DNA from: Escherichia coli | GTDB lineage: Bacteria; Pseudomonadota; Gammaproteobacteria; Enterobacterales; Enterobacteriaceae | Assembly: GCF_003334305.1 (NCBI RefSeq) | Contig: NZ_QOWS01000003.1 | DNA: 64,000 nt | Strand: one strand, 5' to 3' | Part shown: positions 1-64,000 of the stretch, one piece after another | How positions within the stretch are numbered: position 1 is the first letter of the stretch | Layout of the letters: the number at the start of each line of letters is the position of its first letter | The notes under the pieces: generated by a model | Databases searched by the model: none | Told to the model about the DNA's origin: nothing | What the model saw: only the letters and a program-made list of their open reading frames with translations | Position numbers and translations under genes: made by a program

Positions 1-18
1 GACGGCGCTGTGTCTGGC

Positions 19-77
<59 letters not shown>

Positions 78-78
78 C

Positions 79-768
79 TTAACCGTTGGTTAATTTTTCA
101 AACTCTTCACACCCGGTATCAAACCCTTCCATACAGCTCAGGTTCAACCAGTGCAGCGCCTTTTGTTTGTTCTTCTCGATAAAACCTTCCTCACCGTTTA
201 AGAACATCATTCCCGCCCAGTACTCGGAATAACCGGTTCGGGAAATTGCAGAGCTGCGTTTGAAATACCAGGTTGCCTTGTCATCGTCGGCCTTAATGCC
301 CACGCCGTTGGCGTAAATCAAACCAAGCAGCATTTGGGCATCGACGGCGGAGTCATTCTCCAGATCTTCCGAGGCGTTTTCTAACAGCGAAATCGCCTTT
401 GGATAATCCGGTTTACCCGCTTGAGTATTTACCAGAATATGCGCCAGCGTTACTTCACCTTCTTTACTGCCCGCTTGCGCCGCTTTCTCTGCAAGAACTT
501 TTGCTTGTGGATAGTCCAGACTGACCGGATTGGTGATTTTGATCTGCGCCAGCAGCGCGCAGGCATCAGCATCACCGCTGTCGGCGGCTTTCTGTGCCCA
601 ATATTCGGCTTTGCTCAAATCGCCGGAGCTAAACCAGCTGTCGGCAAGAAAATATTGTGCGCGTCGGTCCCCGGCCTCTGCTGCCTTTAAATACTGGCTG
701 CCAGGCTCGGAGTCGTTCGCGTGGGCAAAGAATGTCAAAAACAACATCAATGCGATAATTTTTTTCAT
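79..768 (-). CDS. yjcO: Sel1/TPR-like repeat protein with signal peptide
   Basis: 229-aa ORF with hydrophobic N-terminus MKKIIALMLFLTFFAHA and repeated Sel1-type motifs; lies immediately beside fdhF as in E. coli. Confidence 0.85.
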   Translation of the reverse strand: MKKIIALMLFLTFFAHANDSEPGSQYLKAAEAGDRRAQYFLADSWFSSGDLSKAEYWAQKAADSGDADACALLAQIKITNPVSLDYPQAKVLAEKAAQAGSKEGEVTLAHILVNTQAGKPDYPKAISLLENASEDLENDSAVDAQMLLGLIYANGVGIKADDDKATWYFKRSSAISRTGYSEYWAGMMFLNGEEGFIEKNKQKALHWLNLSCMEGFDTGCEEFEKLTNG

Positions 769-820
769 TTTGATAATACGATTGGGTAGGGAGTAACCAG
801 TATAAAGAGTTCGAATGGAT

Positions 821-847
821 AAAAAAACAGCCTCCGAAAGGAGGCTG
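821..847 (-). terminator. intrinsic terminator downstream of fdhF
   Basis: perfect inverted repeat CAGCCTCC-GAAA-GGAGGCTG (828-847) followed on the minus strand by a 7-T run; about 15 nt past the fdhF stop. Confidence 0.65.
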
Positions 848-861
848 TAGAAAGGACTGTA

Positions 862-3009
862 TTACGCCAGTGCCGCTTCGCGCAGGCGAGTTTTCAACTT
901 GTTGTACTCGTCAATCACGTACTGCTCGGCGGCGCGCTGATCGGCGATCGGCTCGACGCGCACGGCGCAGTATTTGTATTCCGGCGTTTTCGTAATCGGG
1001 CTTAAGTTTTCGGTAACCAGCTCGTTACAGGCACCAATCCACCACTGGTAGGTCATGTAAATCGCCCCTTTGTTCGGACGATCGCTGACCTGCGCACGGG
1101 TGATAATTTTGCCTTTACGCGAGTGCACCCAAACCAATGCCTCATCTTCAATACCCAGACGTTTGGCGTCTTCGGTATTGATTTGTGCGTAGCCAGGTTC
1201 ATCAGCCAGCGCCGCCAGTGCCGCACAGTTACCGGTCATCGAACGGCAAGAGTAGTGACCAACTTCACGCACCGTTGACAGTACCATCGGGTACTCGTCG
1301 GTGAGTTTGTCGATTGGCGCTACCCAGTCGCAGGTGAAGAACTGTGCCAGACCGTTCGGGGTATCAAACTTCTCTTTAAACAGATAAGAAGTCCCCTGAT
1401 CGGCATCTGAAGTATCGCGGCAAGGCCACTGAATGAAGCCCAGTTCGCCCATTTTCTCGTAAGTCGCACCGTAGAAATCCGGGCACAGATGACGCAACTC
1501 ATCCCAGATCTCCTGGGTGTTGTTGTAGTGCATCGGATAACCCATACGGGTGGCGATTTCACTGATGATTTGCCAGTCCGTTTTCAGATCCCATTTCGGT
1601 TCAACTGCTTTGAAGAAACGCTGGAAGCCACGGTCAGCCGCAGTAAACACGCCTTCATGCTCGCCCCACGACGTTGACGGCAAAATGACATCCGCCGCCG
1701 ACGCGGTTTTGGTCATAAAGATGTCCTGAACGATAACCAGTTCCAGATCTTCAAAGGCTTTACGTACTGCCGACAGCTCCGCGTCAGTTTGCAGCGGATC
1801 TTCGCCCATAATGTACGCGGCACGCACTTCGCCATGCGCTGCGCGGTGCGGCAGCTCGCTGATGCGATAACCGGTATGAGCAGGCAGGCTTTCCACGCCC
1901 CAGGCTTTGGCGAATTTCTCGCGGTTAGCCGGATCTTTCACGTACTGGTATCCCGGATACGTATCCGGCAGCGCGCCCATATCGCAGGCACCCTGCACGT
2001 TGTTCTGACCACGAACCGGGTTTACACCCGCATGCGGCTTACCGAGGTTACCGGTCAGCATCGCGAGGCTGGTCAGAGAACGCACGGTTTCCACGCCCTG
2101 GTAGAACTGGGTTACACCCATGCCCCACAGGATGGCGGCGCTTTTCGCCTGGGCATACATCCGTGCCGCCTGACGAATCTCACTGGCGCTGACGCCGGTG
2201 ATATCTTCAACCGACTCCGGCGTGTAGCCTTCAACGATTTTACGATACTCTTCAAAGCCTTCTGTACGGGAAGCGACGAACGCTTTGTCGTACAGATTTT
2301 CTTCAATAATGACATGGCCCATCGCATTCAACAGCGCGATGTTCGAGCCGTTTTTCAGTGCAATGTGCATGTCAGCAATGCGCGCGGTTTCAATTTTGCG
2401 CGGATCGCAGACGATAATTTTCGCCCCGTTACGTTTAGCGTTAATTACGTGATTCGCCACGATTGGGTGGGAATCCGCCGGGTTGTACCCGAAAACGAAC
2501 ACTAAATCGGTATTATCAATTTCGTTAATAGCATTGCTCATTGCGCCATTACCGACCGATTGGTGCAGACCTGCAACCGATGGGCCGTGTCAGACACGAG
2601 CGCAGCAGTCAACGTTATTGGTACCAATAACGGCGCGCGCAAATTTTTGCATTACATAGTTGGTTTCGTTACCCGTACCACGCGAGGAGCCGGTCGTCTG
2701 GATGGCATCCGGACCGTACTTCTCTTTGATGGCGCTCAGGCGCTCGGCAACGTAATTCAGTGCCTCATCCCAGGAAACAGGTTCGAGTTTGCCGCCACGC
2801 TGGCGACGGATCATGGGGGTTTTCAGGCGCGGGGTCAGGATCTGGGTATCGTTAATGAAATCCCAGCCATAATAACCCTTCAGACACAGGGTACCCTGGT
2901 TGGTTTTCCCCTGCGCTGCCTCCGCCCGGACGATTTTGCCGTTATCGACGACCAGGTTGATTTTGCAACCTGATGCGCAATAGGGGCAAACCGTGACGAC
3001 TTTTTTCAT
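862..3009 (-). CDS. fdhF: formate dehydrogenase H (715 aa), selenocysteine-containing; in-frame TGA at 2590-2592 decoded as Sec
   Basis: ORF-track segments 2590-3009 and 862-2541 are in the same frame and separated only by one TGA; N-terminal CPYCASGCK Fe-S motif; SECIS hairpin directly 3-prime of the TGA. Confidence 0.95.
2548..2589 (-). other. SECIS selenocysteine-insertion stem-loop inside fdhF
   Basis: mRNA reads UGA-CACGGCCCAUCGGUUGCAGGUCUGCACCAAUCGGUCGGUAAUGGCG, the classical fdhF SECIS. Confidence 0.88.
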
Positions 3010-3060
3010 CGGTCTCGCTCCAGTTAATCAAATCACGCATACGCGCTCTCGACTACAGTA

Positions 3061-3076
3061 TGCATCTTTTATGCCA
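3061..3076 (-). promoter_or_regulatory. sigma54 (-24/-12) promoter of fdhF
   Basis: minus strand reads TGGCAT-AAAAG-ATGCA, matching TGGCAC-N5-TTGCA; about 55 nt upstream of the fdhF start codon. Confidence 0.7.
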
Positions 3077-3178
3077 CATTTTATTTGGGGTCATTCCCTG
3101 ATATTACGGGCACTATTTATTCAAAACTCTGACGAAAAACAGGCTGTCGTCAGTTTTGACGTGACGAAACGAAATACC

Positions 3179-3196
3179 GCGTGACAGCCATCACGC
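3179..3196 (-). terminator. candidate stem-loop after mdtP (weak U tract)
   Basis: inverted repeat GCGTGA-N6-TCACGC 10 nt downstream of the mdtP stop; also falls in the expected fdhF upstream activating region, so the role is tentative. Confidence 0.3.
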
Positions 3197-3206
3197 GGCA
3201 GACATT

Positions 3207-4673
3207 TTATTTTTTCTCGACGACGGGAGCCGCCTGATACCCGCCGCCCAGCGATTTCATCAACTGAATGCTTTGGATCACCCGGCGGCTGTCCAGCATC
3301 AGTAATGACATCTCTTCGGCAAGTACTGGCAACCGGGCTTCAGTGGCCTGTAAGCGGCTGGTTAAGCCGCGCTGATAGGCGGCCTCGGCAGCGCGCTGGG
3401 TGAAGCGCGTTGCTTCCACGCGTTCAGCCTGCATTTCTCGCTCGTCGTTGAGCGTTTGCAGACGCGTGCCGTTGACGGCAACGTCACGCACCGCGTTCAG
3501 TACTGACTGGTTGTAACGTTCAATCATCATGTTGCTGGCGGCGCGCGTGCCTTCGAGATTGGCATTCAACCGTCCACCGTCAAACAGCGGCAATTTCAGA
3601 CCCGGGATGAAGTTGAACTGGCGACTGGTTTTTTTGAATAAGGTATCCAGGTGGATGGCATCAAGGCCGAAAAACGCTTTGATATCAAAGCTCGGGTAGA
3701 ACAGCGCCCGCGCGGAATCCACCTGATCTAATGACGCCTGAACATACCAGCGCATGGCTTGCAGATCCGGGCGTCTGGCGAGCAACTCATAAGAGAGTGT
3801 CGCCGGAATGCCGGTCTGGACTCGTGGTAATGCCACCGGTTTGATCTCCGGCATATCGCTGGCCCCCGCGCCAATCAATGCACGCAGAGATTCTCGCGTT
3901 TCGGTGATTTGCCCTTTGACGGCAGCAATTTGTTTATCGACCGCCAGAATCTGTGCCCGCGCGCCGTGGAAAGGCACTTGTGCTTCCAGACCGTGCGCCA
4001 CTTTACTCTGGTGCGCTTTCACCGCGTAATCAATCACATCGCGAGTTTGTTCTAACAGATCGAGCATCTGATAGCTGGCCTGCATACTGTAATAAAGCTG
4101 CGCTACGCCCGTGGTCAGCGATAGCTCTACTGCTGCGGTTTCTGCCAGCGCGGCATTATGCGCGCCAATGGCGGCGGCAACCGCTGAGCGATGCACACCC
4201 CACAAATCAAGATCCAGTCCGGCAAACAAACCTACTGTGGCTTCCGTATAGTACGGCCCGTCCATACCCAGTGCGGGCGCATCCATCGCATAAGGGCTTA
4301 AAAAGCCGTTCGCCGAGACGCGTTGGCGGTTGAGCATCCCTAACGCTGCGACCTGTAATTGTGAACCGGCATCTAACAAATCGGCCTGGGACTGCGCTTT
4401 TTCTTCCCGCAGTTTCGCTTCGGCGAGGGTGTGTGAACCACTTAGCGTCCGTTGGATCAGCGCATCCAGCTGCGGGTCATTGAGTTGTTTCCACCACTGC
4501 GCCTGCGGCCAGCCGGAGCTGGCAAGATGAATATCGTCGGCCAGTTTGATTTGTTCCGGTTTGAGCTGTTGATGAGGTGCAGAATCCTTACGTACCAGGG
4601 CACAGCCGGAAATCAGCGTCGTGCTGCCGAGAATGCTGCACAACAGCAGACGTGAAAGTTGACGATTGATCAT
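3207..4673 (-). CDS. mdtP: outer-membrane efflux channel lipoprotein (TolC-like OMF) of MdtNOP system
   Basis: 488-aa ORF with lipoprotein-type N-terminus (LISGC lipobox); 4-bp overlap with upstream mdtO. Confidence 0.92.
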   Translation of the reverse strand: MINRQLSRLLLCSILGSTTLISGCALVRKDSAPHQQLKPEQIKLADDIHLASSGWPQAQWWKQLNDPQLDALIQRTLSGSHTLAEAKLREEKAQSQADLLDAGSQLQVAALGMLNRQRVSANGFLSPYAMDAPALGMDGPYYTEATVGLFAGLDLDLWGVHRSAVAAAIGAHNAALAETAAVELSLTTGVAQLYYSMQASYQMLDLLEQTRDVIDYAVKAHQSKVAHGLEAQVPFHGARAQILAVDKQIAAVKGQITETRESLRALIGAGASDMPEIKPVALPRVQTGIPATLSYELLARRPDLQAMRWYVQASLDQVDSARALFYPSFDIKAFFGLDAIHLDTLFKKTSRQFNFIPGLKLPLFDGGRLNANLEGTRAASNMMIERYNQSVLNAVRDVAVNGTRLQTLNDEREMQAERVEATRFTQRAAEAAYQRGLTSRLQATEARLPVLAEEMSLLMLDSRRVIQSIQLMKSLGGGYQAAPVVEKK

Positions 4674-6721
4674 TGCGTGGCTCCTTGTGCCTGTTCCGTG
4701 GCGGGCGTTAATGCCGGGGCTGTCCAGTCTGGCAAGCGGGCGAAAAGCTGGCAGACGTGTTGCTCCTGTTTTAATAAGGTGGGCAGGATGGCCTGCGAGG
4801 CGGGTGTCTCTTCAAGCGTTATTTGAGGAGAACGGCTGAGTGCGGTTGCCAGACCGGCAGCGTATTTCTCCAGGGCGTCGGCAAACTGAGCTGCTCTGTC
4901 CGGCTGTAGTGCGTTATCCAGCGCCTGCGCCGAGTTCCAGGTGGCATCCCAGGCGTGAAGAATATCGCGGCCCTGACGAATAACCGTTTGCGAACGTTCA
5001 ATCAGTAAGGCGCGTTCTTCGCTGTCCAGTTGACGCTCCAGCGCCACGCGTTGGCACATCTCTTCACAGGCATTAAACGCCGCATGCAGACCGATACGAA
5101 TTTGCAGATAAGTGCGCAGAGCCGTGACTTCCTGCTGGCGTGGGATCCGCATTACTTTACTTAACATACCCAGCGTGCCAGCCAGTTTTTGCGGCAGTGT
5201 GCGCGCTTCACTTTCAGGCCAGACAAAGGTGTAAATCACCGCGGACACCACGGTACCAATGATGATACCCATGGCGCGATCGCGAATTTCCACCAGGTCG
5301 TACACCGGGCCAAAAACGTTTTCGAGCGTGGCGAGCGCGAAGGTGACCACCATCTGTGTGCCGATATAAGAAGAGCGTTCAGAGCTGGTGGCAATCCATG
5401 CGCCCAACAGGAAAATCGGTGCCAGCACAAACAGCAATTCGACAATATTGTCCAGCCAGGGCATGACCAGTAGCGTGAATAACAGCGCCAGAATCGCGCC
5501 GCAAAAGGCCCCGCCAAAACGCAGCACCATCTTCTGGTACGACGAACCGACATTTGGGTTAGCGACGATCACGCATGTCAGCATACAGGTGTGAATGCCT
5601 TCCCAGTCCACGCCGCTGTAGAAGGTGTAACAGATCAAACAGGCGAGCAGTGTTTTTACCGCGTAGCGCATATAGTCTGGATTGGTAAAAGCATCGGCGA
5701 CCATTGATGGCGGTTTGGCGGCGGGCGTTGGCGGCGTATTCGGGTCCATCTGGCCCAGTTGTAACAACGTCTGGCAGATATTCTCCAGGTTACATTCCCG
5801 TGCCGCCATCGCTTCACTTTCAGTGATCCGCCAGTCGCTTTGCCAGCACTGACCTTCAGCAACGGCATGCTGCAGCTTATTGATTTCTGAGGCTAATTTT
5901 TGCCGAAATTCAATAATTGCCTGAGAATCAGCAAAAGAGGTGGGATCGTAGCGATTCAGCGTCGAGTAAATGTAGGTTACCGTTGCCACGCAGCTTTGCC
6001 ACCATGCGCTTTGAGTTCGCCAGTTGGCATCGTCCGCGAGACAAAAGACATTCAGTTTTTGCAGCGCCAGCGCCTCTCTTTCAATCCGCGTTTCGGGTAG
6101 CGGTGCGAGGCTGTCCGTCAGGTGACTAATGGCATCATCAAGCCGATCATTAAGCGCTTGATGCATTTGCGTAATGGCACGACTGGGAAACCACAGCACG
6201 CCGATTAACGTCATCAGCAAGGTTGGATAGAGGCCAACAACGATACACCACAGCGTTAAGCGCACGACCACTTCCGGATAGTCGAGCATGGCGGGGAAGG
6301 TTTGCCCGTAAATGGCGACAATGGCGACAGCGAAAAAGACCAGTCCCAGCCGATGGGTGCGCATCAAAAACATACAGCCCATCAGGATCGGCCCGGCGAT
6401 GATCAATCGGATCAACGGTTCGCCGTATGACCATTTGTAGATCAAAAACAGGCTGCCGATCTCCAGCACCGTGGCAACCACAAACAAGATCGCGACAAAT
6501 TTGGTGTAAAACGCGTTCGACTGAATACCGTAAAACAGCACTGCCAGCGATAACGCCACAAAAGGGATCTCAAAAGTCATCGAGATCAGAATCACCAGCA
6601 GGCAGCCTACCCAGAGTTGCACGATCTGCGGCACGCGGCCTGGTCGCCGCTCGCTTAACTCTTCATGAAAGAACGCCAGCAGCCTGACCACCGGTAATGG
6701 CAGGGAGTTGAGCGCGCTCAT
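4670..6721 (-). CDS. mdtO: inner-membrane efflux permease (FUSC/aromatic acid exporter family)
   Basis: 683-aa polytopic membrane ORF; overlaps mdtN stop and mdtP start. Confidence 0.92.
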   Translation of the reverse strand: MSALNSLPLPVVRLLAFFHEELSERRPGRVPQIVQLWVGCLLVILISMTFEIPFVALSLAVLFYGIQSNAFYTKFVAILFVVATVLEIGSLFLIYKWSYGEPLIRLIIAGPILMGCMFLMRTHRLGLVFFAVAIVAIYGQTFPAMLDYPEVVVRLTLWCIVVGLYPTLLMTLIGVLWFPSRAITQMHQALNDRLDDAISHLTDSLAPLPETRIEREALALQKLNVFCLADDANWRTQSAWWQSCVATVTYIYSTLNRYDPTSFADSQAIIEFRQKLASEINKLQHAVAEGQCWQSDWRITESEAMAARECNLENICQTLLQLGQMDPNTPPTPAAKPPSMVADAFTNPDYMRYAVKTLLACLICYTFYSGVDWEGIHTCMLTCVIVANPNVGSSYQKMVLRFGGAFCGAILALLFTLLVMPWLDNIVELLFVLAPIFLLGAWIATSSERSSYIGTQMVVTFALATLENVFGPVYDLVEIRDRAMGIIIGTVVSAVIYTFVWPESEARTLPQKLAGTLGMLSKVMRIPRQQEVTALRTYLQIRIGLHAAFNACEEMCQRVALERQLDSEERALLIERSQTVIRQGRDILHAWDATWNSAQALDNALQPDRAAQFADALEKYAAGLATALSRSPQITLEETPASQAILPTLLKQEQHVCQLFARLPDWTAPALTPATEQAQGATQ

Positions 6722-7752
6722 TATTGCGGCTCAAGATTAGCGACTGCCGAAGCGCCGATGCGGAACATTTCCGGGTCAGGTTTATCGACCATGATTTTGA
6801 CCGGAAAACGCTGGGCAACGCGGACCCAGTTAATAGAGCGAGAAACTTTCGGCAGGCCGCCCAGCACCAGGCCGCCGTCATCCGGTAGCACGCCGTAGCC
6901 AATCGAATCCACTTTACCCTCGAAGGTTTTGCCGCTGTCACTCATCAGGCGAATCGTTGCGGGTGTACCTGAGCGAATATTTTTCAGATCGGTTTCGCGG
7001 AAGTTGGCGATCACGTACCAGTGACGAGTGTCGATTAGGGTAAAAATAGGGCGCATGGCAGAAGCAAATTGCCCGACGGAGGTTTTGAGGGAAATGACCC
7101 GACCATCAAACGGCGCGCGAACGGTCGCCATTTCCAGATGAAGTTTGGTCAGGGCAATATCCGCTTCGACCGCCGCACGTTGCGCCACCAGCGCATCGAC
7201 GCCGCTGACGGCGCTGGCGGCTGACTGCGCCTGTAACAATACGGCATTAAGATCGGCTTCTGCGGCGCGCTGCGCAGTTCTTGCACGGTCAACGTCTTCC
7301 GCTGAGACAAAACCCTCTTTCAGTAATGGCTCGGTGCGGCGTAATGTATCTGTGGCCTGTTTCGCGGCGGCACGGGCTTTTTCTACCGTGGCATTAATCG
7401 AGTCGGCACCAAACTGTTGCGCATCAACGCTACGCTGGGTGAGCATAATTTGCTTATCCAGCGCCGCGAGGGAGGCTTCAGCTTTCGCCAGATTGGCTTC
7501 GAACGGGCGCGGGTCAATGCGGAACAGCAAATCGCCCTGTTTGACTGCCTGGTTGTCGGTGACCGCCAGTTCTACAATGCGGCCGCTGACTTCCGGCACC
7601 ACATCAATGGTATCTGCTGACGCGTAAGCGTCATTAGTTGATGGCGCACTGTCTACGCGCCAGATAACGAAAACAAGGGCAACCAGCGCCAATGCAACCA
7701 CTAACAGAGCAGGGAATTTACTGCGAGGAGCTTTTTTCGGCGTACTTTCCAT
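6721..7752 (-). CDS. mdtN: membrane fusion protein (HlyD-family periplasmic adaptor)
   Basis: 343-aa ORF with single N-terminal TM helix and coiled-coil region; 1-bp overlap with mdtO. Confidence 0.92.
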   Translation of the reverse strand: MESTPKKAPRSKFPALLVVALALVALVFVIWRVDSAPSTNDAYASADTIDVVPEVSGRIVELAVTDNQAVKQGDLLFRIDPRPFEANLAKAEASLAALDKQIMLTQRSVDAQQFGADSINATVEKARAAAKQATDTLRRTEPLLKEGFVSAEDVDRARTAQRAAEADLNAVLLQAQSAASAVSGVDALVAQRAAVEADIALTKLHLEMATVRAPFDGRVISLKTSVGQFASAMRPIFTLIDTRHWYVIANFRETDLKNIRSGTPATIRLMSDSGKTFEGKVDSIGYGVLPDDGGLVLGGLPKVSRSINWVRVAQRFPVKIMVDKPDPEMFRIGASAVANLEPQ

Positions 7753-7770
7753 GAGCGCGTCTCAAATAGA

Positions 7771-8046
7771 TTAGAAAAATGCCAGCCAGAACAGCATGGC
7801 GTAGAGAGCAAAAAGGGCGGTATAAATAATTCCGACAAATGCCAGATTGATATTTGCCCGCTGAATAACTCGCCTCGTGATGAGCATCAAAATAAGGCTG
7901 GCAATGGCGCAGAAAAACCAGCTGGGATAATAAGCACCGATCACCGGGATTGCCGGAGATAATGAGCATCCCGAAACCATGAAGACGGGAATTATCCAGG
8001 CTGTTTTTTTGAGTTGCATCGCCATGCGAGAGAGAACTGTTGGCAT
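7771..8046 (-). CDS. ytcA: small lipoprotein (91 aa)
   Basis: ORF-track 107-aa ORF trimmed to the internal Met giving MPTVLSRMAMQLKK...; lipobox MVSGC followed by hydrophobic helix; first gene of the mdtNOP operon. Confidence 0.75.
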   Translation of the reverse strand: MPTVLSRMAMQLKKTAWIIPVFMVSGCSLSPAIPVIGAYYPSWFFCAIASLILMLITRRVIQRANINLAFVGIIYTALFALYAMLFWLAFF

Positions 8047-8217
8047 ATTAAATACATCCTGTCTGCTGCGAACAATATCTGTAGTGAATGTCAATATCCA
8101 TTGAAGGCGTCAGTATGGCTATTTTCTCGATGAATAAAAATAGCTTTATTCAGCCACCGCATTCATAACTTATATATTTTATTTATTAATTGGCTGTATA
8201 TATTTTTAAAATAAATG

Positions 8218-8245
8218 CTTTTGGGGGCTTCAGCACCCCCAAAAG
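8218..8245 (-). terminator. intrinsic terminator downstream of yjcS
   Basis: inverted repeat CTTTTGGGGG-N8-CCCCCAAAAG ending 10 nt after the yjcS stop, followed by a T-rich stretch on the minus strand. Confidence 0.55.
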
Positions 8246-8254
8246 CGAGTGACA

Positions 8255-10240
8255 TTAATTTGGGGTTACGATATTCACCCACAAATCGAAATTATCCAGA
8301 CAGGCGATAATTTCTTCCAGTTTCGCGCCATTGCCAATAATTTTGGCTTTCTTCGCTTTTACCAGATCCGCCATTTTGGCTTGCCCGGTCAGCACGGCGT
8401 GCAGATCTTCACGGCTGATGTAGAAAGAGGCGTCAGCTTGGGATTGCAGTGTTTTACGGTAGTTAAGCACGCTATCGTTCAGCGTCAGGTTGAGGTTATC
8501 GCCATTGCTCATATTGAAGTTCAGGCTGATATTTTTACCCGCGGCTTTCGCGCTATCGAGGCGAACGGACATAAAGTCGAACAGCATTTCGACCGACATC
8601 CCGCGAATGGTGTCCGGGGAACCGGTGGTGCCGTGGCTGAACTTATGCACCCCTTCGCGCAGCTCTTTCGCGCCGGTCAGGTAGAAACCGCGCCAGGTGG
8701 CGGACTCGGCCTGATAGCCCAGCTGTTCAAAGTTATTCGCTTGCAGATTCTTCGCGACCTGGTCACCCGGGTTGGCGGCAATCACCTGTTTCAGCAGTTC
8801 TGCCGACCAGCGGTAATCACCTTGCTTGTTCGCTTCTTGCGCCAGGTTGATGACACGGGCAGAACCGCCCAGCGCCTGCACGTAACGTTTACCCATCTCC
8901 ACCTGACCATACGGATGCAGGTTAGCCGGGTTACCGTCGTAATAGCCAAGATAGAAGTTATACACCGCGCGGGCGTTGTGGCTGACAGAACCGTAATAGC
9001 CACGGCTGGCCCAGTTATTGGCAAGTGCAGGCGGCAGTTTAATCATGTCGCCGATTTCATTCATGGTGTAGCCCTGGTTCGCCAGGTGCAGGGTCTGGTC
9101 GTGAATGTACTTGATAGTATCGCGATATTTACCAATATAATCATTGATATGCTTATTGCCCCAGACCGGCCAGGTGTGCGGCATAAACAGGACTTCCGCG
9201 TCGTTACCCCACATATCCAGCGTTTCGTTCAGATACTCGGTCCACTTGCTGGTGTCGCGGGTTTTCGCGCCGCGCAGAGTGTAGAAGTTGTGCAGGGTAT
9301 GCGTGGCGTTCTCGGCGGTACACAGGGCTTTCAGGGCCGGAATATAGAAGTGCATTTCGGCTGGCGCTTCGCTACCTGGGGTCATCAGGAAGTCAAACTC
9401 CAGGCCGTCGATAATCATCTTCTCACCGGTTTTGGTGATGGTTTTGTTCGGTGCGATGATGCTCGGGTAGCCCGATGCCAGCGTTACGCCAAGACCATTG
9501 CCGATGTTACCCTGAGGGTTATGCGCCAGCAGCAGGCCGTAGGAGTAAAGTGCACGGCGGCTCATAATATTACCCGCCAGTACGTTTTCGCTGATGGCTT
9601 CGTCCATAAAGCCAGCAGGGGCGATAACCTGCACTTTACCGGATTTCACATCAGCTTCAGAGATAATGCCTTTCACGCCGCCATAGTGGTCGGTATGGCT
9701 GTGGGTATAAATAACCGCAACAATCGGTTTTTGCGGGCGATTTTGGAAGTAAAGGTCAAGGGCGGCTTTTGCGCTCGGTGGCGTCACCAGCGGGTCGATG
9801 ACAATAATCCCGGTATCACCTTCGATAAAGGTGATGTTGGAGATATCCTGACCGCGAACCTGGTACATTCTGTCGGTGACTTTAAACAAGCCGGAAATAC
9901 CGTTTAACTGCGACTGACGCCACAGGCTAGGGTTAACGGTTTCGGGCGCGGGCGCATTGATATCAAATTTATAATCTTCCCCGCGATAATATGGTTTGCC
10001 ATTAGCATCGCGCAGAATACCTTCATCCAGCAGCGGAGCGATAAATCCACGCTGAGCGTCGTCAAAATCCTGACGATCGCTAAACGGTAATGATTTGGCG
10101 TAATTCTGATTAACCTGTTGGGTATATTGAGTGGCGGCTTTCGCTTCATCTGTTGCGTAAGCGGTATTTACCATCATGCCGCTGGCGGCAGTTAACGCAA
10201 TAACAATTCTGCTCAAACGGAATAACCGAGAGTTATTCAT
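8255..10240 (-). CDS. yjcS: alkyl/aryl sulfatase, metallo-beta-lactamase fold, secreted
   Basis: 661-aa ORF from the second ATG (GGAG 6 nt upstream); signal peptide; [10 protein letters not shown] metal-binding motif. Confidence 0.9.
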
Positions 10241-10492
10241 ATAAATCTCCATTTATCATTTATGTCGTAAATATGTAATCCATGCAAAATACGTCATTTA
10301 AAGCTGGGGTTATCATAATTGGGAATTTGCGACTTTAATAAGTGGAAGTGTGAGCGGAACGATCCATTTTATTAGGCATTTGTGCTGAAGGGGGAAAATT
10401 ACGCGAATTTATTATCTCTGTAAATAATATGAGGTGTTTTATATATTTATTATATATATTGTACTTCGGCAAATACTGAGCACAATTTATCA

Positions 10493-10810
10493 ATGCAACC
10501 GGTGTTTCTTTTTAAAAAACGTACCGGAGCAATGGGCGGTCATGTCGCTGGCACCGCAGGATTCTGCGTTGCTGTGCCAGCCTTTTATTCATGGTCAATG
10601 AGTGAGGTGATTGATAAAGACACCAGGTCGTCAGAGCGCACTGATTATCCGCATTATGCCAGTGAAGTTGCACTGGCTTTTGGTTCACGAGTGGTTGGCC
10701 TCGAACTGGCAAAAATGATTGTGGATGCGTGGCTGGGCGCACAGTACGAAGGCGGTCGTCATCAACAACGCGTGGAGGCGATTACGGCAATAGAGCAGCG
10801 GAGAAATTGA
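10493..10810 (+). pseudogene. rpiB: remnant of ribose-5-phosphate isomerase B (rpiB), N-terminally replaced and internally deleted
   Basis: residues from about 10604 onward read EVIDKDTRSSERTDYPHYASEVALA then FGSRVVGLELAKMIVDAWLGAQYEGGRHQQRVEAITAIEQRRN, which I recognise as the N-proximal and C-terminal parts of E. coli RpiB (about 149 aa) with the ICGTGVG catalytic segment missing; sits directly upstream of yjdP as rpiB does in K-12. Confidence 0.55.
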
Positions 10811-10878
10811 GATTCATCCACTACTTGCATGGATGAGTAATGACTAATGTGGATAGAGTTTCTTTTTGAGGTTGGCTA

Positions 10879-11208
10879 ATGAAACGCTTTCCGCTATTTC
10901 TTTTATTCACCCTGCTCACGCTGTCCACCGTTCCGGCCCAGGCTGATATTATCGACGATACTATTGGTAATATTCAGCAGGCGATTAATGACGCTTATAA
11001 CCCTGACCGTGGGCGAGACTATGAAGATTCGCGCGACGACGGCTGGCAGCGTGAAGTGAGCGACGATCGGCGCAGACAATATGACGACCGCCGCCGCCAG
11101 TTTGAAGATCGCCGCAGGCAGCTGGACGATCGCCAGCGCCAGCTTGATCAGGAGCGTCGGCAACTGGAGGATGAAGAGCGGAGAATGGAAGATGAGTATG
11201 GGCGATGA
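10879..11208 (+). CDS. yjdP: small secreted protein with acidic/RRQ-rich repeats
   Basis: 109-aa ORF with signal peptide MKRFPLFLLFTLLTLSTVPAQA and DDRRRQ repeat-rich C-terminus. Confidence 0.85.
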   Translation: MKRFPLFLLFTLLTLSTVPAQADIIDDTIGNIQQAINDAYNPDRGRDYEDSRDDGWQREVSDDRRRQYDDRRRQFEDRRRQLDDRQRQLDQERRQLEDEERRMEDEYGR

Positions 11209-11230
11209 GGTTGGGTATGGAGCAGGCATC

Positions 11231-11333
11231 GCCCCTCACCCCAATGGGGAGAGGGAGAAAACGAGCGCAATATTCAATATCGAGCACAATCGGTCCCCTC
11301 GCCCCTCTGGGGAGAGGGTTAGGGTGAGGGGGC
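11231..11333. repeat. GC-rich imperfect palindromic intergenic repeat (boxC-like; family name tentative)
   Basis: GCCCCTCACCCCAATGGGGAGAGGG ... CCCCTCGCCCCTCTGGGGAGAGGGTTAGGGTGAGGGGGC; related copies at 20252-20294 and 38131-38206. Confidence 0.5.
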
Positions 11334-11354
11334 CAGCGCGCACATTCCCTCTCA

Positions 11355-12113
11355 TCACGCCACCCCAATCTCCATCCCATCAAACCCCACCTCAAACCCT
11401 GACGGTAGTGCGTTTTCCATCAGCCACGCATCAAACTGGTGGCTGATATGGGTCAGAATCACCTGTGGCGAGCGGATAACCTGATTCAGCGCAAGCACGG
11501 TATTTAAATCACAGTGATTACGCGGTGCATCCGCGCGCGGCGGGTGACTGCAATCAATCACCATCACCTGCGGATGATTATTGAGTAAAAATTTCAGCGT
11601 TTTTTCCGGCAGGCCAGCGGTGTCAGACAGCCACGCCACCCGGCTATGTGCCGTTTCCAGCAGATAACCGAAGGTCAGTTTTGAGTGGTTAAGCGGCAGC
11701 GGCGTGACCTGCAACCCCTGCAAATCAAACACCACAAACGGTTCCACTGTGTGGCTGAAATCAAGCAGGCCCGGATGTTTAAACAGATCGTCGCAGCCCT
11801 GTTCATCCGGCGGGCCGTAGACCGGGATCACATCGCCCACGCCCCAGCGTAGCGGAAATAGCCCCTGGACGTGATCCATATGGTAGTGCGTCAGCAAAAA
11901 CTGCTGGAACGATCCAGGCGACCAGCGATCGGTGAGATCGTGCCGCCCGGCGTCGATCAGGGTGATCGCGTCGTTAAACTTCACTACGCCGCTGCATGGC
12001 TGGCGGCGATACTGCGGCGAGCGCCGCGCTCTGGCGCAGGCCGCGCACTCGCAGCCCCATGCCGGAACGCCCTGTGCGCCGCCAGTGCCGGTGAGCGTGA
12101 GGGTCAGGCTCAT
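11355..12113 (-). CDS. phnP: phosphoribosyl 1,2-cyclic phosphate phosphodiesterase (metallo-beta-lactamase fold)
   Basis: 252-aa protein from the internal Met ([15 protein letters not shown]); HYHMDH metal motif; last gene of the phn operon. Confidence 0.92.
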
Positions 12114-12114
12114 G

Positions 12115-12549
12115 TTACAGCGCCTTGGTGAAGCGGAAGTGGCTCTGCTCGTAGCCTTCACGCAGGTAAAAACGGTGTGCGTCGTGGCGCTTCACGTTGG
12201 TGGAAAGCTCGGTCATTTCGGCCCCGGCCTGGCGGGCTTCTTCTTCTGCCCATGCCAGTAATTTACTGCCGACGTTCAGACCGCGCGCCTGCGGCATCAC
12301 CACCAGTTCCTGAATTTCGCCGATCCAGTTGACATGATGCAGATGAAACTGCAAATGCAGGCCGATCATGCCGACAACTTCGCCATCCAGCAGCGCCAGA
12401 TGGTAGCGCATGTTTGGGTCGCGCAGGTTGGCGTTAAAGCCCACGCGAAACGCATGGTGGTCAAACTCCGCCTGTTTTAGCTCACAAATCAGCGCGTAAA
12501 CCGCGTCGGTATCGTACTGCGTGGCCGGGCGAAGCTCACAAGCAGGCAT
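12115..12549 (-). CDS. phnO: aminoalkylphosphonate N-acetyltransferase (GNAT)
   Basis: 144-aa ORF; its stop is 1 nt from the phnP start. Confidence 0.92.
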
Positions 12550-13093
12550 GGTGTTTCTCCTTCTGATGGATCAGCGTCAGCAGCGTGTCGACCGACTGGC
12601 GCAGGCTGCCGTCATTGTTGAGCGTATGGCAATCCTGTGGAGTATAGCGGGCGGCGCGCGCCAGGCGGGCGTTAATTTCACTGGCGTTTTCACGGCCACG
12701 GTTTTCCAGGCGCTGGCGCAGGATCTCCGGCGAAACCTGTAAACAGACGGGCAGCAGCGCCGATTGATAGCGCGCCCGTGCCTGCGGCAAATGCGCGCGT
12801 GAACCGTTGACGACTACGTCGAATCCAGCGTGCAGCCAGAGGTCAATCTCGATGCCGACGCCATAATACAGACCGTTAGCGTGCCAGCTTAAGGCCAGCA
12901 GGTTTTGCCCCGCGCGGGTAAAAAACTCCCGCTCACTCAGGGCGATATGGTTTTCACTTCCGGCGCTGGCGTCGCGCGTGATGTAGCGATGCGCCACCAG
13001 TAACTGCGTTTGTTCCCGCAGGCGGAGTTCCGCCAGCAGGCTGTCTTTCCCGGAGCCGGACGGCCCCATTAACCAAATCAGTTTTCCCATCAT
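12536..13093 (-). CDS. phnN: ribose 1,5-bisphosphate phosphokinase
   Basis: 185-aa ORF with P-loop GPSGSGKDS; overlaps phnO. Confidence 0.92.
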
Positions 13094-14229
13094 CAGAACA
13101 CCCTTTTACCCTGACGCCAGACGTGGTCGATATGAATGTGATTGCCCTGGCGATGCGCCAGCACCAGGTCAGCGCGTTTACCCTCGCCAATCACCCCGCG
13201 ATCCTGAAGATTCAGCGCCTGCGCCGGATTTTTGGTCACCAGCCTCACCGCCTGCGGTAGCGTAAAGCGGTTGCTCTCGTCATCGGCGACGCGGAACGCC
13301 GCATCCAGCAGGCTGGCTGGGTAGTAGTCGGAAGAGAGGATATCCAGCAGACCAAGCTGCGCCAGTTCACTGGCCGCCACATTGCCGGAGTGCGAGCCGC
13401 CACGCACGATATTTGGCGCACCCATCAGCACGTTCATGCCATGCTTACGCGAGGCTTCCGCCGCTTCGAACGTGGTGGGAAATTCGGCGATCACGCTGCC
13501 AAGTTGGTGGGATTCGGCAACGTGGGCGTGCGTGGCGTCATCGTGGCTGGCGAGCGCAATTTGTCGCGCGCGGCACAGGGCGGCGATGGATTCGCGATTC
13601 GGCTGCGACCAGCGTGCGGCGAGCGCCAATTGCTCTTCTTCGTACTGCTGCATCTGCGCATCGGTGAGGGAGTATTTGCCCTGATAATATTCGCGATACT
13701 TCTCGCGGTTAGCGAACTGGCGCTGGCCCGGTGAGTGGTCCATCAGCGACACCAGCGTCACCGGTTCGCGCTGAACCAGTTTTTCAAACAGCGGCAGTGT
13801 GGTGTGATGCGGCAGCTCGCAGCGCAGGTGCAGACGGTGCTCGGCGCGGTTGACGCCGCGTTTCTGCGTCTCTTCGATGGTGTTGATCATCTTCTCCAGA
13901 TTCTCCAGCCGATCGCCGCCGTCGCGCACGTCGCCAATCGCCACCGCGTCCAGCACGGTGGTGATGCCGCTTGCCACCATCAGCGCGTCGTGGCTGCTCA
14001 TCGCCGAATGGGCGGGCCAGTCGACTTTCGGGCGCGGGGTGAAGAATTTATCGAGGTTGTCGGTATGCAGCTCAATCAGGCCGGGTAGTAGCCAGCCACC
14101 TTCGCCGTCCATCGCTTCTGGCAGGCGGCTCTGGCTTTCGGCAAAGGCGCGGATTTCGCCATCCTGCACCTCCAGCGAACCGTGTACCACTTCGTTTTCC
14201 AGCACCAGTTTGACGTTATTGATAATCAT
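13093..14229 (-). CDS. phnM: amidohydrolase-family RPnTP diphosphatase
   Basis: 378-aa ORF; overlaps phnN and phnL. Confidence 0.92.
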
Positions 14230-14906
14230 GCAGAGGCTCCCATTGGGTGCAAGCGGTCGGCGACGTCATTACGTACAGCTTCGTCATGGAAGATGCCTAC
14301 GATGGCTGCGCCACGGGTTTTGGCTTCGCGAATCAGTTCCACCACCGCGGCGCTGTTTTTGGCGTCCAGCGAGGCGGTAGGTTCGTCAAGCAGCAGAATG
14401 GGGTAGTCGACGATAAAGCCGCGGGCGATGTTGACGCGCTGCTGTTCGCCACCGGAAAATGTCGATGGTGCCAGGTGCCACAGGCGTTCCGGCACGTTCA
14501 GGCGGGTGAGCAGACGCGCGGCTTTAGCGGCGCAGGCTTCACGCGGAACGCCGGTATCGAGCAGCGGCTGCATCACCACTTCCAGTGCTGAAATACGCGG
14601 GATGACGCGCAGAAACTGGCTCACCCAGCCGACGGTGGTTTTGCGGATCTCCACCACTTTGCGGGCTGGCGCGGTGACCAGGTCTACCCACTCGTCACCG
14701 TGTTTGATCTGGATTTGACCTTCATCGGGCAGATAGTTGGCGTACAGCGAGCGCAGCAGGGTTGATTTGCCGCTGCCGGAGTGACCGTGGAGCACCACGC
14801 ATTCGCCCGCGTTGACGGTGAGCGAGGCGCGGTTGAGGACGGGCAGGCGCACGCCGTTTTGCTGGTGCAGGATGAAGGTTTTACTGACGTTTTGTACGTT
14901 AATCAT
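14226..14906 (-). CDS. phnL: C-P lyase ATP-binding component
   Basis: 226-aa protein from the internal Met [11 protein letters not shown]; Walker [10 protein letters not shown]. Confidence 0.9.
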
Positions 14907-14925
14907 TTTTCGCCTCGTGGTTCGG

Positions 14926-15011
<86 letters not shown>

Positions 15012-15016
15012 CCGGC

Positions 15017-15775
15017 TCAATTCTGCAAAACCGATGACACCAGCAGCTGTGTATACGGATGATGCGGGTCGTCGAGCACGCGGTCGGTTAACCCACTCTC
15101 CACCACTTGCCCCTGCTTCATCACCAGCAAACGGTCCGCCAGCAGGCGGGCGACGCCTAAATCATGGGTGACAATCACCACCGCGAGGTTCAGCTCCACC
15201 ACCAGGCCGCGCAGCAGGTCGAGCAGGCGGGCCTGCACCGACACATCCAGCCCGCCGGTCGGTTCATCCATAAACACCAGCTTCGGATGCGTCACCAGGT
15301 TGCGGGCAATCTGCAAACGCTGCTGCATACCGCCGGAAAAGGTGGTCGGCAGGTCGTCGATCCGGTTGGCGGGAATCTCCACCTCTTCCAGCCACTTCTG
15401 CGCGGTGGCGCGAATGTCGCCGTAATGACGCGCCCCGGTCGCCATCAACCGCTCGCCGATATTGCCGCCTGCCGAGACCTGACGGCGCAGGCCGTCGAGT
15501 GGATGCTGATGCACTACGCCCCATTCGGTGCGCAGCAGGCGACGGCGGTCGGCCTCGCTCATTGCATACAGCGAACGGTTCTCGTAGTGAATCTCCCCCT
15601 GCTGCGGCGTCAGACGCGCGGAGATCGACTTCAGCAGCGTGGTCTTCCCGGAGCCGGATTCTCCGACAATGCCCAGCACTTCTCCCGGCCATAAATCAAA
15701 AGAGACATCGCTAAAGCCTTTGCCCGGCGCGTAAAGGTGGGTCAGGTTATTGACCGAAAGTAACGGTTTATTCAT
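15017..15775 (-). CDS. phnK: C-P lyase ATP-binding component
   Basis: 252-aa protein from the internal Met [11 protein letters not shown]; Walker [10 protein letters not shown]; ATGA overlap with phnJ stop. Confidence 0.9.
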
Positions 15776-16617
15776 TGGCTTTTCGCCTCGCTCTGTTGGC
15801 GGCAATAATCGGTATCGGAGCAGACAAACATGCGGTTTCCGGCGTCATCCAGCACCACTTCATCAAGATAGCTGTGGGTCGATCCGCAGATGGCGCATGG
15901 CTCATCCCACTGCTGAACGGTGAACGGGTGATCGTCGAAATCGAGACTTTCCACGCGGGTAAACGGCGGCACCGCATAGATGCGCTTCTCGCGCCCTGCG
16001 CCGAACAGCTGCAGGGCGGGCATCATGTCCATTTTCGGGTTATCGAATTTCGGGATCGGCGACGGGTCCATCACGTAGCGCCCGTTCACCTTCACCGGAT
16101 AAGCATAGGTGGTGGCGATATGACCGAAGCGGGCGATATCTTCATACAGTTTCACCTGCATCACGCCGTACTCCTCCAGCGCGTGCATAGTGCGGGTCTC
16201 CGTTTCGCGCGGCTCGATAAAGCGCAGCGGTTCCGGGATTGGCACCTGGAAGATAATGATCTGATCTTCGGTCAGCGGCGTTTCGGGGATGCGGTGACGC
16301 GTCTGGATAAGCGTCGCATCGTCCGTACGTTCAGTGGTGTTTACCCCGGTCACGCGCTTAAAGAAGTTGCGAATCGACACGGCGTTGGTGGTGTCATCCG
16401 CACCCTGGTCAATCACCTTCAACACGTCGCTTTCGCCAATCACGCTGGCGGTGAGCTGAATGCCGCCGGTTCCCCAGCCGTAGGGCATCGGCATCTCGCG
16501 CCCGCCAAACGGCACCTGATAACCGGGGATAGCCACCGCTTTTAAGATGGCGCGGCGGATCATGCGTTTGGTCTGCTCGTCGAGGTAGGCAAAGTTGTAG
16601 CCGCTCAGATTAGCCAT
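15772..16617 (-). CDS. phnJ: C-P lyase catalytic subunit
   Basis: 281-aa protein from the internal Met MANLSGYNFAYLDEQTKR; C-terminal CxxCxxxxxC cysteine cluster. Confidence 0.9.
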   Translation of the reverse strand: MANLSGYNFAYLDEQTKRMIRRAILKAVAIPGYQVPFGGREMPMPYGWGTGGIQLTASVIGESDVLKVIDQGADDTTNAVSIRNFFKRVTGVNTTERTDDATLIQTRHRIPETPLTEDQIIIFQVPIPEPLRFIEPRETETRTMHALEEYGVMQVKLYEDIARFGHIATTYAYPVKVNGRYVMDPSPIPKFDNPKMDMMPALQLFGAGREKRIYAVPPFTRVESLDFDDHPFTVQQWDEPCAICGSTHSYLDEVVLDDAGNRMFVCSDTDYCRQQSEAKSQ

Positions 16618-17674
16618 GGTTCTGCTCCTGTTGCAGACGTTTGAGTAGCTCCAGTTCGGCCTGGAAATCGACGTAGTGCGGGAGTTTGAGGTGCGAGACA
16701 AAGCCTGCGGCTTCGACGTTGTCGGCATGTGCCAGCACAAACTCTTCATCCTGCGCCGGGCCTGTCGCGTGCTCGCCGTATTCCGGAGCCTGCAACGCAC
16801 GATCGACCAGCGCCATTGCCATCGCTTTGCGCTCGCTCATGCCGAATACCAGCCCGTAGCCGCGCGTGAAGTGCGGCGGCTCATCCGGCGGGTCGATAAA
16901 ACCGTTGACCATTTCACACTCGGTCATCAGTAGTTCGCCGACGTTTACCGCAAATCCCAGCTCTTCCGGCACAATCGACACGTCGATGTAACCACTGCGG
17001 ATCTCGCCCGCGAACGGGTGATTGCGTCCGTAACCACGCTGGGTGGAGTAGGCCAGCGCCAGCAAATAGCCTTCGTCCCCGCGCATTAATTGTTGCAGGC
17101 GGGAGGAGCGTGAGCAGGGGTAAACCGGCGGCGTGCGGGTGATGTCATCCGGCTGTGCGCCGCTATCTTCTTCAAACTTCGCCAGCCCCTGACGCGCCAG
17201 CAGGCTGAAAACGTGCGGCGACGGCTGTTGTTCGCTGTCGGCGGTGGTCAGCGTCGGCGCTTCGCCGTTTGCCAGCAGGGTGAAATCGAGCAGGCGATGG
17301 GTGTAGTCGTAGGTTGGGCCAAGCAACTGACCGCCGGGAATATCTTTATAAACCGCTGAAATACGCCGTTCGAGACGCATCTCCGTGGTGTCGAGCGGCT
17401 CGCTTACCGCCAGCTTCGCCAGCGTGGTGCGGTAGGCGCGTAGCAGGAAAATCGCTTCGACGTTATCGCCGCTGGCCTGTTTCAGCGCCAGCGCCGCCAG
17501 TTCGCGGTCGGCAATGCCGCCTTCGGTCATCACGCGATCTACTGCAAGATTAAGCTGCTGTTCAATCTGGGCGACGCTCAGTTCAGGCAAATCGGTATTG
17601 CCCCGGCGTCGGCTCTCTTGCAGGGCGTGGGCGGCGTCGATCGCCTTCTCGCCCCCTTTCACGGCAACGTACAT
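16610..17674 (-). CDS. phnI: C-P lyase core component
   Basis: 354-aa protein from the internal Met [13 protein letters not shown]; ATGA overlap with phnH. Confidence 0.9.
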   Translation of the reverse strand: MYVAVKGGEKAIDAAHALQESRRRGNTDLPELSVAQIEQQLNLAVDRVMTEGGIADRELAALALKQASGDNVEAIFLLRAYRTTLAKLAVSEPLDTTEMRLERRISAVYKDIPGGQLLGPTYDYTHRLLDFTLLANGEAPTLTTADSEQQPSPHVFSLLARQGLAKFEEDSGAQPDDITRTPPVYPCSRSSRLQQLMRGDEGYLLALAYSTQRGYGRNHPFAGEIRSGYIDVSIVPEELGFAVNVGELLMTECEMVNGFIDPPDEPPHFTRGYGLVFGMSERKAMAMALVDRALQAPEYGEHATGPAQDEEFVLAHADNVEAAGFVSHLKLPHYVDFQAELELLKRLQQEQNHG

Positions 17675-18258
17675 CAGCACACCTCCACATGAGTGGTTCG
17701 CGGGATAGCCAGCAGCCGCTCGCCGCAGGTCAGGATCAGGTCGATGCCGAGCGGGAACGGGTGCGGGCGCTCGGTGAGTTCGTGCAGAATGCACTCCGGC
17801 AGCTGCGGAGCGATCATTCGTTCTTCGGCAATACCCGCGCCAGTAAGGCGCAGCATGCGCCCGCCGCTCAGGCTGGCGACCTGTAAAATCAGCGTTGCAC
17901 CCGCTTCCGGCGCAACGGCGGTGCCGGTGGAAAGGGCGTTAAGCTGTTCGCTGGAAATCGCCTCATCCGTCACCGCGAAGGTCGCCTGTTCCGGCTGGCT
18001 GACCAGCGGCGCGTTGGTATGAAAACGCAGGCTCTGGCTGACGATATCGTTACTCAATGGCGCGGCAAGCCACACCGGCGTGTCGTTATCGGCCAGCGTC
18101 AGCAGCACGCTGGTGGTGGCGATATTCAGCGGCTGCCAGCCGCGCTTGAGCTGATGCAGGGCGACAATCACGCCCGGCTCGCTCATGGCCTTTAACAGGC
18201 GACGAAAACTGTGCTGGGCATCCTGCACGGGAAGCATAAAAGCGGTTTCCAGGGTCAT
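17674..18258 (-). CDS. phnH: C-P lyase core component
   Basis: 194-aa ORF; overlaps phnI and phnG. Confidence 0.9.
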
Positions 18259-18707
18259 GCGTTGTCTCCGCGAACCATCGTAAAGAAGTCGACCCGGCTG
18301 GCGTTCACTTCGGCCTGGCGTGCGGCAATGCGTGCCATACGGTCAGCGTCCAGCGGGGCAATAAGGGTTTCTGATAAGTTTTGAAAATAGCGAGATTGCT
18401 GCATCAGCGCGTCAATCAGCGCGCAGCGTTCGGCGTGCTGTTTGTCGCGCCCCAGCACCCAGCTGTAGCCGAGCGTGCCGTCAGTCAGGCGTACGGCGGC
18501 GCGGGTGAGCGTGGCGTCGCCGGCAAAAAAGCGTTCGCCGGTGCCGCCCATCCGCGCCTGAATCTGCACCAGGCCGGTTTCGGCGGCGCGGATAACCTCA
18601 TAGTCGGCGGTGATGTTCAGTGCTTTCAGGCGGGCTGCCAGTTCAGCCGGTTGGCTGTGCGCCAGTACGGACATCCAGTGCTGGCGGGTCGCGGTATCTG
18701 CGTGCAT
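18255..18707 (-). CDS. phnG: C-P lyase core component
   Basis: 150-aa ORF directly after phnF. Confidence 0.9.
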
Positions 18708-19433
18708 TCAGTGCTCCATAGTGAATTCAATCATGTCGGCGCGCGTCAGGCTGACGGAGTACTCCGCCGGGCTGCTTTCACCGTCACGGTGGTTAAGGGT
18801 GCGCACGCACAGCAGCGGCGACATATTCGGAATTTCAAGACGCTGGCACTCTTTGGCCTGGGCGCGACGGGCGCTGATCCGCGTCTGGCTGCGGCGCAGC
18901 GCAATTCCGGTTTGCTCGCGCAGAAAATCGTGCAGCGAACCGCTGTCGAAACGTTGCAGTGTCGGCCAGAGGGTGAGGTCCGCAAAGTAGTGGTCGATTA
19001 AACAGAGCGCGATGCCGTTGACCCGGCGCAGGGTGCGCAGGTGGATGACGTTCTCCCCCTCGGTTATCCCCAGCGCGTCAGCGACGTGACCAGATGCCGG
19101 GCGCAGCACCGACAGCAGTTTTTCGCTGGTGGGATGGCTGCCCTGATCCAGCAGGTTCTGGCTAAAACGCGCCTGGGCGTTGAGCGGGTAATCGAACGGG
19201 CGCATCAGCACCAGCACGCCGACGCCCTGACGGCGCTGTACCCAGCCTTTTTCCACCAGTTGGTCGATGGCGCGGCGCAGGGTGTGGCGGTTCACCTCAA
19301 AGCGCGCCGCCAGTTGCTGCTCGGCGGGAAGATAGTCGCCGCAGCGGTAGTGTTGACGAAGCTCCTGCTCAAGTTTTGCGGCTATCTCCTGATAGCGTGT
19401 TGGGTAGCTGGTCGGATGTGTAGACAAGTGCAT
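18708..19433 (-). CDS. phnF: GntR-family repressor of the phn operon
   Basis: 241-aa protein from the internal Met MHLSTHPTSYPTRYQEIA; N-terminal wHTH and C-terminal UTRA-like domain. Confidence 0.9.
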   Translation of the reverse strand: MHLSTHPTSYPTRYQEIAAKLEQELRQHYRCGDYLPAEQQLAARFEVNRHTLRRAIDQLVEKGWVQRRQGVGVLVLMRPFDYPLNAQARFSQNLLDQGSHPTSEKLLSVLRPASGHVADALGITEGENVIHLRTLRRVNGIALCLIDHYFADLTLWPTLQRFDSGSLHDFLREQTGIALRRSQTRISARRAQAKECQRLEIPNMSPLLCVRTLNHRDGESSPAEYSVSLTRADMIEFTMEH

Positions 19434-19453
19434 AGATATCAATGCCTCGCTTA

Positions 19454-20233
19454 TCAGATAAAGTGCTTACGCAACCGTTGAGAGAGGAAATCCAGCAGGC
19501 TGACCGTGACGATGATAAGCACCATCAGGGCGCAGGTTTGCTGGAACTGGAAACCGCGAATCGCTTCCCACAGGGTGACGCCGATCCCGCCTGCACCGAC
19601 CATGCCGACGACGGTCGCCGAGCGGACGTTGGATTCGAAGCGATAGAGGGAGTAGGAGATCAGCAGCGGCATTACCTGTGGCAGCACGCCGTAAAGGATC
19701 TCTTCCAGCTTGTTGGCGCCGGTGGCGCGAATGCCTTCCACCGGGCCGGGTTCAATCGCTTCCACCGCTTCGGAAAGCAGTTTCGAGAGCACGCCGGTGG
19801 TGTGAATAAATAGCGCCAGCACGCCAGCGAACGGTCCGAGACCGACGGCGACCACGAACAGCATGGCGAAGACCATTTCGTTAATGGCGCGGCAGGCGTC
19901 CATCAGGCGGCGAACGGGCTGGTAAACCCACCACGGCACCAGGTTTTCGGCGCTCATCAGGCCGAAGGGGATGGAGAGAACCACTGCCAGCGCGGTGCCC
20001 CAGACGGCGATTTGCAGCGTGACGGCCATTTCGGTGAGGTAATCCTGCCACTGGCTGAAATCGGGCGGGAAGAAGTCGGCAGCGAAGGTTGCCATGTTGC
20101 CGCCGTCTTTAATCAGCGTAAGCGGGGCCATTTCCGCGCCCTGCCACGAGACGACCAGCACGGCGAGAACAACGGCCCAGCTCAGAAGCGAGAACCAGCT
20201 ACGCTTGGATGGGGCGATGGTGATGGTTTGCAT
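19454..20233 (-). CDS. phnE: phosphonate ABC transporter permease, uninterrupted
   Basis: single 259-aa polytopic ORF with no frameshift. Confidence 0.9.
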
Positions 20234-20251
20234 GTTTGGCTCCGTTTAATG

Positions 20252-20294
20252 TTTTCTCCCTCTCCCTCAAGGGAGAGGGGACCGATCGAGCACA
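20252..20294. repeat. copy of GC-rich palindromic repeat (boxC-like) between phnE and phnD
   Basis: TTCTCCCTCTCCCTCAAGGGAGAGGGGACCGATCGAGCACA; its reverse complement matches the 11231-11333 element (GGGAGAGGGAGAAAAC and CGAGCACAATCGGTCCCCTC segments). Confidence 0.5.
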
Positions 20295-21311
20295 TTACTG
20301 CACCGCTTTACTCACCGAACTCATCGCGCTTAACGCGTTGTTCAGGCGGTCCAGGTCATCCAGCTGCGCCTGAATCTCGGTGGTTTTCGCCAGCTTGTCC
20401 TGCTCATTCAGTCCTTTATTGCTTTTTACGCCCTGCATCTCTTTAAACAGTGCGAGCTGGCGAATCGGCACCAGTTGCAGGTCGCTGGAGGCGCGGAACG
20501 GGGCCCAGCCCAGGCGTTCCAGCACCGCTTTCTCTTCCGGCGTTTTTCCGTAGTTCATAAAGAAGTCGTAGATCTTGTCTTTGGTGGTTTCGGAGAGATT
20601 CTTGCGCCAGACGATCGGATCGCCTGGGATCAGCGGCGACTTCCAGATCATCTTCAGTTCTTTCAGCTTCTCTGGCGCGGAGGTTTTCAGCTTGTCGAGG
20701 TTTTCGGTGTTGTTGGTGGCAACATCCACCTGCTTGTTGGCGACGGCCAGCGCGTTGGTTTCATGCCCAGCGTTGACGGTGCGCTTAAAGTCGCTGGCGG
20801 AGATATTGTTTTTGGCAAAGACGTAGTAACCGGGGACGAGGAAGCCAGAGGTGGAGTTAGGATCGCCATTGCCGAAGGTGAGATCTTTCCGCTTCGCCAG
20901 CAGATCGTTCAGGTTGTTGATCGGACTATCTTTGTTGACGATCAACACGCTCCAGTAACCTGGCGATCCATCCGCCGCGACCGTCTGGGCGAAGACCTGG
21001 CCGTTGGCGCGATCCACCGCTTCCATTGCCGACAGGTTGCCGTACCAGGCGATATCCACTTTATTGAAGCGCATTCCCTGGATAATGCCTGCGTAGTCTG
21101 GGGCAAAGAAGGCGTTCACCTTCACGCCCAGCTTCTTCTCCATATCCTGTAAGAATGGCGTCCATTGCGGTTTCAGGTTTTGCTGTGATTCCGTTGAAAT
21201 AATGCCGAAATTCAGCGCCTTTTCCTGCTCTTCGGCGTGTGCCGGGCTTAACAGGGTGCTGAGGCTGAACATGCTGGTGAAGGCCAGCGAGGCAATTATC
21301 TTAGCGTTCAT
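20295..21311 (-). CDS. phnD: phosphonate ABC transporter periplasmic binding protein
   Basis: 338-aa ORF with signal peptide. Confidence 0.92.
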   Translation of the reverse strand: MNAKIIASLAFTSMFSLSTLLSPAHAEEQEKALNFGIISTESQQNLKPQWTPFLQDMEKKLGVKVNAFFAPDYAGIIQGMRFNKVDIAWYGNLSAMEAVDRANGQVFAQTVAADGSPGYWSVLIVNKDSPINNLNDLLAKRKDLTFGNGDPNSTSGFLVPGYYVFAKNNISASDFKRTVNAGHETNALAVANKQVDVATNNTENLDKLKTSAPEKLKELKMIWKSPLIPGDPIVWRKNLSETTKDKIYDFFMNYGKTPEEKAVLERLGWAPFRASSDLQLVPIRQLALFKEMQGVKSNKGLNEQDKLAKTTEIQAQLDDLDRLNNALSAMSSVSKAVQ

Positions 21312-21335
21312 TCGTTTTCCTCAATGATGGGGATG

Positions 21336-64000: not shown

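Follow-up and report, generated by a model that had tools for sequence, protein, structure and literature searches.

Selenocysteine decoding of UGA140 in the fdhF gene of an Escherichia coli strain: reading frame, SECIS hairpin and sigma-54 promoter

The reading of UGA codon 140 of fdhF as selenocysteine (Sec) by means of a SECIS hairpin, SelB and tRNA-Sec has been textbook knowledge for decades and is the founding bacterial case of such decoding. The product of the gene, formate dehydrogenase H, is a molybdopterin selenoenzyme that serves formate hydrogenlyase as its catalytic subunit. The E. coli fdhF SECIS has been reviewed as an element of approximately 40 nucleotides, of which the 17-nucleotide upper stem-loop (nt 15-31), located 11 nt from the UGA, is the minimal SelB-binding element and U17, G23 and U24 are the bases critical for SelB (PMC8659212). 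Recoding has been studied both in vivo and in vitro with the same fdhF fragment as the one described here, comprising UGA140 and the SECIS that encodes amino acids 141-153 (PMC4513850).

Here, we report on the fdhF locus within a window of 64 kb (the whole stretch of DNA that was analysed) from an E. coli strain that is not K-12. We consider it nearly certain, with a probability of about 0.98, that the locus is E. coli fdhF encoding a formate dehydrogenase H in which UGA140 is decoded as Sec via a SECIS element and whose transcription is driven by sigma-54 and FhlA, and we found nothing of substance that speaks against this. Directly observed were the reading frame with its UGA, the identity of the product, the match to the SECIS family, the UGA-linked conservation and covariation of the hairpin, the promoter motif and, for the species, the sel genes. 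The feature is already known and is already annotated as a single gene in RefSeq, hence existing knowledge is confirmed and not extended. The value of the exercise is that of a quality check, in which a recoded stop is recognised where a naive ORF caller would give two genes or a pseudogene, and the comparative test described below offers a clean and reusable way to separate a real SECIS from a chance hairpin.

The closest described system is fdhF of E. coli K-12 (b4079), with which the locus shares the same protein (as represented by the K-12-derived PDB chains), the same SECIS, the same sigma-54 17-mer and the same neighbours, yjcO and mdtP, and no difference was found within the element. 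The wider gene order presumably departs from that of K-12, since in the window the end of an IS621 adjoins yjcO and the als operon is missing. Positions 1-73 of the window are this IS621 end, where other strains have a REP, and besides lacking the als operon the region has a truncated rpiB. Other observations made in the window were an overlap of STnc630 with pmrR and a match to naRNA4 that is REP-derived.

The fdhF coding sequence lies on the minus strand at 862..3009 and consists of 716 codons including the stop, with the ATG at 3009-3007 and the final TAA at 864-862. Single-frame translation from 3009 to 862, beginning with the N-terminus MKKVVTVCPYC, encounters a TGA at 2592-2590 as the sole internal stop. 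The distance from 3009 to 2592 is 417 nt, or 139 codons, and the TGA is therefore codon 140 with the frame unchanged across it; the coordinates given in the original prediction, which placed two ORF segments in one frame on either side of a single TGA, were exact. For protein comparisons, the internal stop was written as X. Over its entire length (residues 1-715), the product is 100% identical to the formate dehydrogenase H chains of PDB entries 1AA6, 1FDI, 1FDO, 2IV2 and 7Z0T, all of which carry a non-standard residue (X) at position 140, and the in-frame UGA at 2590..2592 (minus strand), which falls on the active-site residue, aligns with this X, which is Sec. The prediction of one 715-aa selenoprotein is borne out by this identity with the crystallised enzyme. 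The product also belongs to the NCBIfam equivalog TIGR01591 'formate dehydrogenase subunit alpha', for which its whole-protein score of 1089 bits exceeds the curated cut-off of 666.25.

A Shine-Dalgarno sequence, GGAG, can be read at 3018..3021 (minus strand), 8 nt ahead of the ATG, and alignment of orthologues shows that ACTGGAGC has been kept. Past the stop codon, an intrinsic terminator on the same strand at 827..848 consists of a GC-rich stem of 9 bp and a subsequent TTTTTTT, and the placement of this hairpin and T-run (848..827) indicates that the gene is monocistronic.

A mechanical ORF list cuts the gene exactly at this point, as had been foreseen, into a 139-aa ORF at 2590..3009 and a 559-aa ORF at 862..2541 that restarts at Met157. 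Taken at face value, such a list would make of fdhF a pseudogene or two genes that arose by a nonsense mutation, both ORFs being actually expressed, and a truncated 139-aa product does in fact arise as a by-product, the efficiency of recoding at UGA140 being only about 30-40% such that a sizeable share of the ribosomes terminates there (PMC4513850). Conservation argues strongly against this reading. Of 5426 complete E. coli genomes, 5420 have the 2.5-kb fdhF region at 95-100% identity, and an 81-nt stretch that includes the UGA and SECIS is unchanged in 5404 of 5421 E. coli records. In the nearest complete genome found, that of E. coli strain H15, identity is 99.989% over positions 74-64000 of the window, and in strain E2865 the fdhF region (window 800-3300) is 100% identical. 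Both halves of the gene are under full protein-level conservation across genera, and the equivalent of codon 140 among the homologues is either TGA (51) or Cys (28). A separate downstream gene would start at Met157 and would lack the 4Fe-4S N-terminal domain, whereas the protein whose structure was solved comprises all 715 aa; the strength of the SECIS match (E = 1.8e-17) also speaks against a pseudogene. RefSeq genomes carry fdhF as one 2148-nt CDS, with yjcO downstream and mdtP upstream. The reading as a pseudogene or as two genes, to which we attach hardly any probability, is ruled out by the conservation of the TGA, the Cys found in homologues and the crystal structures of the full-length selenoprotein.

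The canonical fdhF SECIS that had been predicted directly 3' of the UGA is present in full. The Rfam model SECIS_2 (RF01988) matches the minus strand at 2597..2543 (feature 2543..2597; cmscan and minimum free energy structure) over model positions 1-55 of 55 and scores 87.1 bits, above the gathering score of 70, with the E-value given above, and the fdhF element agrees with the consensus at every conserved position. The 48 nt starting from the UGA fold into one hairpin, ..((.(((((.((.(((.(((....)))))).)).))))))), at -14.9 kcal/mol, and the hairpin proper comprises nt 3-42 from the U of the UGA (2590..2551). The 17-mer GGUUGCAGGUCUGCACC forms the upper stem-loop, nt 15-31 from the U of the UGA (2562..2578, minus strand), at a distance of 11 nt from the UGA as in the published definition. 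The apical loop consists of the four nucleotides GGUC (2571..2568), with G23 at 2570 and U24 at 2569, and one U is bulged in the 5' arm, either U17 or U18 (2576 or 2575). The original prediction had called the 17-mer itself the apical loop; both the hairpin and the 17-mer at 2578..2562 were found, but the wording has to be amended as the 17-mer is the whole upper stem-loop and only the GGUC is the loop.

In folding energy, the SECIS does not stand out from its dinucleotide shuffles (z = -0.67), 49 of 200 of which are equally or more stable, hence the mere existence of a stable hairpin is a weak test. The absence of such a hairpin and a change of frame across the junction had been named beforehand as contrary evidence; a hairpin is present and the frame is continuous, although in view of the z value hairpin stability carries little weight as a criterion. 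A 28-nt sub-window of the element, furthermore, prefers an alternative pairing. Since the energy does not discriminate and this alternative fold exists, the covariance model and covariation were used instead, and it is the Rfam covariance-model match and the comparative data, not thermodynamics, that give the SECIS its above-chance support.

The shuffling result also bears on a second explanation, in which the hairpin is a by-product of the encoded peptide (His-Gly-Pro-Ser-Val-Ala-Gly-Leu-His-Gln-Ser-Val-Gly) and of G+C content and is not a selected RNA signal, the UGA being read through independently of the SECIS. In addition to the unremarkable folding energy, this explanation can draw on the peptide SVAGL, which Sec and Cys forms of the protein alike have retained, so that conservation of the nucleotides is in part driven by the protein. 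The Cys forms, however, also provide the means of deciding the matter. A scan of one genome per species yielded 80 fdhF-type loci, in 79 of which the equivalent of codon 140 was readable; the codon aligned with UGA140 among these 79 homologous loci is TGA in 51 and TGC or TGT (Cys) in 28. Adding the window gives a comparative set of 80 sequences, of which 52 are Sec forms and 28 are Cys forms. At least 10 switches between Sec and Cys are required on a neighbour-joining tree of the proteins, hence the two classes are interleaved and do not form two clades.

Within this set, GGUC occupies nt 22-25 in 49 of 52 Sec forms as compared to 1 of 28 Cys forms, and G23-U24 is found in all 52 Sec forms as compared to 4 of the 28 Cys forms. 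When the peptide is held fixed as VAGL, 47 of 48 Sec forms have the GGUC and none of 21 Cys forms does, which indicates that the signal lies in the choice of codons and not in the protein. The structure behaves in the same manner. In 28 distant Sec sequences the loop is flanked by a stem of 6-7 bp, of whose cells 90.8% are paired, compared to 79.2% in shuffles (0 of 500 shuffles were as high), with a covariation score of 0.376 compared to 0.168 in shuffles. Two of the pairs join synonymous third positions and are never broken in these 28 sequences: pair 18:30 is GC in 19, CG in 5, AU in 3 and UA in 1, and pair 21:27 is CG in 24 and AU in 4. The same stem imposed on the 28 Cys sequences has 43.4% of its cells paired, at the level of shuffles (44.2%), and shows no covariation; the enterobacterial version of the structure fitted this Cys set no better.

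The covariation argument is carried by the distant set because the close enterobacterial sequences are too similar to be informative; among the close enterobacterial Sec forms covariation is weak, with only one pair showing a double change. The Rfam model is likewise narrow. SECIS_2 matched 4 of the 10 Sec loci tested, all of them from close Enterobacterales, and none of the 10 Cys loci tested; as it gave no match to the distant Sec homologues among these loci, an alignment anchored on the codon and counts of base pairs were used. The stem is kept by selection, as seen from the compensatory changes, only in relatives that bear the UGA, and both the loop motif and the wobble covariation follow the UGA through the 10 or more switches between Sec and Cys. 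With constructs lacking the SECIS having also served as negative controls for recoding (PMC4513850), the chance that the hairpin merely reflects its peptide is very small, and this explanation is ruled out by the contrast between Sec and Cys forms at a fixed peptide and by the wobble covariation.

Remnants of a SECIS hairpin were noticed in some Cys paralogues of other organisms. In one of them (L041), the 22-nt stem-loop core differs from that of its Sec paralogue (L043) only by a change of the loop U24 to C, and another Cys form (L074) retains the GGUC loop. Such paralogues, with a near-intact hairpin or loop, may be recent Sec-to-Cys conversions and, if so, could be used to date Sec/Cys switches.

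A sigma-54 promoter had been predicted at 3061-3076, and the motif TGGCATAAAAGATGCA, which reads TGGCAT-AAAAG-ATGCA, is located there on the same strand as fdhF (3076..3061), 67 nt ahead of the ATG. The criterion applied was a GG and a GC 10 bp apart within TGGCAC-N5-TTGCA; here the two lie at 3075-3074 and 3063-3062, respectively, and are correctly spaced. A search of the window for the sigma-54 consensus produced 22 matches where 28.8 are expected, which is the level of chance, and the promoter call therefore rests on position, conservation and published ChIP-seq and genomic SELEX (gSELEX) data and not on the motif alone. The 17-mer GTGGCATAAAAGATGCA that makes up the -24/-12 promoter (3061..3077, minus strand) is identical to the sigma-54 ChIP-seq site OS41 upstream of fdhF (b4079) in K-12, which was flagged as previously confirmed (PMC4591121), and an RpoN gSELEX peak has been reported in the spacer between fdhF and mdtP (PMC8743547). 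Of 18 orthologous upstream regions from other genera, 15 retain TGGCA-N7-[TG]GCA, and the predicted promoter is upheld.

Further upstream, repeats and conservation across enterobacterial genera point to a candidate FhlA upstream activating region at 3121..3170 (minus strand). It contains two copies of TTTCGTCA (3169..3162 and 3137..3130) that are 32 bp apart, a palindrome CGTCAAAACTGACG at 3161..3148 and an inverted repeat AGTTTTGA/TCAAAACT, and the alignment of upstream regions shows TTCGnCACGTCAnnnnTGACGA and TTTCGTCAGrGTTTTG as blocks that have been kept among enterobacterial genera. FhlA has been reported to bind upstream of fdhF (PMC11291172). From this pattern of repeats we infer that 3121-3170 is probably the FhlA upstream activating region, and the same applies to the exact sites within it.

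A second sigma-54-like 16-mer, CGGCCCATCGGTTGCA, was noticed on the sense strand of the SECIS itself at 2587..2572, with a correctly spaced GG and GC and a perfect TTGCA, at a level expected by chance. Intragenic sigma-54 binding sites have been reported to be widespread in E. coli. That the 16-mer is one of them seems very improbable; if true, it would link recoding with transcription.

Decoding of UGA140 requires SelA, SelB, tRNA-Sec (selC) and SelD, and a check for selABCD in the genome had been proposed. None of selA, selB, selC and selD was found in the 64-kb window, where the sole tRNA is a tRNA-Phe, nor does the annotation of the near-identical strain H15 have a sel gene across these 64 kb. 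An integrase remnant was observed adjoining the tRNA-Phe. When the 5426 complete E. coli genomes were probed with K-12 genes, selAB and selD were detected in all of them and selC in 5425, and tRNA-Sec is present in strain E2865. At the level of the species, the machinery is present in essentially every complete E. coli genome.

The binding of SelB, the mechanism of delivery, the dependence on FhlA and the ligation of molybdenum belong to established knowledge from the literature, and from these the sequence of events at the locus can be proposed. Transcription of fdhF would start from the sigma-54 promoter and would require the formate-responsive activator FhlA bound upstream. As a ribosome arrives at UGA140, the mRNA just downstream would be folded as the SECIS hairpin, and the C-terminal domain of SelB would bind the upper stem-loop (nt 15-31) through G23/U24 of the GGUC loop and the bulged U. 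SelB would bring with it GTP and Sec-tRNA(Sec), the selC product that would have been charged with serine and turned to selenocysteine by SelA with selenophosphate supplied by SelD. The tethered complex, competing with RF2, would then hand Sec-tRNA(Sec) to the A site. Once Sec is inserted, translation would run on to yield the 715-aa protein, in which Sec140 would ligate the molybdenum, and those ribosomes that do not recode would terminate at UGA140.

Beyond K-12, the locus can be compared with three groups of known systems. The first are the distant SECIS elements of the fdhF/fdhA type, which share with the window the same codon offset after the UGA and the invariant G23-U24, and whose stem, like that of the window, is built largely from Val/Ala/Leu/Ala codons. 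They differ in that the loop has five nucleotides, GGUCU, and the stem of 6-7 bp has no bulge, whereas the enterobacterial element has the 4-nt loop GGUC and a bulged U. The SECIS of the Moorella thermoacetica type, which was used for co-crystals with SelB, belongs with these distant hairpins. The second group are the Cys paralogues and homologues of fdhF, among them the second enterobacterial copy and fdhF(Cys) of the Treponema type, which are of the same family and have the active-site context CAR[VLI]-x-H; the paralogues listed are 53-66% identical. Compared to the window, they have TGC or TGT in place of the TGA, G23-U24 is lacking in 24 of 28, and no conserved stem is present (43% of cells paired). 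The third are the SECIS elements of eukaryotes and archaea, which perform the same job in that an RNA structure, together with an elongation factor dedicated to the task, redefines UGA as Sec. These elements sit in untranslated regions and use a kink-turn or another motif, with SBP2 being needed in eukaryotes, whereas the bacterial SECIS follows the UGA immediately, within the open reading frame, and SelB binds it directly.

The SECIS hairpin directly 3' of the fdhF UGA contains, on its sense strand, a sigma-54-like 16-mer, CGGCCCATCGGTTGCA (window 2572-2587, minus strand). At the stringency of this 16-mer, matches in the window are about as frequent as expected by chance (22 observed against 28.8 expected). 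The main text of a sigma-54 ChIP-seq study mentions fdhF a single time, for its promoter site (PMC4591121).

Among the fdhF homologues of other genomes, two paralogues, a Cys form (L041) and a Sec form (L043), are carried by one MAG, OH_PBB_71, and encode proteins that are 78% identical; in the region 1498-1545, their stem-loop cores have their sequence in common except for loop U24, which is C in the Cys copy. In the Cys form from Caloramator (L074, region 1498-1545), the GGUC loop is retained and the stem has decayed. The L041/L043 pair and L074 seem to preserve traces of Sec/Cys switches that happened recently.

Upstream of fdhF, an 11-bp terminator-like hairpin with a T-rich tail after it (3175-3200, minus strand) lies directly 3' of the mdtP stop codon, and the conserved boxes upstream of fdhF adjoin it. 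The 197-bp spacer packs both the mdtP terminator and the presumed FhlA enhancer.

The small ORF pmrR (28578-28667), convergent with pmrB/basS and overlapping the 3' end of that gene, is itself overlapped by a match to the Rfam sRNA family STnc630 (28509-28674, plus strand, 178.5 bits); this 'sRNA' is probably the pmrR mRNA. An Rfam match to the REP-derived nucleoid-associated RNA naRNA4 (22765-22842, minus strand, 87.5 bits) is located in the yjdN-yjdM spacer and is a REP/BIME element.

In the yjcS-yjdP interval (10240-10880), the sole CDS encodes a 105-aa protein of the 'RpiB/LacA/LacB family' (10493-10810). We take the K-12 order at this interval to be the D-allose operon alsRBACEK together with a full-length rpiB; if this order is right, the strain is without the als operon and its rpiB is truncated. 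The tRNA-Phe gene pheU is found at 59014-59089 (minus strand), and beside it, in the near-identical strain H15, is a frameshifted and partial tyrosine-recombinase remnant (approximately 58656-58815). This remnant, in the region 58650-59089, is a scar left at a site where an island integrated.

The window opens, at positions 1-73, with the right end of an insertion sequence, IS621 of the IS110 family, situated within the gltP-yjcO spacer. A 90-nt query spanning the IS621 junction matched in 1679 of 5426 genomes, where the median number of matching sites was 8. REP sequences are known targets of IS621. Strain H15, which is 99.989% identical elsewhere, has an intact REP element at the gltP-yjcO site in place of the IS621 end. 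Strain A7 carries the same IS621 junction as the window, with a CDS annotated as 'IS110-like element IS621 family transposase' just upstream.

Follow-up and report, generated by a model that had tools for sequence, protein, structure and literature searches.

The DNA analysed here is a window of 64,000 nucleotides, the whole stretch under study, with Escherichia coli as source species; a 501-nt query around the site of interest matched 5420 of 5426 complete genomes. The site is the intergenic gap between fdhF and mdtP, which spans positions 3010-3206 (197 bp). The gene names fdhF, mdtP, mdtO, mdtN and ytcA were taken from the RefSeq annotation of identical E. coli sequence. The translation of mdtP terminates in ...VVEKK*, with the stop codon TAA at 3209-3207. 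The features of the locus, in the direction of transcription where they belong to the gap, are as follows.

862-3009, minus strand: fdhF coding sequence (ORF list and RefSeq annotation)
3207-4673, minus strand: mdtP coding sequence, last gene of ytcA-mdtNOP (ORF list and RefSeq annotation)
4670-6721, minus strand: mdtO
6721-7752, minus strand: mdtN
3209-3207, minus strand: mdtP stop codon TAA
3206-3201, minus strand: spacer AATGTC
3200-3175, minus strand: hairpin TGCCGCGTGAT-GGCT-GTCACGCGGTA
3174-3165, minus strand: tail TTTCGTTTCG
3169-3146, minus strand: enhancer core TTTCGTCACGTCAAAACTGACGAC
3139-3129, minus strand: proximal element TTTTTCGTCAG
3110-3093, minus strand: conserved block CCCGTAATATCAGGGAAT
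3077-3061, minus strand: sigma-54 promoter GTGGCATAAAAGATGCA
3050, minus strand: predicted transcription start
from 3009, minus strand: ATG of fdhF

All of fdhF, mdtP, mdtO and mdtN, and likewise ytcA, are encoded on the minus strand. The genes are therefore arranged in tandem and not face-to-face, and the convergent transcription from mdtNOP into the fdhF enhancer that had been proposed in a preliminary description of this DNA does not take place; convergent interference is inapplicable because mdtP and fdhF share a strand. The spacer is drawn as 'fdhF < < mdtP' in PMC8743547. The arrangement is an ordinary compact layout of tandem genes, in which, as the preliminary description had stated, a single stretch of 197 bp accommodates the sigma-54 promoter and the FhlA enhancer as well as the point at which mdtNOP transcription has to stop. 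RNA polymerase that runs out of mdtP passes the hairpin (3200-3175), then the enhancer core (3169-3146) and then the promoter (3077-3061). The stem-loop that had been placed within the control region is real and non-random; it is, however, not buried there, as it precedes core and promoter in transcription, and because the polymerase meets it first it has the look of an insulator upstream of the control region.

No sigma-70 promoter was found in a scan of positions 2500-3800, with no sign of a promoter within the end of mdtP. A plus-strand ORF at 2993-3184 (63 aa) was treated as spurious. An Rfam search of positions 2400-3400 (E <= 1) returned the SECIS element of fdhF only, leaving the gap without any match.

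fdhF is an oxygen-sensitive selenoprotein gene. Its in-frame UGA codon (selenocysteine) lies at 2592-2590 and is followed by the bacterial SECIS element (Rfam RF01988; match at 2597-2543, minus strand, 87.1 bits), which is why the gene appears cut into pieces of 139 and 559 aa in the mechanical ORF list. Product names for fdhF differ among RefSeq genomes (an example being E. coli O157:H7 strain Z1833, NZ_CP062705.1, locus L085): 'formate dehydrogenase H subunit alpha' and 'formate dehydrogenase subunit alpha' are both in use, and one record reads 'formate dehydrogenase N subunit alpha'.

Promoter and enhancer of fdhF

The sigma-54 promoter of fdhF and its FhlA enhancer are textbook elements. 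A sigma-54 promoter with an FhlA upstream activating sequence was reportedly described by Birkmann and Bock in 1989, by Schlensog and co-workers in 1994 and by Leonhartsberger and co-workers in 2000. The present locus is the same one as that of the classical fdhF promoter, with no difference in promoter or core.

The sigma-54 promoter lies at 3061-3076, where the preliminary description had put it, and reads TGCATCTTTTATGCCA on the plus strand, i.e., TGGCATAAAAGATGCA on the minus strand. The -24 GG is located at 3075-3074 and the -12 GC at 3063-3062, with a GG/GC spacing of 10 nt in the pattern TGGCAC-N5-TTGCW. The -24/-12 motif agrees with a ChIP-seq entry: the 17-mer GTGGCATAAAAGATGCA is the motif of the sigma-54 ChIP-seq peak OS41, which has fdhF on the minus strand as its assigned gene and is listed in EcoCyc as an experimentally confirmed promoter (PMC4591121). 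For OS41, a start was predicted 41 bp ahead of the fdhF ATG, at a distance of 19 bp downstream from the centre of the motif (PMC4591121), and +1 is therefore placed at window position 3050. A gSELEX peak of the RpoN holoenzyme was reported in the fdhF-mdtP spacer (PMC8743547).

For comparison, 80 fdhF loci of Enterobacteriaceae were collected in a scan of one genome per species. The sigma-54 motif (GG[CT]A-N8-GCA) was present in 77 of these 80 related loci.

An activator region about 100 bp upstream of the promoter had been expected, and it was found: the ACGTCA of the enhancer core begins at position -112 relative to the predicted start and 87 nt ahead of the -24 GG, which is within the 70-150 bp upstream of a sigma-54 promoter where an enhancer is looked for. 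The core TTTCGTCACGTCAAAACTGACGAC occupies -119 to -96 from the predicted start and holds the palindrome CGTCA-AAAC-TGACG. This position is consistent with the classical fdhF upstream activating sequence, which the classical work reportedly placed at about -110. The best match in the gap to the FhlA matrix was CGTCAAAACTGACG (3161-3148, -111 to -98), which scored 8.2 bits and belonged to the top 0.08% of the 14-mers of the window. The matrix corresponds to the consensus TGWC-N6-GWCA, itself palindromic (PMC7658346, Table 2); it was built from 13 sites, is weak and backs the core site alone, and for this reason phylogenetic footprinting was relied on instead. The two best matches to the matrix in the entire window (12.4 and 14.0 bits, 46646-46668) are situated inside the dcuS/dcuR coding sequence, which shows that the 13-site matrix discriminates little.

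The core was near-invariant in 73 loci and was found at a near-fixed distance from the -24 GG, which was 87-88 nt in most loci (approximately 64) and 78-79 nt in a minority (nine loci). Pluralibacter is among this minority, and the loci with 78-79 nt include L009, L029, L031, L038, L049, L058, L072 and L077. The shorter distance is less by approximately one helical turn, which suggests that phasing on the face of the helix is conserved. The proximal element TTTTTCGTCAG (-89 to -79) carries a second copy of TTTCGTCA, located 32 nt downstream from the one in the core; it corresponds to direct repeat D2 plus inverted repeat I4 and is highly conserved in loci without mdtP. Midway between enhancer and promoter, the block CCCGTAATATCAGGGAAT is conserved both with and without mdtP (columns from 50 non-mdtP loci); it is loosely IHF-like and could provide a DNA bend for looping. 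In an ungapped alignment on the core anchor, the near-invariant columns of loci without mdtP comprised TTCGWCACGTCAAA..TGACGA, TTTTTCGTCAG, the CGTAA..TC block and the promoter. Since these columns are also near-invariant where mdtP is absent, the control module of fdhF forms a unit that moves together with this gene and is conserved whatever the upstream gene.

A hairpin behind mdtP

The stem-loop noted earlier at 3179-3196 was recovered and reads GCGTGA-CAGCCA-TCACGC on the plus strand; 8 nt of each arm (3177-3184 and 3191-3198) pair perfectly. On the minus strand, the RNA forms the hairpin UGCCGCGUGAU-GGCU-GUCACGCGGUA with an 11-bp stem (3200-3175), which begins 6 nt after the mdtP stop codon. 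Its predicted fold has -19.6 kcal/mol, compared to -10.5 +/- 2.5 kcal/mol for shuffled sequences (z = -3.58), and one of 200 shuffles was as stable. A scan for the terminator pattern alone was not above chance (two sites, with 1.5 +/- 1.3 expected from shuffles); what sets the hairpin apart from chance is that it starts 6 nt behind the stop codon, that its fold has the z-score just given and that it is conserved only where mdtP is adjacent.

A stable GC-rich hairpin on the coding strand just after the last stop codon is what an intrinsic terminator requires. As in the Rho-independent terminators at E. coli operon ends, which have a GC-rich stem of 8-11 bp and a loop of 4-6 nt a few nucleotides after the last stop codon, the hairpin is followed by a T-rich stretch and preceded by an A-rich one (GAGAAAAAATAAAA), and its pairing is conserved. 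The tail TTTCGTTTCG (3174-3165, minus strand) is T-rich, and its last 5 nt (TTTCG) are shared with the enhancer core. The corresponding U-tract, UUUCGUUUCG, has six U in 10 positions and is interrupted by C and G, unlike the U-tract of usual Rho-independent terminators, because those bases belong to the downstream enhancer (TTTCG). With an interrupted U-tract, the efficiency of termination may be modest. The tract is poor in Pseudocitrobacter (CCUCUUCG) and richer in U in the Kluyvera and Salmonella copies. The 14-nt spacer contains on average 6.1 T in mdtP-adjacent loci vs. 4.8 T in the other loci (Mann-Whitney p = 0.002, a test that ignores kinship). A second departure from usual terminators concerns the 3' arm of the hairpin, on which a DNA motif of the adjacent gene imposes a further constraint. 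The predicted mdtP terminator is otherwise an ordinary member of the intrinsic-terminator class.

The 3' ends directed by the hairpin are predicted at about 3172-3165, i.e., past the distal GTCAC motif described below and short of core and promoter. The view that mdtNOP transcripts terminating before 3179 would speak against a connection with fdhF had assumed the wrong direction of travel. Entries for mdtP and fdhF are absent from the Term-seq supplements of PMC7815308 and PMC12207403, and no mapped mdtP 3' end was found there.

A bidirectional terminator was considered and rejected: a T-run on the plus strand begins 6 nt after the stem, and no plus-strand gene is aimed at the hairpin. A 7-nt perfect inverted repeat, GGCTGTC/GACAGCC (3142-3148 and 3183-3189), joins the loop and 3' arm of the hairpin with sequence just past the core. 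As its first arm is specific to Escherichia, it is probably a chance occurrence. A role in anti-terminator pairing was rejected, as termination is decided before the second arm has been transcribed and the first is Escherichia-specific.

Comparison of fdhF loci

By tblastn, 11 of the 80 loci have a full-length mdtP that ends immediately ahead of fdhF: four Escherichia species, Salmonella enterica subsp. arizonae, two Kluyvera, three Pseudocitrobacter and Superficieibacter electus. In two loci (L021 and L022) mdtP is located farther from fdhF. The remaining loci have varied neighbours, and in many of them the nearest long upstream ORF is encoded on the other strand. For the 57-nt segment upstream of the core, the mean folding energy is -18.8 kcal/mol across the 12 mdtP-adjacent sequences (the 11 loci and the window) vs. 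-9.9 +/- 4.0 kcal/mol in the others. The full or strong hairpin was found only in mdtP-adjacent loci, which represent five genera.

Among the 12 mdtP-adjacent sequences, 92.8% of the cells of the stem alignment were paired, and three pairs were changed on both sides; when the partner columns were slid by 1-3 positions, pairing fell to 15-60%. The observed count of double-change cells was reached in two of 500 shuffles, a control that ignores phylogeny and is applied to 11 distinct, related sequences; the number of pairs with a change on both sides was unexceptional (50 of 500 shuffles). For example, K. cryocrescens and S. arizonae have the arms CGCATGA/TCATGCG in place of CGCGTGA/TCACGCG. Among 5421 E. 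coli records, 3884 carry an identical sequence at 3160-3215. Four variant records with three distinct alleles were examined: a G.U pair becomes A-U (ST131), a C-G pair becomes U.G (an O157:H7 strain), and a G.U pair becomes G-C together with a change of a loop base (14EC007). All three alleles (G>A, C>T and T>C) keep the pairing and leave GTCAC, core and promoter untouched. Collectively, these substitutions give modest support to base pairing that has been maintained in evolution by wobble and compensatory changes.

Where the adjacency is broken (K. georgiana L021, L022 and K. ascorbata L026), the 5' arm of the hairpin is gone or decayed and GTCAC is retained. In Citrobacter sp. wls619 (L023, 2619-2735), a 39-aa C-terminal remnant of mdtP is found upstream of fdhF with a derived hairpin still present, and in Kluyvera ascorbata (L026) a decayed hairpin, GCGTGATAAATGTCACCCC, precedes fdhF. 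Taken together, these two loci indicate an old adjacency of mdtP and fdhF that has been lost on several occasions.

These data also bear on whether the hairpin has any function. It might be a GC-rich repeat that arose by chance, with mdtNOP transcripts ended by Rho or trimmed from heterogeneous ends; the terminator-pattern count, which did not exceed the shuffle expectation, and the absence of mdtNOP 3' ends from the Term-seq supplements PMC7815308 and PMC12207403 would agree with this. Such an origin is nevertheless highly unlikely in view of the fold z-score of -3.58, the retention of the hairpin in five genera only where mdtP adjoins, with changes that preserve pairing, and its decay once adjacency is lost. 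The reading preferred here, to which a probability of roughly 70% is given, is that the stem-loop is the Rho-independent terminator of ytcA-mdtNOP.

According to this reading, the 44 nt that separate the stop codon of mdtP from the core of the fdhF enhancer would house the terminator, which would overlap the upstream edge of the enhancer because the space is so short. A polymerase coming from mdtP would transcribe the hairpin (3200-3175) and leave the template at about 3172-3165, within the T-rich tail. Read-through would then not run over the enhancer with its bound FhlA (3169-3129) or the closed complex of sigma-54 (3077-3061), and fdhF would be kept strictly dependent on FhlA, formate and sigma-54. 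Termination at this site and a physiological importance of the insulation are both inferences. What is new in this respect is a well-supported prediction of the end of the ytcA-mdtNOP transcript.

Overlap of hairpin and enhancer

The 3' arm of the hairpin contains GTCAC at 3185-3181 on the minus strand, i.e., -135 to -131 from the predicted start. Of the 57 loci without mdtP, 48 have a GTCAC located 19-27 nt upstream of the core anchor, compared to 0.6% of control windows from the same loci; of the hairpin, only this 3' arm is conserved with fdhF regardless of the upstream gene. The core contains the next GTCAC, 18-20 bp (approximately two helical turns) away from the distal one. The hairpin region does not match the full 14-nt FhlA matrix, reaching at best 4.4 bits (3195-3182) vs. 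8.2 bits for the core, and the half-site TGTCA alone matches. Units of the GTCA type recur in other FhlA enhancers of E. coli, namely those of hydN (TGTCATCACATGTCATCGTCAC..TGTCGATGACA) and hyc-hyp (TTTCGTCGCCGTGTCGACGTGTCATTTCGACATCATCGACA). The distal GTCAC is a conserved, probably FhlA-related half-site, through which the fdhF enhancer probably extends to about -135. The literature searched, which did not reach the original fdhF deletion and footprint studies, yielded no description of the distal GTCAC or of its overlap with the mdtP hairpin.

The same motif raises the question of whether the inverted repeat CGTGA-N6-TCACG might serve as a DNA palindrome for FhlA or another regulator, with termination incidental or absent. 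The conservation of the GTCAC of the 3' arm in the 48 of 57 loci without mdtP, the recurrence of GTCA/TGAC units in the fdhF, hydN and hyc-hyp enhancers, the GTCAC-GTCAC spacing of about two helical turns and the palindromic nature of the FhlA consensus TGWC-N6-GWCA (PMC7658346) are all in line with this idea. The 5' arm, however, is not conserved where mdtP is absent, and so fdhF does not need the palindrome; the hairpin 14-mer scores 4.4 bits vs. 8.2 bits for the core site; the substitutions are of the RNA-pairing type (G.U wobbles) and would break a DNA palindrome; and the repeat lies 6 nt after a stop codon with a T-rich tail next to it. A DNA palindrome is thus considered unlikely. Best read as a terminator, the hairpin appears to borrow the distal enhancer motif as one of its arms, which is a neat detail rather than a new kind of system.

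The reach of the fdhF enhancer to about -135, probable on account of the conserved GTCAC, and the reuse of this motif as an arm of the neighbour's predicted terminator are new. The overlap offers a small, clean example of a dual constraint on a short sequence, RNA pairing on the one hand and protein binding, presumed from conservation, on the other, and the two should be separable by mutation. For engineering purposes, an fdhF promoter fragment that begins at the mdtP stop codon includes the predicted terminator at its 5' end. The significance beyond annotation is small. If the overlap were itself functional, one DNA segment would serve both as an activator half-site and as an arm of an RNA hairpin. 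By binding the distal GTCAC and the core, FhlA might then act as a roadblock that raises the efficiency of termination when formate is present, or terminating polymerases might evict FhlA, so that induction of mdtNOP would dampen fdhF; a function of either sort is speculative and rather improbable.

Tandem-promoter interference (promoter occlusion) is known for phage and bacterial tandem promoters, as are protein roadblocks to elongation. The mdtP-fdhF geometry permits it, with an upstream co-directional unit aimed at an activator-dependent promoter that holds a closed complex. If the terminator were leaky, read-through from the tandem ytcA-mdtNOP unit could displace FhlA or the sigma-54 closed complex (promoter occlusion) or yield FhlA-independent mdtP-fdhF co-transcripts, and induction of mdtNOP would modulate fdhF, which is the idea of the preliminary description in a corrected geometry. 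The genes are indeed co-directional, 197 bp apart and share the region, the U-tract is imperfect, a terminating polymerase would halt right against the core (3169-3146), and other enhancers of the FhlA regulon tolerate co-directional genes that end on them. Unlike in the known systems, however, a conserved predicted terminator stands between mdtP and fdhF. A stable hairpin upstream of the core that is maintained by selection argues that read-through was selected against and not put to use, and a literature search for joint mention of mdtNOP and fdhF returned no paper linking them. Regulation of fdhF by read-through therefore appears distinctly unlikely.

The insulation attributed to the mdtP terminator is not universal or obligatory for the FhlA regulon, since both hydN (after ascG) and the fdhF of Franconibacter lack an intervening terminator. 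In Franconibacter, a co-directional ORF stops approximately 10 nt before the fdhF core. In the hydN region of E. coli K-12 (L082:2100-2340, minus strand), the co-directional ascG ends with a stop codon 3 nt short of the FhlA enhancer, and no hairpin intervenes. The hydN-hypF enhancer of this strain (FhlA/sigma-54) resembles that of fdhF in having a co-directional upstream gene and is formed by a cluster of TGTCA, GTCAC and TGTCGATGACA; there is no space for a hairpin between stop codon and enhancer at hydN, whereas at fdhF a hairpin has been fitted in. A sigma-54 enhancer that shares the 3' region of a neighbouring gene is a recurrent layout, found at both fdhF and hydN.

Follow-up and report, generated by a model that had tools for sequence, protein, structure and literature searches.

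The als regulon of Escherichia coli K-12 comprises alsRBACEK together with rpiB/alsI, according to Kim et al. (1997) and Poulsen et al. (1999) as cited in a later genome paper (PMC2808357). According to its genome paper, E. coli W is without alsBACEK and for this reason unable to catabolise allose (PMC3032704), and in EAEC 042 the als operon is absent and the strain is allose-negative, as confirmed by Biolog (PMC2808357). PCN033 has likewise been reported without als (PMC4578781), and in a study from 2025 alsE was present in only 598 of the 1324 E. coli genomes (PMC12216980). The presence/absence polymorphism and its consequence are already documented, and the polymorphism is common and ordinary. 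The papers on W and 042 describe the 'absence of the als operon', and the rpiB remnant and the breakpoints are not dissected there. What is added here is the detailed structure of the scar and how often it occurs in the population.

The window, a stretch of 64,000 nucleotides in which all positions below are numbered unless otherwise stated, is part of an E. coli chromosome, and the nearest genomes over 25 kb are those of W-like, bovine and STEC-type strains. Its 10241–10878 interval is very probably an old, fixed allele of the E. coli als-rpiB locus that arose by deletion, and represents one of the three main forms that the site takes in the species.

The yjcS-yjdP interval

In K-12, the genes alsK, alsE, alsC, alsA, alsB, alsR(rpiR) and rpiB are found between yjcS and yjdP. 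When gene coordinates were compared, this interval measured 7270 bp in the K-12-type locus (L002) and 638 bp in the window, and the gene order and coordinates given in an earlier note on this DNA proved exact. The 638 bp are bounded precisely by the start codons of yjcS (10240, the PGAP start) and yjdP (10879), and phnP, phnO, phnN and phnM come after yjdP. Homologues of als or rpiB were sought elsewhere in the 64-kb window and none was found, save for a generic ABC ATPase similarity to phn genes. No Rfam family was detected in 9800–11500 at E<=1.

Breakpoints were mapped by blastn of positions 10001–11000 against the K-12 interval, by alignment with outgroups, and by coordinate arithmetic. 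Three discontinuities relative to K-12 were identified, namely a 78-bp segment, a 6557-bp deletion and a 159-bp deletion inside rpiB, which agrees with the at least two junctions proposed previously. The features of the region, with the evidence for each, are:

8255–10240, minus strand: yjcS (alkyl sulfatase), left flank (ORF list; PGAP WP_001307516.1 in M8 and W)
10241–10464, no strand: yjcS-alsK intergenic part (yjcS promoter side), also in als+ strains (blastn 10002–10464 = L002 11762–12225, 93.8%)
10465–10542, no strand: 78-bp segment unique to the scar allele, in place of one K-12 nucleotide (outgroup alignment)
10493–10810, plus strand: chimeric ORF of 105 codons, made up of 37 non-RpiB codons, RpiB 29–53 and RpiB 107–149 (BLASTP, ORF list, PGAP)
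10543–10594, no strand: alsK 3' flank (terminator-proximal), alsK stop and last codon (blastn L002 12227–12278, 79%, E=3e-7)
10595–10602, no strand: large-deletion junction, 8 nt filler TCAATGAG (gap between blastn segments)
10603–10672, plus strand: rpiB 5' fragment, nt 84–153, RpiB residues 29–51 (blastn 10603–10682 = L002 18836–18915, 87.5%)
10673–10682, plus strand: junction of the in-frame 159-bp (53-codon) rpiB deletion (the two blastn segments overlap there; BLASTP 53-residue gap)
10683–10810, plus strand: rpiB 3' fragment to nt 450, stop codon 10808–10810 (blastn)
10811–10878, no strand: rpiB-yjdP intergenic region, intact (collinear with L002 19203–19270)
10879–11208, plus strand: yjdP (DDRRRQL-repeat protein), right flank (PGAP WP_000819746.1, identical in K-12, M8 and W)

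The part of the interval next to yjcS, 10241–10464, can also be aligned with Escherichia whittamii (L012), with a divergent Escherichia lineage (L011) and with O157. The 78-bp segment that follows has no counterpart in the alignment with K-12, E. whittamii, L011, Klebsiella grimontii and O157, and no homologue of it was found elsewhere in genomes carrying the scar. It provides the ATG (10493) and codons 1–17 of the chimeric ORF. Beyond it, 10543–10594 aligns with the corresponding region in L011 and L012. The alsK stop codon occupies 10589–10591 (TCA, TGA on the minus strand), next to the last codon of alsK at 10592–10594. The large deletion corresponds to L002 12279–18835 and extends from just within the 3' end of alsK to rpiB nt 83. 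No microhomology is evident at its junction, and the junction string is the same in EAEC 042 and other scar haplotypes.

The rpiB sequence resumes at nt 84, and nt 84–163 (10603–10682, 80 nt) are 12.5% divergent from K-12, including the non-conservative changes G34D and W36R. Positions 10673–10810 are 100% identical to nt 313–450 of K-12 rpiB, and the complete blastn segment (10673–11000 versus L002 19065–19392) is 98.5% identical overall with 0 mismatches inside rpiB. The 159-bp deletion between the two rpiB pieces is associated with a microhomology of 6 nt when exact (CTGGCT, 10673–10678) or 10 nt with one mismatch (CTGGCTKTTG), and takes out RpiB residues ~54–106, Cys66, Thr68, His99 and Asn100 among them. 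A native inverted repeat of rpiB (GCCAGT…ACTGGC, 10658–10677) ends exactly at the CTGGCT microhomology and may have favoured slippage. Together with the TTTTGG that follows it after the deletion, this repeat forms a terminator-like hairpin at the internal junction. A scan of 10100–11000 for terminator-like hairpins returned one, the same number as arises by chance in shuffled sequence.

As compared with the K-12 als regulon, the scar occupies the same site between the same flanking genes and retains rpiB nt 84–163 and 313–450 and the alsK stop and last codon with the alsK 3' flank. It lacks 6557 + 159 bp, and with them the transporter, kinase, epimerase, regulator and RpiB catalytic core, and has the additional 78-bp segment. 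The same three discontinuities and the 318-nt ORF are present in E. coli W (ATCC 9637, NC_017635.1), which differs by 1 nt in the 638 and encodes an identical remnant protein (WP_001183287.1). In EAEC 042 (NC_017626.1), which differs by 19 SNPs, the junction strings are identical and the 318-nt remnant ORF is likewise present. The window thus carries the W/042-type allele, recognised by the 78-bp segment, the joint of the alsK tail, TCAATGAG and rpiB nt 84, and the CTGGCT joint inside rpiB.

Two further observations concern non-coding sequence elsewhere in the window. The yjdP-phnP spacer (11209–11354) is 146 bp long here, in K-12 and in W, and shorter elsewhere (95 bp in B1.H1.39; 34 bp in 042, AST85 and YL03), and the extra sequence is GC-rich and resembles a repeated extragenic element (…CCCCTCACCCCAATGGGGAGAGGG…). 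At the start of the window, the match to many near-identical genomes begins at base 74, and in other genomes bases 1–73 map ~11 kb from the remainder. These 73 bases probably represent an extragenic repeat in the gltP-yjcO spacer.

The chimeric reading frame

The 10493–10810 frame, which the earlier note called the sole ORF, is the only sizeable one that is similar to anything. In a BLASTP alignment with K-12 RpiB, ORF residues 38–62 correspond to RpiB 29–53 and residues 63–105 to RpiB 107–149, with a 53-residue internal gap and RpiB residues 1–28 unmatched. The similarity to RpiB, on which the earlier reading depended, is significant by BLASTP (E=7e-37), and a tblastn comparison gave E=4e-31. 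The first ~35 codons had been described as unrelated sequence. They are indeed not RpiB and number 37, but their origin can be assigned, as the 78-bp segment is followed in codons 18–34 by the alsK 3' flank read on the opposite, wrong strand, and codons 35–37 span the filler.

The ORF lacks the ICGTGVG core, as alignment to K-12 RpiB further bears out, and is also without Cys66, Thr68, His99, Asn100 and the N-terminal Asp9/His10. We take Cys66 in ICGTGVG to be the catalytic cysteine of E. coli RpiB, and Thr68, His99, Asn100 and Asp9/His10 to be active-site residues. The ORF scored 81.4 bits against TIGR01120 (cutoff 138.65; intact K-12 RpiB 255.7), 64.4 bits against TIGR00689 (cutoff 88.3; intact K-12 RpiB 211.1) and 54.6 bits against NF004051 (cutoff 135; intact K-12 RpiB 202.9), and it fell under the curated cutoffs of the other RpiB/LacA/LacB-family NCBIfam models listed as well. 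With Pfam PF02502, the only significant match involved ORF residues 61–97 (model positions 102–138, E=6e-9), with a weak match at model positions 25–50 (E=0.13), and the full-length domain (~138–145 profile positions) is not covered. In RefSeq/PGAP, the ORF is called a CDS, 'RpiB/LacA/LacB family sugar-phosphate isomerase' (WP_001183287.1). Judged from these comparisons, it is a pseudogene remnant that would be unable to act as an isomerase.

Seven scar haplotypes (the window, W, KOr024, AST85, B1.H1.39, YL03 and 042) were compared. They differ by up to about 3%, and the 318-nt frame is open in all. Substitutions in the ORF were 8 non-synonymous (L6F, F7I, A30T, V39G, D43E, E58D, G87C and R104K) and 4 synonymous. 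As this ratio is near the neutral expectation and the changes are few, the ORF is read as a decaying pseudogene, one that appears to be evolving roughly neutrally. Were it instead a functional new gene, for example one whose product is a small protein with a regulatory or structural role, made from the C-terminal helices of RpiB, the frame would be under selection. In keeping with such a gene, the ORF is intact and of equal length in 8/8 scar alleles examined, two of them 3% divergent, both deletions preserved the rpiB frame, and PGAP annotates a CDS rather than a pseudogene. However, with so few substitutions chance alone would leave a 318-nt frame open, and the 8:4 ratio includes the non-conservative G87C among haplotypes, besides W36R relative to intact RpiB. 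A simple scan of 10100–11000 revealed no sigma-70 consensus promoter, the start context of the ORF is accidental sequence, and the active-site residues of K-12 RpiB are missing. A functional gene is therefore very unlikely, and the pseudogene remnant is the preferred reading.

Distribution of the scar

Population counts were made on 5426 complete E. coli genomes. The 638-bp interval was found collinear and covered in one piece over at least 80% of its length in 1569 of these (~29% of E. coli). A 146-bp probe restricted to the 78-bp segment and the joint of the large deletion matched 1575 genomes, once in each and always under an RpiB-remnant annotation, and had no match in als+ genomes. The als interval was present in 3413/5426 genomes, nearly full length in 3367, and an O157-type island in 411/5426, the three classes together not exceeding 5426. 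A chimeric probe, which detects either the scar or an intact rpiB, matched 4980 genomes, and in none was its coverage at least 80%. As 4980 is close to 3413 + 1570 and at most 3 genomes had matches in two places, the scar and als are essentially mutually exclusive. An intact als/rpiB locus elsewhere in the genome, which the earlier note had named as evidence against its own reading, is absent from the 64-kb window, and by these counts scar and als almost never occur in one genome. In the rest of this strain's genome als is presumably absent as well, to judge from the counts across the population and from nearly identical strains such as W.

The third state is an island of ~9.6 kb at the same yjcS-yjdP site (10465–10878 in the window), seen in O157:H7, O55:H7, O145:H28 and relatives (L003 6222–12221; L072 10523–19673, O157:H7 PA20). 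It has the first ~220 bp beside yjcS in common with the scar and, like the scar, is without als and rpiB, but unlike the scar it includes no rpiB remnant. The island encodes a response regulator and hybrid sensor kinase (two-component system), a sugar ABC transporter, a D-lyxose/D-mannose-family isomerase, a ketose-1,6-bisphosphate aldolase and a carbohydrate kinase.

Idiosyncratic events account for part of the small remainder, for instance a loss associated with IS903B that runs from als to phn. In MSB1_9D (L005 6001–7133), IS903B directly adjoins yjcS, nothing is left of the stretch that spans als, the phn operon and the genes up to yjdN, and yjcS and mdtN are also pseudogenes. In Escherichia sp. 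MOD1-EC7003 (L010 9779–10000), which belongs to a cryptic lineage, the first ~221 bp upstream of yjcS are in common and the sequence beyond is unlike all three states. The scar was also considered as a trait of phylogroup B2. This was ruled out, as the closest genomes are bovine, STEC and W-like and the B2 strain DSM 30083T is allose-positive (PMC4334874).

Origin of the scar

The earlier note had left two origins open, a deletion scar or an ancestral pre-insertion state, and only the former held. Under the latter, the short interval would be the original yjcS-yjdP junction, and als-rpiB would have been gained later as an island in K-12-type strains. It is true that als is accessory, being present in ~62% of complete genomes, and that the site behaves as a variable spot, taking another island in the O157 lineage. 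An empty site, however, would have neither the two collinear rpiB pieces nor the alsK stop and 3' flank that are found in the interval (E=7e-37 and 3e-7). Outgroups were obtained from a YjcS scan, which returned E. whittamii L012, the divergent Escherichia L011 and Klebsiella grimontii L014; E. fergusonii, E. albertii and E. marmotae were not among its hits. E. whittamii and L011 are collinear with the entire K-12 yjcS-als-rpiB-yjdP interval at 93% and 91% identity, respectively, and in K. grimontii als and rpiB adjoin yjcS. Because pieces of rpiB and alsK remain in the scar and the outgroups carry als-rpiB beside yjcS, the als+ state is ancestral and the short allele derived, which makes a pre-insertion state extremely unlikely. 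A collapsed or misjoined region in a single assembly would be an even less credible source of the short interval, and we give it practically no weight. Some public assemblies do look artefactual at this locus (1919D3, 1919D62 and BHUCD02), but ~1570 complete genomes, obtained independently in many laboratories, have the identical structure, and the reference strains W and 042 are among them.

The doubtful assemblies deserve a comment of their own. In 1919D62 (L004, GCF_009671125.1, 2638–3276), the scar has a K-12-type rpiB 5' fragment and K-12-type flanks, and yjcS is flagged for an internal stop. In 1919D3 (L077, GCF_009671105.1, 8918–9367), an intact rpiB includes exactly the 8 scar-type SNPs, and window-type flanks (0–4 differences) surround a K-12-type als operon (5 differences/6122 nt). 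The two genomes, which come from one project, are reciprocal mosaics with the partner's SNPs in every stretch that has a homologue in the partner and nowhere else. Natural gene conversion between the scar and the intact allele was considered and rejected as the best reading, since reciprocal mosaics from one project fit a short-read polishing swap exactly. Both alleles are probable artefacts of such a swap. BHUCD02 (4,641,766 bp), which is K-12-sized, displays the same rpiB pattern and looks as if it was assembled by reference guidance to K-12.

For the deletion scar, the following course of events is proposed from the junctions. The ancestor would have had the order yjcS-alsK-alsE-alsC-alsA-alsB-alsR-rpiB-yjdP, from which illegitimate recombination would have removed the 6557 bp between the last codon of alsK and rpiB nt 83, leaving the 8 nt filler at the joint. 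A second loss, of the 159 bp inside rpiB, would have taken place at the 6–10 nt direct repeat CTGGCT(K)TTG, the two losses being either one complex event or successive events. The 78-bp upstream segment would by chance have supplied an ATG in frame with what was left of rpiB, giving rise to the 105-codon ORF, and carriers would be incapable of D-allose uptake and catabolism and would have no RpiB to back up RpiA. The mechanism and order of the deletions are thus proposals drawn from the junctions, and an intermediate allele with the large deletion and the rpiB middle kept was not found in any of the 5426 genomes.

Divergence of the scar allele

The junction-proximal core, consisting of the alsK tail and rpiB 5' fragment, has a mean pairwise divergence of 1–3% among scar haplotypes and is 12.5–21% divergent from K-12 als+. 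Over the same bases, E. whittamii and the L011 lineage differ less from K-12 than the scar core does. Some of the core differences are common to outgroup alleles, and others are unique and include the non-conservative changes in the rpiB fragment. No difference from K-12 is seen in the rpiB 3' piece, which runs on directly into DNA that is homologous in als+ strains. This pattern is consistent with an old deletion whose core would have recombined only among scar carriers.

The flanks were also compared with K-12, and yjcS differs at 122/1986 nt (6.1%) and yjdP-phnN at 65/2215 (2.9%). A deeply split yjcS haplotype, with about twice the divergence of yjdP-phnN, therefore adjoins the presence/absence polymorphism.

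A stronger interpretation of the divergence would regard the scar as a very old allele in a long-lived presence/absence polymorphism, the deletion either predating the phylogroup radiation or having introgressed from an unsampled Escherichia lineage, and the scar persisting beside als+ through selection on rare-sugar use that varies with the environment. Taken as a whole, this interpretation is unlikely. In a weaker variant of it, the in-frame chimeric ORF may be expressed.

Implications

The yjcS-yjdP site with its three states of als, scar and O157-type island represents a tidy, old accessory-operon polymorphism and no new biology. The label 'RpiB/LacA/LacB family sugar-phosphate isomerase' carried by ~1570 genomes would apply to a catalytically dead fragment, for which annotation as a pseudogene is preferable. 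The strain is expected to be allose-negative, matching the published phenotype of W and 042, which have the same scar. Like these two strains, it is predicted to be without a cryptic RpiB back-up for RpiA, which is relevant to metabolic models and to rpiA-knockout engineering in W-type hosts.

Follow-up and report, generated by a model that had tools for sequence, protein, structure and literature searches.

BoxC, a family of non-coding intergenic repeats named in E. coli in the 1990s, is the same as TMECO and the PIT element (Holder 2015, PMC4666352), the last being, in the account given there, a redescription by Hoyne et al. 2000. TMECO is defined by the pattern CCCTCNCCC-N3-6-GGGNGAGGG-N3-GGGNGAGGG, and the catalogue of that study (its Table 1, with coordinates on NC_000913.3) holds 23 copies in MG1655; a separate survey of E. 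coli gives 22-32 BoxC copies of 50-56 bp each. Type A mm oligonucleotides form a triplex by CD and NMR, with a Tm of about 74 C, and no stable triplex was detected by in vivo DMS footprinting (Holder 2015, PMC4666352). Enterobacter asburiae has 143 copies and Salmonella none (Holder 2015, PMC4666352). BoxC is noted chiefly for rendering adjacent DNA liable to small deletions: TMECO loci vary more than controls, and a 'palindromic effect' deletion leaves hairpins behind (Holder 2015, PMC4666352). As relayed by the same source, Hoyne and Maher 2002 detected neither promoter nor terminator activity of PIT elements with reporters.

REP/BIME (PU) sequences resemble BoxC in being short, GC-rich, imperfect palindromes that occur only in intergenic or intercistronic positions, often as inverted pairs, and a BIME fills exactly the same slot between phnD and phnE in K-12 and most other strains; however, the sequences are unrelated, and BoxC alone has an extra third G block. 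MITEs and ERIC/IRU elements are likewise non-autonomous, multi-copy, intergenic, foldable, and variable in presence from strain to strain, but BoxC, with units of about 56 bp and pairs of about 110-150 bp, is much shorter, and the boundaries examined here had neither a target-site duplication nor the terminal inverted repeats of a known IS. REPs have known protein partners, whereas we know of no cognate transposase or partner for BoxC. According to one account (PMC3333891), the Y1 transposase family cognate to REPs is RAYT.

We analyzed a 64,000-nucleotide stretch of E. coli DNA (hereafter the window), in which an initial annotation had noticed a roughly 100-bp GC-rich repeat between yjdP and phnP (11231-11333) with related sequence at two other loci, and had guessed that it was of a 'boxC-type' family. 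The three loci are copies of BoxC (PIT element, TMECO), and a single joint figure of about 85% covers both this identity and our view that a structure and slippage account is the best explanation of BoxC at these loci. The family has been described before and the type-A unit between yjdP and phnP already catalogued: positions 11296-11331 (CCCTCGCCCCTCTGGGGAGAGGGTTAGGGTGAGGGG) are base for base TMECO no. 22, a type A mm (one mismatch) unit of MG1655 at 93 min on the + strand (Table 1, Holder 2015, PMC4666352), so the guessed name was right. This unit shows no difference from BoxC/PIT/TMECO (Bachellier et al. 1999; Hoyne et al. 2000; Holder 2015, PMC4666352). The likeness extends to typing as A or B from the second loop (TTA or CCG), to a tendency towards inverted A/B pairs, to an intergenic position, to a copy number of about 20-30 per genome, and to strain-to-strain indels that include the 'palindromic effect', whereas the conserved flanks and the wider conservation over 110-150 bp across the pairs seen here go beyond the 34-37-nt TMECO definition.

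BoxC units at three loci of the window

In a BoxC unit, a loop separates the C block (CCCTCNCCC) from a complementary G block (GGGAGAGGG), which is followed by a 3-nt loop and then by a second G block (GGGTGAGGG), all between conserved flanks; the second loop sets the type (TTA for type A, CCG for type B), and units frequently lie in inverted A/B pairs. We compared 16 further TMECO units from 11 K-12 loci, flanks included. Their type-A units have the 5' flank GNGCNC(N4-5)CGGTC and the 3' flank gaa(c/a)aggcc.gcac, and in their type-B units (second loop CCG or similar) the unit is preceded by g(g/c)ttttct as 5' flank and has cagcgcgcac within the 3' flank. The flanks in the window are common to these 16 other units; thus, the homology reaches beyond the motif itself. 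The features assigned in the window are collected in the table.

Table. BoxC-related features of the window (positions in the 64,000-nucleotide stretch)
Feature	Position	Strand	Basis or remark
yjdP	10879-11208	+	Convergent with phnP
yjdP-phnP spacer, 146 bp, holding the BoxC pair	11209-11354		ORFs; RefSeq annotation of the identical K-12 region
Truncated type-B BoxC unit, gttttct-CCCTCTCCC-CATTG-GGGTGAGGG	11231-11274	-	Type-B HMM E=1.3e-6; intact form in EC21Z-151
Hairpin core within the truncated B unit, also the left-hand member of the 24-nt direct repeat	11233-11255		DNA fold -8.3 kcal/mol, z=-2.65
Intact BoxC unit of type A, with 5' flank gagcacaatcggtc, triplex-motif core, and start of 3' flank	11277-11339	+	nhmmer E=1.7e-18; K-12 flanks
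TMECO/PIT core CCCTCGCCC-CTCTG-GGGAGAGGG-TTA-GGGTGAGGG-G	11296-11331	+	Regular expression; Table 1 of PMC4666352
phnP	11355-12113 (stop codon 11355-11357)	-	Convergent with yjdP
Probable collapsed A/B BoxC pair, phnD-phnE intercistronic spacer	20250-20296	-	HMMs: A 6.4e-8 (- strand), B 1.5e-5 (+ strand)
Perfect palindrome CCCTCTCCC-TCAA-GGGAGAGGG, 9-bp stem	20258-20279		Spacer RNA fold -24.3 kcal/mol, z=-3.2
Probable degenerate relic of a collapsed A/B BoxC pair, upstream of melR	38155-38206	-	Type-A HMM E=2.2e-6 (-), type-B E=0.013 (+)
Decayed hairpin core CCCCTCGCCTCTCTGGGAAGAGGG, differing from the core at 2 positions	38169-38192	-	DNA fold z=+0.12

The region around the first locus (10800-11800) is 100% identical to that of strain O121 RM8352 and 98.3% identical to that of a K-12 derivative. 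Its composite is best read as a divergent BoxC pair, with an intact A unit on the + strand and a B unit on the - strand that appears truncated by 12 bp, being without one G block and the CCG loop. Two features internal to the composite lie across the two units: 13-nt inverted arms with 92% complementarity, at 11232-11244 and 11319-11331, and a direct repeat of 24 nt (11232-11255 and 11295-11318, 88% identical). The repeat sequence and its inverted arms were therefore rightly noticed, but they do not form one element with terminal inverted repeats: the supposed termini are G blocks, namely the outer ones of two BoxC units that run in opposite orientations. The ORF at 11081-11446, which had been called spurious and overlapping the repeat, exists mechanically and is unannotated in every RefSeq record examined. 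In genome annotation, the three stretches should carry the label of BoxC repeat units or relics, and ORFs that run across BoxC loci, such as this one, should be disregarded.

Only one full match to the strict three-block TMECO pattern was found in the window, at 11296-11330 on the + strand. The sequences at 11233-11255 and 20258-20279 have two blocks only, and that at 38169-38192 has two mismatched blocks; consequently, neither the truncated B unit nor the copies at phnD-phnE and melR appear in the TMECO catalogue. We class these three, recognized by their flanks and hairpin, as BoxC derivatives, those at phnD-phnE and melR retaining the hairpin only.

Several comparisons bear on whether the three loci might resemble one another merely by chance, as low-complexity G/C-rich sequences could. 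Their blocks are indeed short and compositionally simple, and the single 9-mer CCCTCNCCC alone is not significantly enriched (7 in the window; shuffle mean 2.6, maximum 9). However, with as many as 3 mismatches tolerated, the core CCCCTCGCCCCTCTGGGGAGAGGG is present at three places in the window (11232, 11295, and, on the - strand, 38169) and has no match in 100 dinucleotide shuffles, and the two-block hairpin pattern CCCTCNCCC-N3-6-GGGNGAGGG occurs at 11233, 11296, and 20258 and in none of 200 shuffles. In pairwise local alignment, each pair of loci scored above all 1000 of 1000 dinucleotide shuffles (z = 7.9-9.9), so the loci are closer to one another than shuffled sequence is, and the relatedness that the initial annotation had proposed holds for all three. 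We also searched the 64-kb window with profile HMMs (nhmmer) trained solely on BoxC copies from other K-12 loci, the type-A model being built from 10 copies. The type-A model matched 11277-11339 (E=1.7e-18), 20296-20258 (6.4e-8), and 38206-38168 (2.2e-6), the type-B model matched the opposite strand at each locus (E=1.3e-6 at yjdP-phnP, 1.5e-5 at phnD-phnE, and 0.013 at melR), and beyond these loci the next matches had only E>3. Given the shuffle tests and E-values that take in the non-palindromic flanks as well, we rejected chance similarity; together with the notion of a REP/BIME variant, discussed below, it has a negligible probability.

All three BoxC loci are extragenic, one in the spacer of yjdP and phnP, one in the intercistronic spacer of phnD and phnE, and one in the intergenic region that separates melR from melA, and the gene neighbours had been named correctly. 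A blastn search with the 116-nt composite found it in 5426 of 5426 complete E. coli genomes, where the number of places per genome had a median of 19 and reached at most 34, and with 100% identity in an MG1655 record, as expected of what had been described as a dispersed intergenic repeat family. Family membership and the architecture of the units are thus observed directly.

Alleles of the yjdP-phnP spacer

Because the B unit of the window is truncated, some strain was expected to have an intact B unit in a spacer 12 bp longer. Such an allele was found in EC21Z-151, where the spacer is 158 bp long, holds the full A/B pair, and reads gttttct-CCCTCGCCC-CATTG-GGGAGAGGG-CCG-GGGTGAGGG on the - strand, a complete type-B TMECO. 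Among the 5,426 E. coli genomes searched, the spacer alleles form a nested series of 158, 146, 95, 76, 42, 34, and 27 bp. The 146-bp allele, present in the window and K-12, differs by a 12-bp loss between period-12 CCCTCNCCC repeats. The 95-bp allele (strain 20AH011) lacks 63 bp from between the inner pair of C blocks, a loss bounded by CCCTC repeats, and retains a perfect 52-nt palindrome (fold -23.3 kcal/mol, z=-4.6). The 76-bp allele of O157 and O55:H7 shows a further loss between GCCCCT repeats, which bound losses of 19 or 70 bp, and the 42-, 34-, and 27-bp alleles are progressively smaller remnants, the last being that of CFT073. The mapped deletion breakpoints fall in the short repeats of the element.

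Allele frequencies were taken from 60 evenly spaced records of a 301-bp search, one record being a 313-bp match. The full form accounted for 34 of them, and the 95-, 76-, 42-, and 34-bp forms for 2, 4, 1, and 6, respectively; another 12 fit the 27-bp type by aligned length only, and one was an unrelated match. The CFT073 allele is unlikely to be a virgin empty site: it keeps GGGGCCGGCGCGGGTATT, which by eye resembles the 3' flank of the window (GGGGGCCAGCGCGCACATT), and for this reason it looks like a BoxC remnant. Although the series is unrooted, its nesting, together with the fact that 20AH011 and EC21Z-151 have the same accessions for both flanking proteins, suggests decay from a full pair rather than stepwise build-up. 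The series matches and sharpens the 'genomic instability' and the 'palindromic effect' reported for TMECO loci. Little in it is new biologically; it offers a base-resolved example of what appears to be the decay of a BoxC pair by deletions between its own 9-10-nt blocks. Indel variability differs among the loci, with seven alleles at yjdP-phnP, at least six states at phnD-phnE, and a melR relic that is fixed in length. The neighbouring yjdP gene, which encodes a DDRRRQL repeat protein, also differs by strain: it is 357 nt long in Ecol_743 and 330 nt elsewhere, and in strain 2018-06-4CC an internal stop goes with its annotation as a pseudogene.

The phnD-phnE slot and the melR copy

On the mRNA strand, the 62-bp phnD-phnE spacer of the window (20234-20295) reads TAA-tgtgctcgatcggtc-CCCTCTCCC-TTGA-GGGAGAGGG-agaaaac-attaaaCGGAGcc...ATG. 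The BoxC copy thus comprises the A 5' flank tgtgctcgatcggtc, one hairpin, and agaaaac, the reverse complement of the B 5' flank; its flank and hairpin are identical to K-12 TMECO no. 2 in 37 of 37 nt. The initial annotation had placed this copy at 20252-20294 in the opposite orientation. Its layout points to a convergent A/B pair that probably collapsed by deletion between its two GGGAGAGGG repeats. The predicted uncollapsed pair was found in SW071614, where it is 124 bp long, lies between flanking genes that are 99% identical, and is itself ~95% identical to the K-12 hrpB-mrcB pair. Two independent collapses were seen, one that kept the A loop (the window) and one that kept the B loop (TUM10828), and in LR-62-2 the whole collapsed BoxC, flanks included, occupies the slot in the opposite orientation.

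In most sampled genomes, however, this slot holds a BIME (~70%, including K-12) and not BoxC (~28%), so a single intercistronic position in the phn operon can be filled by either repeat. The K-12 BIME allele resembles the BoxC allele only in the stop codon and the ribosome-binding site, and the BoxC copy lacks a REP (PU) palindrome such as GCCGGATGCGGCG...CTTATCCGGCCTAC. We therefore rejected the idea that the repeat is a REP/BIME variant, and the earlier description of the family as distinct from REP/BIME is correct. RNA folds of all phnD-phnE alleles seen were stable hairpins (z -2.7 to -8.1), with energies of -50.5 kcal/mol for the BIME, -73.0 for the full BoxC pair, and -23.5 to -29.3 for the collapsed forms. 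In RM8352 (O121; NZ_CP028110.1 5024121-5024259), the G arm of this hairpin has grown by 78 bp through tandem (GGGAGA)n expansion. This strain is 100% identical to the window at yjdP-phnP yet differs from it here by the +78-bp tract, which means either that the window comes from a different strain or assembly or that the tract is unstable or mis-assembled. BoxC also lies inside the transcript of a second Pho-regulon ABC-transporter operon, pst, where the pstA-pstB intercistronic spacer holds K-12 TMECO no. 19 (NC_000913.3 3908495-3908530).

The third locus had been drawn as 38131-38206, of which 38155-38206 is supported; no support was found for 38131-38154. The copy has the layout gctcggacgctc-hairpin-tgaaaac-cgtgctc and, from this arrangement, is probably an old relic of a collapsed A/B pair. 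The DNA and RNA folds of its hairpin are no better than those of shuffled sequence. A 301-bp region around it was covered in 5399 of 5426 genomes with no length change among the sampled rows, and the relic is further decayed in one strain whose region is 85% identical. MelR site 2 is located at -174.5 (PMC2377442), and this position, together with a CATAAT -10 at 38119-38124, places the melR transcript start near 38113. A CRP site at -41.5 would then fall at ~38144-38165 and would overlap the B-flank part of the relic (tgaaaaCCGTGCTC), and half of the melR CRP site may accordingly be repeat-derived.

Structure, spread, and possible roles

The mechanism that we favor treats BoxC as having no gene-like function of its own. 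In a single-stranded state, its blocks would fold back on one another into a hairpin or cruciform and, in vitro, into an intrastrand purine-motif triplex; these blocks of 9-10 nt would double as direct repeats, and replication slippage or short-homology recombination between them could repeatedly delete, and occasionally expand, parts of the element. We infer structure-induced slippage as the cause of the deletions, in line with the mapped breakpoints, which were observed within the blocks. Since no stable triplex was detected in vivo, the triplex may be irrelevant, and a plain hairpin or direct-repeat slippage may suffice. Our folds, computed with ViennaRNA, likewise concern hairpins only, triplexes being outside the model. 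Folding each copy had been suggested as a check on the repeat: the yjdP-phnP spacer RNA (z about -3 on both strands) and the phnD-phnE copy proved stable, but the melR copy did not.

Stable folding could instead reflect a role at the RNA level, whereby the stem-loops protect the 3' ends of the convergent yjdP and phnP mRNAs or act as an intercistronic stabiliser; in the latter variant, phnC-phnD would be raised relative to phnE. A REP between malE and malF acts as an intercistronic stabiliser. Every phnD-phnE allele folds stably whatever repeat is present, the slot separates a binding-protein gene from a permease gene, TMECO no. 19 lies likewise within a Pho-regulon ABC-transporter operon (pstA/pstB), and the yjdP-phnP spacer folds on either strand, all of which fits such a role. 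We nevertheless consider it unlikely. Approximately 30-40% of the sampled genomes have lost most or all of the yjdP-phnP element, the melR copy folds no better than shuffled sequence, and the K-12 BoxC copies sit in heterogeneous genomic contexts. Promoter and terminator scans revealed neither an intrinsic terminator (a GC-rich stem followed by a T run) nor a sigma-70-like pattern overlapping the elements, including those at yjdP-phnP and phnD-phnE, and the PIT reporter tests, as relayed in PMC4666352, point the same way.

We infer, rather than observe, the manner in which BoxC copies spread. The A/B pair could be an actively mobile, non-autonomous element of ~110-150 bp (MITE- or REP-like) that is copied by a trans-acting enzyme, so that insertions as well as deletions shape the loci, a possibility that we regard as doubtful though likelier than an RNA-level role. 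The pairs of SW071614 and hrpB-mrcB share sharp common boundaries (TGTGCTCG...AGAAAAC) and ~95% identity within unrelated flanks, BIME and BoxC replace each other in the phnD-phnE slot, LR-62-2 carries the entire element inverted, flank conservation reaches beyond the triplex motif, and the motif is multi-copy in distant phyla among the matches listed. BoxC insertions at BIME sites have reportedly been seen as well. On the other hand, the two boundaries compared had no target-site duplication or element-specific terminal inverted repeat, and we know of no transposase associated with BoxC. A diverged lineage could, moreover, have supplied the swapped allele by homologous recombination, or one copy could have converted another, and deletions alone explain most of the yjdP-phnP variation. 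That the pair is still mobile as a ~110-150-bp unit, possibly competing with REP/BIME for intercistronic 'hairpin slots' in either orientation, is a still more tentative proposal. Mobility of the pair would imply either an enzyme that mobilises it in trans or selection that favors any strong stem-loop at this position of the phn mRNA; were either the mobile-element or the RNA-stabiliser reading true, it would supply a mechanism that BoxC has been without since the 1990s.

Beyond E. coli, the strict TMECO pattern is multi-copy in environmental MAGs, in at least 120 stretches among the matches listed. The labels of these MAGs, among the matches listed, include Archangium, Polaromonas, Verrucomicrobia, Hyphomicrobiales, Armatimonadetes, Contendobacter, and a Bacteroidaceae, and inverted TMECO pairs are frequent in the Polaromonas MAG, again among the matches listed. 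Most of the MAG matches displayed have A as the free central base of the first G block and T as that of the second. That the motif keeps these bases across distant phyla is hard to explain by neutrality alone and hints at a constraint or a trans-acting factor.

Within K-12, the long-spacer pairs at fepB-entC, ygfF-gcvP, and alx-sstT have a common ~27-nt spacer, gaacaggccRgca..gcgaa.atta, and ~25 more conserved nt upstream of the A unit (GATGACAA...ACAAAAG), which indicates that the repeated unit is larger than the 34-37-nt TMECO or the 56-bp BoxC. A covariance scan of the whole window against Rfam 15 at the gathering score gave no match at any of the three loci and four elsewhere: a SECIS_2 element (2543-2597, -), naRNA4, a nucleoid-associated ncRNA (22765-22842, -), the STnc630 sRNA (28509-28674, +), and a tRNA (59017-59089, -).

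Follow-up and report, generated by a model that had tools for sequence, protein, structure and literature searches.

An intact two-unit phnE allele in a complete phn operon of Escherichia coli predicts phosphonate use without prior mutation

Among the closest described counterparts of the locus reported here are the phnE gene of Escherichia coli K-12 MG1655 (pseudogene b4583) and the phnE+ revertants obtained from K-12. A K-12 derivative that had lost exactly one GCTGGCGT unit from a tandem 8-bp repeat regained transport through PhnCDE (Stasi, Neves and Spira 2019, PMC6469041), and phnE+ revertants of K-12, which originate by slippage, are readily selected on phosphonate (PMC6469041). The PhnCDE importer takes up orthophosphate as well (PMC6469041). 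In K-12, expression of phnC depends on PhoB, with phnC RNA at 32,470 in the wild type versus 13 in a phoB deletion strain (PMC10294691). Among five Pho promoters, that of phnC showed the highest off-rate of PhoB~P and the latest onset (Gao and Stock, PMC4447250), and its PhoB site had the lowest affinity of the five tested (PMC4447250).

We analysed a stretch of 64,000 bases of E. coli DNA (hereafter the window), in which the phn genes lie on the minus strand. Its phnE is, with a probability of about 93%, an ordinary functional allele within a complete phnCDEFGHIJKLMNOP operon on the E. coli chromosome. Strain A7, isolated from orangutan faeces (NZ_CP028767.1, 388932-452931), is 100.000% identical to the window over all 64,000 bases, ungapped, and its RefSeq record annotates the identical phnE ORF as intact (WP_001193509.1), with no difference from the window. 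An 18-kb stretch around the phn operon also occurs at about 100% identity in several further isolates from humans, a chicken and an echidna. The intact phnE described here is already known biology, its sequence being already deposited and annotated in RefSeq. The practical value of the analysis lies in a correct functional call: the strain should use phosphonates, and import phosphate through PhnCDE, without prior reversion, and K-12 is not the reference state for phnE.

The phnE gene, whose product is the permease of the phosphonate/phosphate ABC importer PhnCDE, occupies 19454..20233 on the minus strand. As the initial annotation had proposed, it is an uninterrupted ORF of 259 amino acids, with one ATG-started frame of 259 codons and a single stop (TGA) at its end. 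Nucleotide alignment with K-12 MG1655 located two tandem 8-bp units, GCTGGCGT and GCTGGCGC (GCTGGCGY), at 19813..19828 on the minus strand, within codons 136-141. Where K-12 MG1655 reads GCTGGCGT-GCTGGCGT-GCTGGCGC, the window reads GCTGGCGT-GCTGGCGC, and these 8 bp are the sole length difference between the two alleles within phnE. The expectation that the repeat would prove single-copy in this strain was therefore wrong, the alignment giving two copies in the window and three in K-12. The same alignment, which could have brought out an overlooked frameshift, showed that the K-12 frameshift is absent and that the frame stays open to codon 259. Both features of a functional in-frame allele are consequently present, namely two rather than three GCTGGCGY copies and an open frame over the whole gene.

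When the K-12 gene is read from the ATG that both alleles share, the frame shifts after codon 141 and meets a stop at codon 190. The EAA-type cytoplasmic coupling loop starts at residue 155, 3' of the repeat tract, and the K-12 product would thus be deprived of this loop and of the C-terminal membrane helices. Removal of one unit from the K-12 sequence in silico restored a protein of 259 residues which differs from that of the window by a single substitution, P9S (proline in K-12, serine in the window). The two genes share their place in the 14-gene operon and their promoter; besides the third 8-bp unit, they are distinguished by 28 further single-base differences. The K-12 phnE+ revertants (e.g. 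RI57, PMC6469041) are in the same two-copy state as the window and encode a 259-residue PhnE differing at residue 9 only; they result from unit loss in the laboratory, whereas the allele of the window is natural and lies on a different SNP background. It is chiefly the recovery of PhnCDE transport by K-12 revertants with one unit lost (PMC6469041) that leads us to call the window allele functional, and transport of phosphonate by its PhnE can be expected because it shares 258/259 residues with the repaired K-12 form found in those revertants.

The protein itself conforms to this reading. PhnE is identical to WP_001193509.1, the annotated phnE product of strains A7 and 503025, and scores 310.9 bits against the NCBIfam equivalog TIGR01097 (curated cut-off 216.7), the match spanning profile positions 8-251 of 252 and the runner-up family reaching only 38.5 bits. 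A PF00528 (BPD_transp_1) domain covers residues 88-258 (E = 5.6e-26). The strict EAA-x3-G-x9-I-x-LP pattern had no match in PhnE, the loop being a looser variant; the PF00528 domain together with this loose EAA-type loop places PhnE among the type I ABC importer permeases. The gene context agrees with its identity as PhnE: phnC (ATPase) and phnD (binding protein) are its neighbours and the C-P lyase genes lie downstream. A sequence search of the PDB found no structure of PhnE. The closest solved structure by sequence was MetI, the permease of the methionine ABC importer (PDB 3dhw, 6cvl; E = 6e-6 over PhnE residues 125-254), which shares with PhnE the fold family of type I ABC importer permeases (PF00528) but is a distant relative with another substrate.

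Upstream of phnE, a GGAG ribosome-binding site stands 7 nt 5' of the ATG. It is part of a 61-nt phnD-phnE spacer (20234..20294, minus strand) that also contains a hairpin with an 11-bp stem, formed by the palindrome CCCTCTCCCTTGAGGGAGAGGG (20258..20279, minus strand), which occurs once in the whole window. The spacer folds at -24.3 kcal/mol (z-score -3.4). The corresponding K-12 spacer is unrelated, with 105 nt and a REP pair folding at -50.5 kcal/mol. A structured element between the genes of the binding protein and the permease recalls the malE-malF arrangement and might bear on the phnD:phnE expression ratio. In RefSeq, the K-12 pseudogene begins at an ATG located 51 nt 5' of the conserved start (9232..9282 of the compared MG1655 segment). 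This longer start was considered for the window and rejected, as the ATG sits in the K-12-specific REP spacer, which is absent here; without a counterpart for it in the window, the start giving 259 codons is the conserved one.

The other genes of the operon were compared by tblastn with the 13 corresponding K-12 Phn proteins, which gave end-to-end, ungapped matches. The statement that all 14 phn genes are intact was borne out: the 13 genes besides phnE are full-length, each beginning with one ATG and ending in its only stop, and their products are 97.2-100% identical to those of K-12. In the order phnC-phnD-phnE-phnF-phnG...phnP, all on the minus strand, the operon comprises phnC (21336..22124), encoding the ATPase subunit of 262 residues (98.9% identity to K-12, with the Walker A motif GPSGSGKS and the LSGGQ signature); phnD (20295..21311), encoding the periplasmic phosphonate-binding protein of 338 residues (99.7%, full length, ungapped); phnE; phnF (18708..19433), encoding the GntR-type repressor of the operon, 241 residues (99.6%); and the ten C-P lyase pathway genes phnGHIJKLMNOP (11355..18707), all intact. 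Identities to K-12 within this last group are 98.0% for PhnG, 97.9% for PhnH, 99.2% for PhnI, 99.3% for PhnJ, 99.6% for both PhnK and PhnL, 97.9% for PhnM, 98.4% for PhnN, 100% for PhnO and 97.2% for PhnP.

The genes had also been described as tightly coupled. This applies to most of the 13 junctions, nine to ten of them either overlapping by 1-14 nt or separated by 0-1 nt: phnF-G (gap 0 nt), phnG-H (overlap 4 nt), phnH-I (overlap 1 nt), phnI-J (overlap 8 nt), phnJ-K (overlap 4 nt), phnL-M (overlap 4 nt), phnM-N (overlap 1 nt), phnN-O (overlap 14 nt) and phnO-P (gap 1 nt). Gaps of 24 nt and 20 nt separate phnC-D and phnE-F. The description fails for phnD-E and for phnK-L, with 61 nt and 110 nt respectively, and both of these wide spacers fold as stable hairpins. 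The phnK-phnL spacer (14907..15016) is a REP pair folding at -60.7 kcal/mol (z-score -7.3); the same junction measures 176 nt in strain AMA1167 versus 110 nt in the window, and the length of this spacer hence varies between strains.

An intact phnE could nevertheless reside in a strain unable to use phosphonates, owing to a missense change in a C-P lyase protein or to a lesion beyond the window, in phoBR or elsewhere. Compared with K-12, there are 50 amino-acid substitutions over the 13 other Phn proteins, for instance 8 in PhnM and 7 in PhnP, although none affects the functional residues checked, which are a subset of those that matter. PhnJ retains G32, C241, C244, C266 and C272, which we take, from work of the Raushel laboratory, to be its radical and Fe-S residues, and the Walker A motifs are retained in PhnC, PhnK and PhnL. 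Moreover, none of the 13 proteins is truncated and their identity to those of K-12 is 97-100%; the K-12 operon is functional as soon as phnE has been restored. The exact 18-kb segment is found at 100% identity in several unrelated isolates, as expected of a maintained operon. The phoBR genes sit outside the window and beyond its reach, and a Phn-positive phenotype would also hinge on them. On balance we regard a Phn-negative strain as improbable. A native Phn-positive phenotype, i.e. growth on phosphonates without prior mutation, is well supported as a prediction from the sequence of the operon.

The region upstream of phnC points in the same direction. The 131 nt 5' of the phnC ATG (22125..22255) are identical to K-12, and a SNP at 22256, just beyond them, is the sole difference in the aligned stretch. 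They include the PhoB-binding region CTGTTAGTCACTTTTAATTAACCAAATCGTCACA (22201..22168, minus strand), itself identical to K-12, whose downstream 18 nt, ATTAACCAAATCGTCACA (22185..22168, minus strand), correspond to the motif reported for the ChIP-seq peak of PhoB at MG1655 position 4325211 (PMC10294691). A scan of the whole 64-kb window for the textbook Pho box consensus CTGTCATAWAWCTGTCAY with up to three mismatches returned no site. The upstream half of CTGTTAGTCACTTTTAATTAACCAAATCGTCACA, CTGTTAGTCACTTTTAAT, is presumably the classical Pho box of Makino et al. 1991. The consensus scan was dropped as evidence because the phnC site is too degenerate, and identity with the K-12 promoter and the published ChIP-seq data were used instead. 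The Pho box announced upstream of phnC is accordingly there by identity to the PhoB site mapped in K-12, but not by the consensus. The 131-nt promoter identity, inclusive of the ChIP-seq motif, would make the operon a member of the Pho regulon. Just upstream of the phn promoter region, the yjdN-yjdM spacer contains a match to the Rfam family naRNA4/CssrE, a nucleoid-associated, REP-derived RNA (22765..22842, minus strand; 87.5 bits for a gathering score of 59.5).

Given the steps established in K-12 and the near-identity of the two operons, a common course of events may be proposed for the strain of the window. Under phosphate starvation, PhoB~P would bind 40-80 nt upstream of phnC and drive transcription of all 14 genes. 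PhnD would then capture phosphonate in the periplasm, PhnE would provide the membrane channel, coupled to the PhnC ATPase through the EAA-type loop, and PhnG-P would finally break the C-P bond. The reading frame of phnE is set by the number of repeat units at codons 136-141, two units yielding the full permease of 259 residues and three, as in K-12, or four yielding a frameshift. Replication slippage can add a unit to the tract or remove one, and the ON state of the window is therefore heritable yet reversible in principle.

Allelic variation of this tract was explored across complete E. coli genomes, 5395 of 5426 of which possess phnE. Two units are found in the window, in A7-like strains and in AMA1167, three in MG1655 and four in TB4328. 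A 31-nt probe that cannot seed on fewer than three tandem units matched 1014 records from 1012 of the 5426 genomes (18.7%) and, among the matches listed, all chromosomal ones fell inside phnE. Many of the listed matches are K-12 laboratory derivatives, and most of 40 sampled matches are isolates from humans, pigs, chickens and sewage, including NCTC86. The alignment above bore out the extra 8-bp unit that was said to disrupt the cryptic phnE of K-12, but K-12 shares the cryptic allele with many natural isolates. Since 18.7% of the genomes have three or more copies, most of the remaining ones carry an in-frame phnE: the intact gene is the usual state, in some four out of five sequenced E. coli, and the window is ordinary in this respect. 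The four-unit allele belongs to the chicken-meat isolate TB4328 (NZ_AP038823.1; 607..638 of the compared segment), in which phnE is 796 nt long and annotated as frameshifted, and it shows that the tract expands in nature past the K-12 state.

These alleles raise the question of whether the tract of two copies is a phase-variable switch, in which case the assembly would represent the majority state of a heterogeneous strain with a three-copy OFF subpopulation. Complete genomes include alleles of 2, 3 and 4 copies, reversion from three to two copies by slippage is easily selected in K-12 (PMC6469041), and reversible phase variation is the subject of Iqbal et al. 2004, as cited in PMC6469041. The association of copy number with flanking SNPs was evaluated with a synthetic 55-nt query carrying three copies within the window's own flanking SNPs. 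With this query, 998 records fell in the identity band of 90-95%, as K-12-type flanks would give, and a further 16 in the intermediate band of 95-99%; the class at 99% or above was contaminated, overlapping pieces of two-copy alleles having been joined into apparent full-length matches of 100%. As 998 and 16 already add up to the 1014 records with three or more copies, no such record remains, by this indirect argument, for the flanking haplotype of the window. This distribution speaks against a switch in this strain, as does the fact that two 8-mer copies are a weak substrate for slippage compared with classical contingency loci, and we consider a mixed population to be the least credible of the readings weighed here, with hardly any weight attached to it.

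The concentration of the OFF allele almost wholly on one flanking haplotype suggests, if only indirectly, that it is mostly inherited within one lineage and not repeatedly regenerated. That the copy number serves across E. coli as a naturally used on/off switch, with about a fifth of complete genomes OFF (3 or 4 copies), appears very doubtful. Should it hold true, an ON allele could flip to OFF where PhnCDE is costly, for example through uptake of toxic phosphonate or phosphate analogues, the strain-specific phnD-phnE spacer (a hairpin in the window, but a REP pair in K-12) might additionally adjust the dosage of the permease, and the novelty would be limited to the use of the switch at the population level, the basic phnE switch being known and reportedly described in 2004 by Iqbal and colleagues. 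The figure of 18.7% of complete genomes with three or more copies, nearly all of them on flanking SNPs of the K-12 type, may help those who model phosphorus metabolism from K-12.

Several other features were observed in the window away from the phn operon. The D-allose operon alsRBACEK, with a length of about 6.8 kb in AMA1167, is missing at 10253..10880. A remnant of rpiB persists there as an ORF of 105 residues (10493..10810, plus strand) with a foreign N-terminus, without RpiB residues about 62-105 and with the C-terminal 45 residues intact; RefSeq still names it 'RpiB/LacA/LacB family sugar-phosphate isomerase'. A match to the Rfam family of the sRNA STnc630 (28509..28674, plus strand, 178.5 bits) extends over both the short pmrR ORF (28578..28667) and, on the other strand, the 3' end of pmrB. 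A frameshifted remnant of a tyrosine-type integrase, 160 nt long (58657..58816, from the A7 annotation), adjoins a tRNA-Phe gene (59017..59089, minus strand) within the region 58657..59089, and has the appearance of a scar left by an island that had integrated at pheU. Finally, the SECIS element of fdhF (Rfam SECIS_2; 2543..2597, minus strand, 87.1 bits) is present, in keeping with the selenocysteine that formate dehydrogenase H contains.
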